Source of the DNA: Escherichia coli
Lineage (GTDB): Bacteria; Pseudomonadota; Gammaproteobacteria; Enterobacterales; Enterobacteriaceae
Length of the DNA: 64,000 nucleotides
Assembly (NCBI RefSeq): GCF_013122565.1
Contig: NZ_CP053258.1
Reading direction: 5' to 3' (one strand)
Shown here: positions 1 to 64,000 of the stretch, piece after piece
Layout of the letters: every line of letters starts with the position of its first letter
Numbering within the stretch: position 1 is the stretch's first letter
Made by a program: the position numbers and the translations under genes
The notes under the pieces: model-generated
The model's database searches: none
Seen by the model: the letters and a program-made list of their open reading frames with translations, nothing else
What the model was told of the DNA's origin: nothing

Positions 1-699
1 AAAGAAGTGCTCTTTGCCGTCATCCAGCAGCTTTTTACGGCTGAGGATTTTATTGTCGGCGGTGTCGATAGTAATCAATTCGCCGTCAGCGTTAGTGGTG
101 TAAAGACGTTTGCCTTTGCTATCCAACGCCAGACCGGTACTCATTTTACCGGTGTTCTGGATGGCGGTTTTCAGTTTGATATTCTCGCCATCAACGACCC
201 AAATCACGCTATCTTTACCAATACCACTGATGTAAACGGTGTTCGTGGCATCGTCAGCTACCAGCTCACGCGGTTGCAGCGGGCGCACCTCTTCCGTGCG
301 CTTACGCTCATCCAGCACCAGACGACCTTTCACCTCGCCCGTTTTGGCATCTATCGCCGTGACCGCGCTGTTTACGGTATTACCAAACCACAACGTCTGA
401 GTCGTGTTATTGATGGTGGCACCAAACGGCTTGAGATCGTTATGGATCGCCTGCGTCACTTCCAGAGTGACCGGATCAAGTCGATAAACCACACCACCTT
501 TATCCAGTTTGCGGCTTTGCGAAGTGGCGAGCCACAGCGCGTTTTCTTGCTGGCTATAAGCCATTTCGTAGGCGCCTTTACCTACCGCTTTACGCAGCAT
601 TTCTTCTGCGGCCTGCGTACTGAATGATGAAGCAACAAGCAATGAACCTAACAGTAATGAACCACGCAGGCGCGATGAAAACAGATGACGTAAATGCAT
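1..699 (-). CDS. yncE: YncE, secreted beta-propeller protein; N-terminal 233 codons, C-terminus lies beyond the window start
   Basis: Hand translation of the minus strand from the ATG at 699 gives MHLRHLFSSRLRGSLLLGSLLVASSFSTQAAEE... with a signal peptide; divergent from yncD as in E. coli. The plus-strand ORF 7..627 in the track is the antisense artefact. Confidence 0.85.
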   Translation of the reverse strand, partial: MHLRHLFSSRLRGSLLLGSLLVASSFSTQAAEEMLRKAVGKGAYEMAYSQQENALWLATSQSRKLDKGGVVYRLDPVTLEVTQAIHNDLKPFGATINNTTQTLWFGNTVNSAVTAIDAKTGEVKGRLVLDERKRTEEVRPLQPRELVADDATNTVYISGIGKDSVIWVVDGENIKLKTAIQNTGKMSTGLALDSKGKRLYTTNADGELITIDTADNKILSRKKLLDDGKEHFF

Positions 700-785
700 G
701 ACGACTCCCTTTGATGAACCGATATTTTTGCTGCTTCACAATGCTTCGCTAAGCGTAATCATCGTTACGCTCTTGTTATAAATGG

Positions 786-804
786 GAATGGTAATCATTA
801 TTTT
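786..804. promoter_or_regulatory. Candidate Fur box in the yncE/yncD divergent promoter region
   Basis: gaatggtaatcattatttt matches the Fur consensus GATAATGATAATCATTATC at about 14 of 16 core positions; a weaker cgtaatcatcgttacg lies at 754..770. Both flanking genes are iron-related. Confidence 0.55.
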
Positions 805-940
805 CTCAAATGTGGAGCATTTCTTGCCGTTACGACTACAATTTTCTCAATTACTTAACGTATCGTGCCGTTTCGTTTTCCATAAATTTACAATTTTATT
901 ACCATGACGGCGTTTTCCCATTCTTAACCTGGCTTTTTTC

Positions 941-3043
941 ATGAAGATTTTTTCCGTCCGACAGACCGTTTTGCCCGCACTGCTTGTCCTTTCACCCGTT
1001 GTTTTTGCCGCTGATGAACAGACCATGATTGTCAGTGCCGCACCGCAGATGGTTTCCGAGCTGGATACCCCAGCAGCCGTGAGCGTGGTGGATGGCGAGG
1101 AGATGCGCCTGGCAACACCGCGCATTAACTTGTCTGAATCACTGACCAGCGTGCCTGGTTTGCAGGTACAAAACCGGCAGAACTATGCGCAAGATTTACA
1201 GCTGTCGATTCGCGGATTTGGCTCCCGCTCCACTTATGGAATTCGCGGTATTCGCCTGTATGTGGACGGTATTCCCGCTACCATGCCCGACGGACAAGGG
1301 CAGACATCCAATATCGATTTAAGCAGTGTGCAAAATGTGGAAGCGCTGCGTGGTCCCTTCTCTGCCCTGTATGGCAACGCGTCTGGCGGTGTAATGAATG
1401 TCACCACCCAGACCGGACAACAGCCACCAACCATTGAAGCCAGTAGTTACTACGGCAGTTTTGGCAGCTGGCGCTATGGGCTGAAAGCAACGGGCGCAAC
1501 GGGCGACGGCACACAGCCCGGCGATGTCGATTACACCGTCTCAACCACGCGTTTTACGACCCACGGCTATCGTGACCATAGTGGCGCACAGAAAAATTTA
1601 GCCAATGCCAAACTGGGCGTACGCATTGATGAAGCCAGCAAATTAAGCCTGATTTTCAATAGCGTGGATATCAAAGCAGATGACCCAGGTGGATTAACCG
1701 AAGCAGAATGGAAGGCGAATCCGCAACAAGCGCCACGCGCTGAACAGTACGACACGCGAAAAACCATCAAGCAAACTCAGGCTGGGTTGCACTATGAGCG
1801 TAGCCTGAGCGCACAAGATGATATGAGTGTGATGATGTATGCCGGAGAGCGAGAAACGACCCAGTACCAGTCAATCCCGATGGCCCCCCAACTTAATCCG
1901 TCGCATGCGGGCGGCGTGATTACTCTGCAACGCCATTACCAGGGGATAGACAGTCGCTGGACACACCGCGGCGAGCTGGGCGTTCCGGTCACGTTCACTA
2001 CCGGCCTGAACTACGAAAACATGAGTGAAAACCGCAAGGGCTACAATAACTTCCGCCTGAATAGCGGCATGCCGGAGTACGGGCAAAAAGGTGAGTTGCG
2101 TCGCGACGAACGCAATCTGATGTGGAATGTCGATCCCTATTTACAGACGCAGTGGCAGCTGAGCGAAAAACTGTCGCTGGATGCTGGCGTGCGCTACAGC
2201 TCTGTATGGTTTGATTCCAACGATCATTACGTTACTGCGGGTAACGGCGATGACAGCGGTGATGCCAGTTATCACAAATGGCTACCTGCCGGTTCGTTAA
2301 AATATGCAATGACCGATGCCTGGAATATCTATCTGGCAGCCGGGCGTGGTTTTGAAACGCCGACGATTAATGAGCTGTCTTATCGCGCTGACGGGCAAAG
2401 CGGTATGAACTTTGGTTTAAAACCATCCACCAACGATACAATTGAGATCGGCAGTAAAACGCGTATTGGTGATGGGCTGCTTAGTCTCGCATTGTTCCAG
2501 ACCGACACCGATGATGAAATTGTTGTCGATAGCAGTAGCGGTGGGCGTACGACTTACAAAAATGCCGGAAAGACCCGTCGTCAAGGTGCTGAACTGGCAT
2601 GGGATCAACGTTTCGCGGGAGATTTTCGCATAAACGCGACCTGGACCTGGCTTGATGCGACCTATCGCAGCAATGTGTGCAATGAACAGGATTGTAACGG
2701 TAATCGGATGCCAGGGATCGCCCGTAATATGGGCTTTGCGTCGATAGGTTATGTACCGGAAGATGGCTGGTATGCAGGCACGGAGGCGCGTTATATGGGC
2801 GATATTATGGCAGATGATGAAAATACGGCCAAAGCGCCGTCTTATACTCTCGTCGGCTTATTCACCGGGTATAAATACAATTACCACAATTTAACTGTGG
2901 ATTTATTTGGTCGTGTCGATAATTTATTCGATAAAGAATACGTTGGTTCTGTCATTGTCAATGAGTCAAACGGGCGATATTACGAACCTGCGCCCGGGCG
3001 AAATTATGGTGTCGGCATGAATATTGCGTGGCGATTTGAGTAA
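941..3043 (+). CDS. yncD: TonB-dependent outer membrane receptor YncD
   Basis: 700-aa ORF with signal peptide, plug region and C-terminal aromatic residue (ends WRFE) typical of TonB-dependent transporters; length matches YncD. Confidence 0.9.
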   Translation: MKIFSVRQTVLPALLVLSPVVFAADEQTMIVSAAPQMVSELDTPAAVSVVDGEEMRLATPRINLSESLTSVPGLQVQNRQNYAQDLQLSIRGFGSRSTYGIRGIRLYVDGIPATMPDGQGQTSNIDLSSVQNVEALRGPFSALYGNASGGVMNVTTQTGQQPPTIEASSYYGSFGSWRYGLKATGATGDGTQPGDVDYTVSTTRFTTHGYRDHSGAQKNLANAKLGVRIDEASKLSLIFNSVDIKADDPGGLTEAEWKANPQQAPRAEQYDTRKTIKQTQAGLHYERSLSAQDDMSVMMYAGERETTQYQSIPMAPQLNPSHAGGVITLQRHYQGIDSRWTHRGELGVPVTFTTGLNYENMSENRKGYNNFRLNSGMPEYGQKGELRRDERNLMWNVDPYLQTQWQLSEKLSLDAGVRYSSVWFDSNDHYVTAGNGDDSGDASYHKWLPAGSLKYAMTDAWNIYLAAGRGFETPTINELSYRADGQSGMNFGLKPSTNDTIEIGSKTRIGDGLLSLALFQTDTDDEIVVDSSSGGRTTYKNAGKTRRQGAELAWDQRFAGDFRINATWTWLDATYRSNVCNEQDCNGNRMPGIARNMGFASIGYVPEDGWYAGTEARYMGDIMADDENTAKAPSYTLVGLFTGYKYNYHNLTVDLFGRVDNLFDKEYVGSVIVNESNGRYYEPAPGRNYGVGMNIAWRFE

Positions 3044-3051
3044 TTACCTTG

Positions 3052-3073
3052 ATGCCCGGTATTTGCCGGGCAT
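3052..3073. terminator. Hairpin between convergent yncD and mcbR, probable bidirectional terminator
   Basis: Inverted repeat atgcccgg / ccgggcat with a 6-nt loop immediately after the yncD stop and before the mcbR stop. Confidence 0.5.
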
Positions 3074-3078
3074 TTACC

Positions 3079-3744
3079 TTAACGATTGTATTGCTGGTAT
3101 AGAATAGCAATATTTTGTTGCATAATTTCAGCAAGACAATGTCTGCATCCCTCTTTGTCTTTTGCTTTTAGCGCGGCGAGTAATAGATGATAGTTTTCTA
3201 TACGCTCCCGTAATTCCGCTGGATTAATCGCTTCATAGAGATAATGTAAACCAGGTCCCATCCTGACCCACAGTTGCTCAATCATCTCACACAGAATGGG
3301 CATATTTGAACGATGATAAATTGCTAAGCGAAATAGCCTGTTCGCATTAATGATTCGTTCCATGTCGCCCTTTTCTTGCGCCTGCTGTAATTTCTCAAGC
3401 AATTCCTGAAGTTCCTCCAGGTCTGGCGGGGTGAGGTTTTCAACAGCCAGAGTAACTGCCATTAATTCCAGTTCGTAGCGGATCCGATTGATTTCGTCTA
3501 ATTGACATTTCCCCACTTCCGGAACTGTAAATGCTTGCGCTGGTGCGACAGAAAGCGCATTCACCGAAACCAGACGTAATAATGCTTCACGCACAGGTGT
3601 AATACTCATACCTAATTGCTCCGCCAGATTTTTAGTAATCAGGCGTGCGCCAGGTTTTAGTGCGCCAATACTAAGCTGATGTTTCAGGTCGTTCTCAACC
3701 TGCAGAGTCAAACTGACATGTTTCATTTTTCCCGTTCCAGGCAT
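3079..3744 (-). CDS. mcbR: GntR/FadR-family transcriptional regulator McbR (YncC)
   Basis: ORF 3079..3801 trimmed to the internal MPGTGKMKH start to give the 221 aa I recall; N-terminal HTH, FadR-like C-terminus. Confidence 0.8.
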   Translation of the reverse strand: MPGTGKMKHVSLTLQVENDLKHQLSIGALKPGARLITKNLAEQLGMSITPVREALLRLVSVNALSVAPAQAFTVPEVGKCQLDEINRIRYELELMAVTLAVENLTPPDLEELQELLEKLQQAQEKGDMERIINANRLFRLAIYHRSNMPILCEMIEQLWVRMGPGLHYLYEAINPAELRERIENYHLLLAALKAKDKEGCRHCLAEIMQQNIAILYQQYNR

Positions 3745-3941
3745 TTTAATTCCTTCGCGTGTTTTCTGTCCAACCCTGCCTGCATGGCAGAAGGAGTTCA
3801 CCTGGTGTATTAAAGTGAATAATCATAAACCACTCACCTTTGTTGTTATTAGCAGCAGAACAATGACGTGGTTAGTTAATTAAAGCTGAAAATAAGCTTT
3901 TTGCCTGGATTTTTATGGCGGCTTACGCCGCCGTTGAAACT

Positions 3942-4979
3942 TTAATCATCACCCGCCACGCGGATCACCACTTTGCCGAAGTTTTTACCCTTCAGCAGGC
4001 CGATAAACGTCTGTGGCGCATTCTCTAAACCGTCAGTAATTTCTTCGCGGTAGTGGATTTTATCCTCTTTCACCCATTGCCCCATCTCCTTCTGAAACTC
4101 ATGGATGCGGTGACCATAATCCTGAGCAATAATAAACCCTTGCAAGCGAATACGTTTTTTCAGCACCGTAGCCATCAACAAAGGTAATCGATCCGGACCG
4201 GGTGGTAGCTCTGTAGCGTTATAGCTGCTCACTAAGCCGCAGACGGGAATGCGCGCAGATGTATTAAGTAACGGTAGCACCGCATCAAATACCTTACCGC
4301 CCACGTTTTCATAATAGATATCAATACCTTTTGGGCACGCTTTCGCCAGTTGATCGGCAAAATCATCCGCGTGGTGATCAAGACAAACATCGAAGCCCAG
4401 CACCTCGGTAGCATGGCGGCATTTTTCCGCGCCACCGGCAACCCCCACCACCCTGCAACCTTTAAGTTTGCCGATTTGCCCCACCGTTGCTCCCACAGGA
4501 CCTGTCGCCGCCGCAACCACCAGCGTTTCGCCCTCTTTAGGCTGACCGATATCCAGCAGGCCCATATAAGCGGTAAAGCCTGGCATCCCCAGCACACCTA
4601 GCGACCACGATGGATTTTGCGGATGATCGCCAAGTTTCACCAGTTCATCACCATTGGATATGTCATAGTCCTGCCATCCACTGTAGCCCAGCACCCAGTC
4701 GCCAGGCTGATAATCAGGATGATTCGACTCCACGACACGGCTCACCGTACCGCCGACCATCACGCCGCCAATATCAACCGGCGGTGAATAAGATGGCTCA
4801 TCGCTCATACGTCCACGCATATACGGGTCCAGTGACAAATAAACTGTGCGCAGTAACACCTGTCCTTCACCCGGTGTGGCGACATCATCTTCTTCAAGAC
4901 GGAAATTCTCCGGAACCGGCGCGCCATGCGGACGCGAGGCCAGAACCCAACGGCGGTTACGCTGCTTTTGTTGCCCCAT
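3942..4979 (-). CDS. curA: NADPH-dependent curcumin/dihydrocurcumin reductase (zinc-independent MDR family)
   Basis: ORF 3942..5072 trimmed to the MGQQKQRNRRWVLASRPHGAP start (345 aa); Rossmann motif AAATGPVGATVGQIGK. Confidence 0.85.
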   Translation of the reverse strand: MGQQKQRNRRWVLASRPHGAPVPENFRLEEDDVATPGEGQVLLRTVYLSLDPYMRGRMSDEPSYSPPVDIGGVMVGGTVSRVVESNHPDYQPGDWVLGYSGWQDYDISNGDELVKLGDHPQNPSWSLGVLGMPGFTAYMGLLDIGQPKEGETLVVAAATGPVGATVGQIGKLKGCRVVGVAGGAEKCRHATEVLGFDVCLDHHADDFADQLAKACPKGIDIYYENVGGKVFDAVLPLLNTSARIPVCGLVSSYNATELPPGPDRLPLLMATVLKKRIRLQGFIIAQDYGHRIHEFQKEMGQWVKEDKIHYREEITDGLENAPQTFIGLLKGKNFGKVVIRVAGDD

Positions 4980-5159
4980 AATGCTCTCCTGTGCTTTTGG
5001 CATGAATCCATCAATAGTAGCAGGCTCGCAGGATTGGTTTTGTTTGCAGCCGTCACATCCCCTCTGCAACACGCAATAATTTCATCGAGGAATCCGTTGC
5101 TTCGGGCTGTTTTCGATAGTATTGATAACATCATCATCATTATTTTATCGAGGCCAGAC

Positions 5160-5678
5160 ATGTCCATCCGTTTTGCCCGCAAAGCCGATTGCGCTGCTAT
5201 TGCGGAAATTTTTAACCACGCCGTGTTGTATACGGCGGCTATCTGGAATGACCAAACGGTGGATGCAGATAACCGCATTGCCTGGTTTGAAGCGCGGACC
5301 ATAGCAGGTTATCCGGTGCTGGTAAGTGAAGAAGATGGCGTAGTGACGGGATATGCCTCGTTTGGCGACTGGCGTAGTTTCGATGGTTTTCGCCATACCG
5401 TGGAACATTCGGTTTATGTCCATCCCGATCATCAGGGCAAAGGTCTGGGGCGTAAATTGTTAAGCCGATTGATTGATGAAGCGCGGGATTGCGGGAAGCA
5501 TGTCATGGTCGCCGGGATCGAATCGCAAAACCAGGCCTCGCTGCATCTGCACCAGTCGCTGGGATTTGTCATCACCGCACAAATGCCGCAGGTAGGCACT
5601 AAATTTGGTCGTTGGCTGGATCTGACATTTATGCAGTTGCAACTCGACGAACGCACTGAACCGGACGCGATTGGATGA
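5160..5678 (+). CDS. mnaT: GNAT family L-amino acid N-acyltransferase MnaT (YncA)
   Basis: Internal start MSIRFARKADCAAIAEIF within ORF 4926..5678 gives 172 aa; GNAT acetyl-CoA motif region QGKGLGRKLL; divergent from curA. Confidence 0.85.
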   Translation: MSIRFARKADCAAIAEIFNHAVLYTAAIWNDQTVDADNRIAWFEARTIAGYPVLVSEEDGVVTGYASFGDWRSFDGFRHTVEHSVYVHPDHQGKGLGRKLLSRLIDEARDCGKHVMVAGIESQNQASLHLHQSLGFVITAQMPQVGTKFGRWLDLTFMQLQLDERTEPDAIG

Positions 5679-6124
5679 ATCAGTCGCTCACCCTTGCCTT
5701 TTTGATTGCCGCCGGAATTGGTCTGGTAGTCCAGAACACGCTGATGGTGCGCATCACCCAGACCTCCTCTACCATTCTCATCGCCATGTTGCTGAACTCA
5801 CTGGTGGGGATTGTGCTCTTTGTTTCTATTTTATGGTTTAAACAAGGTATGGCGGGGTTTGGCGAACTGGTGTCCAGCGTGCGCTGGTGGACACTTATAC
5901 CTGGCTTGCTGGGATCGTTTTTTGTCTTCGCCAGTATCAGCGGATATCAGAATGTGGGAGCGGCGACAACTATTGCAGTACTGGTCGCCAGCCAGCTGAT
6001 TGGCGGTCTGGTGCTGGATATCTTCCGCAGTCATGGCGTACCACTACGGGCGTTGTTCGGCCCAATTTGTGGCGCAATTTTACTTGTGGTTGGCGCCTGG
6101 CTGGTGGCCAGACGCTCATTTTAA
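5675..6124 (+). CDS. ydcZ: Inner membrane protein YdcZ (DMT-like, DUF606)
   Basis: 149-aa strongly hydrophobic ORF; its start overlaps the mnaT stop by 4 nt (ATGA), suggesting translational coupling. Confidence 0.85.
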   Translation: MNQSLTLAFLIAAGIGLVVQNTLMVRITQTSSTILIAMLLNSLVGIVLFVSILWFKQGMAGFGELVSSVRWWTLIPGLLGSFFVFASISGYQNVGAATTIAVLVASQLIGGLVLDIFRSHGVPLRALFGPICGAILLVVGAWLVARRSF

Positions 6125-6358
6125 TCACAGGATGGTGCCGCCTTTGGTTAACTGTTCGTGGCGCGCTTCCATATCTTCTTTATGCTTGCGACCGTGATGG
6201 GCGATCGCTGTGCGCAGACGTTGCTGCTGGGTGTAGCGATCTTCCCGACTTAACTCCGCGTCATCGCTCAGGGCGATTAATAATTCGTTCATATGGGCAA
6301 TGACGCTCTCTTCAATCGCGGCATCCACGCGCGCGATGACTTCATCCAGATGCGACAT
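6125..6358 (-). CDS. ydcY: Small uncharacterised protein YdcY
   Basis: 77-aa ORF MSHLDEVIARVDAAIEESVIAHMNELLIALSDDAELSREDRYTQQQRLRTAIAHH...; size and position match ydcY. Confidence 0.8.
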   Translation of the reverse strand: MSHLDEVIARVDAAIEESVIAHMNELLIALSDDAELSREDRYTQQQRLRTAIAHHGRKHKEDMEARHEQLTKGGTIL

Positions 6359-6443
6359 ACTTTCTCCTTAGCCACTTGTGAAATTTATCGATTCATCCAA
6401 ATGATATAAGTCTGCGTGGTGCCGTCAAGCCAGTGAGTAAGAT

Positions 6444-6617
6444 TTAAAACAGTGAAAACAACAGCGCCACCGGGAAACTCATCGGCCATGTTGCCCCCAC
6501 CAGAAAGGCGCTTAAGAAACGGATGCGTTTCTTATCGTGAGAAAGAAACCAGGTGATAAGAAATGCGATTGCTGCCATAACCGCATAAAAAACAAGCATG
6601 TGTTGATAGAGAGACAT
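6444..6617 (-). CDS. ortT: Orphan membrane toxin OrtT (YdcX), 57 aa, TisB/GhoT-like
   Basis: ORF 6444..6692 trimmed to MSLYQHMLVFYAVMAAIAFLITWFLSHDKKRIRFLSAFLVGATWPMSFPVALLFSLF; two predicted transmembrane helices. Confidence 0.75.
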   Translation of the reverse strand: MSLYQHMLVFYAVMAAIAFLITWFLSHDKKRIRFLSAFLVGATWPMSFPVALLFSLF

Positions 6618-6811
6618 GTACGGGCGTCCAGCCAGATGAATAAAACGCGCGCAAATATGCGTCATTTTTTGACATGCATCAAGTTTTTTCACCAGTTTGA
6701 GAAAAAATCATCAAACAGCAACTTGCCCTTATCCATCTTCAGAATGAGTATTATTGCGGATTTTCTTAACCCGTACTATACACATAGGGGCAATGATAAA
6801 AGGTGGCAAAA

Positions 6812-6907
6812 ATGAATGTTTCCAGTAGAACTGTAGTACTGATAAATGTCTTTGCTGCTGTTGGTTTGTTTACTCTTATCTCTATGAGATTTGGCTGGTT
6901 TATTTGA
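6812..6907 (+). CDS. yncL: Small membrane protein YncL (31 aa)
   Basis: Not in the ORF track (below the size cut-off). aggtgg Shine-Dalgarno 7 nt upstream of ATG; hand translation MNVSSRTVVLINVFAAVGLFTLISMRFGWFI then stop, with one hydrophobic helix. Confidence 0.7.
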   Translation: MNVSSRTVVLINVFAAVGLFTLISMRFGWFI

Positions 6908-6929
6908 TGTAGTGATTTTGCACGCAGCA

Positions 6930-6964
6930 CGTACTGTCAGAGAAAACAACTCTCTGACAGTACG
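6930..6964. terminator. Perfect 13-bp-stem hairpin between convergent yncL and patD, probable bidirectional terminator
   Basis: cgtactgtcagag (6930..6942), 9-nt loop, ctctgacagtacg (6952..6964); sits between the yncL stop (6907) and the patD stop (7004). Confidence 0.6.
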
Positions 6965-7003
6965 TAAGATCATCTCATACTCTTACGATCTGCAATATTA
7001 TCC

Positions 7004-8428
7004 TTAATGTTTAACCATGACGTGGCGGACGACGGTGTAATCCTCCAGCCCATAAAGTGACATATCCTTGCCGTAACCAGAAAGTTTCTGCCCACCGTGC
7101 GGCATTTCACTTACCAGCATGAAATGGGTATTGACCCAGGTACAACCATATTGCAGCCGTGCGCTGACGCGATGCGCCCTGCCCACATCTTTCGTCCATA
7201 CCGAAGATGCAAGTCCGTACTGGCTGTCATTCGCCCAGTTTACCACCTGTTCTTCGTTGTCGAAGAGCGTAACACTCACTACTGGACCAAATACCTCTTT
7301 TTGCACGATGGCATCGTCCTGTAATGCGCCAGCCAGCAGCGTCGGCGCATAGTAATAGCCATTACCCTTGCGCTTTTCACCGCCAGTGATCACTTTGATG
7401 TGCCCTGTCGCTTTCGCCTCTTCTACCGCTTTGCTAACGCGTTCGAGATGCGCCAGCGAGCTTAAAGGTCCAAGCTCCGTAGACTCGTCATCCGGCGCAC
7501 CAGATTTTAACGTTGCCACTGCAGCACCGAGTTTTTCCACCAGCGTATCGTAAATGCCTTTTTGCGCGTAGATCCGACAAGCCGCAGTACAATCCTGTCC
7601 GGCATTGTAATAGCCAAATGTACGTACACCTTCGACCACTGCTTCAATATCCGCATCATCAAAAACAATCACTGGCGCTTTGCCACCAAGTTCCATATGA
7701 GTTCGCTTAATGGACGGCGCGGTATGGCTGATGATGTGCTCGCCGGTGGCGATAGAGCCCGTCAGCGACGCCATCCGCACTTTGGGATGACCGGTCAGCG
7801 GATCGCCCACCGTTTTGCCTCTGCCAAACAGTACGTTAATCACGCCTGCCGGGAAGATATCTTTCGCCAGCTCTGCCAACTTCAACGCGGTCAGCGGGGT
7901 AATTTCTGATGGTTTAAGCACTACGCAGTTCCCTGCCGCCAGCGCCGGAGCCAATTTCCACGCTGCCATCATCAGCGGATAATTCCACGGTGCGATCGAA
8001 GCCACGACCCCCAATGGATCGCGACGGATCATCGAAGTATGACCTTCAAGATATTCACCTGCCGCCAGACCATTCAGACAGCGCGCCGCACCAGCGAAAA
8101 AGCGAAAAACATCGACAATCGCCGGGATTTCATCATTGAATGCACTATGCAGCGGTTTGCCACAATTACGGGATTCCAGTTCGGCAAAAACCTGACCATT
8201 TTCTTCGATAACATCCGCCAGTTTCAGCAGGCATTCCGCACGCGCTTTCGGCGTGGTTTGCCCCCATTCGGCAAATGCTGCATCTGCCGCGCGCACAGCA
8301 GCATCCACCTGCTCTACGGATGCCTCGGCAATCTCCAGTAAAACGTCCCCCGTTGCCGGATTATAAACAGGCTGTTTTTCCCCTTCGCCGCTAACCAGTT
8401 CTCCGTTAATCAGTAACTTATGTTGCAT
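7004..8428 (-). CDS. patD: Gamma-aminobutyraldehyde dehydrogenase (NAD-dependent aldehyde dehydrogenase)
   Basis: 474-aa ORF with aldehyde dehydrogenase motifs (ELGGKAP, catalytic-Cys region [11 protein letters not shown]); last gene of the ydcSTUV-patD cluster. Confidence 0.9.
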
Positions 8429-8449
8429 AGCATATTCCTGTATCAGTGG

Positions 8450-9244
8450 TTATTGACCATTGTCGCCTTCGCGGGTTAGCCACCAGGCCCCCAGGATCGG
8501 CAAGGTTGTTACCAACATAACCAGCAGTGCCACCACGTTGGTTACCGGTACATCACGCGGTCGCCCAAGCTGATTGAGCAACCACAACGGTAACGTTCGT
8601 TCATGACCTGCCGTAAAGGTCGTAACGATGATTTCATCGAACGACAAGGCAAACGCCAGCATTCCTCCTGCCAGTAGCGCCGAACTGAGATTCGGCAACA
8701 CTACGTAGCGGAAGGTTTGCCAGCCATTGGCCCCAAGATCCATTGACGCCTCAACCAGATTCCACGAGGTGCGGCGAAAACGGGCGATGACATTGTTAAA
8801 CACCACCACTACGCAAAAAGTCGCATGACCGACCACGATGGTGAAAAATCCCGGCTCCAGATTGATGGTTTTAAAAGCGGTTAATAGCGCCAGACCAGTG
8901 ACAATGCCCGGCAGCGCAATGGGCAGCAGCAGTAACAGCGAAATGGCGTTTTTGCCGAAAAAGTCTCGTCGCCACAGCGCGGCAGCTGCCAGCGTCCCTA
9001 ACACCAGCGCGATTAATGTCGCCAGCGCTGCCACTTTAAGTGACAGTGTCACTGCATCAAGAATATCACTACGCTGTGCTGCCACGCTAAACCAGCGCAG
9101 CGTCAGGCCTTGCGGTGGAAAACTAAACGCCGCATCTTCAGTGTTAAACGCATAGGCGGCGATAATCAGGATGGGAAAATGTAGGAAAACCACGCCGCCC
9201 CAGGCCGCCAGTTTGAGGAAAAACGGTGCGCGTTCAGAGTGCAT
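8450..9244 (-). CDS. ydcV: ABC transporter permease YdcV (polyamine-type, PotC-like)
   Basis: 264-aa polytopic membrane ORF with the ABC permease EAA-like loop ([20 protein letters not shown]). Confidence 0.85.
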
Positions 9245-10175
9245 CGAACGCTCCCAGACGTTTCACGAACGCCAGGTACAGTGCGATGAGAATAATCGGC
9301 ACCAGGGTGAATGCCGCCGCCATCGGCATATTGCCAATCGCCCCCTGCTGGGAATAAACCATATTGCCGATAAAATATCCTGGAGGACCAACCAGCTGCG
9401 GGACGATAAAATCGCCCAGTGTGAGTGAGAAGGTAAAGATAGAGCCAGCGGCAATACCCGGGATTGCCAGCGGCAGCACCACATAGCGAAAGGTTTGTCG
9501 TGGACGTGCGCCGAGATCAGCTGACGCCTGCAACAATGACGGAGGCAAACGCTCAAGCGCCGCCTGCACGGGCAGGATCATGAACGGCAGCCAGATATAG
9601 AGAAACACCAGAAAGCGCCCCAGCCCGGAAGTTGACAGAGTATTGCCGCCCACCGCAGGTAATGTAAGGAACGCAGTCAGCAGTGGTTCCAGCCCAAGAT
9701 GTTGTAAAAACCACTGAGCCACGCCATCTTTTGCCAGCAATAACGTCCAGGCATAGGCTTTCACAATGTAGCTCGCCCACATCGGCAACATTACCGCAAT
9801 ATAAAAAAACGCTTTCATTTTCCCGCTGGTATAGCGCGCCATATACCACGCCATTGGAAAAGCCAGAATACCGCTGGCGATAGTGACTGCCACAGCCATA
9901 GTCAGCGTGCGGAGAATGATGTCGTAATTCGCCGGATTAAACAGCGCACGGATATTCTCCAGCGTCAGCTCCGGCGTTACCGACATGGTGAAATCGTCAA
10001 AAGTATAAAATCCCTGCCATAACAGTGTCAGCAGCGAGCCGAAATAGACAATGCCAAACCACATTAGCGGGCCAAGCAGCAGTAAAAACAGCCCCAGCCC
10101 CGGATTACGCCAGAAGAAACCGGACACCTTACCCAGACCTGGACGTGAAGGTGATTGCAATACGTTCATCGCCAT
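9234..10175 (-). CDS. ydcU: ABC transporter permease YdcU (PotB-like)
   Basis: 313-aa membrane ORF with EAA loop ([20 protein letters not shown]); overlaps the ydcV start by 11 nt. Confidence 0.85.
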
Positions 10176-11189
10176 TCACCTCTCCTCAACCAGCGGCACC
10201 ATCACATCACGCGACCAGGAAACCATCACCTGTTGTCCGGGCGTGAGCGTGGAAGGCAGTTCTTCGCCTGTCATATTGGCCTGACTCACCAGCAGTTTTT
10301 CACCGCCGTTCAGTCTCAGTTCAAAACGGGTCGCCGCGCCCTGATACTGCACCGCCTGGATCGTGCCATTAGCCTGCACTTCGCCGGGGATGTTGAAGCG
10401 GATATGTTCCGGTCGCAGGGCGAAGCTTCCCGTCATGCCACAAAGTTTGTCTGCCATCAGTGCATCAAAAACATTCGATGTCCCGACGAACCCGGCAACA
10501 AACGGCGTGCGCGGGCGCATATAGAGATCGCGCGGGGAATCGACCTGTTCAATGCGTCCATTATTGAAAACCGCCACACGATCGGACATCGATAACGCTT
10601 CGCCCTGATCGTGGGTAACGAAGATAAAAGTGATACCGAGAGACTGTTGCAGCTTTTTCAGTTCCAGCTGCATCTGCTCACGCAATTTGAGATCCAGTGC
10701 GCCGAGCGGTTCATCCAACAGCAATACGCGCGGTTCATTCACCAATGCTCTGGCGATAGCAACCCGCTGGCGCTGACCACCAGAAAGTTGTGACGGTTTG
10801 CGTTGCTGAACAAAACCCAGCGCCACTTTCTCCAGCGCCTCTTGCGCCATTGCGTGCCGCTGCTTTTTATTCACGCCTTTGACCATCAGCCCGTAGCCTA
10901 CGTTGTCAAGAATCGACATATGCGGAAAAAGCGCGTAGTCCTGAAAGACGGTATTCACGTCCCGCTCCCACGGTGGCAGATTGCTGGCGGGTTTACCAAA
11001 GATAGAGATAGCCCCGCTGGAAAGCTGTTCGAAGCCAGCAATCAGGCGTAGGCAGGTGGTTTTGCCGGAGCCGGACGGCCCCAGCATAGAGAAGAACTCA
11101 CCATCTTTTATCGCAATACTGACGCCATCTACTGCGCGCACGTCACCGTACAACCGCGAGACGTTGTCAAACTCCACTGCGTACGTCAT
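10176..11189 (-). CDS. ydcT: ABC transporter ATP-binding protein YdcT (PotA-like)
   Basis: 337-aa ORF with Walker A GPSGSGKTT, signature LSGGQRQR and Walker B LLLDEP. Confidence 0.9.
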   Translation of the reverse strand: MTYAVEFDNVSRLYGDVRAVDGVSIAIKDGEFFSMLGPSGSGKTTCLRLIAGFEQLSSGAISIFGKPASNLPPWERDVNTVFQDYALFPHMSILDNVGYGLMVKGVNKKQRHAMAQEALEKVALGFVQQRKPSQLSGGQRQRVAIARALVNEPRVLLLDEPLGALDLKLREQMQLELKKLQQSLGITFIFVTHDQGEALSMSDRVAVFNNGRIEQVDSPRDLYMRPRTPFVAGFVGTSNVFDALMADKLCGMTGSFALRPEHIRFNIPGEVQANGTIQAVQYQGAATRFELRLNGGEKLLVSQANMTGEELPSTLTPGQQVMVSWSRDVMVPLVEER

Positions 11190-11206
11190 AAAGCACCCCA
11201 GCGAAG

Positions 11207-12352
11207 TTAGCGACCGCCCATAATGGCAATGTAATCCTGCGTCCAGCGACTGTAGGGAACAAACTTGCCCCCTTCTGCTATAGGCGTTTTCCAGAAGGCG
11301 ATTTTATCGAAATAGTTAAAACCGTTTGTTTCACACCCTTTCTCGCCTAATAACGGACTGGCTTTACATCCTTCCGGCACTACCGGTAACGAGCCAAACC
11401 AGGCCGCCACATCGCCCTGCACTTTTGGCGTTAATGACCAGTTCATCCATTTGTAGGCGCAAACCGGATGTTTCGCTTCGCTATGCAGCATGGTGGTATC
11501 AGCCCAACCGGTAACGCCCTCCTTCGGGAAAACGGTAGCAACAGGCTGGCCTTCGGCTTTCAGGGCGTTGGCCTGATAGGGCCATGCACTGGAAGCAACC
11601 ACACCCTCGTTTTTGAAATCGCTCATTTGCACGGTAGTGTCATGCCAGTAGCGATGGATCAAACTATGTTGATCGCGCAGCACTTTCAGCACCGACTGGT
11701 ACTGTTCTTCGGTGAGTTGATACGGATCGCTGATGCCCAACTGCGGCTGAGTGGCTTTAACGAACAACGCAGCGTCCGCAATGTAGATAGGGCCATCATA
11801 AGCCTGGACGCGGCCTTTATTGCTCTTGCCGTCCGGCAGATTCTGCTCAACAAAAACCACTTGCCAGCTATCCGGCGGCGTCGGGAAGGTTTTAGTGTTG
11901 TACATCAGCAGGTTCGGCCCCCATTGGTAAGGTGTGCCGTAAACTTTGCCGCCAACGTTAAACCAGTCGCCTTTAACCACGCGCGGATCGAGCGTTTTCC
12001 AGTTGGGAATCAAGGCGGTATTAATCGGCTGCACGCGTTTGCCCATAATCAAACGCAGCGAGGCATCGCCAGATGCCGTAACCAGATCGTAACCCCCTTT
12101 GGCCATCAGACTGACCATTTCATCGGAAGTCGCCGCAGTTTTCACATTCACCGCGCAACCTGTTTCTTTTTCAAATTGCGTCACCCAGTCGTATTGTTTA
12201 TCGGTTTGTCCGCGTTCGATGTATCCCGGCCAGGCGATAATATCCAGTCGCCCTTCCGGTTTATCTAAATTGGTAGGCGGTTCGGCGGCGTGAGCGGTCA
12301 TTATTGTCATGCTGAGCGCACACAGGCTGCTGCGGGCAAATGTCTTGCTCAT
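11207..12352 (-). CDS. ydcS: Periplasmic substrate-binding protein YdcS (polyamine-binding family)
   Basis: 381-aa ORF with an N-terminal signal peptide (MSKTFARSSLCALSMTIMTAHAA); first gene of the transporter cluster. Confidence 0.85.
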   Translation of the reverse strand: MSKTFARSSLCALSMTIMTAHAAEPPTNLDKPEGRLDIIAWPGYIERGQTDKQYDWVTQFEKETGCAVNVKTAATSDEMVSLMAKGGYDLVTASGDASLRLIMGKRVQPINTALIPNWKTLDPRVVKGDWFNVGGKVYGTPYQWGPNLLMYNTKTFPTPPDSWQVVFVEQNLPDGKSNKGRVQAYDGPIYIADAALFVKATQPQLGISDPYQLTEEQYQSVLKVLRDQHSLIHRYWHDTTVQMSDFKNEGVVASSAWPYQANALKAEGQPVATVFPKEGVTGWADTTMLHSEAKHPVCAYKWMNWSLTPKVQGDVAAWFGSLPVVPEGCKASPLLGEKGCETNGFNYFDKIAFWKTPIAEGGKFVPYSRWTQDYIAIMGGR

Positions 12353-12596
12353 AAGGTCTTACTCCTGTCGTAATTAATTGTTCAGCCGCCGTGCCGTAAA
12401 AATATCTCCTTGTTTAACCATAGACGGCGGCTTGCAGGCACACCTTCGCCCCTGAGAAAATTTAATCAGGTTGTGAGCTACCGCGCATTATGCCGTCTGT
12501 AAGGTTATCTTCTGGAGTATAGTCAAGGAGTTAGGAAATATGACTGCTATTCGAAATTCATATTACCCAATCTAAGAGGAATTAAATTAAACGCTA

Positions 12597-14003
12597 TTAC
12601 AGCCGTTCTTGAATAAGTTTGCCTAATTGTTTTACCGCCTGTTCTTCACGTTCTCCCCACTGCCACGCGGTATTAAAACGAAAAAAACGTGACCAGTTTT
12701 CACCGGTAGAAAACATTTTACCCGGCGCAATACTGATATGATGCGTCAGTGCCGCCAGGCTTAATTCGCCGGCATCTAACGGCTCGGGGAGCTCCAGCCA
12801 GAGAAAATAACCGCTGTCATTATGATGAATTTTCACTTCCGCAGGCAGATAACGCAGCAGTGCCTGCCAGGCACGTTGTTTACGTTCCGCAAGCTGGCGA
12901 CGCAGGCGACGAAGATGGGCGTCGTATCGGCGCGTGGAAAGGTAATCCACCAGCGCAAGCTGCATCGGTGAGCTGGTGGAAAGCGTACTCATCAACTGCA
13001 ATCGTTGAATTTTACGTGCATGTTTTCCGGCGGCGACCCAACCAATACGAAAACCAGGCACCAGACATTTCGAAAACGAAGAGCAATGCAAAACGCCATC
13101 GTGGCGATCCCACGCTTTCGCAGGCAGCGGTTTTTCCCGTCCAAAATAAAGTTCGCTGTAAACGTCATCTTCAATCAGCGTTACGTTGTACTGATTGAGC
13201 AACGCCACCAGTTGTGCTTTTTTTTGTGGCGTTAAGGTAAATCCGAGTGGATTCTGGCTATTAGTCATCAGCCAGCACGCTTTCACCGGATACTCCTGCA
13301 ACGCCAGTTCCAGCGCCTGAAGATCGATCCCTTCTTTAACATCCGTCGCCACCGATAACGCCTTCAGCCGTAGCCGCTCCAGCGCCTGCAACGCGCCGTA
13401 GAAACAAGGATTCTCTACTATCACCCAATCGCCCGGTTCAGTTACCGCTTGCAAACTGAGGTTTAATGCCTCTAACGCCCCGGCAGTAATGACAATTTCA
13501 TCAGGAGAAATGGTGATGCCCTGTAAGGCATAGCGACGGGCAATAGCCTGACGCAGTTCTGCGTTTCCTGGCGGCAAGTTTTCAATCACGCTCATCGCCG
13601 TGGCGGTTTTGCTTACCTGCGCCAGCGAGCGGTTTAGTTGTTGGAGGGGGAAAAGTCGCGGGTCGGGAAAGGCCGAGGCAAACGGAACTACCGACGGATC
13701 GCGACTGGCCTGCAACATATCAAAAATATAGGTGTTGATATCGACTGCTTCATCTCGAGTGACTGGAATGACTGGCGCTTTCGGCATTTTTATTGCCTGT
13801 GGCGCAACGTAATAACCCGACTGCGGTCGCGCGATAATATGTCCCTGACTTTCGAGCAACTGATAGGCATGGCTGACAGTCATAAAGCTCATGCCAGAAA
13901 GCGCCACCTGGTCACGCAACGAAGGCAAACGATCGCCGGATTGCCAGATACCAGACGCAATCTGTTCGCGTAATTGTTCTGCAAGCTGCTGATATTTTTT
14001 CAT
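12597..14003 (-). CDS. ydcR: MocR/GabR-type regulator YdcR (GntR HTH fused to a PLP aminotransferase-like domain)
   Basis: 468-aa ORF; N-terminal wHTH region, long aminotransferase-fold C-terminus containing SFSKCLVPGFRIGW (PLP-lysine region). Confidence 0.85.
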   Translation of the reverse strand: MKKYQQLAEQLREQIASGIWQSGDRLPSLRDQVALSGMSFMTVSHAYQLLESQGHIIARPQSGYYVAPQAIKMPKAPVIPVTRDEAVDINTYIFDMLQASRDPSVVPFASAFPDPRLFPLQQLNRSLAQVSKTATAMSVIENLPPGNAELRQAIARRYALQGITISPDEIVITAGALEALNLSLQAVTEPGDWVIVENPCFYGALQALERLRLKALSVATDVKEGIDLQALELALQEYPVKACWLMTNSQNPLGFTLTPQKKAQLVALLNQYNVTLIEDDVYSELYFGREKPLPAKAWDRHDGVLHCSSFSKCLVPGFRIGWVAAGKHARKIQRLQLMSTLSTSSPMQLALVDYLSTRRYDAHLRRLRRQLAERKQRAWQALLRYLPAEVKIHHNDSGYFLWLELPEPLDAGELSLAALTHHISIAPGKMFSTGENWSRFFRFNTAWQWGEREEQAVKQLGKLIQERL

Positions 14004-14081
14004 TATCGAATCGTAATTATGTGCAGATGATTCGGCAGTCTATATCAGTTGTTAAAAATGACAACTTTTCATTAACTGTTA

Positions 14082-14498
<417 letters not shown>

Positions 14499-14543
14499 AA
14501 TTTCGACTGTCTCTCGCATGTCATTAACCTTTTTAATTGGCGA

Positions 14544-14720
14544 TTAACTCAAACCGAGTTGTTTCTGGATTGCTTTACGCAATGGTTCTTTAATCTCATC
14601 GCAGGGGTGACGCGGCATGACACTGCGCATCCCATGAAACCTGACTTTCAAATGGTTGCTGCCATTCGCTACATCGACGCCCTGAGATTCGAGCCAACGT
14701 CTGAACTCGCTTTGTTTCAC
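14544..14720 (-). CDS. hicA: HicA mRNA-interferase toxin (58 aa, GTG start)
   Basis: Not in the ORF track. Hand translation of the minus strand from GTG: (M)KQSEFRRWLESQGVDVANGSNHLKVRFHGMRSVMPRHPCDEIKEPLRKAIQKQLGLS then stop. Confidence 0.75.
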   Translation of the reverse strand: MKQSEFRRWLESQGVDVANGSNHLKVRFHGMRSVMPRHPCDEIKEPLRKAIQKQLGLS

Positions 14721-14941
14721 ATCGCCTCCCTGCCGCTGAGTATATCAACAAAGTAAACATTAGTGTTTACCTCCGTGTGTAATTTGCTCGAAAATAGCAC
14801 TAAATTGCCGCAACGGCAGAATGCAATGCAAAATCAGGAAGGAAGATTCCAGAATTTCTTTGCGCTAATTTGCAAAACTGAATAATAACCTCAAGAAACG
14901 ATCGGCATCATAGCGGCAAAAGGTAAGAAAAAGGTGGCAGG

Positions 14942-15172
14942 ATGTTTACGAAGGCGTTATCGGTTGTCTTATTAACGTGTGCGCTGTTCTCAGGACAACT
15001 CATGGCAGGGCACAAAGGACATGAATTTGTGTGGGTAAAGAATGTGGATCATCAGCTGCGTCATGAAGCGGACAGCGATGAATTGCGTGCTGTGGCGGAA
15101 GAGTCGGCGGAAGGTTTGCGCGAGCATTTTTACTGGCAAAAATCGCGCAAACCAGAAGCGGGACAACGTTGA
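14942..15172 (+). CDS. yncJ: Small secreted protein YncJ (76 aa)
   Basis: ORF with signal peptide MFTKALSVVLLTCALFSGQLMA; matches YncJ in size and position. Confidence 0.8.
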   Translation: MFTKALSVVLLTCALFSGQLMAGHKGHEFVWVKNVDHQLRHEADSDELRAVAEESAEGLREHFYWQKSRKPEAGQR

Positions 15173-15180
15173 GTCGTTTG

Positions 15181-15215
15181 ATGCCGGATGCGGCGTAACG
15201 CCTTACCCGGCAGGC
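15181..15215. repeat. REP (repetitive extragenic palindrome) element
   Basis: tgccggatgcggcgtaacgccttacccggcaggc matches the canonical REP core (GCCGGATGCGGCGTNAACGCCTTATCCGGC) between convergent yncJ and ydcP. Confidence 0.7.
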
Positions 15216-15263
15216 AATATCATGCAGATTCAATAAGTTGTGAGTAACCAGAAAACTGGCGTT

Positions 15264-17225
15264 TTACCCTTTTCGCTTCGGCAATGTTTTCAGCAGCTCA
15301 TCCGGACTTACGGATGCCACTACGCTTCCCGGTAACGGCATTTTCAGTATGTGATTTTTGATTTTGCCAATGACGTGCATCTCGCATGGGCGGCAATCAA
15401 ACTTTAGCGTTAATACTTCATCGCCGTTAACCAGTTGCATTGGCGTCGCCTTCCAGCTTTTGATATTGCCTTTCGCCTGTTTCGGGCACAGATTAAAGGC
15501 AAAGCGCAGACAATGCTTGGTGATCATCACCGGGACTTCGCCCTTCTCTTCATGTGCCTCATACGCCGCGTCAATCAGCTGCACACCATAGCGATGATAA
15601 AATTCACGCGCTTTCTGGTTGTAAACGTTCGCGAGGAAACTCAGATGCGTTTGCGGATAAACCGGCGCAGGATCAGCAACCGGTTTACGGCTGCCGCGCT
15701 GGTAACTGGCAAGACGTGCAGCATCCAGCATGTCGGCGGCTTCGCGGCGGAACTGGTTTAACAGACTGTTTGGTACAAACAGCGCACCCGGCAAATTAAT
15801 TTGCACATCGCGGGCGTAATAGAGGGTTTGACCCAGTTTTGCAAGGCCATCCTTTAGATTGTTCATTGCTTTTTCGGCGTTATTGGCTTCGTCGAACTGC
15901 CCGTCCAGCGTATGCGTGATGCTGACACCCTCTTCACTGGTGAGGGTCAGAATCAGTTGTTCCTGCCAGCCGCCCAGTTCAATGTCTACCGCCACCCGAC
16001 GTTCGCTGGAGGTTTTTGTCAGTGCCTGCTGCCAGTTATGATCAAGATTACGGTTTAGTGGGTGATGCGGGCGAATTTTGTGCAAATCTGCTGGCATTTC
16101 ATTGGGCCAGACGCGGTACTGATTTTCTCCGGTTTTCTCGACCGTATTGGCACGAAAACCGACGACTTCACGTTTAATCAACACGTTCAGGCCATCGCCA
16201 TTTGCCAGTGGCTCGGTAACGGCAACATCGAGATGATCTTTCGCCACTTTCACTACTTCACCTACCGGCAGGCCGATAAATTTCGGCGAATCGAACGCGC
16301 CAATATCGCCTTTACGGGCATTCACAAAATAATCTGTGCTACCACGGTGGAAAGTCTTTTCCGTCGATGGAACAAAGAAATGTTCAGTACGACCTGATGA
16401 AGCGCGCGCCAGATCGCCACGTTCTTCAATAATGGCATCAAGCATCTGGCGATAATGGGCGGTGATATTCTTCACGTAGCTCATATCTTTGTAACGCCCT
16501 TCAATCTTGAAGGAACGTACGCCAGCATCAATCAGCGCGCCGAGGTTGGCAGTCTGATCGTTATCTTTCATCGACAGCAGATGTTTTTCATAGGAAACCA
16601 CCCGCCCCTGATCGTCTTTCAATGTGTATGGCAAACGGCACGCTTGCGAGCAATCGCCACGGTTGGCGCTACGCCCTGTTTGCGCATGAGAAATGTAGCA
16701 CTGACCCGAATAGGCCACGCACAGTGCGCCATGAATAAAGAATTCAATGGTCGCGTCCGTGGCCTGGTGAATCGCGCGGATCTGATCAAGATTCAGCTCT
16801 CGCGCCAGCACAATCTGCGTGAAGCCAACATCAGAGAGGAACTTCGCTTTTTCTACTGTACGAATGTCGCACTGCGTACTGGCGTGCAGTTCAATCGGCG
16901 GAATATCAAGTTCCAGAATCCCCATATCCTGAACAATCAGCGCATCGACGCCGGTCTGGTAGAGGTCGGTAATCAACCGTTGCGCGGGTTCCAGCTCATC
17001 ATCATGCAAAATGGTGTTAAGCGTGACGAAAATTTTTGCACCATAACGATGGGCAAACGGCACCAACTCGGCAATATCTTTCAGGCTATTACTGGCATTA
17101 TGACGGGCACCAAAACCAGGGCCGCCGATATAAACAGCATCGGCACCGTGCAAAATAGCTTCGCGGGCAATGGCGGCATCGCGTGCCGGGCTTAACAGTT
17201 CAAGTCGATGAGAAGATACGGTCAC
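15264..17225 (-). CDS. rlhA: Peptidase U32-family protein YdcP / RlhA (23S rRNA 5-hydroxycytidine synthesis)
   Basis: ORF 15264..17267 trimmed to a GTG start (VTVSSHRLELLSPARD) to give 653 aa; U32-family features with several conserved cysteines. Confidence 0.8.
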   Translation of the reverse strand: MTVSSHRLELLSPARDAAIAREAILHGADAVYIGGPGFGARHNASNSLKDIAELVPFAHRYGAKIFVTLNTILHDDELEPAQRLITDLYQTGVDALIVQDMGILELDIPPIELHASTQCDIRTVEKAKFLSDVGFTQIVLARELNLDQIRAIHQATDATIEFFIHGALCVAYSGQCYISHAQTGRSANRGDCSQACRLPYTLKDDQGRVVSYEKHLLSMKDNDQTANLGALIDAGVRSFKIEGRYKDMSYVKNITAHYRQMLDAIIEERGDLARASSGRTEHFFVPSTEKTFHRGSTDYFVNARKGDIGAFDSPKFIGLPVGEVVKVAKDHLDVAVTEPLANGDGLNVLIKREVVGFRANTVEKTGENQYRVWPNEMPADLHKIRPHHPLNRNLDHNWQQALTKTSSERRVAVDIELGGWQEQLILTLTSEEGVSITHTLDGQFDEANNAEKAMNNLKDGLAKLGQTLYYARDVQINLPGALFVPNSLLNQFRREAADMLDAARLASYQRGSRKPVADPAPVYPQTHLSFLANVYNQKAREFYHRYGVQLIDAAYEAHEEKGEVPVMITKHCLRFAFNLCPKQAKGNIKSWKATPMQLVNGDEVLTLKFDCRPCEMHVIGKIKNHILKMPLPGSVVASVSPDELLKTLPKRKG

Positions 17226-17297
17226 ATTCTTATCCAGTAGCTGAAAAATGGCGGCTATTTTAGCCACAAGCGCGACGTTGCGAAATAGTTTTCCCGC

Positions 17298-17834
17298 TTA
17301 ACTGCGCGGGTAATGGATGAGGGAATGAAAATGTACGGTTTGCTCCCCACCATTACGATAGACATGCGTGACGTCTGCAGCAAATCGAACGCCTTCCCCA
17401 CAATTAAGGCTCTGCCATTCACCATCAACGCACAGATCAAGTTGTCCATCAATGACGACGACATGTTCGATTACCCCCTTCTCATGGGGCGTCGATTCGC
17501 TTATTGCACCGGGTGCCATCTGAATCGAGAAGTGTTCAAAGCAGAGTTGTGGATCATAAGGAAACAGCGAAATGATCACCATCGCCTGCTGTTGTGGATC
17601 ATAAACTGAAGGCGTAGCGGACTGTGGCGGAGAAATAAATGTCGAAAATGGCACGTTCAACCCAGTGGCAATTTTCCATAATGTCGCGACCGTCGGGCTG
17701 GACTCATTACGCTCAATCTGCCCTAACATCGCTTTAGAAACGCCCGTCGCTTCTGCCAGTCGCGAAAGACTCCAGCCGCGCTGCTGGCGTAGTTGTTTAA
17801 GTGTGGTGGATAAAAAGCGAGCGAGATTTTCCAT
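17298..17834 (-). CDS. sutR: XRE-family HTH plus cupin-domain regulator YdcN (SutR)
   Basis: 178-aa ORF with an N-terminal HTH (LSRLAEATGVSKAMLGQIERNES) and a C-terminal cupin-like fold. Confidence 0.8.
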   Translation of the reverse strand: MENLARFLSTTLKQLRQQRGWSLSRLAEATGVSKAMLGQIERNESSPTVATLWKIATGLNVPFSTFISPPQSATPSVYDPQQQAMVIISLFPYDPQLCFEHFSIQMAPGAISESTPHEKGVIEHVVVIDGQLDLCVDGEWQSLNCGEGVRFAADVTHVYRNGGEQTVHFHSLIHYPRS

Positions 17835-17925
17835 GCGACTCCTCCGGCAAAACGGAAGTTTATCACTTGTGCGTTATAACGGACAAATGCTACGGTGCCT
17901 GTACGCTATAACGCACGAGGTGACT

Positions 17926-19098
17926 ATGCGTCTGTTTTCTGTTCCTCCACCCACGCTACTGGCGGGGTTTCTGGCGGTATTAATTGGCTACGCCAGTTCA
18001 GCGGCAATAATCTGGCAAGCAGCGATTGTCGCCGGAGCCACCACTGCACAAATCTCTGGCTGGATGACGGCGCTGGGGCTGGCAATGGGCGTCAGTACGC
18101 TGACTCTGACATTATGGTATCGCGTACCTGTTCTCACCGCATGGTCAACGCCTGGCGCGGCTTTGTTGGTCACCGGATTGCAGGGACTAACACTTAACGA
18201 AGCCATCGGCGTTTTTATTGTCACCAACGCGTTAATAGTCCTCTGCGGCATAACGGGACTCTTTGCTCGTCTGATGCGCATTATTCCGCACTCGCTTGCG
18301 GCGGCAATGCTTGCCGGGATTTTATTACGCTTTGGTTTACAGGCGTTTGCCAGTCTGGACGGTCAATTTACGTTGTGTGGAAGTATGTTGCTGGTATGGC
18401 TGGCAACCAAGGCCGTTGCGCCGCGCTATGCGGTAATTGCCGCGATGATTATTGGGATCGTGATCGTTATCGCGCAAGGTGACGTTGTCACAACTGATGT
18501 TGTCTTTAAACCCGTTCTCCCCACTTATATTACCCCTGATTTTTCGTTTGCTCACAGCCTGAGCGTTGCACTCCCCCTTTTTCTGGTGACGATGGCATCG
18601 CAAAACGCACCGGGTATCGCAGCAATGAAAGCCGCCGGATATTCAACTCCTGTTTCGCCATTAATTGTATTTACTGGATTGCTGGCACTGTTTTTTTCCC
18701 CTTTCGGCGTTTATTCAGTCGGTATTGCGGCAATCACCGCGGCTATTTGCCAAAGCCCGGAAGCGCATCCGGATAAAGATCAACGTTGGCTGGCAGCTGC
18801 CGTTGCAGGCATTTTCTATTTGCTCGCAGGTCTGTTTGGTAGTGCCATTACCGGGATGATGGCTGCCCTGCCCGTAAGTTGGATCCAGATGCTGGCAGGT
18901 CTGGCGCTGTTGAGTACCATTGGCGGCAGTTTATATCAGGCGCTGCATAATGAGCGTGAGCGCGACGCGGCGGTGGTGGCATTTCTGGTAACGGCAAGTG
19001 GATTGACGCTGGTCGGGATTGGTTCTGCGTTTTGGGGATTAATTGCCGGAGGTGTTTGTTACGTGGTGTTGAATTTAATCGCTGACAGAAACCGATAA
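17926..19098 (+). CDS. ydcO: BenE-family membrane transporter YdcO
   Basis: ORF 17665..19098 trimmed to the internal MRLFSVPPPTLLAGFLAVLIGY start (about 390 aa); polytopic membrane protein. The track ORF start would overlap the divergent ydcN. Confidence 0.8.
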   Translation: MRLFSVPPPTLLAGFLAVLIGYASSAAIIWQAAIVAGATTAQISGWMTALGLAMGVSTLTLTLWYRVPVLTAWSTPGAALLVTGLQGLTLNEAIGVFIVTNALIVLCGITGLFARLMRIIPHSLAAAMLAGILLRFGLQAFASLDGQFTLCGSMLLVWLATKAVAPRYAVIAAMIIGIVIVIAQGDVVTTDVVFKPVLPTYITPDFSFAHSLSVALPLFLVTMASQNAPGIAAMKAAGYSTPVSPLIVFTGLLALFFSPFGVYSVGIAAITAAICQSPEAHPDKDQRWLAAAVAGIFYLLAGLFGSAITGMMAALPVSWIQMLAGLALLSTIGGSLYQALHNERERDAAVVAFLVTASGLTLVGIGSAFWGLIAGGVCYVVLNLIADRNR

Positions 19099-19104
19099 TA
19101 AAAA

Positions 19105-19124
19105 GCGCCATCTAACGATGGCGC
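19105..19124. terminator. Hairpin between convergent ydcO and ydcL
   Basis: gcgccatc / gatggcgc stem with a taac loop, preceded by aaaa on the plus strand (a T-run for the minus-strand ydcL transcript). Confidence 0.6.
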
Positions 19125-19132
19125 GTCTGGAA

Positions 19133-19801
19133 CTACTTTTTGTTAACGTCAAACATGGTGGCATCGGTCGCCATGTCATCAATAACTTGTTTAATATTTT
19201 CGAAAGCCATTGGCGTACTTTCGTTATTCAGGTCTTTACCTTCGCCCTGACGAACGACTTTGATAACCGGTTTATTAGTCGCTGCATCAATCAGCTCACC
19301 TTCAAAATACAAGCGAGTATCCATGGTACGGTGGCCTGTAGCCATTTGCGTCCCCGCAACCACTAATGCAACAGGAACCACTTCATAGAATTGCAGCCCT
19401 TCTTTGCTGGTATCTACACCGGTAATGGCCCCACGGAAAATCAGACTACGCGGCCCCGCGGTGGTAACCAGTGGTTTACGCTGCGCTATCGCTTCTTTCA
19501 TTTCGGTGTTGGTATAGTTCAAAATTTTATCCAGAACTTTCTGCCCTACCTGGGTCGAAGGTTTCGGTACCGGATAATAAGTGATTGGGTTCCAGACGAT
19601 GCTGTCATATTTGCTTTGATCAAAACTCGGGTCTACCCAACGTAAAACCGGTTTACCTGTAGCCGAGGTTGTTTCTTTTAAATCAGAGTAATTGTTTAAA
19701 AAACCAGAATATTTATCTGGCTGGGTGATTTTAGAGGCACAACCAGACAGAGCCAACAAGCCGCATAAAGCTGCAACTTTCGCAAATGATGTGGTACGCA
19801 T
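19133..19801 (-). CDS. ydcL: Lipoprotein YdcL
   Basis: 222-aa ORF with a lipobox (LLALSGC ASK) after the signal peptide. Confidence 0.85.
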   Translation of the reverse strand: MRTTSFAKVAALCGLLALSGCASKITQPDKYSGFLNNYSDLKETTSATGKPVLRWVDPSFDQSKYDSIVWNPITYYPVPKPSTQVGQKVLDKILNYTNTEMKEAIAQRKPLVTTAGPRSLIFRGAITGVDTSKEGLQFYEVVPVALVVAGTQMATGHRTMDTRLYFEGELIDAATNKPVIKVVRQGEGKDLNNESTPMAFENIKQVIDDMATDATMFDVNKK

Positions 19802-20104
19802 GAATAGTTTCCTGAGATGATTATATTACTTTTTAAGTTATAGCAAAAAGCGCCGCTTCGTGTTGTGGCAAAAAAAGTGTTGGTGAAAATAAAATTTTTT
19901 AGCCCCTTTTCAGACGACATAGTCAATGCCGCAAAAGGGGCTAAGTCAATCATCAGTAGTTAAATTTCAGTAAGTTAAGCTGCTAAAAAACTTCGACTAC
20001 TGTGATTAATTTCACATCCCTTCGATAAAAAATATGCTTACCGAAAAGAAGGACAGTAAACCATCTCAGCGTGGGGAATTTTCACGCGCTTTGTTCTTAC
20101 CGGG

Positions 20105-20698
20105 TCATTTTTTACGTGCCAGCATCGTGGCGAAACGCAGTTTAATACGATTACCGTTGGCGTCGGTGCGGTGCAACTCGCCGACGTCTTCATTGTATTT
20201 CACCATCTCCAAGCCTTCGTAATATCGACGTAATTCTCCCTCTTTGAAGGCAAACGGGAAGCCGACGGTACATGGATAATCAGCGGTATCCATCGCCGCC
20301 ACAATCAGGTTGTAACCGCCAGGTTTAGTGCAACGTTGCATATTGGCAATCAGCCCTGGGATGGTTTTAGCCTCAAGGAACATCAGCACCACAGTCGAAA
20401 GAATAAAATCGTACTGTCCAGCAAATGTGAGGTTATTCAGATCAACGACCCGGGTGTGTAAATTATCCAGATTTTCAATAGATTTAATGCGCTCGACGTT
20501 GGCGATACTCATGGCATTTTTATCCCATGCGTCAACATCATAACCATTGGCTGCCAGGTAAAGACTGTTACGACCATTGCCACAGCCCAGATCCAGCGTT
20601 TTACCCGGTTTAACCACTTTCACCGCTTCCAGTACTTCAGAGTGTGTGCGGGTTAATTCATATTTATCAGTAAAATAGTTTTCGTCACGAATGATCAT
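20105..20698 (-). CDS. tehB: Tellurite resistance SAM-dependent methyltransferase TehB
   Basis: 197-aa ORF with the methyltransferase motif I ([15 protein letters not shown]). Confidence 0.9.
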
Positions 20699-21687
20699 TC
20701 TTTGTCCTCTGCTTTCATTAAAACGGCGCGCTCGGTTCTGACTAACAATTTTCCCTGCATCAGAAGCGCAAAAGTACGGATGAGCAGTATTGCAATAATA
20801 AAATTGGTAAAGATAAACAGCGGCACCGCCAGCGTATGGAAAAATCCATTATCGCTGCCACTCCCCAGATGCAAACCGGTGGTTGCCAGTGCAGATACGC
20901 CGAACGAGAAACTCCAGAATGAAGCATTAAATGGCTGGGAGAGATACCATGGCATCAGACGTAGCATAAACAGCAGTTGCAGCAGTCCATAACCGAAAAG
21001 CATTTTCGCCAGCGTGTCACCCTCGCCGCCGTTGACGCTCAGCCAGGCACTACAGGCCACCAGCGCAGGAGCGAGCTGAATGCCGAGTGATGTCCGCAGT
21101 GCCGTGGGTAATTCTCCCGAACTGCGCAGACGCTGCAAGATCACAGGTTCAAGGCTTAGCCATGAGAAAACGCCTGCGCCTAAAAACACCAGACCGGCGT
21201 CGGTGTAGCCCAACGCACCACAGGCCATTGCGCTGATAAAGTTGTTGGCAACTGTCGGCAGATACAGTCCAGGCGTGGTAGCTTCTTCAGGGTGAGATCC
21301 GCGCCATAATCCCGCAGTTTGCCAGGCGGCATAAGCCAACTGAACCACGACACCAAAACTGAACAGGCACACCGCCAGTGGGCGAAACCACGGAACAAAA
21401 CCAATCGCCACCAGCATCGTCGTTGCCGGAAACAAACTCACAAAACTGCTCAGCACTGGATGGCGAACTTCCGCCAGCACGCTATGCGGAAAGCGTATGA
21501 GTCGGGTAATAAATGCGCTAGTCAATAATCCCCAGATGATCATCGCCAGAATCACCAGCCCATCCCCTAACCAGTGGCTGACCTGCCAAACCTGACTGGC
21601 ATAGCGCCAGGCAAATCCCATCCCTATCGTCCCCAACACAATACCAAAGTAGCCTGCCGGCAAATTGAGCACTTTATCGCTCTGCAT
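20695..21687 (-). CDS. tehA: Tellurite resistance / dicarboxylate-type membrane transporter TehA
   Basis: ORF 20695..21795 trimmed to the [19 protein letters not shown] start (330 aa); polytopic membrane protein; its stop overlaps the tehB start by 4 nt. Confidence 0.85.
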
Positions 21688-21810
21688 CTTCTTACTCATT
21701 TTGTTTAATTTATAAAGTATATTTGAAATGCATTTTATGGAATTTTCTCGAGCATAGCCAGAGCCGCAGAATTTGCTACGGTTATAGTAAGTCACCTGTG
21801 GGAAAACGCT

Positions 21811-22791
21811 ATGCGCAAATATCGTCTAAGTGAAGAACAGCGAGCCTTTAGTTATCAGGATGATGGCACTAAAAAAAGTGTGTTATTACGGCAGATTATC
21901 GCCATGAGCGATTTTAACGATGTGATAGCAGGAACCGCTGGCGGCTGGATCGATCGCGAAACGGTGTTAGCACAGGAAGGAAATTGCTGGATTTACGACC
22001 AGAATGCTATTGCGTTCGGCGGAGCGGTGATTTCCGGTAATACGCGCATCACCGGCACCAGCGTGCTGTGGGGAGAGGTTTACGCAACGGATAATGTCTG
22101 GATCGATAATAGTGAAATCAGCCAGGGTGCATATATAAGTGACAGTGTCACCATTCATGACTCACTGGTTTGCGGGCAATGTAGAATATTTGGTCACGCC
22201 TTAATTAATCAACATTCTATGATCGTCGCAGCACAAGGCTTAACGCCTGACCATCAACTCCTGCTACAAATTTATGATCGCGCAAGGGTTAGCGCCTCGC
22301 GTATTGTCCACCAGGCACAAATTTATGGCGATGCCGTCATCCGGTATGCTTTTATTGAACATCGCGCCGAAGTTTTTGATTTTGCCAGTATTGAAGGTAA
22401 TGAAGAGAACAACGTCTGGCTATGCGATTGCGCTAAAGTCTACGGTCACGCGCAGGTGAAAGCTGGCATAGAAGAAGATGCTATTCCGACGATTCATTAC
22501 AGTTCACAGGTGGCGGAATATGCCATTGTGGAAGGTAATTGTGTGTTAAAACATCATGTCTTGATTGGCGGAAATGCCGTGGTACGTGGCGGACCGATTC
22601 TGCTCGACGAACACGTTGTAATACAAGGTAAGAGCCGTATTACAGGTGCGGTGATAATTGAAAACCATGTGGAGTTAACCGACCACGCCGTCGTTGAAGC
22701 CTTTGATGGCGACACGGTTCATGTCCGTGGTCCAAAAGTCATTAACGGCGAGGAGCGCATTACGCGAACGCCGCTGGCAGGGTTATTATGA
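21811..22791 (+). CDS. ydcK: Uncharacterised left-handed beta-helix (hexapeptide-repeat) protein YdcK
   Basis: 326-aa ORF rich in hexapeptide-like repeats (e.g. [43 protein letters not shown]). Confidence 0.8.
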
Positions 22792-23322
22792 ATCGATAAT
22801 ACGCGCGTATAAGTTCACATCATCATAGGCATCATTCAGGAACTCAGCCTGTTTCAGGCAACCTTCAAGGATAAAACCATTGCGCAAAGCGACCTGGTTG
22901 CTTTGCGGATTGTCCACCCGACATTTGATCACGAAGCGTCTAAGTTCACCAGACTGGGCGTAATGATGAATCAATGCCTGCAGCGCCTGAGAAATGATCC
23001 CCTGCCCCTGATGAGATTCGTCCAGCCAGTAGCCTATTTCAGCGGTTTTATTCAGTGGTTCAATACGATTAAACGAGATAACGCCGATAAGTTCATCTTC
23101 TTTGAAAATCATGAACATTTTGGCATAGCCGCGTTGATGCAACATCACATTACCCTGCACCGTTTTTCGCGTGTCCTCTTCACTCTGAACGAACTGCGGC
23201 CAGTTTAGCGACTGCTGTAACCAGGTTTTATTTTTACAGATTAACTGATAAAGAGGAGTGACGTGATTTTCTGCAACAGCATGTAATTCAAGTGATTTGC
23301 TTACTTTTATCGTTTCAGTCAT
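22786..23322 (-). CDS. rimL: Ribosomal protein L7/L12 serine N-acetyltransferase RimL (GNAT)
   Basis: ORF 22786..23337 with a probable internal MTETIKVS start; GNAT motif [10 protein letters not shown]. Its 3' end overlaps the convergent ydcK stop by 6 nt. The exact start is uncertain by a few codons. Confidence 0.8.
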
Positions 23323-23351
23323 CTTATCTCCAGTCAATCCATGCTGTTGTT

Positions 23352-23376
23352 AAAAAAGCCGCCTGGCTGGCGGCTT
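23352..23376 (-). terminator. Rho-independent terminator downstream of ydcH
   Basis: agccgcc / ggcggct stem preceded on the plus strand by aaaaaa (a U-run on the minus-strand transcript). Confidence 0.6.
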
Positions 23377-23384
23377 AGGAAAGT

Positions 23385-23609
23385 TTACACCTCTTTGACG
23401 CTCTCCTGCTGCAGGATTTTGAGCATCTCATCTTTTAACTGTAGCTTTTGTTTTTTCATGCGGACCACTTCCGCATTGTACCCTCGACCGTCGGAACCTT
23501 CCTTTCTGGCAATTTCATGATCAAGTTTATTGTGTTTATCGAACAAGGACATAAAGCGAGGATTTTCGTTTTTCAGACGGGATATTAAATCTCGGTATTC
23601 TGGAAACAT
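23385..23609 (-). CDS. ydcH: Small uncharacterised protein YdcH (DUF465)
   Basis: ORF 23385..23615 trimmed to MFPEYRDLISRLKNENPRF (74 aa). Confidence 0.75.
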   Translation of the reverse strand: MFPEYRDLISRLKNENPRFMSLFDKHNKLDHEIARKEGSDGRGYNAEVVRMKKQKLQLKDEMLKILQQESVKEV

Positions 23610-23748
23610 ACGCACTCCCTGTTAGTGGCTGACAAGGTGTATCTGAAATACACACCATCAGATTACTCATTTAACTTAGGGAAAAATGCGAGCGGGATCG
23701 TGTTTAACCAGACGGCACCTCCCGAAGAAGGTGCCGAAGAAAAAACGA

Positions 23749-25404
23749 TTAACTCATCACGCGGTCGTCAACATACTGACGTTTATCCGGCGCTGGCGGG
23801 AAATACTGATACAGCCATGTTTCACTGATAGCGTCCCCCTGACAACGTAGATACATCCGCATATCGACCGGATCAGTGGAGTCCGAAGTCGGATACCAGT
23901 CAAACTGAATACGATAACCATCGATGGGTTCAATATAGAGAATTTCGATTTGCTTCGCTTCCCCACTGGAAAGCGTAATCACCGGCTCAATGCCTTTTGG
24001 CGCGGCAGCTTTCAGATCACCACCAACGAAATCGACGGCAAAACGACGCGCCCATTTTTCGGGATAGTGTTCACCTGGCGCCCAACCTTCCGGGAAACCG
24101 CCCATGCCGGTACGCGTCGCCATAACGCGCGCTAATGGGCAATGAACAGGCGGTTGCGCACTCCAGTACAGACGATACTGGAATGCAAACTCATCACCTG
24201 CTTTTACAGCTTTTTCTGGCTGCCAGAAGCAGACAATGTTATCCAGCGTTTCGCCCGTTGTTGGGATTTCCATCAGGCCGATGGTGCCCTTACCCCACTT
24301 GTTACGCGGTTCCACCCACAGACTTGGGCGTTTGTTATACCAGCCCATAATGTCCTGATAATGGGAGAAATCACGATCCAGTTGCAATAAACCAAACCCT
24401 TTCGGGTTGTTGTCGGTGTAAGCATTGAACTGCAATTTTTGCGGATTATTCAGCGGACGGCAAATCCACTCGCCGTTGCCCCGCCACATGGACAGACGAT
24501 CAGAGTCATGAATTTGCGGATGAATGGTATCGCACATCCGACGTTCATTAGTACCGCAGCTGAACATACTGGTCATCGGCGCAATGCCCAGCTGTTTAAT
24601 GTCTTTGCGCGCATACAGGTGATTTTCCACATCCATAATCACCTGACTTTTCTCACAATGGATAGTGAACTTATAGGCACCAGTAATGCTGGCGCTATCG
24701 AGCAACGCATAAACGGTAAAGGTAGTTGCCCCCGGTTTTACCGTATCAAACCAGAAGGCGGTAAAGTCGGGGAACTCTTCTTTACTGTCGGTGTAAGTGT
24801 CAATCGCCAGGCCGCGGGCCGACAAACCGTATTGATATGTGTCATCAACGGCGCGGAAATAACTCGCTCCGAGGAATGATACTACATCACGGCGCGCCAG
24901 TTCGGGGGCTTTAAACACGCGAAAACCGGCAAAGCCGAGATCGCTTTGCCCTTCTAATTGTTTGGTATCAACACCTGCATCGTTGTATTTGAACAACTCC
25001 GGGCGAAAGTGAATTTCACGCGCCAGATGTGTTGCTGGATCTACAGAAAACATACGAACGCGGCGACGGAATCCCATTCCCATATGGAAGAACTGAGCGT
25101 CCAGTTGACGGTTCTCAACGTTATGCCAGAGCGATTTTTCGGCGTCGTATTGAATACTGTTATAAGCCTGCGGCGTCATTGTCGCCAGCGTGTCAGGTAA
25201 CGGACGAGGCGCACCACGCCACGCTGTTTGCGCTAAGTCGTGCGCCATTGACTGTAGAATGGAGAAGTCAAAACGCTGGGTTTGCCCGTCGGCAATATCA
25301 GAATCTGCCGCGAATGCCGCCTGAGAAAAAAGAGAAGCAATGCCGCTGGTACCGCACACGGCGGCCATAGCCATTGAACCTTTAATAAATCGTCTACGAT
25401 CCAT
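23749..25404 (-). CDS. opgD: Glucans biosynthesis protein D (OpgD/MdoD), Tat-exported
   Basis: 551-aa ORF with a twin-arginine signal peptide ([32 protein letters not shown]). Confidence 0.9.
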
Positions 25405-25628
25405 ACCTGAAAGTGAGTCCTTCTGGTGTTGTGAATGGTCCCGCGCTGGTCGTTTTCAGCGGCAAGAAAGTGCTTATTTATGACCGCTCACTCTAGACAA
25501 TATTTATTAATAATCCAATTGTTGAACTCAGAGAATATGCATAAATCGGCAATTTTTTTATGTCGATGGGATGAGCCTGATTCGTTTGTAAAATCAGGCA
25601 AATTTTTGCAAAGGCGGATGGTCAGAAT

Positions 25629-26972
25629 TTAAAGCAAACCACAGCGACGTTTACTGCGTTCTTCCGCTTCCTGATAAAGCTGGAACTCATCCAAAACCGG
25701 ACAACCCAACGCCTGCTCAAATGCCTCGCGACTGGCATTACCGTGATTGCGTGCCTGCGTTTCATTACCCAGATTTGACTGGAAGATCCCCGCCGCGCTA
25801 ACGGGCAAGAAATCTTCATAGGTAATGGGTTGCGCCGCGACCCATCCACGTTCAATTAAGGGCTGTGGATCGTCTCCGGGATGAATCGCCTGACGATGCG
25901 CCTCACCTGAAGGCGTCAGACGGTACCGGAACCATGCCAGCCCTTGCTGACGCATTAAAAACTCACTGTCAGGAAAAGTGCGGAAGGTTTCCTGTAAATG
26001 CATTTGGTGAGTGAGATTATCCTGCCCGGTTCCAGCGTTACGCAGAAGATCATCATACAGTTGTCGCCCTTTCGGCGTTAATGCCACGCCACGCTGCTCA
26101 ATTTCACCAAAGCGCGCGGTATGCGTGCCCTGTTTCTGCCCCGCAAACAACACCATCTCTTCCAGTGCCTTAAAGCTGGTCTGCCGTAGTAAAATCGGCA
26201 CCTCGCGGCGCGGCGGCCCTTCGATCAGAATTTTGGGTTCAATCCCGCATTCAGGCATCATCGACTGCACCCGGTCAATATCCAGCGTACGTGGCGTCAG
26301 GTGGTTGATATGGCATCCAGGGAAACAGACCACATCAGCAATCAACCGATGTTCGTTGTGCAAGGCGCGATAGGTTTCTTCATCTACCGTTGCTGACTGG
26401 TGCCAACGGAACGTTTCCAGGGCTTCCTGCACAAACTCCTGTGCCTGTGTTTCGTTAAAACCGCCCTGCTGCTCATATTCCTCTAACAGTTGTCGACAAC
26501 GTGGGGTGAAGATATCGCGCTGACGCAGAATCTCCGCCGCTTTCTGGCGCAAAATTTCGTTCTCGATAAGCTCAAGGCGGAGTAAGGAGGTAAAAACGCG
26601 GAAGGGATTACGCGCCAGAGAAGCATCATCAATGGGCCGAAATGCTGTCGAATGTACCGGCACCCCTGCCTGCGAGAGATCGTAATAGCTCACCGGGTAC
26701 ATCCCCATAATGGCAAACATCCGCCGAAGAGTAGCAAGCTCTTGTGCAGTCCCAACGCGAATCGCCCCATGACGTTCAACATTCAGTCGCGCCAGCTCGT
26801 CTGCATTTACCATTTTTTCGTGCAGTTGAGGATTGTTTTCCAGCACAGCCAGATTCACATCAGCTACCAGTTCCAGCAGCGTGCCATATTGCGGAACTTC
26901 TTGCTGGTACATGGCTGACATTGCCTGCGAAAACTGTTCCCGAATCTCATCCGCCGTGATGCTGTTCGCCAT
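25629..26972 (-). CDS. ydcJ: DUF1338 protein YdcJ (HglS-like non-heme iron enzyme family)
   Basis: 447-aa ORF matching YdcJ in length and position, divergent from ydcI. Confidence 0.8.
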   Translation of the reverse strand: MANSITADEIREQFSQAMSAMYQQEVPQYGTLLELVADVNLAVLENNPQLHEKMVNADELARLNVERHGAIRVGTAQELATLRRMFAIMGMYPVSYYDLSQAGVPVHSTAFRPIDDASLARNPFRVFTSLLRLELIENEILRQKAAEILRQRDIFTPRCRQLLEEYEQQGGFNETQAQEFVQEALETFRWHQSATVDEETYRALHNEHRLIADVVCFPGCHINHLTPRTLDIDRVQSMMPECGIEPKILIEGPPRREVPILLRQTSFKALEEMVLFAGQKQGTHTARFGEIEQRGVALTPKGRQLYDDLLRNAGTGQDNLTHQMHLQETFRTFPDSEFLMRQQGLAWFRYRLTPSGEAHRQAIHPGDDPQPLIERGWVAAQPITYEDFLPVSAAGIFQSNLGNETQARNHGNASREAFEQALGCPVLDEFQLYQEAEERSKRRCGLL

Positions 26973-27188
26973 AGTGTCTGCCTCCAGTGGTCAGTAATGT
27001 GGAGTGTAGGTAACCGCATTCACTCTGGCGGGAAGAATTTACAAACTGTGATCTCGCCGCGAAAACATCAATATTATCCATTTTGCTGTAACATAATTGC
27101 TTTAATTGTTAATAATATTTTGCAATCAAGTTATCATAATCAAACAACTCCACTTGTCAGCGACACCGCTTCGTTTTTAACATCGCTT

Positions 27189-28112
27189 ATGGAAAAAAAT
27201 AGTCTGTTTAGTCAGCGCATCCGTTTGCGCCACCTTCATACATTCGTAGCTGTCGCACAACAAGGAACTTTGGGGCGCGCGGCTGAAACCCTTAATTTGA
27301 GTCAACCTGCGCTCTCTAAGACATTGAATGAACTGGAGCAACTGACGGGCGCTCGCTTGTTTGAGCGTGGTCGTCAGGGGGCGCAACTTACCTTACCCGG
27401 CGAACAATTTTTAACGCATGCAGTCAGAGTTCTTGACGCCATCAACACTGCTGGACAGTCGCTTCATCGTAAAGAAGGTCTTAATAATGATGTCGTCAGG
27501 GTTGGTGCACTACCTACTGCGGCACTGGGGATATTACCTTCGGTTATAGGTCAGTTTCATCAGCAACAAAAAGAGACGACCTTGCAAGTTGCGACAATGA
27601 GTAACCCTATGATTCTGGCGGGTTTGAAAACCGGGGAAATCGATATCGGCATTGGTCGGATGTCAGATCCTGAACTGATGACCGGGCTTAATTACGAACT
27701 GCTGTTTCTTGAATCGCTGAAGCTGGTTGTCCGCCCTAATCACCCGCTACTTCAGGAGAACGTAACGCTAAGCCGAGTGCTGGAATGGCCGGTCGTTGTA
27801 TCACCAGAAGGCACTGCACCACGCCAGCATTCAGATGCATTAGTACAGAGCCAGGGATGTAAAATTCCTTCGGGTTGTATCGAAACGCTGTCTGCTTCGC
27901 TATCTCGTCAACTTACGGTTGAATACGACTACGTGTGGTTTGTCCCTTCAGGCGCGGTAAAAGACGACCTGCGTCATGCCACGCTGGTGGCCCTGCCTGT
28001 TCCGGGACATGGTGCAGGCGAACCGATTGGAATACTGACCCGCGTAGATGCGACGTTCTCTTCTGGTTGCCAGTTGATGATTAACGCTATTCGAAAATCA
28101 ATGCCGTTCTGA
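27189..28112 (+). CDS. ydcI: LysR-type transcriptional regulator YdcI
   Basis: ORF 26997..28112 trimmed to the MEKNSLFSQRIRLRHLHTFVAVAQ start (307 aa); LysR HTH (LHTFVAVAQQGTLGRAAETLNLSQPALSKTLNELE). Confidence 0.85.
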   Translation: MEKNSLFSQRIRLRHLHTFVAVAQQGTLGRAAETLNLSQPALSKTLNELEQLTGARLFERGRQGAQLTLPGEQFLTHAVRVLDAINTAGQSLHRKEGLNNDVVRVGALPTAALGILPSVIGQFHQQQKETTLQVATMSNPMILAGLKTGEIDIGIGRMSDPELMTGLNYELLFLESLKLVVRPNHPLLQENVTLSRVLEWPVVVSPEGTAPRQHSDALVQSQGCKIPSGCIETLSASLSRQLTVEYDYVWFVPSGAVKDDLRHATLVALPVPGHGAGEPIGILTRVDATFSSGCQLMINAIRKSMPF

Positions 28113-28149
28113 AAGGTGAAGGGATCTGTCGATCCCTCCTTTAACATTT

Positions 28150-29790
28150 TCACACCGTAGCGAAACTAACTGGTTCACCCGCTCCGCGAGGTTCTGCCAA
28201 CACAGATTGTTTGTTCAGACGGAATACGTCCACCGCCTCAGTTAATCGTGCCGCCTGTTCTTCAAGGGACACCGCCGCCGCTGAGGCCTCTTCTACCAGA
28301 GAAGCATTCTGTTGCGTCACCTTATCCATTTCAGAAATCGCCTGGCTAACCTGCGTTATGCCCCTACTTTGCTCATCCGAGGCGGCGGCAATTTCCTGCA
28401 TGATATGTGTGACACTCGCGACGGCATCAACAATAGTGCTCATGGTTTTCCCGGCCGTTGCCACCTCATCCGATCCCAGGTCAATTAACCTGACTGATTC
28501 ACTGATCAAGCCTTCAATTTCTTTTGCCGCCTGGGCGCTGCGGCTTGCGAGTGTCCGTACTTCGCTGGCGACAACGGCAAATCCACGCCCTTGCTCACCC
28601 GCTCGCGCAGCTTCAACGGCAGCATTCAGTGCCAGAATATTCGTCTGGAAAGCAATACTGTTGATGACGGCGGTGATCTCAGAAATTTTCTTCGAACTCG
28701 TGGAGATAGCGCCCATCGTTTTTACTACACCGGAAACCGTCTGCCCGCCATCGCTGGCTTTAATAGAAGCCTCTTGCGCCAGTTTGCTGGCATAATGCGC
28801 GTTATCCGCATTCTGTTTCACCGTCGCAGTGAGTTGCTCCATGCTGGCGGCAGTTTGTTCGATAGCCGCCGCTTGTTCTTCGGTGCGAGATGACAGGTCC
28901 GCATTGCCAGCTGAAATTTCGCTGGTGCCACGATAAATCTCTTCCGCACCCTGTCGAACAGTCCCTACGGTCATCCCCAGTGAATGCTGCATTTGCTGTA
29001 AATGACGACTTAAGCGACCGATTTCATTACGACCCGCCGGTTCATCCTTCATCGTCAGATCGCCACTAGCGATTTTTTCAATCCGTTGTGCGGCATGTTG
29101 CAGTGGACGAATGACGATCCGACGTAGCACCATAAATGTTATCAGCGTCATGACCAGGGCAAGCACAAACGCACCAATCATGAACATCCCGCCCAGGCGG
29201 GTGCGCTGATGGGCCAGTTCCGCCAGTTGGTTGGCTCTGGTGCTACGTATCTTAACGGCTTTGTTCAAAATATCGGTATAAGCATTATCCAGCGTTCGGA
29301 TCTGCTCACTTTCATGATTGATAATCGCTTCAAACATGCCATTTTTGGCATATTTCAACATAGGTTGCATACCCGTGATATAAGCCTGAAAGCGTTGATT
29401 TAATTCAGTGTCGAGGGCTTCATCAGCAGGTGTTTTCACCGGCCGATTCTGATAAGCACGATAACCTTGCTGCGACTGTTTAATCTCCGATTCGGCTTGC
29501 GCAATATTTCGCTTCATTGCTTCCATTTCCGCAATACGACTCGCAGCGCCGGCCTGAATCATATTGATCCGGGCTGAACGCAAAAAATCTGAACTGTTCG
29601 CTAACCCGGTCTGAATCTCAATCTCCGCAGTAACATCACGCTGATCGCGATCGGCCTGCCAGAGGAAATAGCCAGCCAGGGCTGAACTTAATGCGAATAG
29701 AACTAAGATACCGCCTAGAATGCAGGCAAATAACGGAACCAGCCTGATGTGATGCAAAAAACCTAATCGCTGTGAGGGAGTTGTATTCAT
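28150..29790 (-). CDS. trg: Methyl-accepting chemotaxis protein III (ribose/galactose transducer)
   Basis: 546-aa ORF with two transmembrane segments, a HAMP domain and the highly conserved MCP signalling region ([34 protein letters not shown]). Confidence 0.9.
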
Positions 29791-29828
29791 TACCGTTGTC
29801 TCTCGTCCAGGTTTACTCCTGATATAAA

Positions 29829-29856
29829 GTCATCGGCATTTGGCGGTAATTACTTA
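29829..29856 (-). promoter_or_regulatory. Candidate sigma-28 (FliA) promoter of trg
   Basis: Minus strand reads TAAGTAAT-N11-GCCGATGA, close to the FliA consensus TAAAGTTT-N11-GCCGATAA, about 40 nt upstream of the trg ATG. Confidence 0.55.
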
Positions 29857-30121
29857 CGACCAAAAACCTCTTTGCGTCACATTTTTACAACAATTATTGC
29901 AGAGAAGATTAATGCTATTGGAATGAAGAGAGTAACGAATGGCTAAACCGAATGACGAAAAATTCTGGAAAACAGCACGCAATTTCGTGAAGTGATTATT
30001 TTCGTCCCTAAGGAAACCTCATAGGATGCCTGCGGGTGCCTGAGACTTTCTGTTTTCAGGCTAACCGGGAATCAGAAAGACGAAGGCCCCGACCGATATT
30101 TCTATCAACCGAGGCCAACGA

Positions 30122-30329
<208 letters not shown>

Positions 30330-30400
30330 GGGCAAGCGCGGGGATTTTCCCCGCGCATCTGACTAGCAGATTCATTTTCTCATGGCACCCCTTTTACACT

Positions 30401-30574
30401 TCAGTTAGTGCATGTTTTTTTCGATGCACTAATAGAACCATCATTACAGACAAATTTGCCGCCTGCCGTACAGTGTGAGATCCCCCCTTTCGAACCAGAA
30501 CAGGGTTTGCGCCCGGCATCGGCATAAAAGGAAACAAGCGTTCCCATAAACAAAATAAGTGCCAGTTTTTTCAT
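30401..30574 (-). CDS. ydcA: Small secreted cysteine-containing protein YdcA (57 aa)
   Basis: Hand translation of the minus strand: MKKLALILFMGTLVSFYADAGRKPCSGSKGGISHCTAGGKFVCNDGSISASKKTCTN; GGAGG Shine-Dalgarno upstream. Confidence 0.75.
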   Translation of the reverse strand: MKKLALILFMGTLVSFYADAGRKPCSGSKGGISHCTAGGKFVCNDGSISASKKTCTN

Positions 30575-30745
30575 ATAACCTCCATGGTTTATCGAATCTT
30601 ATGTTCGATTTGAACGTTATACGCTGGTTTATTTTGATACCGTTGATGAGATCAAAGATCGGGTGAATTGATTAAAAATAAGGCAGATGGACGTATGGGC
30701 AAGGATTATGGTTTTATTTGTCATACAAATAAATATAATAGGCGC

Positions 30746-30809
30746 TTCCGATGTAGACCCGTATTCTTCGCCTGTACCACGGGTCGGTTTTAGTACAGGC
30801 GTTTTCTTT
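30746..30809 (+). ncRNA. rydC: RydC small RNA (Hfq-dependent pseudoknot sRNA)
   Basis: cttccgatgtagacccgtattcttcgcctgtaccacgggtcggttttagtacaggcgttttctt matches RydC as I recall it; TATAAT box about 8 nt upstream; ends in a hairpin (gcctgtac / gtacaggc) plus U-run. Confidence 0.65.
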
Positions 30810-30818
30810 AAATATCCT

Positions 30819-31349
30819 TCAGGAACGTTTACGCGGCATCATGCGTAGAAGTGTGTTGTCCTTCCAGAAATAGTGGTGTGCCAGTGCAGCCGCAGCGTGC
30901 AACCCGATGAGAAAATATCCCAGATTCGCCAGCGTCTCATGCCACGACTTTAAGCTATCAACCCGTTCGAAATTGGCCTCTGAAGCGTAAGGCATCGTCA
31001 AACCAAACGCAAACCACGGGTTGCCCCGGTTATACATCATCACCAAACCAATCACTGGCAGCGCAATAAACAGGAGATAAATCACCAAATGTCCCAAATG
31101 CGCCAGTCCCGTCATCATCGGTTTCGGCTTAGGTATAATCGGCGGGGTTGGGTATTTCAGTCTTAACAAAAGACGAACCACCATCAGCACGAGAATTGAG
31201 ATGCCACAGGAAACATGAATCATGTTGATGAGCGGCCGATCGCTACGTGGGAAGAAACCCCGAAACTCCATTGCGCAATACGCTGCGATAACCAGCAAAA
31301 AGACCAGCCAGTGAATGCTGATTTGTAACCTTGAGTATTTATTTTCCAT
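30819..31349 (-). CDS. cybB: Cytochrome b561
   Basis: ORF 30819..31385 trimmed to the MENKYSRLQISIHWLVFLL start (176 aa); four transmembrane helices with conserved histidines. Confidence 0.85.
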   Translation of the reverse strand: MENKYSRLQISIHWLVFLLVIAAYCAMEFRGFFPRSDRPLINMIHVSCGISILVLMVVRLLLRLKYPTPPIIPKPKPMMTGLAHLGHLVIYLLFIALPVIGLVMMYNRGNPWFAFGLTMPYASEANFERVDSLKSWHETLANLGYFLIGLHAAAALAHHYFWKDNTLLRMMPRKRS

Positions 31350-31537
31350 AACATTTCCTGCTTTAACATAATTTTCCGTTAACATAACGGGCTTTTCTCA
31401 AAATTTCATTAAATATTGTTCACCCGTTTTCAGTACGTTACGTTTCACTGTAAGAATGGAGATTGCCCATCCCACAATCCTGGGCTAAGCCTGGAAAGGA
31501 TCAATTTTCATCCGAACGTTCCTGACAGGAGAAAACC

Positions 31538-32539
31538 ATGAGTAAAGTTGGTATTAACGGTTTTGGTCGTATCGGTCGACTGGTGTTGCGTCGATTACTT
31601 GAAGTCAAAAGCAACATAGACGTTGTCGCTATTAATGATCTTACTTCCCCAAAAATTCTCGCCTATCTGCTGAAACATGATTCAAACTATGGTCCGTTCC
31701 CCTGGAGCGTTGATTTTACGGAAGATTCACTTATCGTTGATGGGAAAAGTATCGCGGTTTACGCCGAAAAAGAGGCTAAAAATATTCCGTGGAAAGCGAA
31801 AGGTGCAGAAATCATTGTCGAATGTACTGGCTTTTATACCTCCGCCGATAAATCGCAGGCGCATCTTGATGCTGGTGCGAAGAAGGTGTTGATTTCCGCT
31901 CCTGCCGGTGAAATGAAAACCATCGTTTATAACGTTAATGACGACACTCTGGATGGCAACGATACCATTGTTTCCGTGGCGTCATGCACCACTAACTGCC
32001 TTGCGCCGATGGCCAAAGCCTTGCATGACAGTTTCGGGATAGAAGTCGGCACGATGACGACCATTCATGCCTATACTGGCACCCAGTCACTGGTGGATGG
32101 CCCGCGTGGTAAAGATTTACGTGCTTCACGCGCCGCGGCAGAAAATATCATTCCCCACACTACGGGGGCGGCAAAAGCCATTGGTCTGGTGATCCCGGAA
32201 CTGAGCGGCAAACTGAAAGGTCATGCGCAACGCGTGCCGGTGAAAACAGGTTCGGTCACTGAACTGGTATCGATTCTCGGAAAAAAAGTGACTGCCGAAG
32301 AGGTGAATAACGCACTTAAACAAGCAACCACCAATAACGAGTCATTTGGTTATACCGATGAAGAAATAGTCTCTTCCGATATCATTGGCAGCCATTTCGG
32401 TTCGGTGTTTGATGCCACGCAAACGGAAATTACCGCCGTGGGCGATTTACAACTGGTGAAAACGGTCGCCTGGTACGATAACGAATATGGCTTCGTCACG
32501 CAGCTTATTCGCACCCTCGAAAAATTCGCTAAACTCTGA
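31538..32539 (+). CDS. gapC: Glyceraldehyde-3-phosphate dehydrogenase GapC, intact 333-aa reading frame
   Basis: Uninterrupted ORF with the NAD-binding N-terminus ([10 protein letters not shown]) and catalytic motif SCTTNCLAP. Confidence 0.85.
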
Positions 32540-32580
32540 CGCGCACAGGCGGAGGAAAAAACCTCCGCCTCTTTCACTCA

Positions 32581-34020
32581 TCAAGACTGTAAATAAACCA
32601 CCTGGGTCTGCAGATATTCATGCAGGCCATGTTTACCATCTGCGCCGCCAATACCGGATTTACGCCATCCGGCGTGGAAGCCTTGCATAGCTTCGAAGTT
32701 TTCACGGTTGATGTAAGTTTCACCAAACTTCAGCCCTTTAATGGCTTTCATCGCGACGTTCAGATTTTGGGTATAGATTGATGAGGTCAGGCCGTAATCA
32801 CTGTCATTAGCCATTGAGATAGCATCTTCCAGCGTGTCAAATGCGACAACTGGCAGCACCGGGCCAAAGGTTTCCTCATGCATAATCGACATTTCCTGGC
32901 GAACATCCAGCAGCAATGTCGGCGGATAATAATATCCTTTCCCCTCTACCGCTTTGCCACCCAACGCCACTCTCGCCCCTTCTTCTACTGCGCGCGCCAC
33001 TTTTTGCTCGACCCTTTCCAGCGCCGCGGCGTTAATCAACGGCCCCATCGCAATGTCGTTGCGTTCAGCGGGGTTACCAAATTGAACCGCCTGCATCGCT
33101 TCACCCAGCCGATTGACGAACTGATCATAAATGCCTTTCTGTACATAAACACGTTCTGCACAGTTACACACTTGCCCACTATTAATGACGCGTGAATCAA
33201 CGATGGCTTTGACTGCCAGTTCAAGATCGGCATCGTCCATTACGATAGCTGGTGCTTTACCACCCAATTCCAGACACACTTTAGTGATGTTTTTCGCCGC
33301 AGTCGCCATGATCTTCTCACCTGCAGAGACGCTGCCTGTCATACTGACCATTGCGACCTTTGGGTTACCCGCCAGTTCTTGCCCAACGGTTTCACCACGC
33401 CCCAGAACAAGGTTAAACACGCCGCGCGGAAGGCCTATTTCATCGACGATTTTGGCGAATGCAATCGCATTGTTTGGCGTAAATTCACTGGGTTTAATGA
33501 CGATGGTATTACCGGTCAAAAGAGCGGGAGCCATTTTGCGGGCAATGAGGAAGAACGGGAAGTTCCACGGCAGAATGCCGGTAGTCACGCCAAGTGCACG
33601 TTTAAACAGAAGAATATTTTCTCCTGGACGATCGCTTTGAATAATCTCGCCCTCGTAACGCCGTGCCCACTCCGCCATGTAATCGATATAGTCCGCAGTA
33701 AAAGCCACTTCGACTTCAGCCAGCTGCTGGATCTTGCCCCCTTCTTCAACAATCAGCGCACTGATTTCACTGGCGCGTTCGCGGATCCCGGCGGAGATTT
33801 TGCGCAACCAACTGGCGCGTTCAATGGCAGGCAACGCTTCCCATTCTGGTTGTGCACGTTCTGCTGCATCGATTGCCTTACGGGCATCCTCGGCCTGACC
33901 ATCGGGAATGCGGGAAATGACAGCCTCTGTAGCAGGGTTTACCACATCAATCCATGCGTCTCCACGCCAGGTAACAAACTGTCCATCAATATACATAGGA
34001 TGTTGAACGGGTACTGACAT
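32581..34020 (-). CDS. aldA: Lactaldehyde dehydrogenase (NAD-dependent aldehyde dehydrogenase A)
   Basis: 479-aa ORF with aldehyde dehydrogenase motifs (LELGGKAP, catalytic-Cys region GQVCNCAERVYV). Confidence 0.9.
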   Translation of the reverse strand: MSVPVQHPMYIDGQFVTWRGDAWIDVVNPATEAVISRIPDGQAEDARKAIDAAERAQPEWEALPAIERASWLRKISAGIRERASEISALIVEEGGKIQQLAEVEVAFTADYIDYMAEWARRYEGEIIQSDRPGENILLFKRALGVTTGILPWNFPFFLIARKMAPALLTGNTIVIKPSEFTPNNAIAFAKIVDEIGLPRGVFNLVLGRGETVGQELAGNPKVAMVSMTGSVSAGEKIMATAAKNITKVCLELGGKAPAIVMDDADLELAVKAIVDSRVINSGQVCNCAERVYVQKGIYDQFVNRLGEAMQAVQFGNPAERNDIAMGPLINAAALERVEQKVARAVEEGARVALGGKAVEGKGYYYPPTLLLDVRQEMSIMHEETFGPVLPVVAFDTLEDAISMANDSDYGLTSSIYTQNLNVAMKAIKGLKFGETYINRENFEAMQGFHAGWRKSGIGGADGKHGLHEYLQTQVVYLQS

Positions 34021-34216
34021 GGGCGACTCCTGTGATTTATATGTTTGTTTTTGGTAAATGCATTGTTAATTAACATCAATCATCAGAGAGACGGCATCGT
34101 GAAAGGACAATTCTGTGAAGGGCTTCATAAAAACAAGTGTAAAAGGAATAAAAGGCAGAAATAAAAGTCAGGAATCATGCCCGTTTGCAAACAAGTGGTT
34201 CACAAACGGGCAATTT

Positions 34217-35017
34217 TTAACGTAACGAGCGACTTTCCATCGCCTCGATGAGCACCGCATCGTGTTTAAGCGTTTGCCATGCCTGAATGACTTCTGCCGG
34301 AAAATCAACGTGAACGATAAAATCTCGCCCGCGGGGACCGTAGCCATCGCTATCATCGCGTAAACGCGGCAGCTCGCCAGTGAGTAGTGAGAGATAACGC
34401 TCAACCGGCCATAATCCTTGTAACTGATTAATAAAGATTACACTGTCTGCGTTATTTCCTAACTGAGGAACGAATCCGGGATAACTTAACCAGCGTGGTG
34501 CATCGGGATTGTCCCCGGTCATACGGCGGAACGTCGCCATCGTGCGCCGCTGCATGGTGGGGTCCTGTACAACGATAGCTGTGTGAACTCGTTCTACGGC
34601 CTGATTCAATAGCGCGATGCTAAAGCGTGCGTTTTCACCGCAGTTTGTTGACTGGTCTTCAATCCAGATTTTTTCATGCGGAATATGCCAGAACTGATGA
34701 GCGATATCCGCCAGGATGGTCGCTTCTGCTCTGCCAGTGGTGCGGATAGTGTTGTAGTGCGGATGCTGTGCGATGGCGCTATACAAAAAAGTTGTCGAGT
34801 GACCGATACCACCACTAATCAGTAAAGGAATTTGCTGATCGCGGGCAATCTTACATGCCGCATCGATAGTCGGCATAACCGCATTGCCTGCAAGGATCAC
34901 GCAATCGGCCTGATACGGCACCTCACCGGAGAAATCATCCTGCGCCAGCCACTGTCCGATAACATTTATGGCATCTATGGTTGCCGTCGAAAGCGTCGGA
35001 AACGGGGTATTGTTCAT
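34217..35017 (-). CDS. ydcF: DUF218-domain protein YdcF
   Basis: 266-aa ORF matching YdcF in size and position between aldA and hrpA. Confidence 0.8.
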
Positions 35018-35234
35018 GGTTCCTCCTTATCGTTCCCTTAAGAATACTGCGTGAGATAATAGTGAGAAGCGGAGCACTCTGAAAGGAGGAAGTCGTATTT
35101 CCTTAACCGCCACTCCGCAAGCCTGACATATCTTTTAAGGAAATGCTGTAGATAAACATTATTCATCTTGCAGCAGAGAATTGTATTTTTCTGAATTCCT
35201 GAATTTTTGCCCTTACCGTTTTAGAATTAATAAA

Positions 35235-35263
35235 AAACCCGGCGCTAAATGCTTACCGGGTTT
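35235..35263 (-). terminator. Rho-independent terminator downstream of hrpA
   Basis: aaacccgg / ccgggttt stem flanked by an A-run on one side and a T-run on the other, so a U-run follows on either strand. Confidence 0.55.
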
Positions 35264-35288
35264 TAGATTTATCAGGCAAATAGCCGCG

Positions 35289-38200
35289 TTAACCGCTAAT
35301 CTGCTCCATCGCCTGCAAAATACGCTTATCTGAAATCGGATAAGGTGTACCGAGTTGTTGGGCAAAATAGCTGACGCGCAGCTCTTCTATCATCCAGCGG
35401 ATCTCTTTCACGCCTTCATCCTCACGACGTGCGGGCGGGAGTTTGTTGATCCATTGCTGCCACGCCTGCTGGACGTTTTCGACTTTCAGCATCTGTGCAC
35501 GGTCGCGATGTGGATCAATCGCCAGTTTTTCCAGTCGTTTTTCAATCGCCTGCAAATATCGCAGCGTGTCGCCCAGCCGTTTGAAGCCGTTACCAGTCAC
35601 AAAACCGCGATACACCAACCCGCCCATCTGCGCTTTAATGTCAGAAAGCCCCAGCGCCATGGTCATATCCACCCGCCCTTTCAGACGTTTGTTGATATTG
35701 AACACCGCCGTAAGGATTTGCTCGACCTGCTTCGCAATATCCACCACCGTGTCATTCAGTTCGGCGCGCACTTTTTCATGCAGCGCAGCAAAGCCTTCTT
35801 CCGTCCAGACCGGGCCACCATTGGCGTCGATCAGTTGATCCACACCGCAGGAGATACAGTCGTCTATCAACTCCAGCACTTTGCCATACGGGTTAAAGTA
35901 CAGCCCCAGCTTGGCTTTGTTTGGTAACTTCTCATGCAAATACTTGATCGGCGATGGAATATTTAGCAGCAGTAGCCGGCGAAGACCGTTCCACATTGCC
36001 TGCTTTTGCTCCAGCGGGTTATCAAACAGTTTGATCGCCACACTGTCGCGCTCATCCACCAGCGCCGGCCACGCCTTCACTTTGTAGTTGCCGCGCTTCT
36101 GCTCGTAGCTTTCCGGCAGTTGCCCAAAACTCCAGATATGTAAGCCGCTCTGCTCGATACCGTCATCCGCCACCGCAGACAGCGTTTCCTGCACTTTGCC
36201 TTTCAGCGCATCTTTCAGATCTTGTAGCGAGCGCCCTTCTTTTAGCTTCTTGTTTTTGTCATCCACCACGCGGAAGGTGATTTTCAGGTGATCGGGCACC
36301 TGATCCCAGTGCCAGTCTTCGCGGTCAACGGTAACGCCGGTCATCCGCCGTAACTCGCGCTCAAGGCTGTCGAGCAACGGTAACTCCAGCGGTTTGACGC
36401 GGCCTAAAAACGCTTCGGCATAGTTTGGCGCAGGTACAAAATTACGGCGTACCGGTTTCGGCAACGATTTAATCAGAGCAATCACCAGTTCGCGGCGCAG
36501 ACCAGGGATCTGCCATTCAAACCCGCTTTCCTCAACCTGGTTAAGTAACGGCAGCGGAATATGTACGGTCACACCGTCCGCGTCCGCGCCTGGCTCAAAC
36601 TGATAGCTCAAACGCAGCTTGAGATTGCCCTGATGCCAGAAGTTCGGGTAATCCAGCTTGCTGATCTTTTCCGCCCCTTCTTTGATCAACATGCTCTTTT
36701 CAAAGTTGAGCAAATCAGGCGTTTCGCGGCTGACTTTTTTCCACCAGCTGTCGAAGTGACGAGCGGAGATTACATCGTGGCTGATGCGCTGGTCGTAGAA
36801 CTCAAACAGCGTTTCGTCATCAACCAGAATATCGCGGCGACGTGATTTGTGTTCAAGCTCTTCCACTTCGGCCCGCAGTTTCAGGTTTTCACGGAAGAAT
36901 GCGTGACGCGTCTGCCAGTCACCTTCCACCAGCGCGTGGCGAATAAAGAGTTCACGACATAACGCCGGATCGATCTGGCTGTAGTTGACCTTGCGCGCGG
37001 CAACAATCGGCAAACCATAAACGGTGACTTTTTCCGTTGCCATCACCGCGCCCTGCGCCCGTTCCCAGTGCGGTTCGCTGTAGGTACGTTTAATCAAATG
37101 CTGAGCGACGGGTTCCACCCATTCTGGATCGATGCGTGCCGCAATACGTCCCCACAGGCGGCTGGTTTCTACCAGTTCCGCCACCATTACCCATTTCGGC
37201 GGTTTTTTGAATAAACCTGAACCGGGGAAGATGGAGAAACGCGCGTTACGTGCGCCGGTATATTCTTGTTTATCGGCATCTTTCATGCCGATATGGGAAA
37301 GCAAACCCGTCAGCAACGCAATGTGAATTTCGCGATACTCCGCCGGTTCGCTGTTAACCGGAATGCCAAGCTCTTTCACCACCTGGCGCAACTGGGTGTA
37401 GATATCCTGCCATTCGCGCACGCGCAGATAGTTGAGATAATCGGTACGACACAGGCGACGGAAGGCGTTAGAAGAAAGCGCCTTTTGCTGCTCGCCAAGA
37501 TAATTCCACAGATTTACAAACGCGAGGAAGTCGGATTCTTTGTCGTGGAAGCGACGATGTTTTTCGTCCGATGCCTGCTGTTTGTCCATCGGACGTTCGC
37601 GCGGATCCTGAATGGAGAGCGCGGACGTGATAATCATCGCCTCACGCACGCAGCCATGTTTTTGCGCTTCCAGCACCATACGCGCCAGACGAGGGTCGAC
37701 AGGCAACTGCGAGAGCTGGCGACCGAGCGGCGTCAGTTTATAGGCGCTGGCCTGTTCATCAGTGGTGATCGCGCCCAGCTCTTCGAGCAGACGCACGCCA
37801 TCCTGGATATTGCGTTTATCCGGTGCTTCGACAAACGGGAACGCAGCGATATCGCCCAGCCCCAGCGCGGTCATCTGCAAAATAACCGAGGCCAGGTTGG
37901 TACGCAGAATCTCCGGATCGGTAAACTCCGGGCGCGAGAGGAAATCGTCTTCGGAATAGAGACGAATACAGATCCCTTCGGACACACGACCACAGCGGCC
38001 TTTACGCTGATTGGCAGACGCCTGGGAAATCGGCTCAATCGGCAAACGCTGCACTTTGGTGCGATAGCTGTAGCGGCTGATACGTGCTGTACCGGGGTCG
38101 ATAACGTATTTAATCCCCGGTACGGTCAGCGAGGTTTCCGCGACGTTGGTCGCCAGCACAATGCGTCGCCCGCTGTGCGACTGGAACACCCTATTTTGTT

Positions 38201-39191
38201 CGCTGTTCGAAAGCCGCGCATAAAGCGGCAAGATTTCGGTATGGCGTAAGTTCAGCTTGTTCAGCGCATCGGCGGTATCGCGGATTTCCCGCTCGCCGCT
38301 CATAAAGATCAGAATGTCGCCAGGGCTTTCCTGACTCAGTTCGTCTACGGCGTCAAAAATCGCCTGCAACTGATCGCGCTCGGTGTCATCGGCTTCTTCA
38401 ACTATCGGGCGATAGCGCACTTCCACCGGATAGGTCCGACCGGAGACTTCGATAATCGGCGCATTATTAAAGTGGCGCGAAAAGCGTTCCGGGTCGATAG
38501 TCGCGGAAGTGATAATGATTTTTAGGTCAGGACGCCGCGGCAGCAACTCTTTCAAATAGCCGAGCAGGAAATCGATATTCAGGCTACGTTCGTGCGCTTC
38601 GTCAATAATGATGGTGTCGTACTGCATCAGCAGGCGGTCTTGCTGGATCTCCGCCAGCAGGATACCGTCGGTCATCAGCTTGACCATCGTGTTATCACTT
38701 ACGTGATCGCTGAAACGCACTTTGTAACCGATGCAACCGCCCGGCTCCGTTTTCAGCTCTTCCGCAATACGGTTCGCCACTGTTCGTGCCGCCAGACGAC
38801 GCGGCTGGGTATGGCCGATCAGCCCTTTAATCCCACGCCCCAGTTCCATACAGATTTTCGGTAGCTGAGTCGTTTTACCGGAACCCGTTTCCCCCGCGAC
38901 GATCACTACCTGGTGGTCACGAATCGCTTCGAGTATGTCCTGCTTTTTCTGACTAACCGGCAAATTGTCCGGATAGGTAATTTCTGGTCGTGCCGCTTCA
39001 CGCAGCAGGACTTTTCCTGCCGCCTGGTCAATCTCTTTCGCCATCTCCTGGAAAATGGCCTGTTGTGCATCAGGATTTTTAACCTTCTTAACACCGTGCA
39101 GACGGCGAGAAAAACGCAGTCTGTCACGCAGCATCAGCGAATCCAGCCGCTGCTGCAAGGCAGTAAAGGTCAATTTTTGTTGTTCTGTCAT
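35289..39191 (-). CDS. hrpA: ATP-dependent RNA helicase HrpA (DEAH-box)
   Basis: 1300-aa ORF with Walker A GETGSGKTTQLP, DEAH box IIIDEAHERS and helicase C-terminal motifs. Confidence 0.92.
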   Translation of the reverse strand: MTEQQKLTFTALQQRLDSLMLRDRLRFSRRLHGVKKVKNPDAQQAIFQEMAKEIDQAAGKVLLREAARPEITYPDNLPVSQKKQDILEAIRDHQVVIVAGETGSGKTTQLPKICMELGRGIKGLIGHTQPRRLAARTVANRIAEELKTEPGGCIGYKVRFSDHVSDNTMVKLMTDGILLAEIQQDRLLMQYDTIIIDEAHERSLNIDFLLGYLKELLPRRPDLKIIITSATIDPERFSRHFNNAPIIEVSGRTYPVEVRYRPIVEEADDTERDQLQAIFDAVDELSQESPGDILIFMSGEREIRDTADALNKLNLRHTEILPLYARLSNSEQNRVFQSHSGRRIVLATNVAETSLTVPGIKYVIDPGTARISRYSYRTKVQRLPIEPISQASANQRKGRCGRVSEGICIRLYSEDDFLSRPEFTDPEILRTNLASVILQMTALGLGDIAAFPFVEAPDKRNIQDGVRLLEELGAITTDEQASAYKLTPLGRQLSQLPVDPRLARMVLEAQKHGCVREAMIITSALSIQDPRERPMDKQQASDEKHRRFHDKESDFLAFVNLWNYLGEQQKALSSNAFRRLCRTDYLNYLRVREWQDIYTQLRQVVKELGIPVNSEPAEYREIHIALLTGLLSHIGMKDADKQEYTGARNARFSIFPGSGLFKKPPKWVMVAELVETSRLWGRIAARIDPEWVEPVAQHLIKRTYSEPHWERAQGAVMATEKVTVYGLPIVAARKVNYSQIDPALCRELFIRHALVEGDWQTRHAFFRENLKLRAEVEELEHKSRRRDILVDDETLFEFYDQRISHDVISARHFDSWWKKVSRETPDLLNFEKSMLIKEGAEKISKLDYPNFWHQGNLKLRLSYQFEPGADADGVTVHIPLPLLNQVEESGFEWQIPGLRRELVIALIKSLPKPVRRNFVPAPNYAEAFLGRVKPLELPLLDSLERELRRMTGVTVDREDWHWDQVPDHLKITFRVVDDKNKKLKEGRSLQDLKDALKGKVQETLSAVADDGIEQSGLHIWSFGQLPESYEQKRGNYKVKAWPALVDERDSVAIKLFDNPLEQKQAMWNGLRRLLLLNIPSPIKYLHEKLPNKAKLGLYFNPYGKVLELIDDCISCGVDQLIDANGGPVWTEEGFAALHEKVRAELNDTVVDIAKQVEQILTAVFNINKRLKGRVDMTMALGLSDIKAQMGGLVYRGFVTGNGFKRLGDTLRYLQAIEKRLEKLAIDPHRDRAQMLKVENVQQAWQQWINKLPPARREDEGVKEIRWMIEELRVSYFAQQLGTPYPISDKRILQAMEQISG

Positions 39192-39382
39192 AACGTTAGT
39201 GGGCAGTAGGCTGCCTGATTAATTTTCTTTTAAATGATAGATATAGAGTACCACATCGCAGCTTTCTATGCGTTGTTCAATAAATTCGAACATAGGCTTC
39301 GATTTATTGCGCTATCTCTGTGGCAGGATTGTGAATAAAGTGTCAACAAGCAACGGGGCATCGCCCATTCAAACATCTATAA

Positions 39383-39997
<615 letters not shown>

Positions 39998-40011
39998 CCG
40001 GACACGATCTT

Positions 40012-40038
40012 GATGTGGACTGTAGTTCAGTCCACATC
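40012..40038. terminator. Perfect 11-bp hairpin between convergent azoR and ynbD
   Basis: gatgtggactg, tagtt loop, cagtccacatc. Confidence 0.6.
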
Positions 40039-40047
40039 TCAATCCAC

Positions 40048-43111
<3,064 letters not shown>

Positions 43112-43126
43112 TTTCTCTATTTTCCT

Positions 43127-44023
43127 TCAGTAACAGCAGTAGCGAATAAAATAAAAAAATACCGGAGCGGTGAAAATTAATGAGTCAATCCTGTCAAGGA
43201 GTCCGCCATGTCCTGGTAATAGTTTTCCACTATCTTTAACACCAATATCTCGTTTGATGGCTGACATCACTACATCGCCGCAAAAACCACTAATACCAAT
43301 TAACAAACCCGCTAATATTGCCTGTAATGTATTTAGCGGTGTCAGTAACGGTCCAATGATCATCGACGCTATCATGGTGGTGATTACGCCGCCGACCAGA
43401 CCTTCCAGCGTTTTTCCAGGGCTGACTTTGGGGACCACTTTTCTTCTGCCGCAGGATTTCCCCCATAAATACTGTGCAATATCGTTTGACTCGGTTAATG
43501 CCAAAAGAAATAACACCAGTAAGGCCCCGCCCTGGATATTTATGGATGGCAACATTAATAACCAGGCGGCATGACTCAAGGCGAAAACGGTCATTATCCA
43601 GCCCCAAAAAATGGCGCTCACGGTACGCAGAAAACCGGAGGGGTCACCCACAAAAACTCGCCAGGTGGCTAATATCAGAAACCCAGCCAAAGGTATAAAT
43701 AACAGAAACAGCTCAAAGCAATTAAAACCGATAAGCAAATAGTTAAGAGGAATAACCCAATATAACCACCGCGGAAAATGTACAGATATAAGCGTACAAT
43801 ATTCTTTCAATGCCAGAAAACTTATCAGCGCAAAAAACGTCAACGTCATCCAGCGTGGACCTGAAATCACCAGTGAAAAACAAATGACGATACCCCACCA
43901 GGTACGAATACGTAATGTAACTTCATCCCCTTTTCTCTCCGGTAACCGCCATACCAGAAAACGGTTTATCAGCGTTGCTAAAATTAACAACGCGAAAAGT
44001 GTTGCCAGAGACTTTTCCAGCAT
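43127..44023 (-). CDS. ynbB: YnbB, CDP-diglyceride synthase (CdsA) family membrane protein
   Basis: ORF 43127..44059 trimmed to the MLEKSLATLFALLIL start (298 aa); the C-terminal region resembles the cytidylyltransferase signature. Confidence 0.75.
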   Translation of the reverse strand: MLEKSLATLFALLILATLINRFLVWRLPERKGDEVTLRIRTWWGIVICFSLVISGPRWMTLTFFALISFLALKEYCTLISVHFPRWLYWVIPLNYLLIGFNCFELFLLFIPLAGFLILATWRVFVGDPSGFLRTVSAIFWGWIMTVFALSHAAWLLMLPSINIQGGALLVLFLLALTESNDIAQYLWGKSCGRRKVVPKVSPGKTLEGLVGGVITTMIASMIIGPLLTPLNTLQAILAGLLIGISGFCGDVVMSAIKRDIGVKDSGKLLPGHGGLLDRIDSLIFTAPVFFYFIRYCCY

Positions 44024-44628
44024 TATCTTACAGCGCTCATAAGAAGCACACTCCGACAACGATTAATCGCAGTCCAGATAAGCAGAATTGAAGCAATGCT
44101 CCATAAAAGATTATTCCATTGCATCCACTGTGGATAAATGGCAACGGTCAGACCCCACAGACCAAATAATAACGCGCGATCGCTTTTGCCAAATGGACCG
44201 GCATAACTGCGAACACCGTTAATCGTCTGCGCGAGTAAACCACAATACTCGGTCAATATGGTGCAAAATAACATGAGTATCACGAGTGATGCGTTACTTT
44301 CCGGTAAAAATAAAAATGGTAAATAGAGCGCAATATCGGAAATAACATCGCCAGTCTCATTCAAAATCGCCCCCAGACGTGTTTGCTGGTTGCACTCACG
44401 CGCCAACATGCCATCCAGCGCATTGAGCGCCATACGGATAAAAAGCACGATGGGCAATAGCAAAAAGAGGATGGGTTGTGCCGCCAACATCAACAGCAAT
44501 CCGGTAAGAAGAGAAAGCGCCAGTGCATCAAGAGTGATGTGATTCGCTGTAACGTGGTGCTTATAAAGCCAAAACATCGTCGGCCTTAACAGCGACTGAA
44601 AGAGCGGTTTTATCTGGTAGAGCGTCAT
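44023..44628 (-). CDS. ynbA: YnbA, CDP-alcohol phosphatidyltransferase family membrane protein
   Basis: About 201 aa; contains the CDP-alcohol phosphatidyltransferase motif region (DGMLARECNQQTRLGAILNETGDVISD); its stop overlaps the ynbB start by 1 nt. Confidence 0.75.
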   Translation of the reverse strand: MTLYQIKPLFQSLLRPTMFWLYKHHVTANHITLDALALSLLTGLLLMLAAQPILFLLLPIVLFIRMALNALDGMLARECNQQTRLGAILNETGDVISDIALYLPFLFLPESNASLVILMLFCTILTEYCGLLAQTINGVRSYAGPFGKSDRALLFGLWGLTVAIYPQWMQWNNLLWSIASILLIWTAINRCRSVLLMSAVR

Positions 44629-44798
44629 TATCAATCCTTGATAATTCGGTTTGCGCTATGGTGCATCAATTCCCCTGACGGAGATATCGCAACACGCCGC
44701 TTCATTAAAAATTCAGAATATATCAAGGTATTGGGGACTCACCGTCAGGAATGATTATCCCCAATAAATCAAGTGGTTAAAAATTATTACGCTGTTAT

Positions 44799-47105
44799 TC
44801 AATACAACTCATCAAGTTTTCTCATCGCTTGTTCCCGTATTGCGCGCGTCTTACCGTTAAGCGCCAGCTGCCGAACTAAATCCAGTTCAGGGTTAACAAG
44901 CTCTAACGCCAGCAAAGGATCACGTTTCAGCCTCGCCTTTAATACATCAACTGGAAAACGGGGATTATTCATCGCCACAATCCACCACTCGGGATCAATT
45001 TCTGCCGCCAGTACTGCAGGCGGTGTGTGGCGGTTGTTAAGTGCGCCGAACTTGAAAAATGTGAGATTGCTTTTCGCCAGTGTACTCCACCATATACGAT
45101 CCGGTTGTTTTGCCAGTACATCCAGTTGTGCTAACGCATCGGGGTCTAGTGCATAATAAACACGTAACGCTTCGTTAACCTGCGCACGGGAACTGTTTTC
45201 CTGCCTCAGAAAAAACTTCGCCCAAATATCATTGCGTGGCGTGTTTTGCTGTAATTCCTTGAGAACAACAGCGGGTAAATTATCCCAACTAATTAATGCA
45301 CTCTCTAAAAAGTCCCAGTCGTCCGAACGTATCAGAGAGGTGGCATTTAATAGCATCTGGTCATCAACTTCACCGTAGCTGATAAGCTCAGACAAAATCA
45401 TATCAGCGCTGGTTTCATATGCAGCTGAATCTGCTTTGGGATTATTTTTCCGATGCGATAAAGCACGTTGCCAAATTTTTTGTTTCATTGACGTGCTCAG
45501 ATACTGATTTTTCGCCAGATTACTCCACCCCTCAGGATCGTTGAAACGTGTCAATAACCGTTGTAAAGCAGCGTCAGAGTGAATTACCTGCATATCCCGA
45601 CAGCAAAAGTAGGCAGGGGATTTTTTCTCCATCCTTTTAACAAAATTAAACTGTAAGTTATCTGGCAATGCTAAAAATAACACACGTATTAGATCATCGT
45701 CATTCTCGAATTTTTGGTATAAATATACTGCTATTTTGTCACTCTCTTGTGGCGTCATCCGCAACAATTGACCATGGTGTTTCATCTCTGCCAGCTTTGA
45801 CGCTAAGCTTGTGACAACATCGTTTGATGAATCGTTCGCCAACTGCATTGCCTGATTGTAGGTGAGTTGTCCTCCAGCACCGACCTGACGAATAGAGGAA
45901 TCATCACTGCGGATATAGCCATCAATAATGGATTCGGGCAATAACCACGCATCTTTATAAAGCTCCTGAATGATCATATCCCAATCTCTTTTCGCCAGAG
46001 TCATGACGATATCCAGAGGGAGATTTTCACGTAGCGCAAGATTCAACGGACCGACACCATCAGGTAGATGACTCATTCGCGTCATTATTTCGACAGAGAG
46101 CGGTTCACGGTCGAGCAACCCCAGAACAACAGGCTGGTAACCCAATTGCTGATCGGTCAACTCCAGAATCTCATTGTCAGGCATATATCTCGCCATACTT
46201 TCAATCGTTTGTCCATCATTGCTATTAATAAGTTGTTTGCGTAGGTTAGCTGAAATTCCTTTAAGCCTTGGGAGAGTTCGCATTATGGCAAGATCAAATG
46301 TCGCAATATCTCGTCCTTCAAATGCAGCAACGTTGCCTTCATCCAGCATTTGCAATTCCTGCACTAACTCAGGAGCAGGCTTAGGGCGAAACAGCGCTTC
46401 TTTTTTCATCAGATTACAGACATTCCCTGCCATGCGAATATTGCTTCGCTTAAAAATTTCTTTCAGAGCATCTTCATCATTTATTAGACCCCAATAATAT
46501 GCATCAGGATTTATTATCATCAGCGCTTTTTTGACATTTTCAGTGTCATTTTTGTCACTCGCACGGACCATGAATTCACTATTTGTCGAAGACGCAACAA
46601 CAGGTGCAATTATGTCATTGATAAATATCCCACGCGCATTAATACTCCCCTTAATTGTAGACGGATTATCGTAATATGAGTCGATAAATACCAGTCCACT
46701 TGCATTTATCGAACCGGTAATTAACAGTGGTGAATCCGTAACTATATTCGTTGCCGTCACGTTACCGAGAATAACCCATGGATTAGAAAGAGAGAAAGTG
46801 GAAATATTACCTTTGACTGTCAAATTGCCAAGAACAATCAATTTTTGATTACTCTCTATATTACCGTCTACCACTAAATCGCCACGATGCACTTTCCAGT
46901 CCGATGCAGATAAACCGAAGGGGACAAGATTCACGCTACTGTTGATAGCTTGTTCAACTTGTTGTTTATCTTCAGCGGTAGCCGCAGAAAAAAATGGTTC
47001 AATATCAACTGCATTTGCAACACATCGAAGGTCCGCCTGTACTGGAAGACTCAGCATAAACAGGGGAAGTAAACCTATCCAGCCGCAAATCCTGGCCTTA
47101 AACAT
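44799..47105 (-). CDS. ydbD: Large uncharacterised secreted protein YdbD (DUF2773)
   Basis: About 768 aa with a signal peptide (ICGWIGLLPLFMLSLPVQA). The start is chosen among MHMFKAR; the first ATG (47111) is also possible. Confidence 0.75.
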   Translation of the reverse strand: MFKARICGWIGLLPLFMLSLPVQADLRCVANAVDIEPFFSAATAEDKQQVEQAINSSVNLVPFGLSASDWKVHRGDLVVDGNIESNQKLIVLGNLTVKGNISTFSLSNPWVILGNVTATNIVTDSPLLITGSINASGLVFIDSYYDNPSTIKGSINARGIFINDIIAPVVASSTNSEFMVRASDKNDTENVKKALMIINPDAYYWGLINDEDALKEIFKRSNIRMAGNVCNLMKKEALFRPKPAPELVQELQMLDEGNVAAFEGRDIATFDLAIMRTLPRLKGISANLRKQLINSNDGQTIESMARYMPDNEILELTDQQLGYQPVVLGLLDREPLSVEIMTRMSHLPDGVGPLNLALRENLPLDIVMTLAKRDWDMIIQELYKDAWLLPESIIDGYIRSDDSSIRQVGAGGQLTYNQAMQLANDSSNDVVTSLASKLAEMKHHGQLLRMTPQESDKIAVYLYQKFENDDDLIRVLFLALPDNLQFNFVKRMEKKSPAYFCCRDMQVIHSDAALQRLLTRFNDPEGWSNLAKNQYLSTSMKQKIWQRALSHRKNNPKADSAAYETSADMILSELISYGEVDDQMLLNATSLIRSDDWDFLESALISWDNLPAVVLKELQQNTPRNDIWAKFFLRQENSSRAQVNEALRVYYALDPDALAQLDVLAKQPDRIWWSTLAKSNLTFFKFGALNNRHTPPAVLAAEIDPEWWIVAMNNPRFPVDVLKARLKRDPLLALELVNPELDLVRQLALNGKTRAIREQAMRKLDELY

Positions 47106-47168
47106 ATGCACTCCATGCCATTAAAAAAGAAACAAAAGGGAAATGCATCTTTCCCTTTTGTATATTCG

Positions 47169-48029
47169 TTATTCTCGCGAAATACCATCCAACGTAGACA
47201 ACACTTCCTCAGAAAGATGCAATTTTTCAGCAGCCATATTCTCCCGTAAATGCGCAACAGAAGACGTCCCTGGGATCAGCAAAATATTCGGTGAACGTTG
47301 TAACAGCCACGCCAGCGCCACCTGCATTGGTGTTGCACCCAGGCTCGCAGCAACATCGGAAAGCGTGGAGGATTGCAGCGGCGTAAAGCCCCCGAGCGGG
47401 AAGAACGGCACGTAGGCAATGCCATCGCGGGCCAAAGCATCAATCATTGCATCATCCGCACGATGAGCAATGTTGTATTCGTTTTGCACACAGACGATTT
47501 CGGTAATCTTACGCGCCTCTGCAACCTGCGTCGGTGTAACGTTGCTCAGACCAATATGTTTCACCAGGCCTTGTTGTTGCATCTCTGCCAGCACTGTCAG
47601 GCTGGCTTCAATCGAGCCTTCCGCTGGGCCATGACCATCCCCCATCATAATGCGCAAGTTAACCACATCCAGTACGTCCAGCCCGAGATTACGTAGATTA
47701 TCGTGCACCGCTTTTTGCAGCTCTGCCGGAGAAAAGGCAGGCAACCAGGATGCGTCCTCTCCACGCCGCGCACCAATTTTAGTGACAATTGTCAGGTCGT
47801 CAGAGTAAGGATAAAGCGCTTCGCGGATAATCTGATTGGTGACGTGCGGACCATAAAAGTCGCTGGTATCAATGTGATTGACGCCCAATGCCAGCGCCTC
47901 ACGCAGCACGGTAATAGCGACGTGGCGATCTCTTGGGGGGCCAAAAACCCCAGGACCTGCCAGTTGCATCGCGCCATAACCGAGACGGTTAACGGATTTT
48001 GTACCGAGAGTAAATGTATTGCTGCTCAT
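47169..48029 (-). CDS. pdxI: Aldo/keto reductase YdbC (pyridoxine 4-dehydrogenase PdxI)
   Basis: 286-aa ORF with the aldo-keto reductase fold (LGYGAMQLAG near the N-terminus, IPGTSSVAHLREN near the C-terminus). Confidence 0.85.
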   Translation of the reverse strand: MSSNTFTLGTKSVNRLGYGAMQLAGPGVFGPPRDRHVAITVLREALALGVNHIDTSDFYGPHVTNQIIREALYPYSDDLTIVTKIGARRGEDASWLPAFSPAELQKAVHDNLRNLGLDVLDVVNLRIMMGDGHGPAEGSIEASLTVLAEMQQQGLVKHIGLSNVTPTQVAEARKITEIVCVQNEYNIAHRADDAMIDALARDGIAYVPFFPLGGFTPLQSSTLSDVAASLGATPMQVALAWLLQRSPNILLIPGTSSVAHLRENMAAEKLHLSEEVLSTLDGISRE

Positions 48030-48188
48030 CGCACCCTGCCCTGTAATAAAACGGATTAAGAAAAATCAGTATAGAAACGAAAAGAGATAAATAATGCGAA
48101 GGTGTAAACAAGATTGCTTGATGAGTTGCTCTGTTATCCTGAAAGACACCAAAACAAAACGCGTAAAGCGCCGCATCCGGCAATAAAA

Positions 48189-48218
48189 AAACCGCAACCT
48201 GTATCAGCGTTGCGGTTT
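48189..48218 (-). terminator. Rho-independent terminator downstream of ydbA, next to a REP-like sequence
   Basis: aaaccgcaac / gttgcggttt stem preceded on the plus strand by aaaaaa (a U-run for the minus-strand transcript); REP-like gcgccgcatccggca at about 48165..48180. Confidence 0.6.
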
Positions 48219-48237
48219 AGGGATCACATGCTAAAAA

Positions 48238-51200
48238 TTAGAACGTTTTCTTGAAGTTCAGCATCACGCCTTTGTCGCTGATGCCGTCCTCTTTCCAGTT
48301 GTACGCATCCAGGTTCAGTGAGCTTTCTTTGCTGCTGTACTTCACGCCGACGCTTGCCAGGCTGTTGATGCCGCCACCCTTCTGACCGTCATCGACGTTA
48401 AAGTGCTGACTGCCTGCGCCTGCCAGGCTTGCCGTGCGCTGGCTCTTCGCGTAGCTCAGATTCGGCCCGCCTTCCAGCGTGGCGCTAGCGCTCCAGCCGT
48501 CTTTACCTGCGTAATCCAGTTTCAACCCGACGATGCTGTCCACCGCCGTTTCGCTGCCACTGTTCATATTCAGGTTAAAGTCTCCGGCATTGCGCTCCTG
48601 ATAGCCACCTTCCAGTGTGTGACGCAGTTTAACACCCGCATATGGCGTAACCTTCAGTCCTTCGCTCGGTTCGAAAGTCTTCGCCCCTTCGCTGCGGAAC
48701 TCCAGGTACTGCTGCTTCACGTCGGTATCAGCCGTTTTGTTTGTGTTGCTAAATGCAATCGAACGGCTGCTGTCAAGGTTGTGAACGTCATAACGCAATG
48801 CGTTATTCCAGTTCATGCCGTTGTCGAAGGACATCTGATGTTTCAGGCCAAAGAACTGGCTGTAGCCGCCGGTTACGCCGTTGTCGCCCGCTTTCTGCGC
48901 ACCATCGCCATCCAGACGCGCAATACCGTATTCCAGGCTCATGCTCTGGCTTTCGCTCAGGTCGATGGTTTTACGCAATGCCAGCATGTCGTACTCGGTA
49001 TTATTACCTAACTCGGCACGCGGATCGCCTTTCGCCACCACGTTGAACGCCAGACCATTGCCCACTTTCGGCGCGGCATCCGCCAGCATACTAAAGCGGT
49101 TGCTTAACACGCGCGCTTCACGGAACACCGTGGTCGCCAGGCTACCGCTGACCTGTTTCAGGGCGCTGTTCAGTTCGGCGGTGGTGCCAACGTTCAGGCT
49201 GGTATACAGCTCGTTGTTGGTGTAACCCGCATCCAGTGCCTTCGCGACGTCATTTACCGAAGCATCGGTTGCGACATCGGTGTAGGCATTTTTGCTCATG
49301 GTAACGTCAACGTTACCGTTGGCATCGGTGCTGCCTTTGGCGTTCCATACGACCGTAGAGGAAACGATGTTGTCCACACCGCTGATGTTTTCGCCTTTGA
49401 ATACATCGTTAACGACAACGGTGGTATCCGCTGTTCCTGCACTAAACCCGGCATTAACACTCACGTTGTCGCCAATCACCAGGTTATTCGCGCTGAGCGT
49501 ACCGGAACTCCCGTCGCTATTGGTACCGATGGTATAGTTGCTCAGCAGTTGCGGCGCATTTGAATCAGCAGGCGGGGTTGGAACATCACCTTGTGACGGC
49601 GTAGTTGATGCGTCTGGTACGGTGATATCCACAGTACCGTTGTGGTCGTTTTGTGTACCCGTTGTTCCAGGAGCATAAATATCGCATCCGGTATCACACA
49701 GCAGGTTAATTTCACCGTTGTTAATGATGGCTTTCGTTTGCCCACCAAACGCCCAGGAATTATCGGCATAGACATTAATCACACCCGTTTGCGTGTTATT
49801 AATTGTTGTTTCCCGACCATTGCCTTTAATACCAATTAAACCTTCGCCATTGGTTCCATCCTGTTGCCCCTGCTCAGTACCCACATTAATGGTGCCACTG
49901 TTCACCAACTGAACAACATAACTGGTTGTGCCGCCACTGATGCCCACCGCATTATCGCCCTGAACATTAATAACGCCAGCGTTAGCAAAGTTATAACCTC
50001 GTCCTAAATCAACCAACGGAGCCGCAGGGTTAATACCATTGATTACCCCTGTTTCTGTGTTCCAGATCCATTTACCTTTACTGTTCGAGCCAGTACTTTC
50101 GGTTTTGATCGCGCTGTAGCCATTTGTAGCCGTAATGGTTCCACGGTTAACCTGAGATACAGAATCCCCGGTTCTGGTTACATGAATAATCGCGTTTTCA
50201 CCGCCCGTTACCGCATTACCACTATTCGTCAGGGTCGCACCCGCTTCGTTGAAGAACAGGAAACTCCCGTTGATGAGTGATTGCCCATCTTCGGTCACCG
50301 TCATTTCACCGGTATTCACTACGTTCTGTTGATAGCTGTTGCCGGTAATTGAACCGCTGAACTCACCTTCGTTAAAGAAGGAAACCGCACCATTCAACGT
50401 AAGGAGATCTGTTGTCATGCTCCCGGTTTCACGGTTATAGATCGTGGTTTTGCTGTTAATACTGTCAACATCCAGGGTCCCACTATTCTCCAACCCTTGA
50501 GTGACACTCAGTTCGCCATTGATGGTCAGACTGGCATCAGGTTGGTTATATAACCAGCCGTTTGCATCAACATTGCCATTAAGCGTTTCATCTCCGTAGT
50601 TTGCCAGGTTATTAACAACGACAAAACCGTCGGTAGTTGTGGTTTTGCTGATGCTCTCCCCGCTACCAGACAACTCGCTAAGAACATCTTTGTCATCCGG
50701 CGTCACCCCCATATGGGAATCACTTTCATCCATTGGATTACCGAAAAGAGTAATTTTTCCGTAGTTGAGAATGGTACCGGTGCTATCTTTATAAAACGCC
50801 TGACCAATATCAGTATTAATATTAATCACACCATCCTGGTCATTAATGGCCAGACCACCTTGAATTGCCCCCATCGCGAACAACTGGTTATCTTGCTGCT
50901 TCGTCACACCCTCATCGGCGGTGAGATTGATCGTTCCCTGGTTGACAACGGTCCCGCCGCTCATCGCCAGCATACCAAAACCTTCGTTATTAACATTGAT
51001 GGTTCCGGTATTTAACCCACTGGCATCGCCATTTCCGATATCGGTTGACCCTACAACAACGCCACCGGACATAAGATAAGGATGGGGTGGTTGCCAGTAG
51101 GATTTACTAATGATATTGCCATCTTCATCAAGTTCGGGAACAAAACCATCGACATTGATTTCCCCGGCATTTGTCGCCGTGCCTTTAGATGCTGCAGCAG

Positions 51201-54200
51201 CATAGTTTCCCGCGCCTTGCAAATTAATGGTGGCGTCAGATTCATTCACTGTGATGCCGTAATCACTGGCCCACAGCCCGTAGTTGACACCGAAATACCA
51301 TTTCAGGGGGGATTCAGACATCCCGCCTGCGTATGCAGGTGTCGTTACAGAGATCAGATTAATAACCCCACCCGACGCATTCGTAACCTGAGAATTCTGG
51401 CCACGAGCACGCATTGTCCCCCCCCTGGAGAATTCCTCACCGCTAGGTTTGACATTAATAATTCCACTATTAGTGATATGTGCACCATTGTTAGCCGTCA
51501 TTAAATCCTGGCTATCCATTGTGTTAATCACACCTTTGTTTTCAACGCTGGACTGACTGCCAATAGCAGAAATAAGCGCACGTTCAAAGAAGAAAAAGTC
51601 GGTTTCCCTGGCTTTACTGGATATATCCGTTACAGCGTTTTCATCAAATATAACTTTTCCACCGTCCGCCACCGAGACCAACGTAAAGGCACCCAATTCC
51701 TGACGGGTATCCATTGTCGAATGACCACTAATGTTAACGGTATTGTCACCAATAACCGATACGCCATCTATAACATGTGCGGCGCTATCACCACTAATAT
51801 TAATACCGCCATCAATATTAACGGTATTCTTCTCGCCAGAAACAATTATGCCACTCACTAAATTTTCCTGGTGTAGCAGCTCCCCTTGTACGGTGATATC
51901 AACATGGCCACTAATATCTACAGTGTTATTTTTACCACTAATCGTTCCACCTGTTAATGCTGTGATTTGTGCATCAGGGTTATCGCCGAGGATGGAATTA
52001 ACATTGATGCTTCCGTCAACGCTAATATGGCTGTCATTACCCGTCAGACTGAAACCTGTAGCACCCGGCGCATTGCCCTCGCTGTCTGGTTGCTGGAATA
52101 CGTTAATATCGCCGCTTAATTGAACCTGTTCACGGTCACCCGCAATGGATACCCCAGTTCCGTACCGTGAAACATCAATTTCGCCCACGTTACCGAAAAC
52201 TTCATCATCACCATCAATCAGAATCCCCACAGAACCGGAATCCGTGACAACAATTTTGCCTTTATTACTTAACTGCGAGTTATTACCGGCAATATCAATA
52301 CCCGTTGCCCCTCCGCTGACGTAGAGGTCACCTTCCTGGCTAATTGTTGCATTGTGACCGGCAACTTTTGTCCCTACTGCATTCGCACCGTCAACCGTCA
52401 TATCCCCGGCGATATTCATCTCATTGCCATCGCCAGTGATGGTTATACCTGTGGCATTTTCACCCAAAATATTAAGATCATAGGTTGCCAGGGTTATACT
52501 ATTGTTGTCGCCGATAATCTCCATGCCAGTCGTATCGTCTTTAACCAGCATTGAGCCAGCAAGAGAAATACTGCTGCTGTCCCCGGTGATTTTTACACCA
52601 GTACCGCTATTTGTTGTGGTGATGTCTCCCACATTGACAAAGGTAGTATTATCACCATTGATTAACACGCCGTAGGGGTTTCCGTCACTGTCCGCCTGAC
52701 CTACATTGATATCACCAATGTTCATAAAGGTTGTTTGATCGCCATCCAGCAATACACCGATGGAAGTATCATCCACCACAGTAACATTACCCTTATTACT
52801 GACGAGAGTACCTTTACCCTCGGCGTCAATACCGTGTGCGCCACCGCTGACGTATAAATCACCCTGTTGCCTTACAATGGCATCTTCGCCGATAATTTTT
52901 GATCCCGTTGAATTTGCACCATCGACGGTCATGTCGCCTTTGATTTCAATGCGGGCATCATCCCCTGTAATCACACTCCCCGTGCCACCATTCGTGATTT
53001 CGACATCACCAACGGTGTTCAACGTAGTACGATCGCCATTGACAATAACGGCCGTACCACCATCGACATCTGTCTCACCATTATTAGTAATGGTGATATC
53101 GTCACCGGTAAGAATACCTACCACCGAACCTTCACCAATCGCGGTAGTTTGACCGTCGTTGTTCAGGGTGATGTCGTTACCGTCAACGTTTATCACAACG
53201 CCGCCATTCAGCGCGATGTTGCCGCCATGGTCGGTAATAGTGGCATCGTTAATATGGAAATGTTCGCCAGTTGTACCGTCTGCGGTGGTGAGTGACTCTA
53301 TGATTATTTCGATTTTTCCCGCTTCGTCATAGCGCCAGGTGGAGGTTCCGCTCGGATTGACGCCATTGAACGAAGCAGTGTTAGCCGCCTCGTCGACTAA
53401 CCAATCCTTTACGATTGTGGTAGTGCCGCCAGGTCCGGTAAGCGTATAGCTGCCATCGTCATTTTTGGTGTAGGTAAAGGTGGTATCACGTAATTTTAGG
53501 GTCTTCGCGTCCTGATCCCAGGTGACATCGTTTTTATAGACCACTGGATCGTGTTTAACTGGCGTGTCATCGCCACCGTCATCCGGGGTGTCATCGCCGC
53601 CATCATCTGGCGGGACGGGGGTGTCGCCGCCATCATCCGGCGGGACTGGTGTGTCGCCGCCATCATCCGGCGGGACTGGTGTATCACCGCCATCATCCGG
53701 CGGGACTGGTGTGTCGCCGCCATCATCCGGCGGGACTGGTGTGTCACCGCCATCATCCGGCGGGACAGGTGTATCACTGCCATCGTCTGGCGGGACTGGC
53801 GTGTCGCCGCCATCATCCGGCGGGATGGGTGTATCACCGCCATCATCCGGCGGGACGGGTGTATCACCGCCATCATCCGGCGGGACTGGCGTGTCGCCGC
53901 CATCATCCGGCGGGACGGGTGTATCACCACCATCATCCGGCGGGACTGGCGTGTCGCCGCCATCATCCGGCACCGGAGACGAATCGTCATGATGATTATT
54001 ATTATCGTGGAGTGCATATACTGCGACACCTGTGACTGCCGCTGCCAGCCCCACTGCAGCCCAGGGTAATAACTCATTATCTTCAACTGATTTACACTCT
54101 GCCGGCAGCTTTTCTAGCTGTTCTTTACTTAGTGATTTAATATTGGCCGGGCAGCTAATCTTGCTGGATTTACGAGATTCATCCGATGTTTCCGCTATCG

Positions 54201-54273
54201 ACGTATCTGCCGCCCATGTCTGGCTGCTTAACGCCATTGCAACACAGACACTGAGCAATTTTTTCCTTTGCAT
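48238..54273 (-). CDS. ydbA: YdbA, giant type Va autotransporter (AIDA-like), intact 2011-aa reading frame
   Basis: Single 6036-nt ORF: signal peptide, Pro/Asp/Gly decapeptide repeat stalk, very long Gly/Thr/Asn-rich beta-helical passenger with pervasive internal repeats, and a C-terminal beta-barrel translocator ending MLNFKKTF. Confidence 0.9.
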   Translation of the reverse strand: MQRKKLLSVCVAMALSSQTWAADTSIAETSDESRKSSKISCPANIKSLSKEQLEKLPAECKSVEDNELLPWAAVGLAAAVTGVAVYALHDNNNHHDDSSPVPDDGGDTPVPPDDGGDTPVPPDDGGDTPVPPDDGGDTPVPPDDGGDTPIPPDDGGDTPVPPDDGSDTPVPPDDGGDTPVPPDDGGDTPVPPDDGGDTPVPPDDGGDTPVPPDDGGDTPVPPDDGGDDTPDDGGDDTPVKHDPVVYKNDVTWDQDAKTLKLRDTTFTYTKNDDGSYTLTGPGGTTTIVKDWLVDEAANTASFNGVNPSGTSTWRYDEAGKIEIIIESLTTADGTTGEHFHINDATITDHGGNIALNGGVVINVDGNDITLNNDGQTTAIGEGSVVGILTGDDITITNNGETDVDGGTAVIVNGDRTTLNTVGDVEITNGGTGSVITGDDARIEIKGDMTVDGANSTGSKIIGEDAIVRQQGDLYVSGGAHGIDAEGKGTLVSNKGNVTVVDDTSIGVLLDGDQTTFMNIGDINVGQADSDGNPYGVLINGDNTTFVNVGDITTTNSGTGVKITGDSSSISLAGSMLVKDDTTGMEIIGDNNSITLATYDLNILGENATGITITGDGNEMNIAGDMTVDGANAVGTKVAGHNATISQEGDLYVSGGATGIDIAGNNSQLSNKGKIVVTDSGSVGILIDGDDEVFGNVGEIDVSRYGTGVSIAGDREQVQLSGDINVFQQPDSEGNAPGATGFSLTGNDSHISVDGSINVNSILGDNPDAQITALTGGTISGKNNTVDISGHVDITVQGELLHQENLVSGIIVSGEKNTVNIDGGINISGDSAAHVIDGVSVIGDNTVNISGHSTMDTRQELGAFTLVSVADGGKVIFDENAVTDISSKARETDFFFFERALISAIGSQSSVENKGVINTMDSQDLMTANNGAHITNSGIINVKPSGEEFSRGGTMRARGQNSQVTNASGGVINLISVTTPAYAGGMSESPLKWYFGVNYGLWASDYGITVNESDATINLQGAGNYAAAASKGTATNAGEINVDGFVPELDEDGNIISKSYWQPPHPYLMSGGVVVGSTDIGNGDASGLNTGTINVNNEGFGMLAMSGGTVVNQGTINLTADEGVTKQQDNQLFAMGAIQGGLAINDQDGVININTDIGQAFYKDSTGTILNYGKITLFGNPMDESDSHMGVTPDDKDVLSELSGSGESISKTTTTDGFVVVNNLANYGDETLNGNVDANGWLYNQPDASLTINGELSVTQGLENSGTLDVDSINSKTTIYNRETGSMTTDLLTLNGAVSFFNEGEFSGSITGNSYQQNVVNTGEMTVTEDGQSLINGSFLFFNEAGATLTNSGNAVTGGENAIIHVTRTGDSVSQVNRGTITATNGYSAIKTESTGSNSKGKWIWNTETGVINGINPAAPLVDLGRGYNFANAGVINVQGDNAVGISGGTTSYVVQLVNSGTINVGTEQGQQDGTNGEGLIGIKGNGRETTINNTQTGVINVYADNSWAFGGQTKAIINNGEINLLCDTGCDIYAPGTTGTQNDHNGTVDITVPDASTTPSQGDVPTPPADSNAPQLLSNYTIGTNSDGSSGTLSANNLVIGDNVSVNAGFSAGTADTTVVVNDVFKGENISGVDNIVSSTVVWNAKGSTDANGNVDVTMSKNAYTDVATDASVNDVAKALDAGYTNNELYTSLNVGTTAELNSALKQVSGSLATTVFREARVLSNRFSMLADAAPKVGNGLAFNVVAKGDPRAELGNNTEYDMLALRKTIDLSESQSMSLEYGIARLDGDGAQKAGDNGVTGGYSQFFGLKHQMSFDNGMNWNNALRYDVHNLDSSRSIAFSNTNKTADTDVKQQYLEFRSEGAKTFEPSEGLKVTPYAGVKLRHTLEGGYQERNAGDFNLNMNSGSETAVDSIVGLKLDYAGKDGWSASATLEGGPNLSYAKSQRTASLAGAGSQHFNVDDGQKGGGINSLASVGVKYSSKESSLNLDAYNWKEDGISDKGVMLNFKKTF
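53565..53975 (-). repeat. About 13 to 14 near-identical 30-bp tandem repeats inside ydbA, encoding PVPPDDGGDT units
   Basis: Directly visible periodicity: (ggtgtcgccgccatcatccggcgggactgg)n with only a few substitutions; in-frame units (PVPPDDGGDT, PIPPDDGGDT, PVPPDDGSDT) at about residues 100 to 240. Confidence 0.9.
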
Positions 54274-54674
54274 ATGAAATTCCTCATAAATAGATGCTTA
54301 CGCAGCCCAGATAAACTGCACAGGGTTAAATAGTTAAAAATATTCGAAATCTGGATATTGTTTTTAACAGAATAAATATATTGATTTAGTGAATGTATTT
54401 ATTCATTAAGTCAATATATCTTTTCTTTAATTTATATTTTTAACGCATTTATTTCAACTTAAAATATGGCGTAATTGAGATTAAATCCGATAACACCGAT
54501 GAATTAAATAATGCAATTAATTCATGAAATAAATAAATTATCATGTGAATGAAGCATTCATCATCGGCATCTATATGAAATTAAATGAAAAATAATTCTC
54601 TATAGCATTGCAGTTAATATTGAATATTTCAGGAGGTACAACCAGGCAGATTTTTCTCGACGAATACCGACTTA

Positions 54675-55001
54675 TTATTTTTGCAACCACATTCCGTTTA
54701 TCCCGCGAATGTATTCTCCCGGCTTAGCTTTTGCTACCAGTTTCTGCCCCGCCAATTTTTCCACTTCCGCAACCGGCAGATTATTTTTCATGGCGAGTTG
54801 TTGATAGCTCTTATTACGCGATTCATTAATCCTTTTGACTAACATCTGTGTTTCGGTATCCGCCTTTAATGCAACCAGATAACCATTATACGTTTCGCCA
54901 ACACGCCCCTGAGTTCGAGCGTCATCCAGCGTCAGAGCCATCGCACTGGTGCTAAATAAGGCATTAATGACAAAACACAGTATTAAACTTCTCTTCATCA
55001 T
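54675..55001 (-). CDS. ydbL: Periplasmic protein YdbL (DUF1318)
   Basis: ORF 54675..55079 trimmed to the MMKRSLILCFVINALFSTSAMA start (108 aa) with a signal peptide; third gene of ydbH-ynbE-ydbL. Confidence 0.8.
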   Translation of the reverse strand: MMKRSLILCFVINALFSTSAMALTLDDARTQGRVGETYNGYLVALKADTETQMLVKRINESRNKSYQQLAMKNNLPVAEVEKLAGQKLVAKAKPGEYIRGINGMWLQK

Positions 55002-55005
55002 CGCC

Positions 55006-55191
55006 TCAGAAAAGATCGCTACGAGTTTCAAGCAGCTCTTCGACATCTTTGTCTGCCTTGATGATGATCTCATGCTCAATTTTAACGTTCATATTGATAG
55101 TGATCGGTTCCTTAGGTGCAGCGACTTCAATGCGAGGCGTACAGCCAACCAGCATAAAAGATGACGTCAACGCAGCCAGTAAAATTTTCAT
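55006..55191 (-). CDS. ynbE: Small lipoprotein YnbE (61 aa)
   Basis: MKILLAALTSSFMLVGCTPRIEV... with a lipobox (LVGC); its start overlaps the ydbH stop by 4 nt. Confidence 0.8.
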   Translation of the reverse strand: MKILLAALTSSFMLVGCTPRIEVAAPKEPITINMNVKIEHEIIIKADKDVEELLETRSDLF

Positions 55192-57827
55192 TGTTTTTCC
55201 TCACACTCTTTTCCTTGCGGACAGTCATTTCCCGGCAGACGTGCGTTCTGCTCCAACCATGCCTGGAGATTATCGCCAAAGCGTAAACTGCGCCACAGCG
55301 TAAAAATATTCTCTTCATGATGGTAATTAAGGTTTACCGTACCGCTTTTACCATCAACGCGACTGGTACCTGTAATGTTGGCCTGCATGGTTAATAAACC
55401 GAGATTATCTAAATTAATATTTGTCGATGAACGGCTAATTTCCATATAGCGCAACCAGTTAATTGCTGAACCCGCAGTCATATTGTCTTTCACCACCGCA
55501 TCTGCGGTGTCTTTATCCAGCCGCAAGGTCATTGGCCCGCTATTTGCCAGCCAACCATCTTTCACAATCCATTTTTCGTTGTTTAGCCATAACGGCAATG
55601 CACCACTAAATGCCCCGGACATGGCGAATTGTTTCGGATTGATGGCGCTAACCAGTTCGCTGGATGAGAGATTATTCAGCCGCAACAGCGCCGGGTCATG
55701 TTGCGGCATACGTAATTGTTTCATCAGCACGTTACCGCCTAACACATCGACGCTAACATCAGTCAACAGCAATGGTTCTTCTTCTGTCCACGGATAGCGC
55801 CCTTGCAAATCAGCCGTAATATTTTTCGCTGTCACCAGATTAATCACTTCGGCAATTCGCAACGTAACGGGGCCGCGAGTCCCCAGATGCCAGGCTCCAT
55901 CGGCAAAACGGAAAGGCAGGACAAAATCGACACCGTTAACCTGATTATCTGGCATCCAGGCACTACCGCCTTTCAACACGCCGTGCCCTCCCGCGCGGAA
56001 TCCTTGTTCAGGCGCAGCAGAAAATGCAACCTGAGCATACAGTTCACCATCGCGTAAGTTCATCTTCCAGTCGGGTGGCACCAGCGGCTGGAATACAGTC
56101 AGTGATTGTTTAGGCCACCAGGCGTTACCGCGCAGACGAATACCGTCCCAGCGACCATTTACCCGAACCGGGCCAATCTCACCAGCATGTAAATCGCCTT
56201 TAAAGAGGAAATAGGTAGGATCGCGCCCATCGACACTAAATTTTAAGGTTGATGGCGGTAACAGACTGCCGCCAGTGAACAGCGTTTGCCCGGCGTCCAG
56301 TGACAGCGCGCCGCTGAAGGAGGGATGCTGTGCGTCACGTACCCAGACGACGGGCTTGTCGAGAATTAGTCGCGGCTTTTCTACCGTCATCGTACCGTAT
56401 TGTAACTGGTCGAAACCGGTGGAGAGATCGGTCAGCGTAATCGTGCTGTCATGCCACTCACCTTTTCCTGCGACATCCCAGGTGGCATTCATCGGTGTAA
56501 AACTGCCTTTTCCCCAGTAGCGCCACTGCCAGCGGCCAGCGTCAGGGAGAAAATCATTCGCCAGCCCATCCATATGCAGCACGAAATCGCCCAGTTCATT
56601 TTCATGCGCCTGCAAGATGGCCTGCAAACGTCCGTCAACACCACGTTGGGTGACTTTTACACCCGCTAAAGGCCAGCGGATTTCATCGATGTCCAGCGAA
56701 TCGATGACTCTTCCCTTCGAACGTAATAACGCGCCTGGCTCAAAGGCTAACGTTGGGTCAGTCAGACTTCCACTTAGCTGCGCGGGTAAGCGGGCATATA
56801 AAATGAGGTCCGCCTGTTTCGCTTCACCGGTCAGCTGCAGAGGCAGCTGACTGTTATCCATGCTTAATTTTCCTGGGCCAAAATTAAGCACCGCGTTGCC
56901 CTTACCCGCTTGCCCCTGGGTCAGCACACTCAGTCGTCCGCTGACCACTGCGTTCTCGATACCTGCCTGCCAGTTGTCGACTTTGACACCCAGTCGTCCA
57001 CTCAAAGGAAAACCTACATACGGCCAGCTCCAGCGACCATCGCTTACCGTCAATTGTTGACGAGTAATTTGCCACGGCAAATCGAGCAACGGATCGCCGT
57101 TATCCCGTGCCAGCACAATCAATTGCCCGCTATTTTCCTGCCAGTCCAGCTCGGCATCCACCAGTGACGGTTCCTGCGGCAAGTTTAACGTCGCAGTAGC
57201 ATGCCCACTTACAGGAAGTCCATCCGGCACTAGCGGCATAGTAAATTCCCCCACCAGTTTTACCGGCGGCTGATTTTCAAACGCGGCGACATCCAGTTCG
57301 CTGACTGTAAGTTGTTGCCCTTTCAACTGGCCTTGAAATTTAACTTTTTCGCCCTGATAACGCAGTTGCTGGATATCAGAGGTTAATGCGAGAGAGAGTT
57401 TTCCCTGCCATTCCTGCCAAGGAGAAAAAATCAGTTTATCGATATTGATCCAGGTGTTAGGCAGCATGGACTGCCACTGCGCGAGGGTTTTTGGAGCGGC
57501 TGGCGATTGCTCCGTCTGCGGCAATTTCGCCAGACAAGCAGAATCAAGTTCTACCGTGCCGACGTTCAATAACCAGCGGCTGGGATGTGAAAGGCTGGCG
57601 TTGGTGATATGCGCAAGCTGACAATCTCCCACCAGATAACGGAGATCGGGAATGATTAAACCTTTACGCGTAATGCGTGGGCTTTCATCTAATGCAATAC
57701 GTGTCCCGAGCGGTAGCCAGATGCCCGCCAGCGTGGGAACCCACAGCCCGAGCGTCATCAGCAGCGTCAACGGCACAAGAATAATCAGTAATAACAGCGC
57801 GAGAACGGCTTTATATTTACCCAGCAT
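55188..57827 (-). CDS. ydbH: AsmA-like large envelope protein YdbH
   Basis: 879-aa ORF with an N-terminal membrane anchor (MLGKYKAVLALLLLIILVPLTLLMTLGLWV) followed by a long predicted periplasmic domain. Confidence 0.85.
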   Translation of the reverse strand: MLGKYKAVLALLLLIILVPLTLLMTLGLWVPTLAGIWLPLGTRIALDESPRITRKGLIIPDLRYLVGDCQLAHITNASLSHPSRWLLNVGTVELDSACLAKLPQTEQSPAAPKTLAQWQSMLPNTWINIDKLIFSPWQEWQGKLSLALTSDIQQLRYQGEKVKFQGQLKGQQLTVSELDVAAFENQPPVKLVGEFTMPLVPDGLPVSGHATATLNLPQEPSLVDAELDWQENSGQLIVLARDNGDPLLDLPWQITRQQLTVSDGRWSWPYVGFPLSGRLGVKVDNWQAGIENAVVSGRLSVLTQGQAGKGNAVLNFGPGKLSMDNSQLPLQLTGEAKQADLILYARLPAQLSGSLTDPTLAFEPGALLRSKGRVIDSLDIDEIRWPLAGVKVTQRGVDGRLQAILQAHENELGDFVLHMDGLANDFLPDAGRWQWRYWGKGSFTPMNATWDVAGKGEWHDSTITLTDLSTGFDQLQYGTMTVEKPRLILDKPVVWVRDAQHPSFSGALSLDAGQTLFTGGSLLPPSTLKFSVDGRDPTYFLFKGDLHAGEIGPVRVNGRWDGIRLRGNAWWPKQSLTVFQPLVPPDWKMNLRDGELYAQVAFSAAPEQGFRAGGHGVLKGGSAWMPDNQVNGVDFVLPFRFADGAWHLGTRGPVTLRIAEVINLVTAKNITADLQGRYPWTEEEPLLLTDVSVDVLGGNVLMKQLRMPQHDPALLRLNNLSSSELVSAINPKQFAMSGAFSGALPLWLNNEKWIVKDGWLANSGPMTLRLDKDTADAVVKDNMTAGSAINWLRYMEISRSSTNINLDNLGLLTMQANITGTSRVDGKSGTVNLNYHHEENIFTLWRSLRFGDNLQAWLEQNARLPGNDCPQGKECEEKQ

Positions 57828-58034
57828 GGGTAGTTAATATCCTGATTTAGCGAAAAATTAAGCATTCAATACGGGTATTGTGGCATGTTTAACCGTTCAG
57901 TTGAAGGTTGCGCCTACACTAAGCATAGTTGTTGATGAATTTTTCAATATCACCATGACTTTCAATTATATTTGAAATTTTGTAAAATATTTTTAGTAGC
58001 TTAAATGTGATTCAACATCACTGGAGAAAGTCTT

Positions 58035-59024
58035 ATGAAACTCGCCGTTTATAGCACAAAACAGTACGACAAGAAGTACCTGCAACAGGTGAACGAGTCC
58101 TTTGGCTTTGAGCTGGAATTTTTTGACTTTCTGCTGACGGAAAAAACCGCTAAAACTGCCAATGGCTGCGAAGCGGTATGTATTTTCGTAAACGATGACG
58201 GCAGCCGCCCGGTGCTGGAAGAGCTGAAAAAGCACGGCGTTAAATATATCGCCCTGCGCTGTGCCGGTTTCAATAACGTCGACCTTGACGCGGCAAAAGA
58301 ACTGGGGCTGAAAGTAGTCCGTGTTCCAGCCTATGATCCAGAAGCCGTTGCTGAACACGCCATCGGTATGATGATGACGCTGAACCGCCGTATTCACCGC
58401 GCGTATCAGCGTACCCGTGACGCTAACTTCTCTCTGGAAGGTCTGACCGGCTTTACTATGTATGGCAAAACGGCAGGCGTTATCGGTACCGGTAAAATCG
58501 GTGTGGCGATGCTGCGCATTCTGAAAGGTTTTGGTATGCGTCTGCTGGCGTTCGATCCGTATCCAAGTGCGGCGGCGCTGGAACTCGGTGTGGAGTATGT
58601 CGATCTGCCAACCCTGTTCTCTGAATCAGACGTTATCTCTCTGCACTGCCCACTGACACCGGAAAACTACCATCTGTTGAACGAAGCCGCCTTCGATCAG
58701 ATGAAAAATGGTGTGATGATCGTCAATACCAGTCGCGGTGCATTGATTGATTCTCAGGCGGCAATTGAAGCGCTGAAAAATCAGAAAATTGGTTCGTTGG
58801 GTATGGACGTGTATGAGAACGAACGCGATCTGTTCTTTGAAGATAAATCCAACGACGTAATTCAGGATGACGTATTCCGTCGCCTGTCTGCCTGCCACAA
58901 CGTGCTGTTTACCGGGCACCAGGCATTCCTGACAGCAGAAGCTCTGACCAGTATTTCTCAGACTACGCTGCAAAACTTAAGCAATCTGGAAAAAGGCGAA
59001 ACCTGCCCGAACGAACTGGTTTAA
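58035..59024 (+). CDS. ldhA: Fermentative D-lactate dehydrogenase (D-2-hydroxyacid dehydrogenase family)
   Basis: 329-aa ORF with the NAD-binding GXGXXG motif (GVIGTGKIGVA); divergent from ydbH. Confidence 0.9.
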   Translation: MKLAVYSTKQYDKKYLQQVNESFGFELEFFDFLLTEKTAKTANGCEAVCIFVNDDGSRPVLEELKKHGVKYIALRCAGFNNVDLDAAKELGLKVVRVPAYDPEAVAEHAIGMMMTLNRRIHRAYQRTRDANFSLEGLTGFTMYGKTAGVIGTGKIGVAMLRILKGFGMRLLAFDPYPSAAALELGVEYVDLPTLFSESDVISLHCPLTPENYHLLNEAAFDQMKNGVMIVNTSRGALIDSQAAIEALKNQKIGSLGMDVYENERDLFFEDKSNDVIQDDVFRRLSACHNVLFTGHQAFLTAEALTSISQTTLQNLSNLEKGETCPNELV

Positions 59025-59134
59025 TCTTGCCGCTCCCCTGCATTCCAGGGGAGCTTATTCAGATAATCCCCAAAGACCTTTCATCCTCTATTCTTAAAAT
59101 AGCCCTGAGTCAGAAACTGTAATTGAGAACCACA

Positions 59135-59557
59135 ATGAAGAAAGTAGCCGCGCTTGTTGCGCTCAGCCTGCTGATGGCGGGATGTGTAAGTAATGACAAA
59201 ATTGCTGTAACGCCAGAACAGTTACAGCATCATCGTTTTGTGCTGGAAAGCGTAAACGGTAAGCCCGTGACCAGCGATAAAAATCCGCCAGAAATCAGCT
59301 TTGGTGAAAAAATGATGATTTCCGGCAGCATGTGTAACCGCTTTAGCGGTGAAGGCAAACTGTCTAATGGTGAACTGACCGCCAAAGGGCTGGCCATGAC
59401 CCGTATGATGTGCGCTAACCCGCAGCTTAATGAACTCGATAACACCATTAGCGAAATGCTGAAAGAAGGTGCACAAGTGGATCTGACCGCGAACCAGTTA
59501 ACGCTGGCAACCGCGAAACAGACATTAACTTATAAGCTAGCGGATTTAATGAATTAA
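59135..59557 (+). CDS. hslJ: Heat-shock lipoprotein HslJ
   Basis: Internal start MKKVAALVALSLLMAGCVSN within ORF 59123..59557 (140 aa) with a lipobox (LMAGC). Confidence 0.85.
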   Translation: MKKVAALVALSLLMAGCVSNDKIAVTPEQLQHHRFVLESVNGKPVTSDKNPPEISFGEKMMISGSMCNRFSGEGKLSNGELTAKGLAMTRMMCANPQLNELDNTISEMLKEGAQVDLTANQLTLATAKQTLTYKLADLMN

Positions 59558-59820
59558 TAGCTGCCACAGCTTCCGGCGGCAAGTGACTGTTCGCTACAGC
59601 GTTTGCCGTTGGGTAATGCACACATCCCAATCGCCGTACCATCCAGTTGACGGGCAACAGAAAGCGAACCGCCGATCATTGCACAATTTGCTTCTCCACT
59701 ACTGGACATCGACGCTTTTAAACCTGGCGCTACGTGCGCCGCAGTCGCCTGCTGAACAGGTTCACTACTACACGCCGACAACAATAAAGCGGCACCCCCT
59801 ACCCAAAACGCTGCTCGCAT
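59554..59820 (-). CDS. ydbJ: Small lipoprotein YdbJ (DUF333)
   Basis: 88-aa ORF with a lipobox (LLLSACSSE); its stop overlaps the convergent hslJ stop. Confidence 0.75.
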   Translation of the reverse strand: MRAAFWVGGAALLLSACSSEPVQQATAAHVAPGLKASMSSSGEANCAMIGGSLSVARQLDGTAIGMCALPNGKRCSEQSLAAGSCGSY

Positions 59821-60093
59821 CTTTTCTTCCTCTGATCTTCAAGCCAAACGACACCGCCATAAATAATAGGCAGCACAGAGGGCGACGTCGAGAGCTGTCC
59901 TGCGCGTTGCCCCGCATTTTTACTTTTTTATGGCTATTTTTTTGCCCTCTGTTTGATCAAAACATTCATTACGCTGATGTGGGGGACACAAAAGCGAAAA
60001 TGCAGAAGAAAGCCATTTGCTAAAATTGAAAGATTACTACTGGGCGCGCAGCAATTTCGTGCGCCCCTCATTTGCGCAATGTAAGGGTGTCAT

Positions 60094-63000
60094 ATGATTA
60101 CTATTGACGGTAATGGCGCGGTTGCTTCGGTGGCGTTTCGCACCAGTGAAGTTATCGCCATCTACCCTATTACCCCCAGTTCCACGATGGCAGAACAGGC
60201 AGATGCCTGGGCCGGAAACGGCTTAAAGAACGTTTGGGGAGACACACCACGCGTGGTTGAAATGCAGTCGGAAGCGGGTGCTATCGCTACCGTGCATGGC
60301 GCTTTGCAGACGGGTGCCCTTTCAACATCGTTTACGTCATCGCAGGGTTTGCTGCTGATGATACCGACGCTGTACAAACTGGCAGGCGAACTCACACCGT
60401 TTGTCCTGCATGTAGCGGCACGTACCGTTGCCACACATGCACTCTCTATTTTTGGCGATCATTCCGACGTTATGGCGGTGCGCCAGACGGGTTGCGCGAT
60501 GTTGTGTGCAGCAAACGTCCAGGAAGCGCAAGACTTTGCTCTCATTTCGCAAATCGCGACGCTGAAAAGCCGCGTGCCATTTATTCATTTCTTTGATGGT
60601 TTCCGCACGTCCCACGAAATCAATAAAATTGTCCCGCTGGCCGATGACACGATTCTTGATCTCATGCCGCAGGCCGAAATTGATGCTCATCGCGCCCGGG
60701 CGCTCAACCCGGAACATCCGGTGATCCGCGGTACGTCCGCCAATCCTGACACTTATTTCCAGTCACGCGAAGCCACCAACCCATGGTACAACGCAGTCTA
60801 TGACCATGTTGAACAGGCGATGAATGATTTCGCTGCCGCGACAGGTCGTCAGTATCAGCCGTTTGAGTATTACGGGCATCCGCAAGCGGAACGGGTGATA
60901 ATCCTGATGGGCTCTGCCATTGGCACCTGTGAAGAAGTGGTTGATGAATTGCTAACCCGTGGCGAAAAAGTCGGCGTGCTGAAAGTTCGCCTGTACCGCC
61001 CCTTCTCCGCCAAACACTTGCTACAAGCTCTGCCGGGATCCGTACGCAGCGTGGCGGTACTGGACAGAACCAAAGAACCCGGTGCCCAGGCAGAACCGCT
61101 CTATCTGGATGTAATGACCGCACTGGCAGAAGCCTTTAATAATGGCGAGCGCGAAACTCTGCCCCGTGTCATTGGTGGGCGCTATGGTCTTTCATCCAAA
61201 GAATTTGGCCCGGACTGTGTACTGGCGGTATTTGCCGAGCTCAACGAGGCTAAACCGAAAGCACGCTTTACGGTTGGTATTTACGATGATGTAACCAATC
61301 TGTCACTACCGTTGCCGGAAAACACCCTGCCAAACTCGGCGAAACTTGAAGCCTTGTTTTATGGCCTTGGTAGTGATGGCAGCGTTTCCGCGACCAAAAA
61401 CAATATCAAGATTATCGGTAATTCCACGCCGTGGTACGCACAGGGCTATTTTGTTTACGACTCCAAAAAGGCGGGCGGCCTGACAGTTTCTCACCTTCGC
61501 GTGAGCGAACAGCCGATTCGTTCCGCTTATCTCATTTCCCAGGCTGATTTTGTTGGCTGCCACCAGTTGCAGTTTATCGATAAATATCAGATGGCTGAGC
61601 GTTTAAAACCTGGCGGCATTTTCCTGCTCAACACGCCATACAGCGCAGATGAAGTGTGGTCGCGCTTGCCGCAAGAAGTTCAGGCCGTGCTAAACCAGAA
61701 AAAAGCGCGCTTCTATGTGATTAACGCAGCGAAAATCGCCCGCGAATGTGGGCTGGCGGCCCGTATTAATACCGTCATGCAGATGGCTTTTTTCCATCTG
61801 ACGCAAATTCTGCCTGGCGATAGCGCCCTCGCAGAATTGCAGGGTGCGATTGCCAAAAGTTACAGTAGCAAAGGCCAGGATCTGGTGGAGCGCAACTGGC
61901 AGGCTCTGGCGCTGGCGCGTGAATCCGTAGAAGAAGTTCCGTTGCAGCCGGTTAATCCGCACAGCGCCAGTCGACCGCCTGTGGTTTCCGATGCCGCTCC
62001 TGATTTCGTGAAAACCGTAACCGCTGCGATGCTCGCCGGGCTTGGTGATGCCCTCCCCGTTTCGGCGCTGCCGCCAGACGGCACCTGGCCGATGGGCACC
62101 ACGCGCTGGGAAAAACGCAATATCGCCGAAGAGATCCCCATCTGGAAAGAGGAACTCTGTACCCAATGTAACCACTGCGTCGCTGCTTGCCCACACTCCG
62201 CTATTCGCGCAAAAGTGGTACCACCTGAAGCGATGGAAAACGCCCCTGCCAGCCTGCATTCGCTGGATGTGAAATCGCGTGATATGCGCGGGCAGAAATA
62301 TGTCTTGCAGGTGGCACCGGAAGATTGCACCGGTTGTAACCTGTGCGTCGAAGTTTGCCCGGCGAAAGACCGTCAGAATCCAGAGATTAAAGCCATCAAT
62401 ATGATGTCTCGCCTGGAACATGTCGAAGAAGAGAAAATCAATTACGATTTCTTCCTCAACCTGCCAGAAATCGACCGTAGCAAACTGGAACGTATTGATA
62501 TTCGTACATCGCAGCTGATTACACCGCTGTTTGAATATTCCGGTGCTTGTTCCGGTTGTGGCGAGACGCCGTATATTAAATTGCTGACTCAGCTCTATGG
62601 CGACCGGATGTTGATCGCTAACGCCACCGGCTGTTCTTCAATTTATGGCGGTAACCTGCCCTCCACACCGTATACTACCGATGCCAATGGTCGTGGACCG
62701 GCATGGGCGAACTCGCTGTTTGAAGATAACGCCGAATTTGGCCTGGGTTTCCGCCTGACGGTCGATCAACACCGTGTCCGGGTGCTGCGTCTGCTGGATC
62801 AATTTGCCGATAAAATCCCTGCGGAATTACTGACGGCGTTGAAATCAGACGCTACGCCAGAGGTTCGTCGAGAACAGGTCGCAGCTTTACGCCAGCAACT
62901 CAACGATGTTGCCGAAGCACATGAACTGCTGCGTGACGCAGATGCTCTGGTGGAAAAATCAATCTGGCTGATTGGTGGCGACGGCTGGGCTTACGATATC

Positions 63001-63618
63001 GGCTTTGGCGGTCTGGATCATGTATTGAGTTTGACGGAAAACGTCAACATTCTGGTGCTGGATACGCAATGCTATTCCAACACCGGTGGTCAGGCGTCGA
63101 AAGCGACACCGCTGGGTGCAGTAACTAAGTTCGGCGAGCACGGCAAACGTAAAGCGCGTAAAGATCTTGGCGTCAGTATGATGATGTACGGTCATGTTTA
63201 TGTGGCGCAGATTTCTCTCGGCGCGCAGCTGAACCAGACGGTGAAAGCGATTCAGGAAGCGGAAGCGTATCCGGGACCATCGCTTGTCATTGCTTATAGC
63301 CCGTGTGAAGAGCATGGTTACGATCTGGCTCTCAGCCACGACCAGATGCGCCAACTCACTGCTACCGGCTTCTGGCCGCTATATCGCTTCGATCCTCGTC
63401 GTGCCGATGAAGGCAAACTGCCGCTGGCGCTGGATTCACGCCCGCCGTCAGAAGCACTGGAAGAAACGTTACTTCATGAGCAGCGTTTCCGTCGTCTGAA
63501 TTCGCAGCAGCCAGAAGTGGCAGAACAGTTATGGAAAGATGCTGCAGCTGATTTGCAAAAACGCTATGACTTCCTGGCACAAATGGCCGGAAAAGCGGAA
63601 AAAAGCAACACCGATTAA
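60094..63618 (+). CDS. pfo: Pyruvate:flavodoxin/ferredoxin oxidoreductase (YdbK/Pfo, NifJ-like)
   Basis: 1174-aa ORF with two 4Fe-4S ferredoxin motifs (CTQCNHCVAACP and CTGCNLCVEVCP) and a thiamine-diphosphate-binding C-terminal domain (GGDGWAYDIGFGGLDH). Confidence 0.92.
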   Translation: MITIDGNGAVASVAFRTSEVIAIYPITPSSTMAEQADAWAGNGLKNVWGDTPRVVEMQSEAGAIATVHGALQTGALSTSFTSSQGLLLMIPTLYKLAGELTPFVLHVAARTVATHALSIFGDHSDVMAVRQTGCAMLCAANVQEAQDFALISQIATLKSRVPFIHFFDGFRTSHEINKIVPLADDTILDLMPQAEIDAHRARALNPEHPVIRGTSANPDTYFQSREATNPWYNAVYDHVEQAMNDFAAATGRQYQPFEYYGHPQAERVIILMGSAIGTCEEVVDELLTRGEKVGVLKVRLYRPFSAKHLLQALPGSVRSVAVLDRTKEPGAQAEPLYLDVMTALAEAFNNGERETLPRVIGGRYGLSSKEFGPDCVLAVFAELNEAKPKARFTVGIYDDVTNLSLPLPENTLPNSAKLEALFYGLGSDGSVSATKNNIKIIGNSTPWYAQGYFVYDSKKAGGLTVSHLRVSEQPIRSAYLISQADFVGCHQLQFIDKYQMAERLKPGGIFLLNTPYSADEVWSRLPQEVQAVLNQKKARFYVINAAKIARECGLAARINTVMQMAFFHLTQILPGDSALAELQGAIAKSYSSKGQDLVERNWQALALARESVEEVPLQPVNPHSASRPPVVSDAAPDFVKTVTAAMLAGLGDALPVSALPPDGTWPMGTTRWEKRNIAEEIPIWKEELCTQCNHCVAACPHSAIRAKVVPPEAMENAPASLHSLDVKSRDMRGQKYVLQVAPEDCTGCNLCVEVCPAKDRQNPEIKAINMMSRLEHVEEEKINYDFFLNLPEIDRSKLERIDIRTSQLITPLFEYSGACSGCGETPYIKLLTQLYGDRMLIANATGCSSIYGGNLPSTPYTTDANGRGPAWANSLFEDNAEFGLGFRLTVDQHRVRVLRLLDQFADKIPAELLTALKSDATPEVRREQVAALRQQLNDVAEAHELLRDADALVEKSIWLIGGDGWAYDIGFGGLDHVLSLTENVNILVLDTQCYSNTGGQASKATPLGAVTKFGEHGKRKARKDLGVSMMMYGHVYVAQISLGAQLNQTVKAIQEAEAYPGPSLVIAYSPCEEHGYDLALSHDQMRQLTATGFWPLYRFDPRRADEGKLPLALDSRPPSEALEETLLHEQRFRRLNSQQPEVAEQLWKDAAADLQKRYDFLAQMAGKAEKSNTD

Positions 63619-63646
63619 ATGCACTGGATAAGGATTATCCAATTCT

Positions 63647-63684
63647 AAAAAAAAGCCCGGACGACTGTTCGGGCTTGTCTTTTT
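63647..63684. terminator. Bidirectional Rho-independent terminator shared by pfo and micC
   Basis: GC-rich hairpin (gcccg ... cgggc, 63654..63676) flanked by A8 upstream and gtcttttt downstream, so a U-run follows on either strand. Confidence 0.7.
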
Positions 63685-63756
63685 ATATGTTAGAAAATCA
63701 GTGGCAATGCAATGGCCCAACAGAAAATAAAATCTGTGACAATAAAGGCATATAAC
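63648..63756 (-). ncRNA. micC: MicC small RNA (Hfq-dependent repressor of ompC/ompD)
   Basis: Reverse complement reads gttatatgcctttattgtcacagattttattttctgttgggccattgcattgccactgatttt...aagcccgaacagtcgtccgggctttttttt, matching MicC as I recall it; divergent from ompN. Confidence 0.7.
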
Positions 63757-63983
63757 CCGCGCAGAATAACGTATAGCAAATTAAAAGTATAATTTTTATT
63801 TTGTATGTATTATCTTCGATACATTCACCAGACTTATTATCATTTCAGAAGAATTATTTGATTAAGGTTTTACTTAAGGCGTAACAAATGATATTTATCG
63901 GCTAACTGAACTTCTCCTTTAGGATGTTTTCACTCCCCGAAATGGGGATAAAAGGCAAATAAAATAACTAAAGGATTTATTCA

Positions 63984-64000
63984 ATGAAAAGCAAAGTACT
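63984..64000 (+). CDS. ompN: Outer membrane porin OmpN, first 5 to 6 codons only (window ends)
   Basis: ATGAAAAGCAAAGTACT encodes MKSKV, the typical porin signal-peptide start, preceded by an aaggat Shine-Dalgarno; the call rests mostly on synteny. Confidence 0.45.

Follow-up and report, generated by a model that had tools for sequence, protein, structure and literature searches.

Classical Fur boxes of Escherichia coli, such as those of fepB-entC, fepD-entS, sufA and cirA, are built on a 19-bp palindromic motif, cluster with a 6-bp offset and overlap the core promoter. The divergent gene pairs fepA-fes, fepD-entS and fepB-entC have their Fur site in the short stretch between the genes; one gene of the pair encodes a TonB-dependent outer-membrane transporter, and both genes respond to Fur. 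At cirA, repression by Fur is combined with activation by RyhB, and the likeness of yncE to cirA in this respect has been pointed out before (PMC4676285, PMC8896160). TonB-dependent transporters outside the Fur regulon are btuB and the pqqU gene of Pseudomonas aeruginosa; for yncD/pqqU, too, unresponsiveness to Fur and iron has been reported (PMC7193533; bioRxiv 10.64898/2026.04.27.721047), and pqqU of P. aeruginosa was found to be constitutive and insensitive to iron (bioRxiv 10.64898/2026.04.27.721047).

The site located between the divergent E. coli genes yncE and yncD (now pqqU) has the same 19-bp palindromic motif as the classical boxes, with 18.1 bits against leave-one-out scores of 17-18 for sufA, entC, entS and cirA. 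It also has the same 6-bp-offset clustering and a predicted overlap with the core promoter. We see no mechanistic difference from the classical boxes; the left arm of the yncE site is degenerate, with GGGAATGG instead of GATAATGA. What sets yncE apart from the classical Fur targets is its product, a periplasmic seven-bladed beta-propeller which is not a recognised iron transporter, and the conserved 5' hairpin of its leader has no described counterpart in cirA. As in the divergent pairs, the two genes are separated by a short intergenic region with a Fur site, and one of them encodes a TonB-dependent outer-membrane transporter, but only yncE responds consistently to Fur. In contrast to the genes of those pairs, pqqU has a predicted promoter module of its own that is clear of the box, and its product imports pyrroloquinoline quinone (PQQ), not iron. 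As an importer of a non-iron cofactor, E. coli pqqU is similar to btuB and to pqqU of P. aeruginosa; it differs from them in that a strong Fur box is located 139 bp from its coding sequence and in that, in one dataset, it is derepressed in two of nine fur mutant strains.

Fur control of yncE is already known, and its operator is an ordinary, very well conserved site that has been documented before. According to the later papers that cite this work, McHugh 2003 reported a Fur box in the yncE promoter (as cited in PMC8896160) as well as induction of yncE under iron limitation (via PMC8896160 and PMC4666370). Iron limitation raises yncE expression 16-fold (PMC8896160). The discovery value of the present site is thus small: textbooks count yncE among the core Fur regulon, its box was reported in 2003, and Fur has been mapped onto it by ChIP-exo. 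Here we describe the site, its distribution, the leader downstream of it and its relation to pqqU.

The yncE-yncD locus

The window, a stretch of 64,000 nucleotides of E. coli DNA, runs in reverse orientation to the K-12 map. A sequence-only reading of it had named yncE and yncD as the divergent genes on either side of the candidate Fur site, which open reading frames and annotation confirm. The first 233 codons of yncE are encoded at 1-699 on the minus strand, as seen from the translation and the RefSeq annotation of matching genomes; the 3' part lies beyond the left end of the window. The ATG is located at 699-697 and the Shine-Dalgarno sequence AAAGGGAG at 712-705. On the plus strand, 941-3043 encodes the 700 amino acids of the TonB-dependent PQQ importer YncD (open reading frame and RefSeq annotation). 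The intergenic region covers 700-940 (241 bp) and differs from that of MG1655 at three positions (864, 875 and 897), none of which falls within the candidate Fur site.

The substrate of YncD had been called unknown in the sequence-only reading, which is out of date. YncD is PqqU, a high-affinity PQQ importer (bioRxiv 10.1101/2022.06.07.495086; PMC12124388), and RefSeq annotates the gene as pqqU, "TonB-dependent receptor PqqU".

A strong Fur box lies upstream of yncE

The sequence-only reading had described a match of 14 of 16 positions to the core of the Fur box. Comparison of AATGGTAATCATTATT at 787-802 with AATGATAATCATTATC gave exactly this count, and the 16-mer is the sole match of this quality in the window, where 0.04 are expected from shuffles. 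The 16-mer belongs to a longer site of 19 bp, 784-802, which reads GGGAATGGTAATCATTATT on the plus strand and AATAATGATTACCATTCCC in the sense of yncE. This site agrees with the palindromic consensus GATAATGATAATCATTATC at 15 of 19 positions; for classical K-12 Fur sites the agreement is 11-16 of 19.

A weight-matrix scan had been proposed as a check. We trained a symmetric Fur matrix of 19 columns by iterative refinement on 15 classical Fur-regulated promoter regions of MG1655 (fepA-fes, fepD-entS, fepB-entC, fhuA, fiu, fhuE, tonB, cirA, exbB, fecI, sufA, feoA, mntH, nrdH and nfeF), with yncE excluded; because the textbook consensus served as seed, the matrix retains some dependence on it. 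Owing to a slip in the gene labels of the published peak table (described below), three further loci (L009 fecR, L011 lgoR and L014 yhhY) did not contain their intended targets, and these were excluded from the training. With this matrix the site at 784-802 reached 18.09 bits and ranked first among the approximately 64,000 positions of the window, above all leave-one-out scores of the training sites (maximum 18.04). The exact per-site probability of this score is 2.3e-7, which corresponds to a chance expectation of 5e-5 to 3e-4 for the 241-bp intergenic region and of about one per 4.6-Mb genome. When the intergenic region was shuffled with its dinucleotides retained, 18.09 bits were reached in 8 of 5000 shuffles. 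A secondary site, ATAAATGGGAATGGTAATC at 778-796, scored 11.06 bits and overlaps the primary box with an offset of 6 bp, which is the spacing of clustered Fur dimers (PMC2189734). An equivalent second hit recurs in many of the orthologous promoters.

AT-rich intergenic DNA raises the background for such a motif, and strong matches also arise inside hrpA and inside a ydbA-like gene of the window, as would be the case if the box were a chance match without a regulatory role. The chance expectation given above for this intergenic region is however very low; the box is also near-invariant over about 20 genera while its flanks diverge, and Fur occupancy by ChIP-exo as well as derepression in fur mutants have been published. 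A chance match is for these reasons extremely improbable.

The two matches in genes were set aside as operators, both being located within coding sequences. The runner-up of the window, GGAAGTGATAATGATTTTT at 38505-38523 (16.6 bits), lies within hrpA and is translated there as KIIITS. It is without a listed MG1655 ChIP-exo peak and probably is a chance coding match. The other one, GATAATAATAATCATCATG at 53988-54006, agrees with the consensus at 16 of 19 positions, scores 12.8 bits and encodes HDNNNHH inside the gene for a ydbA-like autotransporter of 2011 amino acids; this match, too, is probably due to chance. The ydbA-like gene contains long PPDDGGDTPV repeats and is intact in the window; in K-12, ydbA is presumably interrupted.

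Published data show Fur binding and derepression of yncE

In the ChIP-exo data of Gao et al. (2023), the MG1655 peak P44 maps to approximately 780-792 of the window and the W3110 peak P54 to the same place (PMC10164565 supplement). After P36, the gene labels in the published peak table are displaced by one row; the mapping of P44 corrects for this slip as well as for a genome-version offset. Binding of Fur upstream of yncE was likewise detected by ChIP-seq (PMC4676285), and a fur mutant overproduces the YncE protein (PMC5120174). Derepression in a fur mutant had been named as a further check of the site, and published data provide it: yncE log2FC values in fur mutants are 3.1-8.1 in eight of nine strains (PMC10164565 supplement). 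By ChIP-exo and fur-mutant data yncE belongs to the core Fur regulon (PMC10164565 supplement). Taken together, matrix score, conservation, published ChIP and fur-mutant data bear out the earlier proposal that yncE is a member of the Fur regulon and that the site is a genuine operator.

The MG1655 ChIP-exo table contains a second peak, P43, at approximately 1050-1086 inside yncD, labelled as intragenic and not regulated. No Fur-like motif was found in the P43 region; the maximum score within 900-1120 is 2.7 bits.

The Fur box is conserved together with yncE

The comparison covered 80 yncE loci, taken from Serratia and from about 20 genera of Enterobacteriaceae. In about 70 of them, a Fur box scoring 14.8-19.5 bits is located 97-107 bp upstream of the ATG of yncE, and over the approximately 20 enterobacterial genera it is nearly invariant while the flanks diverge. 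The most conserved non-coding stretch in an alignment of 23 species (genera-level representatives) is the block A.TAATGATTA..ATTC.CA, which is invariant. Within E. coli, a 45-bp core was found in 5402 of 5426 complete genomes, and in 4994 records its aligned part shows an identity of 99% or more.

Several loci have no yncD next to yncE (L026-L029, L031, L033-L036, L085, L095 and L096) and nevertheless keep the box. In the Citrobacter loci of this type, curA, mcbR or another gene is located upstream, and the distance between the box and yncE is unchanged; the yncE box is likewise kept in two Serratia loci that lack yncD. According to the comparative data, the operator belongs to yncE and not to the gene pair.

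In Serratia marcescens MSU97 (L097, approximately 250-3000), yncE is without a Fur box of its own and is encoded directly downstream of entE-like and entB-like genes for siderophore biosynthesis, an arrangement that provides a further link between yncE and iron.

The box covers the predicted -10 element of the yncE promoter

Conservation points to a yncE promoter on the minus strand with the -10 hexamer TACCAT at 788-793, inside the Fur box, and the -35 hexamer TCCACA at 811-816. Among 72 distinct promoter regions, the -10 hexamer is TACTAT, TATTAT or TACCAT in every case, the first two being the forms of other genera, and TCCAC[A/T] is present as -35 in 63 of them, each time 17 bp from the -10. 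A conserved CTCCAC(A/T)TT block is located just upstream of the box in the direction of yncE. Both predicted hexamers are weak (4/6 each), and a consensus promoter scan returned, at its thresholds, no match on the minus strand; the single match of the automatic scan, at 735-762 on the plus strand, points into nothing relevant. Two other hexamers were considered and rejected, TATAAC (780-775) as -10 because it is not conserved, and TTGAGA (809-804) as -35 because of its wrong spacing to any plausible -10.

With this promoter, transcription of yncE is predicted to start near 781. The primary Fur site would then extend from about -21 to -3 and the secondary site from about -15 to +4, which would be the ordinary occlusion geometry of Fur repression. 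We consider it highly probable that 778-802 is the Fur operator of the yncE promoter and that pqqU is not under primary Fur control.

A mechanism can be proposed on this basis. When iron is plentiful, Fe2+-Fur would occupy 778-802, probably as two dimers on overlapping 19-bp sites 6 bp apart. Within the conserved sigma-70 promoter, the bound sites would mask the start site, the -10 hexamer (793-788) and that half of the spacer which is nearer to the -10, and RNA polymerase would be excluded from the yncE promoter. As soon as iron becomes limiting, Fur would depart, allowing strong transcription of yncE. RyhB, itself repressed by Fur, would pair with the yncE leader just past the conserved 5' hairpin, resulting in more yncE mRNA and more translation. 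The two layers, Fur and RyhB, would act in the same direction and thereby form a coherent feed-forward loop. The motif with its statistics, its conservation and its linkage to yncE are shown here, and Fur binding and derepression in print; the exact promoter elements, the start site, the occupancy by two dimers and the place where RyhB pairs are inferred.

A covarying hairpin and a RyhB-complementary stretch in the yncE leader

One or more candidate Fur operators had been placed by the sequence-only reading in the interval 750-810. The box at 784-802, with its 18.09 bits, holds up; the palindrome GCGTAATCATCGTTACGC at 752-771, which lies in the same interval, does not. In favor of two separate operators, one at 784-802 and one at the palindrome, it can be said that the palindrome falls inside these coordinates and includes TAATCAT, which is similar to half a Fur box. 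The matrix, however, gives at most 5.2 bits at 752-771, and three loci that have the Fur box are without the palindrome. Across genera its sequence is not conserved but its base-pairing is, and pairing that is kept while the sequence changes is the signature of an RNA stem and not of a protein-binding DNA site. A second operator at this position is accordingly very unlikely.

On the minus strand, 752-771 is predicted to fold into a 5' leader hairpin with a 7-bp stem and a 6-nt loop (AGCGUAA-CGAUGA-UUACGCU), which was selected by RNAalifold and is also backed by covariation. Compensatory changes were found in all seven pairs (7/7; 67 species). In the alignment, 94% of the cells are paired, compared to 34-51% in controls with slid partners, and the covariation score was reached by no shuffle. 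The loop is of the CNAUGA type. Three loci with short leaders (L057, L060 and L062), which retain the Fur box, lack the hairpin. If transcription starts near 781, the stem-loop would correspond to approximately +11 to +30 of the yncE mRNA. No Rfam family matches the yncE leader, and the leader as a whole is not unusually stable (z = -0.54). A "terminator-like" hit at 752-771 stems from reading the leader hairpin in the wrong strand and was discarded.

Directly after the hairpin, at 730-748 on the minus strand, the leader contains the stretch CGAAGCAUUGUGAAGCAGC, which is complementary to RyhB and represents a predicted pairing site. The duplex of the full-length RyhB with the leader was uninformative, 41 of 1000 shuffles being as good, and after this run the calculation was restricted to the RyhB core. 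The local duplex of 730-748 with RyhB nucleotides 41-58 has an energy of -20 kcal/mol, which was equalled by 2 of 2000 shuffles, and it is the energy minimum along the yncE leader. The best-conserved part of the leader, the block GAAGC..UGUGAAGC (GAAGC..UGU), is located within this stretch. Activation of yncE by RyhB has been published (PMC4666370, PMC8896160). In the literature searched, no description of a pairing site for RyhB on yncE or of the mechanism of activation was found, and according to a review CopraRNA ranked yncE poorly. Judged from complementarity and conservation, 730-748 is likely to be the pairing site for the published activation. The covarying hairpin and the conserved RyhB-complementary stretch could guide work on RyhB activation of yncE.

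pqqU is probably not a general target of the yncE operator

Both genes had been assigned to the Fur regulon in the sequence-only reading. For yncE this is upheld by motif, ChIP and fur mutants, whereas for yncD it cannot be maintained as a general statement. Expression of yncD is unchanged in the MG1655 fur mutant (log2FC 0.12, not significant), and it is increased 7.7-fold in the W3110 fur mutant (log2FC 2.95, p = 2.7e-51) and 4-fold in the EC042 fur mutant (log2FC 2.02; all PMC10164565 supplement). These are the two strains among the nine of the Gao dataset in which yncD is derepressed. In other work, yncD/pqqU was reported to be neither Fur-regulated nor iron-induced (PMC7193533; bioRxiv 10.1101/2022.06.07.495086). 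MG1655 and W3110 are both K-12 strains, and thus the difference in the response of yncD cannot come from the Fur site itself.

The organization of the intergenic region suggests separate control of the two genes. A promoter of yncD/pqqU is predicted on the plus strand at 877-905, consisting of TTTCCA (877-882), a 17-bp spacer and TACCAT (900-905), with a start near 912. It lies in a conserved module on the yncD side (window 845-905; alignment columns 101-150, identity 0.73-0.79), which was found only where yncD is adjacent. The module on the yncE side comprises the -35 element, the Fur box and the leader, and the two modules are separated by a variable, poorly conserved spacer of 25-51 nt. From the Fur box it is about 75 bp downstream to the predicted yncD -35 and 110-128 bp to the predicted yncD start; the box overlaps neither this promoter nor its start site. 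A matrix scan of 803-1120 revealed no other Fur-like site above 7.6 bits. Since the operator does not overlap the pqqU promoter module, which is about 100 bp away, we conclude that pqqU is probably not under primary Fur control.

Alternatively, one Fur-bound site could act as a bidirectional operator that represses yncE as well as yncD/pqqU, by which PQQ import would join the iron-starvation response. The rise of yncD in W3110 and EC042, which a model with control of yncE only does not explain, speaks for this, and in the supplement of Gao et al. (2023) both transcription units are listed for the W3110 peak. In addition, a weak promoter-like pair on the plus strand (TTGTTA at 772-777, an 18-bp spacer and CATTAT at 796-801) would overlap the box, and fepA-fes, fepD-entS and fepB-entC are precedents for divergent pairs controlled by Fur. 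These points are opposed by the missing response in MG1655 and the reported unresponsiveness to Fur or iron, by the distance of the box from the predicted yncD start, by the variable spacer between the modules and by the constitutive expression of pqqU in P. aeruginosa. Furthermore, the Fur site is not inherited with yncD and remains with yncE where yncD is absent. We regard a bidirectional operator as unlikely; what residual probability it retains is owed to the W3110 and EC042 data.

Assignment of the operator to yncE is hence the preferred reading. That this operator in addition confers a strain- or condition-dependent Fur control on pqqU is doubtful; such control could be exerted through a distal promoter that overlaps the box, or pqqU could be coupled to the divergent yncE promoter with its strong induction. 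If pqqU were under Fur control, iron starvation would lead to more PQQ scavenging and to PQQ-dependent gluconate production.

Two further features were observed on the yncD side. In Kluyvera, Pseudocitrobacter and some Citrobacter loci (L078-L086, L062, L066 and others), Fur-like matches of 10-14 bits are found approximately 270-285 bp upstream of the yncE ATG, over the start codon of yncD (ATGAAAATCATT...); the corresponding region of E. coli scores 0.9 bits. These matches may simply reflect AT-rich N-terminal codons. The yncD-side block of other genera contains TTAACG...CGTTAA, an inverted repeat that closely precedes the -35; this repeat is degenerate in E. coli (855-875) and may be the site for a regulator of pqqU.

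Follow-up and report, generated by a model that had tools for sequence, protein, structure and literature searches.

The orphan toxin gene ortT of Escherichia coli is a conserved core gene with no antitoxin or antisense RNA evident beside it

The closest described relative of OrtT is GhoT, the toxin of the type V system GhoT/GhoS, which shares with it the Pfam family PF10753, a length of 57 residues, two helices, and the lysis and drop in ATP that accompany toxicity. The two proteins are 63% identical, a value that agrees with the 2015 paper on OrtT. Phe38 is common to GhoT and OrtT and is needed for full toxicity (PMC4344625). However, GhoT has GhoS, whereas GhoS fails on OrtT and no ghoS lies adjacent to ortT, either in the DNA analysed here or in six other genera; the phenotypes also differ, that of GhoT appearing with carbenicillin and that of OrtT with trimethoprim/sulfamethoxazole. 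The type I toxins of the HokB/SokB kind resemble OrtT in being small hydrophobic inner-membrane proteins that dissipate membrane energy, but OrtT has two helices rather than one, short spacers, an mRNA without high structure (z = -0.27), no Rfam match and no antisense RNA that we could find. Finally, YncL and YohP are, like OrtT, small, membrane-inserted, stress-induced and without an antitoxin, and their production brings about sublethal depolarisation, nucleoid condensation and a metabolic slow-down (PMC12542507). They are nevertheless unrelated to OrtT in sequence and have one helix and fewer than 50 residues, and over-production of OrtT is lytic and not sublethal.

OrtT was named as an orphan toxin by Islam, Benedik and Wood (2015; PMC4344625). 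Growth is inhibited by IPTG-induced OrtT, and changing the ATG start codon to ACG abolishes this effect, so that the toxic agent is the OrtT protein; the substitution F38R lowers toxicity (PMC4344625). After induction, 99.99% of the cells lysed within 2 h and ATP fell 27-fold, and electron microscopy revealed that the periplasm was enlarged and the nucleoid condensed and that cells had emptied (PMC4344625). The ortT mRNA was raised by serine hydroxamate, mupirocin, trimethoprim, RelA production and heat, and an ortT deletion mutant showed more growth and metabolism than the wild type under trimethoprim and sulfamethoxazole (PMC4344625). All toxicity assays used a His-tagged construct, multicopy and under IPTG control, in two replicates, and toxicity was unrelieved by YdcY, by GhoS, by a clone of the flanking DNA or by a genomic library of ~3x coverage (PMC4344625).

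We have compared with these systems the ortT gene in a 64,000-nucleotide stretch of E. coli DNA (the window; contig NZ_CP053258.1, assembly GCF_013122565.1), the features of which are collected in Table 1. The open reading frame runs from ATG to TAA over 57 codons, and its product is MSLYQHMLVFYAVMAAIAFLITWFLSHDKKRIRFLSAFLVGATWPMSFPVALLFSLF. Hydrophobic stretches at residues ~6-26 and 34-57 are separated by the basic loop HDKKRIR (Kyte-Doolittle), and the GRAVY value is +1.11. The protein thus has the size and topology of the GhoT/OrtT family, namely ~57 residues with a short basic loop between two hydrophobic segments, and two transmembrane segments were also predicted for OrtT in the earlier work (PMC4344625). 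Against PF10753 (Toxin_GhoT_OrtT) it scores 96.9 bits (E 8.3e-28; cut-off 22.1), with residues 4-57 covering profile positions 1-55 of 55, which is a full-length family match, and it is identical to RefSeq protein WP_000061178.1. A first-pass annotation of the window had placed ortT, as a 57-aa two-helix hydrophobic protein, at 6444-6617 beside yncL (31 aa) and ydcY. Its coordinates were exact, the profile match, hydropathy and RefSeq entry all agree with the assignment, and the open reading frames, family matches (NF000537 and DUF2526) and annotation agree with it on the two neighbours.

Table 1. Positions in the window of ortT, its neighbours, the predicted control elements and the other toxin loci.
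Feature	Position	Strand	Basis or remark
ortT (ydcX, b1445), CDS, 57 aa + stop	6444..6617	-	ORF translation, Pfam PF10753, RefSeq annotation
Weak Shine-Dalgarno-like GGAC before the ortT ATG	6626..6629	-	inferred
Weak sense-strand RNA 3' end	6649 (K-12 1517357)	-	Term-seq, PMC7815308
Putative ortT core promoter: -35 TTGATG (6682..6677), 17-nt spacer, -10 CATATT (6659..6654)	6654..6682	-	conservation
GC-rich discriminator TGCGCGCG after the putative ortT -10		-	
FNR-type box TTGATgcatGTCAA, 9/10 versus TTGAT-N4-ATCAA	6669..6682	-	overlaps the -35 of the putative ortT promoter
Sigma-70-like match TTGACG-16-TATCAT in the ortT-ydcY gap	6401..6428	-	consensus scan, 10/12; consensus match only
ydcY, 77 aa, DUF2526	6125..6358	-	Pfam PF10735, E 1e-46
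Hairpin and U-rich run at the ydcZ stop, ydcZ/ydcY junction	6092..6128	+	fold of 6085..6140, -20.2 kcal/mol
yncL, 31 aa, single-helix stress-response membrane protein	6812..6907	+	NCBIfam NF000537 equivalog, E 1.8e-20
yncL terminator hairpin, 13-bp inverted repeat	6930..6964	+	3' end antisense to the patD end
hicAB, type II locus: hicA 14544..14720, hicB 14082..14498	14082..14720	-	ORFs, annotation of matching genomes
mokB 30122..30289 and hokB 30180..30329, type I locus	30034..30329	+	ORFs, annotation, Rfam
Rfam sok match, RF01794, 109.7 bits	30034..30185	+	

The gene in the window is the same as the K-12 gene described in 2015: protein, neighbours, spacers and primers agree, and nothing of substance differs (PMC4344625). 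For example, the 194-bp and 85-bp spacers around ortT are those published for K-12, and the qRT-PCR primers of that study match inside the gene. A 1.1-kb query around ortT found matches in 5415 of the 5426 complete E. coli genomes, in which the annotation reads "orphan toxin OrtT", and the gene order ydcZ, ydcY, ortT, yncL, patD is the same in the window as in the matching genomes, orientation included. With the open reading frame as query, ortT is single-copy and 100% identical to the gene of many strains, and among the matches listed no complete genome exceeds 99.2% identity to the window over the compared 1.1 kb. Between genera, dN/dS is ~0.07-0.14 where it can be computed, with pN at 0.10-0.14 and pS at 0.6-0.9, the synonymous sites being saturated. 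The profile match, the dN/dS values and the near-universal presence in E. coli together establish that this is not a chance reading frame.

The 57-aa form appears to be the correct one. A form of 82 aa from a GTG at 6692 was rejected on the grounds that residue 4 of the shorter form is where the Pfam profile begins, that the ATG is invariant in nine orthologues and that the stretch upstream of it carries the FNR box and indels. Many database entries for OrtT are 73-97 aa long, through upstream in-frame starts (window 6618..6692) that cross the promoter region; these are over-extended calls, i.e. gene-calling artefacts. We also rejected an origin of ortT on a mobile plasmid, as the plasmid matches inspected are large Pantoea plasmids or chromosome-like E. 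coli records.

Beyond E. coli, orthologues are found in Salmonella, Citrobacter, Kosakonia, Buttiauxella, Intestinirhabdus and Pantoea. Of 313 matches in a protein search, the best 120, all at least 81% identical, come from Escherichia, Shigella, Salmonella, Citrobacter, Kosakonia, Buttiauxella and Intestinirhabdus. Phe38 is present in the window's OrtT; its counterpart is V in Citrobacter and I in Buttiauxella, so the position is not invariant. A divergent Escherichia lineage has ortT-ydcY-ydcZ as in the window, and Salmonella, Citrobacter and Intestinirhabdus have yncL-ortT followed by srf virulence-factor genes and not by ydcY. In Buttiauxella, a DUF1508 gene occupies the place where yncL would be. 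Kosakonia carries two tandem genes of the GhoT/OrtT family, of 60 and 57 aa and 86 bp apart (locus 3001..3443), the second of which has a non-ATG start and is more diverged (pN ~0.25-0.3). The Pantoea homologues reside on plasmids of ~500 kb that are predicted to be non-mobilisable. In both Pantoea agglomerans contexts, a conserved gene of ~56 aa follows the GhoT/OrtT gene on the same strand (3279..3449 and 3313..3486); its product has a predicted lipoprotein-type signal (…LLSAC…) and no Pfam match, and it is possible that this gene is a lineage-specific partner or a chance neighbour.

OrtT owes its status as a toxin to multicopy over-expression only, and this raises the question of whether the label is deserved. 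The alternative is that OrtT is a generic small hydrophobic membrane protein, induced by stress, whose toxicity is an effect of over-production, and we hold this to be possible although on balance doubtful. It is favoured by the source of the toxicity data, all of which come from over-expression (PMC4344625), by the behaviour of the unrelated YncL, whose production likewise leads to membrane depolarisation and a condensed nucleoid (PMC12542507), and by the inheritance of ortT as a single-copy core gene, passed on vertically under strong purifying selection, with plasmid copies mostly on the large non-mobilisable plasmids of Pantoea. However, the deletion mutant outgrows the wild type with trimethoprim and sulfamethoxazole, which argues that OrtT at native levels slows growth, and the reduction of toxicity by the single change F38R argues against a purely non-specific hydrophobic overload (PMC4344625). 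The alternative differs from our preferred reading, that of a membrane toxin kept without an antitoxin, mainly in the label, and the two are largely compatible.

The first-pass annotation had also noted that no antitoxin or antisense RNA was evident near ortT, and the searches that we made bear this out, in agreement with the 2015 paper (PMC4344625). At the gathering threshold, Rfam matches in the whole window were limited to MicC, sok and RydC, none of them near ortT, and at E <= 10 the region 6000..7100 gave two chance-level matches (E > 3), to STnc320 (17 bits against 50) and to a plant miRNA. The mini-ORFs at 6537..6815 and 6452..6556 on the plus strand, and at 6385..6489 and 6532..6675 on the minus strand, had no Pfam or NCBIfam match. 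Each of the three frames antisense to ortT contains stops in most of five genera, and none is open in all of them. In the cross-genus comparison, the invariant third codon positions of ortT numbered 8 of 57 and formed no protected block; as there is no run of such positions, there is no sign of an overlapping functional RNA. When folded from 6656 to the stop, the ortT mRNA does no better than its shuffles (z = -0.27), in contrast to the mRNAs of type I toxins.

Published transcript maps point the same way. In the Term-seq data of Adams et al. (2021; PMC7815308), the rows for the neighbourhood, from three conditions, include no 3' end antisense to ortT. No transcription start was found for the ortT locus in the Cappable-seq and Romero 2014 supplements, and ortT goes unmentioned in a preprint on antisense RNAs. 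The evidence against an antisense RNA at ortT is thus negative only, from few growth conditions.

Set against the defined types of toxin-antitoxin system, ortT falls outside each of the three considered. Type V calls for an adjacent endoribonuclease of the GhoS type that cleaves the toxin mRNA; no ghoS-type gene is annotated within 40 kb of ortT in a matching genome, and no GhoS-like neighbour accompanies the ortT orthologues in the eight contexts inspected, which include six other genera. On that account, the lack of an antitoxin seems, from gene context, to be a stable trait of this GhoT/OrtT branch. Type I calls for a cis-encoded small RNA, antisense or divergent, that stops translation of the toxin, of which Rfam, the synonymous sites, Term-seq and the published flank clone give no indication at ortT. 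Type II calls for a toxin-binding protein antitoxin that is co-transcribed, and the sole co-oriented neighbour, ydcY, fails to rescue (PMC4344625) and is non-syntenic in Salmonella and Citrobacter.

Could ortT nevertheless encode the toxin of a type I-like system that has escaped recognition, its translation being held down by a small RNA from the ortT region, antisense or divergent, or by transcription running on from ydcZ? We consider this very improbable. In its favour, the region upstream of the ortT start is conserved, ydcZ converges on ydcY and ortT without a spacer, and a weak hairpin with a T-run on the plus strand (6645..6672) could terminate an antisense transcript over ortT. However, that hairpin has only 4-5 bp, such sites are no commoner than in shuffled sequence, and the T-run is not conserved in Pantoea or Intestinirhabdus; ydcZ ends with its own hairpin and U-run; and the synonymous sites of ortT vary along the whole frame, its mRNA is not unusually structured, and neither an Rfam match nor, in the Term-seq rows for the three conditions, an antisense 3' end lies at the gene. 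Furthermore, toxicity was unreduced by the cloned 772-bp flanking region (PMC4344625), which primer mapping places at 6063..6834 of the window, with 217 bp upstream and 381 bp downstream of ortT.

Among the neighbours, ydcY follows ortT in the window after 85 bp, in the same orientation, and is not adjacent to it in Salmonella, Citrobacter or Intestinirhabdus; it is not an antitoxin and not a conserved partner of ortT. An RNA-seq compendium lists ortT and ydcY as one transcription unit (PMC10392735 supplement). The two genes are probably co-transcribed, which contradicts the statement in the 2015 paper that they do not form an operon (PMC4344625), where one sigma-D promoter was predicted for ydcY. 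On the other side of ydcY, ydcZ abuts it tail to tail at 6124/6125, with zero spacer and one shared hairpin, and the Term-seq rows for this neighbourhood place the 3' end of the ydcY mRNA 37 nt inside ydcZ (K-12 1517918; PMC7815308). Given this end and the zero spacer, the 3' ends of both mRNAs necessarily overlap. The ydcZ hairpin probably limits read-through antisense to ydcY and ortT.

The other neighbour, yncL, is divergent from ortT, and the pair is conserved in Escherichia, Salmonella, Citrobacter and Intestinirhabdus, whereas gene calls place no yncL beside ortT in Kosakonia, Buttiauxella or Pantoea. Cells made to produce YncL have a depolarised membrane and a condensed nucleoid (PMC12542507). 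Since YncL itself depolarises the membrane, it is unlikely to protect against OrtT, and the picture fits one in which both genes encode small membrane effectors of stress. Beyond yncL, the available Term-seq rows include a very strong 3' end at K-12 1517039, at the yncL terminator, that is classed as antisense to patD (PMC7815308); patD and yncL are listed as a convergent "excludon" (PMC12288877), with the patD 3' end at 7004.

These observations also bear on the suggestion that a small protein from next door, either YncL or YdcY at its native stoichiometry, is the true modulator of OrtT, which we judge to be highly unlikely. The conservation of the divergent pair and the probable co-transcription of ortT with ydcY (PMC10392735) are in its favour, and the 772-bp clone of the 2015 study carried only codons 1-8 of yncL, so full YncL was never co-expressed with OrtT there. 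Against this, co-production of YdcY gave no rescue, the genomic library screen yielded no rescuer (PMC4344625), and neither gene is a constant neighbour: ydcY is not adjacent in Salmonella and Citrobacter, and yncL is not called beside ortT in the three genera named above. A protein that depolarises membranes would, moreover, be the opposite of a protective partner (PMC12542507).

If OrtT has no partner, its control may lie in the region upstream, which we aligned for nine ortT genes from seven genera. Conservation of a block at window 6640..6690, on the minus strand, extends from Escherichia to Pantoea. In the stretch before the ATG, two blocks alone are invariant across genera, TTGAT and, 17 nt after TTGATG, GCAT(A)nT, and we infer that TTGATG and CATATT form a putative ortT promoter in which the -35 and -10 elements each match the consensus at four of six positions. 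In seven of the nine orthologues, GGA(G/T/C) precedes the invariant ATG by ~8-12 nt; it is absent in Kosakonia and Buttiauxella. In eight of the nine upstream regions, an FNR-type box, TTGAT-N4-(A/G)TCA(A/C), has conserved half-sites around a variable central 4 nt, and the perfect TTGAT-N4-ATCAA occurs in two of the nine. The motif is not significant by itself (six matches in the window against 3.1 expected); the "ydcX" target of FNR ChIP-chip is, however, exactly this box (Grainger et al., PMC1802558), the centre of which reads GCAT in the window and GCAC in K-12, a one-base difference. The spacer between yncL and ydcX also holds a SELEX peak for the RpoS holoenzyme (Shimada et al., PMC5493296).

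If CATATT is the -10 element, the box is centred at about -28.5, a position that suggests occlusion by FNR rather than class II activation. Class II activation, with the box at -41.5, is not supported, as no -10-like element is conserved at the distance needed. We also rejected, as the main reading of this block, a bidirectional terminator or attenuator: the stem has only 3-5 bp, the T-run is conserved only in part of the Enterobacteriaceae, and terminator-like sites are no commoner than in shuffles. GC-rich discriminators are usually tied to negative stringent control. The one after the putative -10 therefore sits awkwardly with the reported induction of ortT by inducers of the stringent response.

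A sense-strand RNA 3' end lies 32 nt upstream of the ortT start, right after the mini-hairpin CGCAUAUUUGCG, with 848 reads in LB at OD 0.4, a Rho score of 0.52 ("No") and an intrinsic-terminator score of 3.18; this equals the lowest count among the rows consulted (PMC7815308). The end is 1-2 nt upstream of the predicted ortT transcription start, so the transcription that produces it must start further upstream, for example as read-through from patD.

Taken further, the conserved FNR-type box could be an oxygen-responsive operator that switches this membrane-damaging protein off or on with the respiratory state, and yncL-ortT a co-regulated, membrane-depolarising stress module, with transcriptional control in place of an antitoxin. 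We offer this only tentatively and think it rather unlikely to hold as a whole; in the literature that we found, no effect of FNR binding on ortT expression, and no tie of such binding to toxicity, is reported.

The window holds two further toxin loci, hicAB and hokB/mokB, and the first-pass annotation was right to place all three within about 24 kb, the stop codons of ortT and hokB being 23,886 bases apart. Both are widespread, with matches to hicAB in 5382 of the 5426 E. coli genomes (4253 full-length) and to hokB in 5409 (4503 full-length). The Rfam sok match is on the same strand as mokB and hokB, over their leader, and SokB would be expected on the opposite strand. In AR_0061, the closest genome among those listed, hicA is frameshifted (14544..14698 there); in the window it is intact (58 aa). 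AR_0061 also carries an insertion of the IS200/IS605 type (insQ/tnpA) at 19119..20760, and hokB is offset by ~1.7 kb between the two, which suggests that this insertion is absent from the window.

Overall, we consider it very probable that ortT is a single-copy core gene of Escherichia for a two-helix toxin paralogous to GhoT, that it has no antitoxin, and that it is controlled by low, conditional synthesis. OrtT would insert as a helical hairpin, perturb the inner membrane and dissipate the proton-motive force, and the cell would be protected only because, as the sequence suggests, synthesis of OrtT is weak and conditional. Low synthesis would follow from a promoter with four of six matches in each element, a weak ribosome-binding site, the operator-like FNR box and stress induction that depends on sigma factors. 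OrtT may thus slow metabolism as a small membrane protein induced by stress, much as YncL does, and not act as one half of an addiction module.

The interpretation of ortT as an orphan toxin is supported and the observation confirmed. The value of this as a discovery is small: ortT was already known as an annotated E. coli core gene, and its toxicity, membrane target and orphan status were published in 2015. The checks that had been proposed, including toxicity on induced expression, which is on record for the K-12 gene, had also been published then, with the results that the first-pass annotation expected, so the observation is correct and restates a characterised gene (PMC4344625). What ortT does provide is a clear case of a member of a toxin family kept as a core gene without an antitoxin, and it supports the view of small membrane proteins as effectors of stress responses that are controlled at the level of their synthesis.

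Follow-up and report, generated by a model that had tools for sequence, protein, structure and literature searches.

The stress response membrane protein gene yncL of Escherichia coli and a candidate U-less 3' stem-loop at its convergent junction with patD

In Escherichia coli, the interval between the toxin gene ortT and the aldehyde dehydrogenase gene patD contains a reading frame of only 31 codons, which is followed by a perfect inverted repeat. This raises the question of whether so short a frame represents a genuine gene, and of which of the two convergent transcripts, that of the small frame or that of patD, the repeat belongs to. The locus was analyzed in its context within a 64-kb window (the whole stretch of DNA under study), whose coordinates are used throughout. 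The features relevant to the question are the following.

6444-6617, minus strand: ortT (ydcX), encoding a GhoT-like orphan toxin of 57 aa (Pfam PF10753 Toxin_GhoT_OrtT, 96.9 bits; annotation)
6754-6782, plus strand: putative yncL promoter, with a -35-like element TTGCGG (6754-6759), a 17-nt spacer, and the -10 element CTATACA (6776-6782)
6800-6806, plus strand: Shine-Dalgarno sequence AAGGTGG, 5 nt 5' of the yncL ATG, read directly from the sequence
6812-6907, plus strand: coding sequence of yncL, stop codon included, encoding a single-helix small membrane protein of 31 aa (supported by NF000537, RefSeq, and dN/dS)
6929-6965, either strand: perfect stem-loop with a 15-bp stem and a 7-nt loop, lacking a U-tract on both strands; proposed 3'-end structure
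7004-8428, minus strand: patD (ydcW), encoding gamma-aminobutyraldehyde dehydrogenase (474-aa ORF, RefSeq), convergent with yncL; stop codon TTA at 7004-7006
7004-7013, no strand assigned: TTAATGTTTA at the patD stop, the junction of an extra 1.3-kb segment in other E. coli strains

Identity, conservation, and expression of yncL

The frame extends from an ATG at position 6812 to a TGA at 6905-6907 and encodes a product of 31 amino acids (MNVSSRTVVLINVFAAVGLFTLISMRFGWFI). Its start is assigned to this ATG because the Shine-Dalgarno sequence located 5 nt upstream overlaps an in-frame GTG at 6803, which is the start codon of the same frame in the list of open reading frames (34 aa). The Shine-Dalgarno motif (AAAGGTGGC) is retained in E. 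coli, Citrobacter, and the Klebsiella-like orthologue, and residues 7-25 of the product form a strongly hydrophobic stretch (mean Kyte-Doolittle hydropathy, 2.2). An earlier description of the locus (the sequence-only reading) as a 31-aa frame with a good Shine-Dalgarno sequence and one transmembrane helix agrees with both of these features.

The gene name proposed in that reading, yncL, is also correct. The product matches the NCBIfam equivalog model NF000537 (“stress response membrane protein YncL”) with 72.5 bits (cutoff, 35 bits; E = 1.8e-20) over positions 1-30 of 30, and the orthologues of yncL carry the precomputed Pfam tag PF28073:YncL. The 501 bases around the gene match 5,415 of 5,426 complete E. 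coli genomes with 95-100% identity, and the features annotated beneath this match are ortT, yncL (under the same product name), and patD; among the records listed, every E. coli record that retains yncL annotates it between these two neighbors. The gene order in K-12 (mcbR, curA, mnaT, ydcZ, ydcY, ortT, yncL, patD, ydcV) is the same as in the window. Positions 6812-6907 are yncL, a gene already known and routinely annotated in E. coli. The accompanying remark that genes of this size are missed by ORF callers holds true in general but not for yncL, which is annotated in RefSeq.

The gene shares its identity, its length, and its position between ortT and patD with the yncL described previously (b4598 in E. 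coli; STM14_1932 or STnc1110 in Salmonella). The differences from yncL of K-12 are not substantial and concern residue 13 of the protein (V13 instead of F13), the only residue that differs, and the length of the 3' stem (see below). The coding DNA is identical to that of yncL in E. coli 2015C-3121, which is annotated as WP_001303494.1. Residue 13 (codon at 6848-6850), which lies within the membrane helix, is the single polymorphic position within E. coli; it is occupied by V in the window, F in K-12, L in a divergent E. coli (L002), and I in Citrobacter.

The conservation of the frame was assessed with nine sequences from at least four genera, comprising E. coli (including the divergent L002), three Citrobacter (L005-L007), Superficieibacter electus (L020), GCA_019237635.1 (L082), and a Klebsiella-like lineage represented by five contigs (L083-L087). 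The frame is intact in all lineages collected, with 31 codons (30 in one lineage), and none of the other five frames is free of stops throughout the nine sequences. The dN/dS ratios (Nei-Gojobori) range from 0.03 to 0.17 wherever dS was calculable, with synonymous sites saturated between genera, and the variable columns number 15, 7, and 26 at the first, second, and third codon positions, respectively. The sequence-only reading had named the conservation of the 31-codon frame among relatives as the check to be made, and the outcome is in its favor: the frame stays open, and the substitution pattern indicates that it is under purifying selection across four or more genera. Two antisense ORFs (6766-6930 and 6776-6973) were rejected as candidate genes because their frames gain stops in distant orthologues.

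The gene is not present universally. An exhaustive search of representative proteins with YncL yielded nine matches, two of which are diverged orthologues, and a scan of species genomes anchored on patD located yncL in 5 of 80 loci; the others stem mostly from Pseudomonas and from Enterobacteriaceae without yncL. The 80 loci include none from Salmonella, for which the evidence on yncL comes from the literature alone. In Escherichia albertii (L003), yncL is absent 3' of patD and the DNA at this site is unrelated; the 5' part of a large ORF follows patD at 5423-6481, within 1 kb before the contig end. No yncL-like small ORF is present upstream of ortT in ten further loci of Enterobacteriaceae in which ortT lies near patD (L004, L009, L011, L012, L015-L019, and L021). 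Two of these loci (L004 and L009) contain two tandem ortT paralogues. In the laboratory stock E. coli LAM_HS (L089, 2669-3444), an IS1A element replaces yncL between ortT and patD, which indicates that yncL is dispensable under laboratory conditions.

According to published work, yncL is expressed in dependence on sigma-S. The -10 element of the candidate promoter (6754-6782) consists of a C at position -13, which is typical of sigma-S promoters, followed by TATACA. The promoter block TATTGCGGAT...CCGTACTATAC is common to E. coli and Citrobacter, and CGTACTATAC occurs also in the Klebsiella-like orthologue; a simple sigma-70 scan made no call at this site. These features suggest that 6754-6782 is the sigma-S promoter of yncL. 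A genomic-SELEX peak of the RpoS holoenzyme lies within the yncL/ydcX spacer (PMC5493296), and the yncL mRNA of Salmonella, STnc1110, is among the most abundant sigma-S-dependent RNAs of this organism (PMC5437024). There is no Rfam family at the yncL locus, and STnc1110 is absent from the matches above the gathering threshold; matches at this threshold elsewhere in the window are the sok antitoxin RNA (30034-30185, plus strand) and the sRNAs RydC (30745-30808, plus strand) and MicC (63639-63759, minus strand).

The protein was identified by Hemm et al. (2008, 2010), who found it induced by heat shock and during growth in minimal medium, as cited in a later study (PMC12542507). Overproduction of YncL causes membrane depolarization, nucleoid condensation, and sensitization to magainin-2 (PMC12542507), and its physiology is known solely from such overproduction phenotypes.

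The inverted repeat and its linkage to yncL

The repeat search identified two arms of 15 nt (6929-6943 and 6951-6965) that are 100% complementary and separated by 7 nt. The sequence-only reading had recognized a perfect inverted repeat after yncL but had drawn its stem with 13 bp (6930-6942 and 6952-6964), which is the inner part of the 15-bp stem present in the window; a stem of 13 bp is found in K-12, which has lost the outer pairs. The distances given in that reading, 22 nt from the yncL stop and 40 nt from the patD stop, are close to the measured values of 21-22 nt and 38-39 nt. The two stops are separated by 96 nt.

Within the 64-kb window, this is the sole perfect short-loop inverted repeat of at least 13 bp, and none arose in 100 composition-matched simulations with a first-order Markov model. 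The 37-mer that makes up the hairpin occurs once in the window, even with up to three mismatches allowed. The folding energy of the hairpin is -26 kcal/mol in the yncL direction and -28 kcal/mol in the patD direction, and the centroid structures contain it as well; 7 of its 15 stem pairs are G-C. A stable stem-loop as in canonical intrinsic terminators is therefore present, but the U-run that should directly follow the stem is missing: there is no T-run in the sequence after the stem on the plus strand (AAGATCATCT) or on the minus strand (GCTGCGTGCA), and a terminator scan made no call at 6929-6965. The second-best perfect hairpin of the window (47132-47161) has a 12-bp stem (ACAAAAGGGAAA/TTTCCCTTTTGT) and a 6-nt loop; it is followed by T-rich sequence on the minus strand and looks like an ordinary terminator.

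The pairing of the stem is conserved among relatives. In an alignment of seven sequences (four E. coli types and three Citrobacter, representing about three independent lineages), 88.6% of the cells are paired, compared with 25-45% with slid partners, and 4 of the 15 stem pairs are altered on both sides. Examples of such compensatory changes are ACGTAC/GTACGT to ACGCAC/GTGCGT within E. coli and T-A to G-C between genera, and the loops vary freely between lineages. Every yncL orthologue possesses a stable hairpin (-17 to -28 kcal/mol) 20-45 nt past the stop codon; those of Superficieibacter, GCA_019237635.1, and the Klebsiella-like lineage are unrelated in sequence but occupy the equivalent position. 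The hairpin of the Klebsiella-like lineage is a textbook bidirectional intrinsic terminator (A6-stem-T6). The maintenance of position and stability without conservation of the sequence argues for an RNA structure at the 3' end rather than a palindrome that binds a protein.

The hairpin remains with yncL when other genes separate it from patD. In Citrobacter, genes encoding an AraC-type regulator and an MFS transporter are located between yncL and patD (L005, 5429-7750), and a related hairpin (TGGCAGAGAGA/TCTCTCTGCCA) lies directly 3' of yncL. Citrobacter also retains an ATTATCCTTAAT motif beside the hairpin. In E. coli 2015C-3121 (L088, 2880-4255), a low-GC segment of 1.3 kb with a gene for a CatB-related O-acetyltransferase intervenes between the hairpin and patD; the hairpin adjoins yncL, and patD is followed by a different, weak hairpin and then TCGTTTT. 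The motif TTAAT[A/G]TTTA occurs at both ends of this extra segment, and the homology of the window to E. coli strains with the split arrangement ends at about position 7013. The short stretch that separates the yncL hairpin from the patD stop (6996-7013) is a hot spot of insertions and deletions. A query spanning the junction detected the contiguous arrangement of yncL and patD in 4,251 of 5,414 E. coli genomes; the remaining fifth or so, in which only the patD half was matched and of which one genome was inspected, may have the split arrangement.

The patD gene of E. albertii, which has no yncL downstream, is followed by a canonical terminator of its own, consisting of a hairpin and a T-run. 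Because the hairpin stays beside yncL when genes intervene, and because patD of E. albertii has its own terminator, we read the hairpin as part of the yncL unit, which patD shares secondarily and only where both genes abut. The claim of the sequence-only reading that the hairpin is shared with patD consequently applies to the arrangement in the window but not to loci in which other genes have come between the two.

Proposed function of the stem-loop at the 3' end

In our preferred account of the locus, yncL, a known sigma-S-dependent and stress-induced gene, is transcribed divergently from the toxin gene ortT into a short monocistronic mRNA (STnc1110 in Salmonella) that encodes an inner-membrane protein of 31 residues with a single helix. 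Transcription of the repeat (6929-6965) would provide this mRNA with a 3'-terminal stem-loop of very high stability. Because it lacks a U-tract, the hairpin is probably not a classical intrinsic terminator; the transcripts would instead be trimmed back to the stem-loop after termination further downstream, which is probably Rho-dependent, and the stem would block 3'-5' exonucleases. Since the repeat is palindromic and the stops are so close to each other, the convergent patD transcript should form the complementary hairpin and use it in the same manner, and the two 3' ends would overlap. We consider it likely that this account, in which a known gene, yncL, carries a U-less 3' stem-loop that protects its mRNA and is shared with the convergent patD, is correct as a whole.

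Structures of this kind have been described by Dar and Sorek (2018), who found that Rho-dependent 3' ends in E. coli are located just after stable stem-loops without U-rich tails and that these U-less 3' stems shield against PNPase and RNase II (PMC6061677). The hairpin has the sequence characteristics of this class on both strands, because a stable stem follows shortly after the stop codon and a U-rich stretch is lacking in both transcripts; judged from the sequence alone, it is a candidate member whose rut-like bias is weak. The 80 nt past the hairpin contain 19 C to 14 G in the direction of yncL and 19 C to 12 G in the direction of patD, a mild bias against the background of the window (26% C and 23.5% G) that would lend weak support to a rut site. 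In the accessible parts of the supplements to a 3'-end map (eLife 2021), yncL has no entry. The hairpin also resembles the bidirectional intrinsic terminators of convergent genes, in that one palindrome serves two genes, but the hairpins of E. coli and Citrobacter are not flanked by the A and T tracts that are the hallmark of this class.

The main alternative to Rho-dependent termination combined with a protective stem is direct intrinsic termination, which would make the hairpin a genuine bidirectional terminator at which the polymerase stops in both directions despite the missing U-tracts. The high stability of the stem on either strand and its location in such a short interval between convergent genes are consistent with this possibility, as are the canonical A6-stem-T6 structure at the equivalent position in the Klebsiella-like lineage and the hairpin with a T-run behind patD of E. 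albertii. However, the lack of a T-run on both strands, the silence of the terminator scan, and the low proportion of G-C pairs in the stem speak against it, and the listing of patD and yncL as overlapping transcripts fits leaky rather than tight termination, which makes a U-less intrinsic terminator possible but somewhat unlikely. The same listing, which places patD-yncL among the core pairs of convergent overlapping transcripts of MG1655 (the excludome), present in at least 50% of 58 transcriptomes (PMC12288877), might also point to a convergent excludon, in which the 3' overlap of yncL and patD gives rise to double-stranded RNA that is cut by RNase III, the induction of yncL by sigma-S lowers patD, and the hairpin is incidental. 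Such a regulation would be in line with the abundance of the Salmonella orthologue among sigma-S-dependent RNAs and with an altered, northern-checked abundance of yncL mRNA in RNase E or RNase III deletion strains, although neither the direction of the effect nor the enzyme is stated in the accessible text of that report (PMC3082872). The overlap was called from coverage, however, and the call would also be made for a pair of transcripts with only the 37-nt hairpin in common; the listing is the expected outcome of two transcripts sharing one palindromic 3' stem. Moreover, the hairpin is kept in Citrobacter, and apparently also in about a fifth of the E. coli genomes, although yncL and patD are not adjacent there; it is therefore not maintained for the control of patD. 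An excludon in which the hairpin is incidental is unlikely; control of patD through the overlap is nevertheless compatible with the protective stem-loop and not exclusive of it.

A function of the palindrome at the level of DNA, be it as the operator of a dimeric regulator, as a recombination site, or as a dispersed repeat such as REP, might be suspected because the 15-bp palindrome is perfect and an insertion/deletion junction is only about 40 nt away, but this junction (7004-7013) falls outside the repeat. The palindrome is present in a single copy in the window, and in E. coli genomes, a 161-nt query centered on it matches a median of one location, with two as the maximum, which led to the rejection of a dispersed palindromic repeat (REP/BIME or MITE). 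A protein operator was rejected because the pairing and not the sequence is conserved between genera; unrelated hairpins at the same position with pairing retained are what would be expected of an RNA structure, and a DNA element of any kind is very improbable.

The transcript itself might be a non-coding sRNA with a fortuitous frame of 31 codons, as implied by the first annotation of STnc1110. It was initially listed as an sRNA in Salmonella, where a Flag-tagged product was not detected (PMC5437024), and RIL-seq and TRIC-seq data list RprA, an sRNA, and KilS as pairing partners of yncL mRNA. Against this stand the low dN/dS ratios with saturated synonymous sites, the conserved Shine-Dalgarno sequence, a translational fusion that is expressed in Salmonella and requires sigma-S (PMC5437024), a tagged YncL that is made and undergoes RseP-dependent cleavage in vivo but not in vitro (PMC10470546), and the detection of the native protein by top-down mass spectrometry (PMC12529367). 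Strong purifying selection and detection by mass spectrometry refute, for practical purposes, the view that the transcript is solely an sRNA, whose probability is close to negligible.

The partnership with ortT and the significance of the locus

The ortT and yncL genes are divergent, with a spacer of 194 nt that matches K-12, and the divergent pair is present in all loci that bear yncL, including those of Citrobacter, Superficieibacter, GCA_019237635.1, and the Klebsiella-like lineage. Whenever yncL was found, ortT adjoined it, and at least ten other lineages have ortT but not yncL. We know of no toxin-antitoxin relation between YncL and OrtT.

YncL resembles YohP and other stress-induced small membrane proteins as well as the toxins GhoT and OrtT in its size (less than 50 aa), in its possession of one helix, and in its induction by sigma-S or in stationary phase; with YohP and GhoT/OrtT, it also shares membrane depolarization upon production (PMC12542507). 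However, it has no sequence similarity to YohP or OrtT. The study of ortT found no antitoxin among the candidates tested, which comprised the intergenic RNA, ydcY, ghoS, and a genomic library but not the YncL protein alone (PMC4344625). As a quite speculative extension of these observations, which we hold to be improbable, yncL might constitute, together with its sigma-S promoter and the U-less hairpin, a small mobile module found solely as the divergent partner of ortT. In that case, YncL might influence OrtT at the membrane, either as its partner or as its antagonist, and have escaped the searches for an antitoxin; in addition, a loss of the intervening DNA, as in the K-12-type arrangement, would have tied the sigma-S-driven transcription of yncL to patD, and thus to putrescine catabolism, via the shared 3' end.

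As a discovery, yncL carries little weight, because the gene is covered by a curated family model, a decade and a half of literature, and the annotation of standard pipelines. The finding is real, was rightly interpreted, and is already known; the refinements are the 15-bp length of the stem, the lack of U-tracts, and the linkage of the hairpin to yncL rather than to patD. It also documents that a real gene of 31 codons is recognizable by a reader from the raw sequence. The hairpin of yncL is a clear candidate member of the class of U-less 3' stem-loops by which Rho-dependent transcripts are protected, and its assignment to the transcription unit of yncL, with patD sharing it only in the majority arrangement of E. 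coli, is a tidy, if small, addition to what is known of this locus.

Follow-up and report, generated by a model that had tools for sequence, protein, structure and literature searches.

The analysed window, a stretch of 64,000 nucleotides of Escherichia coli DNA, contains the intact genes ydcR, ydcS, ydcT, ydcU, ydcV and patD, all on the minus strand. The features of the locus are as follows:

12597..14003, minus strand: ydcR, MocR-type regulator of 468 aa (Pfam GntR and Aminotran_1_2)
12353..12596, minus strand: ydcR-ydcS intergenic region of 244 nt
11207..12352, minus strand: ydcS, periplasmic substrate-binding protein of 381 aa
10176..11189, minus strand: ydcT, PotA-like ABC ATPase of 337 aa
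9234..10175, minus strand: ydcU, PotB/PotH-like permease of 313 aa
8450..9244, minus strand: ydcV, PotC/PotI-like permease of 264 aa
7004..8428, minus strand: patD (ydcW), gamma-aminobutyraldehyde dehydrogenase of 474 aa
6929..6965, minus strand: 16-bp hairpin in the convergent patD/yncL spacer

It is virtually certain that this is the already known and annotated ydcSTUV-patD operon of E. coli. The initial annotation had described an ABC importer followed by patD, with ydcR upstream in the same orientation, and the ORF positions bear this out: all importer genes and patD are present, intact and tightly packed. The spacings are 17 nt between ydcS and ydcT, 0 nt between ydcT and ydcU, and 21 nt between ydcV and patD, while the 11-nt ydcU/ydcV overlap noted earlier lies at 9234-9244 and is also annotated in RefSeq. 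The interval 8450-12352 that had been assigned to the operon, with no strand given, covers ydcSTUV but not patD, which lies outside it at 7004-8428.

Genes, order, lengths and spacings are identical to those of ydcR (b1439) and ydcSTUV-patD (b1440-b1444) in K-12, and according to the RefSeq annotation the best-matching E. coli genome likewise has identical genes in identical order. The differences from K-12 are only allelic: over 7000 nt the nucleotide identity is 98.03% with 0 indels, and each protein carries 1-10 amino-acid changes (2 in YdcR and 7 in PatD). The locus was found in 5415 of 5426 complete E. coli genomes. The best match among these genomes was 98.4%, so the lineage of the source strain lies outside this set.

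Transcription of the operon and the neighbouring regulator

Alignment of the ydcR-ydcS spacer across 12 genera revealed a conserved sigma-S-type -10 element (C-TATACT, 12522..12516) and a conserved block, GGAGATATTTTTACGGCAnGGCnGC, at 12409..12385; a Shine-Dalgarno sequence, AGGAG, follows at 12366..12362. This intergenic region gave neither an Rfam match nor a covariation-supported RNA structure. Judging from the sequence, transcription probably starts at the conserved sigma-S-type promoter upstream of ydcS. In the literature the operon is reported to depend on RpoS and cAMP and is listed as Nac-controlled, which answers in part the earlier caution that an operon unresponsive to nitrogen would count against a role in polyamine metabolism.

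The five genes ydcSTUV-patD are treated, and named, as one operon in the literature (PMC11052181). The spacers between them are too short for a terminator, and terminator-like matches inside the genes occur at chance level (16 versus 11.0 +/- 3.7 expected). The hairpin in the patD/yncL spacer has a minimum free energy of -34.4 kcal/mol (z = -3.74), and none of 200 shuffled sequences folded as well. A U-tract is absent at this hairpin on both strands. The hairpin is likely to be a transcript end or stabiliser.

YdcR resembles the regulators of GabR-gabTD-like MocR systems in its GntR helix-turn-helix and aminotransferase-like domain, its upstream position and its orientation. It differs from these systems in that the adjacent ydcSTUV genes are not in the published YdcR regulon and in that the linkage is absent in Serratia and Pseudomonas. 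Within the Enterobacteriaceae, ydcR adjoins ydcS in 78 of 80 loci. In Serratia, Rahnella, Lonsdalea and Pseudomonas it is not part of the cassette, although orthologues occur elsewhere in Serratia and Pseudomonas, and six of the seven loci sampled outside the Enterobacteriaceae have a LysR regulator in the cassette. A linkage kept within the Enterobacteriaceae only does not amount to the adjacent-regulator pattern of MocR proteins. Moreover, when the YdcR regulon was reconstructed by genome comparison in published work, ylaC and cydAB-like (cytochrome bd-type oxidase) genes were assigned to it, and ydcSTUV was not. The earlier hint that YdcR controls the operon thus finds no backing, and YdcR is probably a neighbour and not a regulator of ydcSTUV-patD.

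A polyamine-transporter family member with an altered binding pocket

YdcSTUV is almost certainly a type I ABC importer of the PotD/PotF lineage, packed together with patD. Its binding protein, TOBE-domain ATPase and two BPD_transp_1 permeases, encoded side by side, make up the architecture of this family, and both this architecture and the fold family of the binding protein are shared with PotFGHI and PotABCD of E. coli and SpuDEFGH of P. aeruginosa. In contrast to the ydcSTUV operon, the pot and spu transporter operons have no aldehyde dehydrogenase. The top NCBIfam match of YdcT (Pfam ABC_tran and a C-terminal TOBE_2) is PotA, at 358 bits and under the cut-off of 482. YdcU and YdcV (both Pfam BPD_transp_1) best match PotB/PotH and PotC/PotI, respectively, with YdcU under the cut-off.

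YdcS passes the NCBIfam YdcS equivalog NF041888 with 813.4 bits over residues 3-381 (cut-off 725). Its Sec signal ends in AHA/AEPP, and crystal structure 6NLP, deposited as a solute-binding family protein, represents YdcS from residue 23 with 3 amino-acid differences (99% identity). Its nearest characterised relatives are SpuE, PotF, SpuD and PotD. YdcS is ~23-25% identical to PotF and PotD and scores well under the NCBIfam cut-offs for both (PotF, 62.9 bits against 636; PotD, 45.7 bits against 582); relative to these two proteins, a loop is added behind the WPGY motif and a C-terminal insertion contains a Cys. For a binding protein, YdcS shows unusually high conservation. Proteins with its signature form a large subfamily of 363 representative clusters (E < 1e-30), among which we found no characterised member, and no PDB entry of known ligand is more closely related.

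The binding pocket was mapped by sequence alignment of YdcS with PotF and PotD, for which we adopted the residue groups that Kroger et al. 2021 (PMC8666671) distinguish in the PotF site. YdcS shares the aromatic box of PotF, where W37, W244 and F276 correspond to W41, W257 and W283, all three invariant in 98 YdcS-family sequences. The distal acid D278 is also kept, as D285, and replacement of S87 by D96 adds a second one. In contrast, the distal E185 is replaced by Y190, and the proximal residues S38, D39 and D247, which in PotF hold the first amino group (N1) of putrescine and spermidine (PMC8666671), are all replaced, by P42, G43 and Q260. HMMER pairwise alignment did not place an acid at these proximal positions either. 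In PotF homologues, D39, D247, E185 and D278 are >= 96% conserved, and the triple substitution S38T/D39E/D247S, mild as it is, leaves PotF unable to bind either putrescine or spermidine (PMC8666671).

The resulting pocket is strongly aromatic (W41, Y44, Y190, W257, W283, W354), with two Asp and a neutral proximal end, and the alignment gave no positively charged residue at the 14 pocket-equivalent positions. Eight of these 14 positions are invariant, compared to 78 of 358 mature positions, among the 98 sequences. Because the pocket-equivalent positions are near-invariant down to 41% identity, the pattern does not reflect decay. Hence, the earlier label 'polyamine-type' holds for the family of the transporter but not for its binding site, in which the three proximal PotF residues are all replaced. 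D96, which might stand in for E185, and D285 remain, and cation-pi contacts with W41 and W257 could hold a second ammonium, so that a diamine may still fit the pocket.

Gene neighbourhood and the transported substrate

PatD scores 1036.2 bits against the aminobutyraldehyde dehydrogenase equivalog TIGR03374, above its cut-off of 909.3. The enzyme is cytoplasmic and NAD-dependent and oxidises 4-aminobutanal and 5-aminopentanal, and PatA and PatD convert putrescine and cadaverine in vitro (PMC6265302). The patA gene (b3073) lies elsewhere on the chromosome. Common nitrogen and stationary-phase control has been reported for patA and the operon, so this physical separation is no proof of a separate pathway.

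The association of the transporter with PatD-type enzymes extends well beyond E. coli. A PatD orthologue lies 3' of ydcV in 77 of 80 Enterobacteriaceae loci, the other three ending at a contig end, and it accompanies the cassette in all seven loci sampled from Serratia, Rahnella, Lonsdalea and Pseudomonas. In six of these seven a second PatD paralogue (~60% identity, ABALDH subfamily) lies just upstream. An environmental genome with a YdcS 56-58% identical to ours has the gene order T-S-U-V, next to a divergently transcribed ABALDH-subfamily enzyme with 57% identity to PatD. One related locus lacks a neighbouring aldehyde dehydrogenase, an exception that speaks against a substrate tied to aldehyde oxidation. 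No aminotransferase was linked to the cassette in ~90 loci, and no gamma-glutamyl ligase, deacetylase or amidinohydrolase in the sampled loci.

In Serratia marcescens and P. nitroreducens, a spermidine dehydrogenase gene (spdH) directly follows patD. The two products match SpdH of P. aeruginosa (PDB 7D9F) at E = 1e-245, and both begin with M-x-ITRRDFLNG, a Tat export motif; in Serratia, a gene for a cytochrome c with a Sec signal comes after spdH. SpdH cleaves spermidine to 4-aminobutanal/1-pyrroline and 1,3-diaminopropane, and spermine to spermidine and 3-aminopropanal, after which an aminoaldehyde dehydrogenase (KauB/PauC-type) yields GABA or beta-alanine. The two aminoaldehydes formed by SpdH match the two dehydrogenases of the cassette. 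The adjacency was seen in only two of the seven samples outside the Enterobacteriaceae, and it would equally suit uptake of 1,3-diaminopropane. In contrast to S. marcescens and P. nitroreducens, where spdH lies directly 3' of ydcSTUV-patD, neither the window nor any of the 80 Enterobacteriaceae loci sampled has the gene; an aminoaldehyde used by the E. coli locus would therefore need to come from outside the cell. In the literature searched, no transporter is assigned to the SpdH pathway of P. aeruginosa and S. marcescens.

We tentatively favour the view that YdcSTUV imports an omega-aminoaldehyde or its cyclic imine, rather than putrescine or cadaverine, because of the loss of the N1 residues from the pocket, the PatD-type context without an aminotransferase, and the adjacency of spdH. 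YdcS would capture a small periplasmic compound with one cationic nitrogen instead of a classical diamine. Candidates are 4-aminobutanal/1-pyrroline and 5-aminopentanal/1-piperideine, and possibly 3-aminopropanal, which would arise outside the cytoplasm by oxidative cleavage of polyamines. Their source would be the periplasmic spermidine dehydrogenase in Serratia and Pseudomonas, and amine oxidases of host, plant or neighbouring cells in the case of E. coli. After import by YdcUV/YdcT, PatD could oxidise the compound directly to GABA, 5-aminovalerate or beta-alanine, which would then enter the GabT/GabD route. Such a scheme would explain why the second enzyme of putrescine catabolism, PatD, is joined to a transporter while the first, PatA, is not.

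With its pKa of 6.8, 1-pyrroline exists to a considerable extent as a cation when the pH is neutral or lower, and in this form it is unable to cross the membrane unaided. Neutral 1-pyrroline is small and, above pH 6.8, volatile, and may enter without a transporter. In the literature searched we found no link of ydcS to pyrroline or aminobutanal. YdcSTUV might, quite tentatively, represent the first importer dedicated to aminoaldehydes or cyclic imines derived from polyamines, within a three-compartment route. If so, polyamines would be cleaved outside the cytoplasm and the toxic aldehyde pumped in, where PatD-type dehydrogenases would both detoxify it and make it available as a nitrogen source. 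The signature WPGY...SxD...WxxQ...WxD would then mark a large and widespread subfamily that is mis-annotated as 'spermidine/putrescine-binding'.

The literature annotation offers a different reading, in which YdcSTUV imports putrescine, perhaps also cadaverine, PatA deaminates the diamine and PatD then yields GABA or 5-aminovalerate. The nearest characterised relatives of YdcS and the best scores of the ATPase and permeases against PotA, PotB and PotC fit this reading, as do the aromatic box with its two acidic residues, the in vitro activity of PatA and PatD on both diamines, and the listed Nac control, which would suit nitrogen scavenging. YdcSTUV is called a putrescine importer or 'putative putrescine transporter' in several places (including PMC11052181), yet these citations trace to a database prediction and no assay was found in the literature searched, in agreement with the earlier caution about the substrate. 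We consider putrescine import unlikely, since YdcS has P, G and Q at the N1 site and Y in place of E185, where far milder changes in PotF abolish polyamine binding, and since its scores are so low (63 bits against the PotF cut-off of 636, 46 bits against 582 for PotD) and the ~90 loci lack a linked aminotransferase. A puuP mutant, moreover, is reported to be unable to use putrescine as a nitrogen source (Schneider and Reitzer 2012), a phenotype that weakly argues against bulk putrescine transport by YdcSTUV. Alternatively, the substrate might be a different small amine that carries a single charged nitrogen and in whose catabolism PatD and its paralogue take part at a later step, such as 1,3-diaminopropane, N-acetylputrescine, agmatine-derived 4-guanidinobutanal, a trimethylammonio- or betaine-type aldehyde, or an omega-amino acid. 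The aromatic pocket with two Asp and a neutral proximal end (P42, G43, Q260) would suit such a compound, the PatD family is closest to the betaine-aldehyde dehydrogenases, an amino-acid/choline-type permease takes the place of spdH after patD in P. knackmussii, and the large YdcS subfamily is free of characterised members. However, the pocket offers no positive residue for a carboxylate, against GABA or 5-aminovalerate, the sampled loci link no deacetylase, amidinohydrolase or aminotransferase to the cassette, and no single candidate stands out; this reading is unlikely too.

Two further proposals assign YdcS a role outside amine transport. Dai and Reusch (2008) described it as chiefly a periplasmic synthase of short-chain poly-3-hydroxybutyrate (cPHB) of the alpha/beta-hydrolase type; polymerase activity has been assigned to YdcS, a ydcS deletion has ~30% less outer-membrane cPHB (PMC3709699), and the K-12 annotation reads 'binding protein/polyhydroxybutyrate synthase'. 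The unusual conservation of YdcS for a binding protein also counts in favour of this proposal. We nevertheless regard it as very improbable, because Pfam gives solute-binding-protein families only, with no alpha/beta-hydrolase domain, the lipase-box motif G-x-[SC]-x-G is absent from YdcS, and 6NLP was deposited as a solute-binding protein with PotF and SpuE as next relatives. It would also leave the linked permeases, ATPase and dehydrogenases, as well as the periplasmic supply of hydroxybutyryl-CoA, unexplained. The other proposal, that double-stranded plasmid DNA passes the inner membrane through YdcS and YdcV when cells on plates undergo RpoS-dependent natural transformation (Sun 2016, 2018), is extremely improbable in our view. 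Inactivation of ydcS and ydcV does lower natural transformation, by 6.7-fold and 9.5-fold, respectively (PMC6135910). Yet DNA binding is putative only, all four proteins are ordinary parts of a small-molecule ABC importer, the nearly invariant pocket-equivalent residues of YdcS form a small-amine site, and DNA uptake fails to explain the linkage of the cassette to aldehyde dehydrogenases across distant bacteria. In a ydcT mutant, natural transformation falls by less than half (PMC6135910), a weak effect that suggests an indirect phenotype.

Locus, protein families and the putrescine label

The operon is already known: every E. coli genome has it annotated, and published work refers to it as the ydcSTUV-patD operon, a putative putrescine transporter (PMC11052181). 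The operon itself adds nothing new, and the interest lies in its substrate. Six intact open reading frames stand in a row, with the gene set and order described in the initial annotation. The span 8450-12352 assigned there to the whole operon holds for ydcSTUV but leaves patD outside, and the strand, which is the minus strand, was missing.

Genes of the locus (window positions)
14003..12597, minus strand: ydcR, 468 aa, intact
12352..11207, minus strand: ydcS, binding protein, 381 aa, intact
11189..10176, minus strand: ydcT, ATPase, 337 aa, intact
10175..9234, minus strand: ydcU, permease, 313 aa, intact
9244..8450, minus strand: ydcV, permease, 264 aa, intact
8428..7004, minus strand: patD, aminobutyraldehyde dehydrogenase, 474 aa, intact
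6812-6907, plus strand: yncL, small gene convergent with patD

The spacers are 244 nt between ydcR and ydcS, 17 nt between ydcS and ydcT, 0 nt between ydcT and ydcU and 21 nt between ydcV and patD, while ydcU and ydcV overlap by 11 nt. According to megablast, the 8-kb region occurs with the same annotation in 5415 of 5426 complete E. coli genomes. The K-12 equivalents of ydcR-patD are b1439-b1444; compared with these, nucleotide identity is 98.03% with no indels across 7000 nt, and each protein carries 1-10 amino-acid changes (10 in YdcT, 3 in YdcS). Among the 5426 complete RefSeq E. coli genomes, top identity reaches 98.4% for window 6500-14500 and 98.0% for 40000-46000, and both regions have a gene content and order typical of E. 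coli. The lineage of the source strain seems to be missing from this collection.

YdcS and PatD both score above their curated equivalogs (813 bits against a cut-off of 725 for YdcS, and 1036 against 909 for the aminobutyraldehyde dehydrogenase model). The ABC ATPase YdcT carries a TOBE_2 tail, and YdcU and YdcV are BPD_transp_1 permeases; the best neighbours of these three are PotA, PotB/PotH and PotC/PotI, every one under its equivalog cut-off. The crystal structure 6NLP is the same protein as YdcS from residue 23, with three substitutions, and its deposition title says only 'bacterial extracellular solute-binding family protein'; our literature search on 6NLP returned nothing relevant. By sequence, YdcS is next closest to the structures of SpuE, PotF, SpuD and PotD (E = 1e-19 to 1e-10), and no closer characterised PDB relative than SpuE/PotF/PotD was found even at E <= 10.

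In the literature searched, we found only the word 'putative' and no binding or uptake assay of YdcSTUV, in agreement with the initial annotation, which calls the substrate not established. Where a source for the putrescine label is cited, it is a transporter database; 'putrescine' has been repeated for 25 years from homology alone. The interpretation given in the initial annotation is partly supported. A puuP mutant was reportedly unable to use putrescine as nitrogen source (Schneider and Reitzer, in 2012).

Binding pocket of YdcS

YdcS orthologues spanning E. coli to Pseudomonas were placed in one alignment with PotF and PotD of E. coli, through which we mapped the PotF residue groups of Kroger et al. 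2021 (PMC8666671) onto YdcS.

PotF ligand-binding residues and their YdcS counterparts
Aromatic box: PotF W37, YdcS W41, kept
Aromatic box: PotF W244, YdcS W257, kept
Aromatic box: PotF F276, YdcS W283, kept
Distal: PotF S85, YdcS S94, kept
Distal: PotF D278, YdcS D285, kept
Distal: PotF S87, YdcS D96, acid gained
Distal: PotF E185, YdcS Y190, acid lost
Proximal (binds N1): PotF S38, YdcS P42, lost
Proximal (binds N1): PotF D39, YdcS G43, acid lost
Proximal (binds N1): PotF D247, YdcS Q260, acid lost

The HMMER pairwise alignment likewise places no acid of YdcS at the D247 position. This pattern suggests that YdcS has retained one site for an ammonium group together with the hydrophobic sleeve, and that a neutral site has taken the place of the other. 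In PotF, even the mild triple change S38T/D39E/D247S abolished binding of both putrescine and spermidine, and across PotF homologues conservation of D39, D247, E185 and D278 is 96% or higher (PMC8666671).

The YdcS pattern is not one of erosion: all 98 YdcS-family sequences compared (down to 41% identity) share W41, G43, Y44, S94, D96, W257, W283 and D285, against a background of only 78 invariant positions among the 358 of mature YdcS. The family comprises 363 representative clusters at E < 1e-30, and the same signature was found again in many representatives at 30-60% identity.

The binding protein of an ABC importer is usually its fastest-evolving component. In each of the 73 non-Escherichia Enterobacteriaceae loci compared (L005-L081), YdcS is better conserved than YdcT, the ATPase, with mean amino-acid identities of 90.7% for YdcS, 89.9% for YdcV, 88.6% for YdcU, 85.3% for PatD, 83.1% for YdcT and 82.9% for YdcR. 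Compared with Pseudomonas, YdcS identity is still 75-81%.

Gene context and candidate substrates

The order ydcR-ydcS-T-U-V-patD is complete in 77 of 80 species-representative Enterobacteriaceae loci; L062 has ydcR-ydcSTUV and reaches its contig edge before patD, and L063 and L065 are also cut by contig ends. Beyond this family YdcS remains 75-85% identical, and ydcS-T-U-V is preceded by a LysR regulator gene and another PatD paralogue and followed by a PatD orthologue (70-77% identity). The upstream paralogue shares ~60% identity with PatD and scores above the threshold of the ABALDH subfamily model.

Cassettes outside Enterobacteriaceae and the genes after patD
Serratia marcescens: LysR and second-PatD cassette; spermidine dehydrogenase (SpdH), then cytochrome c
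Rahnella: LysR and second-PatD cassette; nothing notable
Lonsdalea: LysR and second-PatD cassette; nothing notable
P. parafulva: LysR and second-PatD cassette; nothing notable
P. knackmussii: LysR and second-PatD cassette; amino-acid/choline-type permease
P. nitroreducens: LysR and second-PatD cassette; SpdH
P. putida: only ydcSTUV-patD; nothing notable

More distantly, one environmental genome encodes a YdcS relative (56-58% identical) in the order T-S-U-V; directly upstream, and divergently transcribed, is the gene of an ABALDH-subfamily enzyme that is 57% identical to PatD and scores 727 bits (cut-off 615). In a second such genome the YdcS relative has no dehydrogenase of this kind at its locus, and in a third the locus is cut at a contig end. 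None of the sampled cassettes contains an aminotransferase, glutamyl-ligase, oxidase or deacetylase, and patA (b3073) lies far away from b1444.

The flavoprotein of S. marcescens (636 aa) matches P. aeruginosa SpdH (PDB 7D9F) at E = 1e-245, and the 620-aa SpdH in the same slot of P. nitroreducens is 60% identical to it. Both N-termini read M-x-ITRRDFLNG, a twin-arginine export motif, and the cytochrome c of Serratia carries a Sec signal; because of these signals, SpdH probably acts outside the cytoplasm. The enzyme converts spermidine to 1,3-diaminopropane and 4-aminobutanal/1-pyrroline, and spermine to spermidine and 3-aminopropanal. A tblastn search with SpdH was negative for the window and for all 80 Enterobacteriaceae loci.

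The YdcS pocket, the gene context and the SpdH link lead us to rank first, tentatively and as a possibility of less than even probability, that YdcSTUV imports an omega-aminoaldehyde or a cyclic imine. An outside source, SpdH, would supply two aminoaldehydes, the pocket of the importer would accommodate a single cationic nitrogen, and what is imported would be processed in the cytoplasm by two NAD-dependent aminoaldehyde dehydrogenases. In E. coli, which has no spdH near the operon, the compound would have to be supplied by other microbes, by amine oxidases of plants or by the diamine oxidase of the host. Import of an aminoaldehyde would explain why the second catabolic enzyme, PatD, rather than the first travels with the transporter; PatD is an established enzyme for 4-aminobutanal and also accepts 5-aminopentanal (PMC6265302). 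Our literature search returned nothing relevant linking ydcS to pyrroline or aminobutanal.

Several points weaken this case. SpdH is adjacent in only two of the seven samples from outside Enterobacteriaceae, and its adjacency is equally compatible with uptake of 1,3-diaminopropane. Moreover, 1-pyrroline has a pKa of 6.8 and is a cation below neutral pH but neutral and volatile above it, so that a pump may not be needed there. Import of putrescine or cadaverine, the standard reading, could still be accommodated by a pocket in which two acids and four tryptophans hold a diamine; we regard it as rather unlikely. The same modest probability is given to import of another single-charge amine, which is indistinguishable here from the aminoaldehyde reading.

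Two other functions have been assigned in the literature. YdcS and YdcV were proposed to take up double-stranded plasmid DNA (PMC6135910), and YdcS was described as a periplasmic cPHB synthase, argued partly by a supposed alpha/beta-hydrolase kinship (PMC3709699). In both cases the proteins are ordinary parts of a small-molecule importer and the universal dehydrogenase linkage is left unexplained; in addition, no hydrolase domain and no lipase box is present in YdcS. A PHB synthase thus appears very improbable, and a DNA channel marginally more so.

The substrate question has now become a specific prediction, an aminoaldehyde or cyclic imine and not a diamine, and it is directly testable because YdcS has already been purified and crystallised. 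If true, the spermidine/putrescine-binding label that an entire subfamily of binding proteins carries in genomes and metagenomes would have to be corrected, bacteria living in the gut or with plants would be scavengers of the reactive compounds that host and microbial amine oxidases release, and the odd ydcS phenotypes (transformation, cPHB) could be re-read as indirect.

AgtB of P. aeruginosa serves GABA/5-aminovalerate uptake, and agt-like loci have the order ATPase-SBP-permease-permease. The clade of P0121, a YdcS relative (L091, L098, L099), shares this order at ~59% identity to E. coli YdcS, and AgtB was suspected as nearest characterised homologue for that reason; the search with P0121 gave only proteins of uncultured Actinomycetota/Chloroflexi-type bacteria and no named AgtB, and this candidate was set aside. 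The clade is abundant in metagenome bins (uncultured Actinomycetota, Chloroflexi-type and related), and ~59% identity across phyla is unusually high for a binding protein.

In two closely related Pseudomonas contexts (L086, 15919-17430; L096, 14939-16801), the slot after patD holds SpdH in P. nitroreducens or an APC amino-acid/choline-type permease in P. knackmussii. The same genes come next in both, SnoaL and a chemoreceptor, so one gene has evidently been exchanged for the other at a constant position.

Upstream region, YdcR and flanking elements

Consensus scans for promoters (7 matches, 7.8 expected) and terminators (16 matches, 11.0 expected) were at chance level, with no convincing internal terminator. 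Comparison of the ydcS upstream regions of 12 genera revealed three conserved features. The block TTG(T/A)CTATACTCC includes C-TATACT (12522..12516, minus strand), which has the shape of a sigma-S -10 element; as a putative element of this kind it agrees with the reported RpoS dependence, since expression of ydcS and ydcU drops strongly without RpoS or cAMP. The operon is also listed as Nac-controlled, and ydcSTUV is up-regulated in E. coli during mouse gut colonisation. The second block, GGAGATATTTTTACGGCAnGGCnGC (12409..12385, minus strand), lies in the ydcS 5' leader and is near-invariant, and the third feature is a strong Shine-Dalgarno sequence.

An RNA element in the ydcS 5' UTR was considered and rejected for want of a covariation-supported fold: RNAalifold on the GGAGATATTTTTACGGCAnGGCnGC block of the 12 genera found nothing beyond an invariant 4-bp stem that shows no covariation, and an Rfam scan of 6000-15000 at E <= 0.1 returned no RNA family. 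The block could instead be a site for a protein or for CsrA. A GGA motif occurs both in this block and in the Shine-Dalgarno sequence, and one paper ties the operon to the CsrA network (PMC11052181).

As previously annotated, a MocR-type regulator gene, ydcR, lies upstream of ydcS in the same orientation; the order of the reading frames and the GntR HTH and aminotransferase-like domains of YdcR bear this out. The adjacency is conserved in Enterobacteriaceae. In Serratia and Pseudomonas, YdcR orthologues lie away from the cassette, which has its own LysR regulator. The sole comparative reconstruction of the YdcR regulon available, covering E. coli, Salmonella, Klebsiella, Serratia and many other Proteobacteria, lists ylaC and cytochrome bd-type oxidase genes and not ydcSTUV. 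Judged by this predicted regulon, the adjacency appears to reflect synteny and not a regulatory link.

Downstream of patD, the convergent patD/yncL spacer contains a perfect 16-bp hairpin (6929-6965, z = -3.74) with no U-tract on either strand. Beside the operon, at 6125-6907, the best-matching RefSeq annotation shows a crowd of tiny genes: ydcY, the orphan toxin gene ortT and yncL. At the other end, a hicAB toxin-antitoxin pair lies 78 nt upstream of ydcR (hicB at 14082-14519, hicA beyond), an arrangement found only in Escherichia and a few Citrobacter. A different, unrelated hicAB pair is located just downstream of patD in P. putida (L097, 14613-15196). The repeated occurrence of hicAB near the cassette could be coincidence or a sign of insertion hot spots around it.

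Follow-up and report, generated by a model that had tools for sequence, protein, structure and literature searches.

The 34-bp junction between the convergent genes ydcO and ydcL, in the stretch of E. coli DNA analysed here (64,000 nucleotides, referred to below as the window), is the precise empty target site of the insertion sequence IS609 of E. coli K-12. It is very probably the original, unoccupied ydcO/ydcL junction, IS609 having inserted in one haplotype of the species and the window belonging to a lineage without it. The insertion would on this reading have had a single origin, and the window lineage would never have been occupied. The evidence comes from a base-by-base comparison with K-12, from the alleles linked to the insertion in other E. 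coli genomes, and from the state of the locus in other Escherichia lineages and related genera.

The ydcO/ydcL junction and its terminator

The stop codons of ydcO and ydcL are separated by only 34 bp (positions 19099-19132). ydcO (17926-19098, plus strand; the start is taken from the RefSeq annotation of a locally identical genome) encodes a BenE-family transporter, with a Pfam BenE match, and its product ends ...DRNR-TAA, the stop codon being at 19096-19098. ydcL (19133-19801, minus strand) encodes a DUF3313 lipoprotein, again assigned by Pfam, and its stop codon begins at 19133. The sole feature of the spacer is a single hairpin, GCGCCATC-TAAC-GATGGCGC (19105-19124, minus strand), which has an 8-bp stem with six of its eight pairs G-C and a 4-nt loop. 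For the 56-nt stretch around the hairpin (19090-19145), the minimum free energy is -16.3 kcal/mol (z = -3.7); of 200 shuffled versions, 1 folds equally well. The sequence-only reading of this DNA had described two abutting genes with nothing but a terminator between them and no IS609, and both statements hold: the spacer has the boundaries and the one hairpin given above, and neither IS609 sequence nor its ends were found anywhere in the 64-kb window.

The hairpin was called by a terminator scan on the minus strand, where TTTTTATTAT directly follows the stem. The T-tract of this terminator, TTTTTAT, occupies 19098-19104 (minus strand), and its last five bases, TTTAT (19102 to 19098), are the IS609 target motif. 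Seen from ydcO, on the plus strand, the stem is followed by GTCTGGAAC and no U-tract. The combination that defines a Rho-independent terminator, a GC-rich stem-loop with a U-tract, is present for ydcL and absent for ydcO. The hairpin is therefore predicted to function as the canonical intrinsic terminator of ydcL, and only possibly as a terminator of ydcO as well. It resembles the intrinsic terminators of convergent gene pairs in E. coli in its GC-rich 8-bp stem and 4-nt loop, in its position directly 3' of the stop codons, and in being flanked by an A-tract and a T-tract, one at either end; the U-tract is canonical on the ydcL strand only. The hairpin is kept in other Escherichia, in Salmonella and in Citrobacter, and its stem in E. 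albertii carries a compensatory A-T to G-C change. An Rfam search of the window from 17 to 21 kb, spacer included, found no known RNA.

Comparison with the K-12 locus

The sequence-only reading had placed an IS609-type element (insQ, formerly ydcM) between ydcL and ydcO in K-12. The K-12 chromosome does have insQ there, annotated as 'RNA-guided endonuclease InsQ/TnpB family protein', together with a tnpA pseudogene, and the two genomes do not share the short spacer: the ydcO-ydcL interval measures 1782 bp in K-12 against 34 bp in the window. The K-12 IS609 is 1748 bp long and is placed exactly between window bases 19097 and 19098, so that the window sequence ...CCGATA|ATAAAAAGC corresponds to ...CCGATA(1748 bp)ATAAAAAGC in K-12. 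With the ends of the element written out, the window junction ...GAAACCGATA|ATAAAAAGCGCC... becomes ...GAAACCGATA(TTGACATCC...GCGCACCGG)ATAAAAAGCGCC... in K-12. Compared base by base, the filled and empty sites show no base duplicated or lost and no target-site duplication. Towards ydcO the flanks of the two agree over at least 26 nt, and towards ydcL they agree across the whole hairpin. It is the same locus in both genomes, with the window lacking the element.

In K-12 the insertion point falls within the stop codon of ydcO (TA|A). T plus TGA come from the end of IS609, and K-12 YdcO is one residue longer, ending ...DRNRY-TGA. That the empty site could be an artefact, with IS609 collapsed out of the assembly, is extremely improbable, since the window junction is base-perfect and 2,135 complete genomes have an identical uninterrupted junction.

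Ends, target motif and genes of IS609

By the defining features of the family, a Y1 HUH transposase, a TnpB protein, terminal hairpins and a target motif, IS609 is an IS200/IS605-family element. Read on the insQ strand, its structure is TTTAT | left end (CCGGTGCGCC...) ... right end (...GGAGGATGTCAA) | TATCGGTTTCTG. At four independent IS609 sites (ydcL, a TetR-family gene, a DUF3251 gene and yfaY/yfaV), the left end is directly preceded by TTTAT and the last four bases of the right end are TCAA; the flanks of these sites are unrelated. Both ends have imperfect subterminal hairpins, CCCC(A/G)TCC-TTCA-GGGCGGGG at the left end and CCACGTCC-TTCA-GGGCGTGG at the right.

Like IS608 of Helicobacter pylori and ISDra2 of Deinococcus, IS609 inserts 3' of a fixed tetra- or pentanucleotide without duplication and has imperfect subterminal hairpins, and it shares with IS608 a right end that finishes in TCAA; the IS608 features used in this comparison are established knowledge. 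The target motif differs between the three (TTTAT for IS609, TTAC for IS608 and TTGAT for ISDra2), and the tnpA and tnpB genes of IS609 are divergent, as in IS605 but unlike IS608 and ISDra2. In the IS200/IS605 family the top strand is expected to equal the lagging-strand template. The GC skew of the window plus strand is -0.05 and insQ lies on the minus strand; the negative skew suggests, as an indirect test, that the top strand of IS609 is the lagging-strand template.

Pfam identifies a Y1_Tnp domain in the intact TnpA of O157, and OrfB_IS605, Cas12f1-like_TNB and HTH domains in InsQ. In K-12 InsQ/TnpB is intact (402 aa), and tnpA has decayed to a pseudogene. InsQ matches the TnpB of ISDra2 (8EXA) with E = 2e-54 and keeps the RuvC-type motifs GLDAG, IEDL and NADVN. 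Eight IS609 copies were compared (those in L001, L002, L003, L006 and L008-L011). The insQ gene is intact at 402 aa in seven of them, with a dN/dS of 0.18-0.57 that has few substitutions behind it, and an intact TnpA, of 143 aa, occurs only in the O157:H7 copy. In most copies the tnpA stop codon is replaced by Gln and the frame continues through the left end. The tnpA lesions at the ydcO site differ: K-12 has a stop at codon 96, O26 and 95JB1 have a 5-bp deletion, and O169 has Y76*. That the K-12, O26 and O169 copies were inactivated by different lesions implies that the gene probably still worked for a while once IS609 had inserted.

Distribution among E. coli genomes

The presence or absence of IS609 at this site is a common polymorphism that is already known, and the K-12 element is annotated and catalogued. 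The survey covered 5,426 complete E. coli genomes, 5,416 of which contain the locus. A ydcO-IS609 junction was found in 3,265 of the 5,416 (~60%) and the uninterrupted ydcO-ydcL junction in 2,135; the other 16 have different arrangements, for example further IS insertions. Filled sites occur in K-12, a BL21(DE3) derivative, O26:H11 11368, KO11FL and O169:H41, and empty sites in O157:H7 Sakai and EDL933, O55:H7 and the type strain ATCC 11775. In one filled strain, 95JB1 (L003:7171-9152), ydcL is additionally split by IS1203.

Ancestry of the empty site

A YdcL scan with one genome per species returned 80 loci. In three non-coli Escherichia (L013, L014 and L015) ydcO adjoins ydcL at the same empty 34-bp junction, with flanks 7-12% diverged, and the motif at the site is CGGAT, CTGAT or CTTAT, not TTTAT. 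E. albertii NBRC 107761 (L016:4167-4353) is uninformative on the ancestral state because it has lost ydcO and sutR; rlhA directly follows ydcL and its terminator. In most Citrobacter, Enterobacter, Klebsiella, Kluyvera and others (most of L017-L091) about 2 kb lie between ydcL and ydcO. In a Citrobacter locus (L017:4167-6177) two genes lie in this gap, one for an EamA/DMT-like transporter of 302 aa and one for an AraC-type regulator of 289 aa, and both are absent in Escherichia, Salmonella diarizonae, Atlantibacter and a few others. Because these two further genes intervene in Citrobacter, Enterobacter and Klebsiella, the 34-bp junction is ancestral only with respect to IS609.

In Escherichia sp. 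MOD1-EC7003 (L012:4199-4260), a diverged Escherichia, the TTTAT that follows the ydcL terminator is likewise occupied, by a 46-bp remnant resembling IS609. The left and right ends of this remnant are fused via a single hairpin and the first 29 nt of the ydcO flank are replaced; beyond it, ydcO is deleted for the most part and sutR in part. This mini-element arrangement was not found in any complete E. coli genome. The presence of the remnant indicates more than one hit at this TTTAT, or an earlier one.

Neighbour-joining (NJ) trees of 3 kb on each side of the junction placed the deep E. coli haplotypes outside a shallow, star-like clade in which filled and empty alleles are interleaved; all five deep haplotypes sampled are empty. 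NJ analysis of the 3-kb flanks was rejected as a means of showing the filled alleles to be one clade, the shallow clade being unresolved and affected by recombination, and a site-by-site analysis, covering 18 loci only, was used instead. Each of the separating sites within 400 bp of the junction (-192, +213, +215 and +360) groups all filled alleles together, and the filled alleles share a derived A at -192 and GG at +213/+215. None of the insertion-linked alleles at -192, +213 and +215 occurs in the window, whose state at -192 and +213 is the ancestral one. Together with the O157-like strain 108 and PapRG-06-5, both of them empty too, the window has kept the states of most deep lineages, and the three have in common a derived C of their own at +360. 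This window-type haplotype extends at least 2 kb on either side of the junction.

The IS609 copies at the ydcO site are 0.9-1.5% diverged and their flanks 0.7-1.5%, a similarity that fits one old insertion which was inherited and occasionally moved by recombination. A filled mosaic allele is seen in O169:H41 F6326-C1 (L006, around 10099-11846), which is of the K-12/O26 type within ~400 bp of the IS and groups with the window-type haplotype further out, beyond ~-1400 and +550. It is therefore recombinant, the IS having been imported with short flanks by homologous recombination.

Excision of IS200/IS605 elements is seamless, as established for IS608 and ISDra2, so the empty site alone is no proof that it was never occupied. 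If IS609 had once been present in the window lineage and TnpA had excised it precisely (peel-and-paste), the 34-bp junction would have been restored and would look identical to the one observed. The different tnpA lesions, which point to a period of intact tnpA after insertion, and the star-like form of the shallow clade both leave room for such an event, as does OkiPb01695, which has an empty site yet carries the insertion-linked alleles and could be either a pre-insertion haplotype or an excision product. The window, however, has none of these linked alleles at -192, +213 and +215, and has instead alleles common to the deep empty lineages. Nor was any natural empty allele found that is nearly identical to a filled haplotype, the best besides the strain EcN_Sk being 99.1% identical over 2 kb. 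We searched the literature on IS609/insQ function and found only cataloguing papers and one report of zero transposition, in which the single IS609 copy of K-12 underwent 0 events in mutation-accumulation lines (PMC5009759). Taken with the allele states, we consider precise excision in the window lineage very improbable.

EcN_Sk (NZ_CP172017.1 2601001-2651000, L100) is empty and shows 0 differences from K-12 (L101) in 5,655 bp of flanks. It is the only K-12-identical empty allele among the 5,426 genomes, and mcbR-curA, hicAB and trg-hokB are missing from its K-12-type segment as well. We rejected it as a case of natural precise excision on account of this uniqueness and of the other deletions in the same segment, which looks engineered or like part of a chimeric reduced genome.

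It is very improbable, too, that the lineage was once filled and that its allele was later replaced through homologous recombination with an empty-site donor. The locus is recombinogenic, as the O169:H41 mosaic shows, and the window itself appears, from sequence identity, to be a mosaic from a poorly sampled lineage: over the 21 kb from 9000 to 30000 none of the 5,426 complete E. coli genomes exceeds 99.0% identity, and an 801-bp piece is 100% identical to PapRG-06-5, a genome that is 97.9% identical overall. Against replacement, there is no positive sign that the window background ever had the insertion, and its haplotype continues across the junction for the at least 2 kb on both sides noted above. 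The junction had been described as presumably ancestral in the sequence-only reading, and an original, unoccupied site is supported by the empty outgroup lineages, the empty deep haplotypes and the absence of insertion-linked alleles in the window, with the caveats that excision leaves no trace and that the short spacer is ancestral with respect to IS609 only.

Elsewhere in the window, an intact 2011-aa ORF (48238-54273, minus strand) occupies the position of a ydbA-like autotransporter gene. The segment 49351-54779 gave no megablast alignment with the otherwise collinear PapRG-06-5, which suggests that this ydbA-like gene is highly variable.

A predicted guide and target for InsQ

TnpB nucleases use a guide RNA whose transcription runs out of the right end of the element into the flank, and according to published work on TnpB the target-adjacent motif (TAM) is the transposon target motif. 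A target has the TAM directly 5' of roughly 16-20 nt that match the right-end flank of the donor copy. In K-12 the right end of IS609 is abutted by TATCGGTTTCTGTCAGCGAT (window 19078-19097, minus strand), which falls within the 26 nt that are identical between the window and the K-12 flank and is the putative guide/target of the K-12 InsQ omega-RNA. The K-12 copy would thus carry the guide TATCGGTTTCTGTCAG.... On the minus strand the window reads TTTAT|TATCGGTTTCTGTCAGCGAT, identical to the K-12 right-end flank and equivalent to a predicted TAM followed by a guide match, and the guide RNA of the K-12 copy would find in the empty site both its motif and a perfectly matching target.

An Rfam search of the IS609 right end for an omega-RNA family gave only sub-threshold matches, to HgcC and RAGATH-18. 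The HgcC (RF00062) match, at L001:2243-2359 (minus strand), reaches 22 bits where the gathering score is 50 (E = 0.02). It covers the right-end hairpin and GGAGGATGTCAA and runs into the flank, and is compatible with an omega-RNA scaffold.

Cleavage of empty alleles by InsQ, as predicted from this match, might bias recombination towards the filled allele, a homing-like drive that could have helped IS609 to reach ~60% of genomes. This idea is suggested because the empty site is a predicted guide target (TTTAT plus a match of at least 20 nt), because insQ is preserved (dN/dS 0.18-0.57) whereas tnpA has degenerated on at least three separate occasions, and because the insertion has moved into window-like backgrounds by recombination, as in O169:H41. 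We nevertheless regard it as rather unlikely.

Discussion

The most probable history of the locus is that of an original junction which received IS609 in only part of the species. The T-tract of the ydcL terminator and the ydcO stop codon together form TTTAT|TA on the minus strand, and in one E. coli haplotype IS609 would have inserted as single-stranded DNA 3' of this TTTAT, without target duplication. The filled allele would then have spread to ~60% of sequenced genomes, among them K-12, BL21 derivatives, O26:H11 and E. coli W, and homologous recombination would have carried it into other backgrounds. The window would be among the ~40% that never received the element, together with O157:H7/O55:H7 and ATCC 11775.

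This is one of many presence/absence differences in insertion sequences between K-12 and other E. coli, and in itself it matters little. The junction does have a use as a simple marker with two states, dividing sequenced E. coli roughly 40/60. The window supplies the exact pre-insertion sequence, which defines the target motif TTTAT, the point within the stop codon of ydcO at which IS609 inserted, and the predicted guide of the K-12 InsQ omega-RNA.
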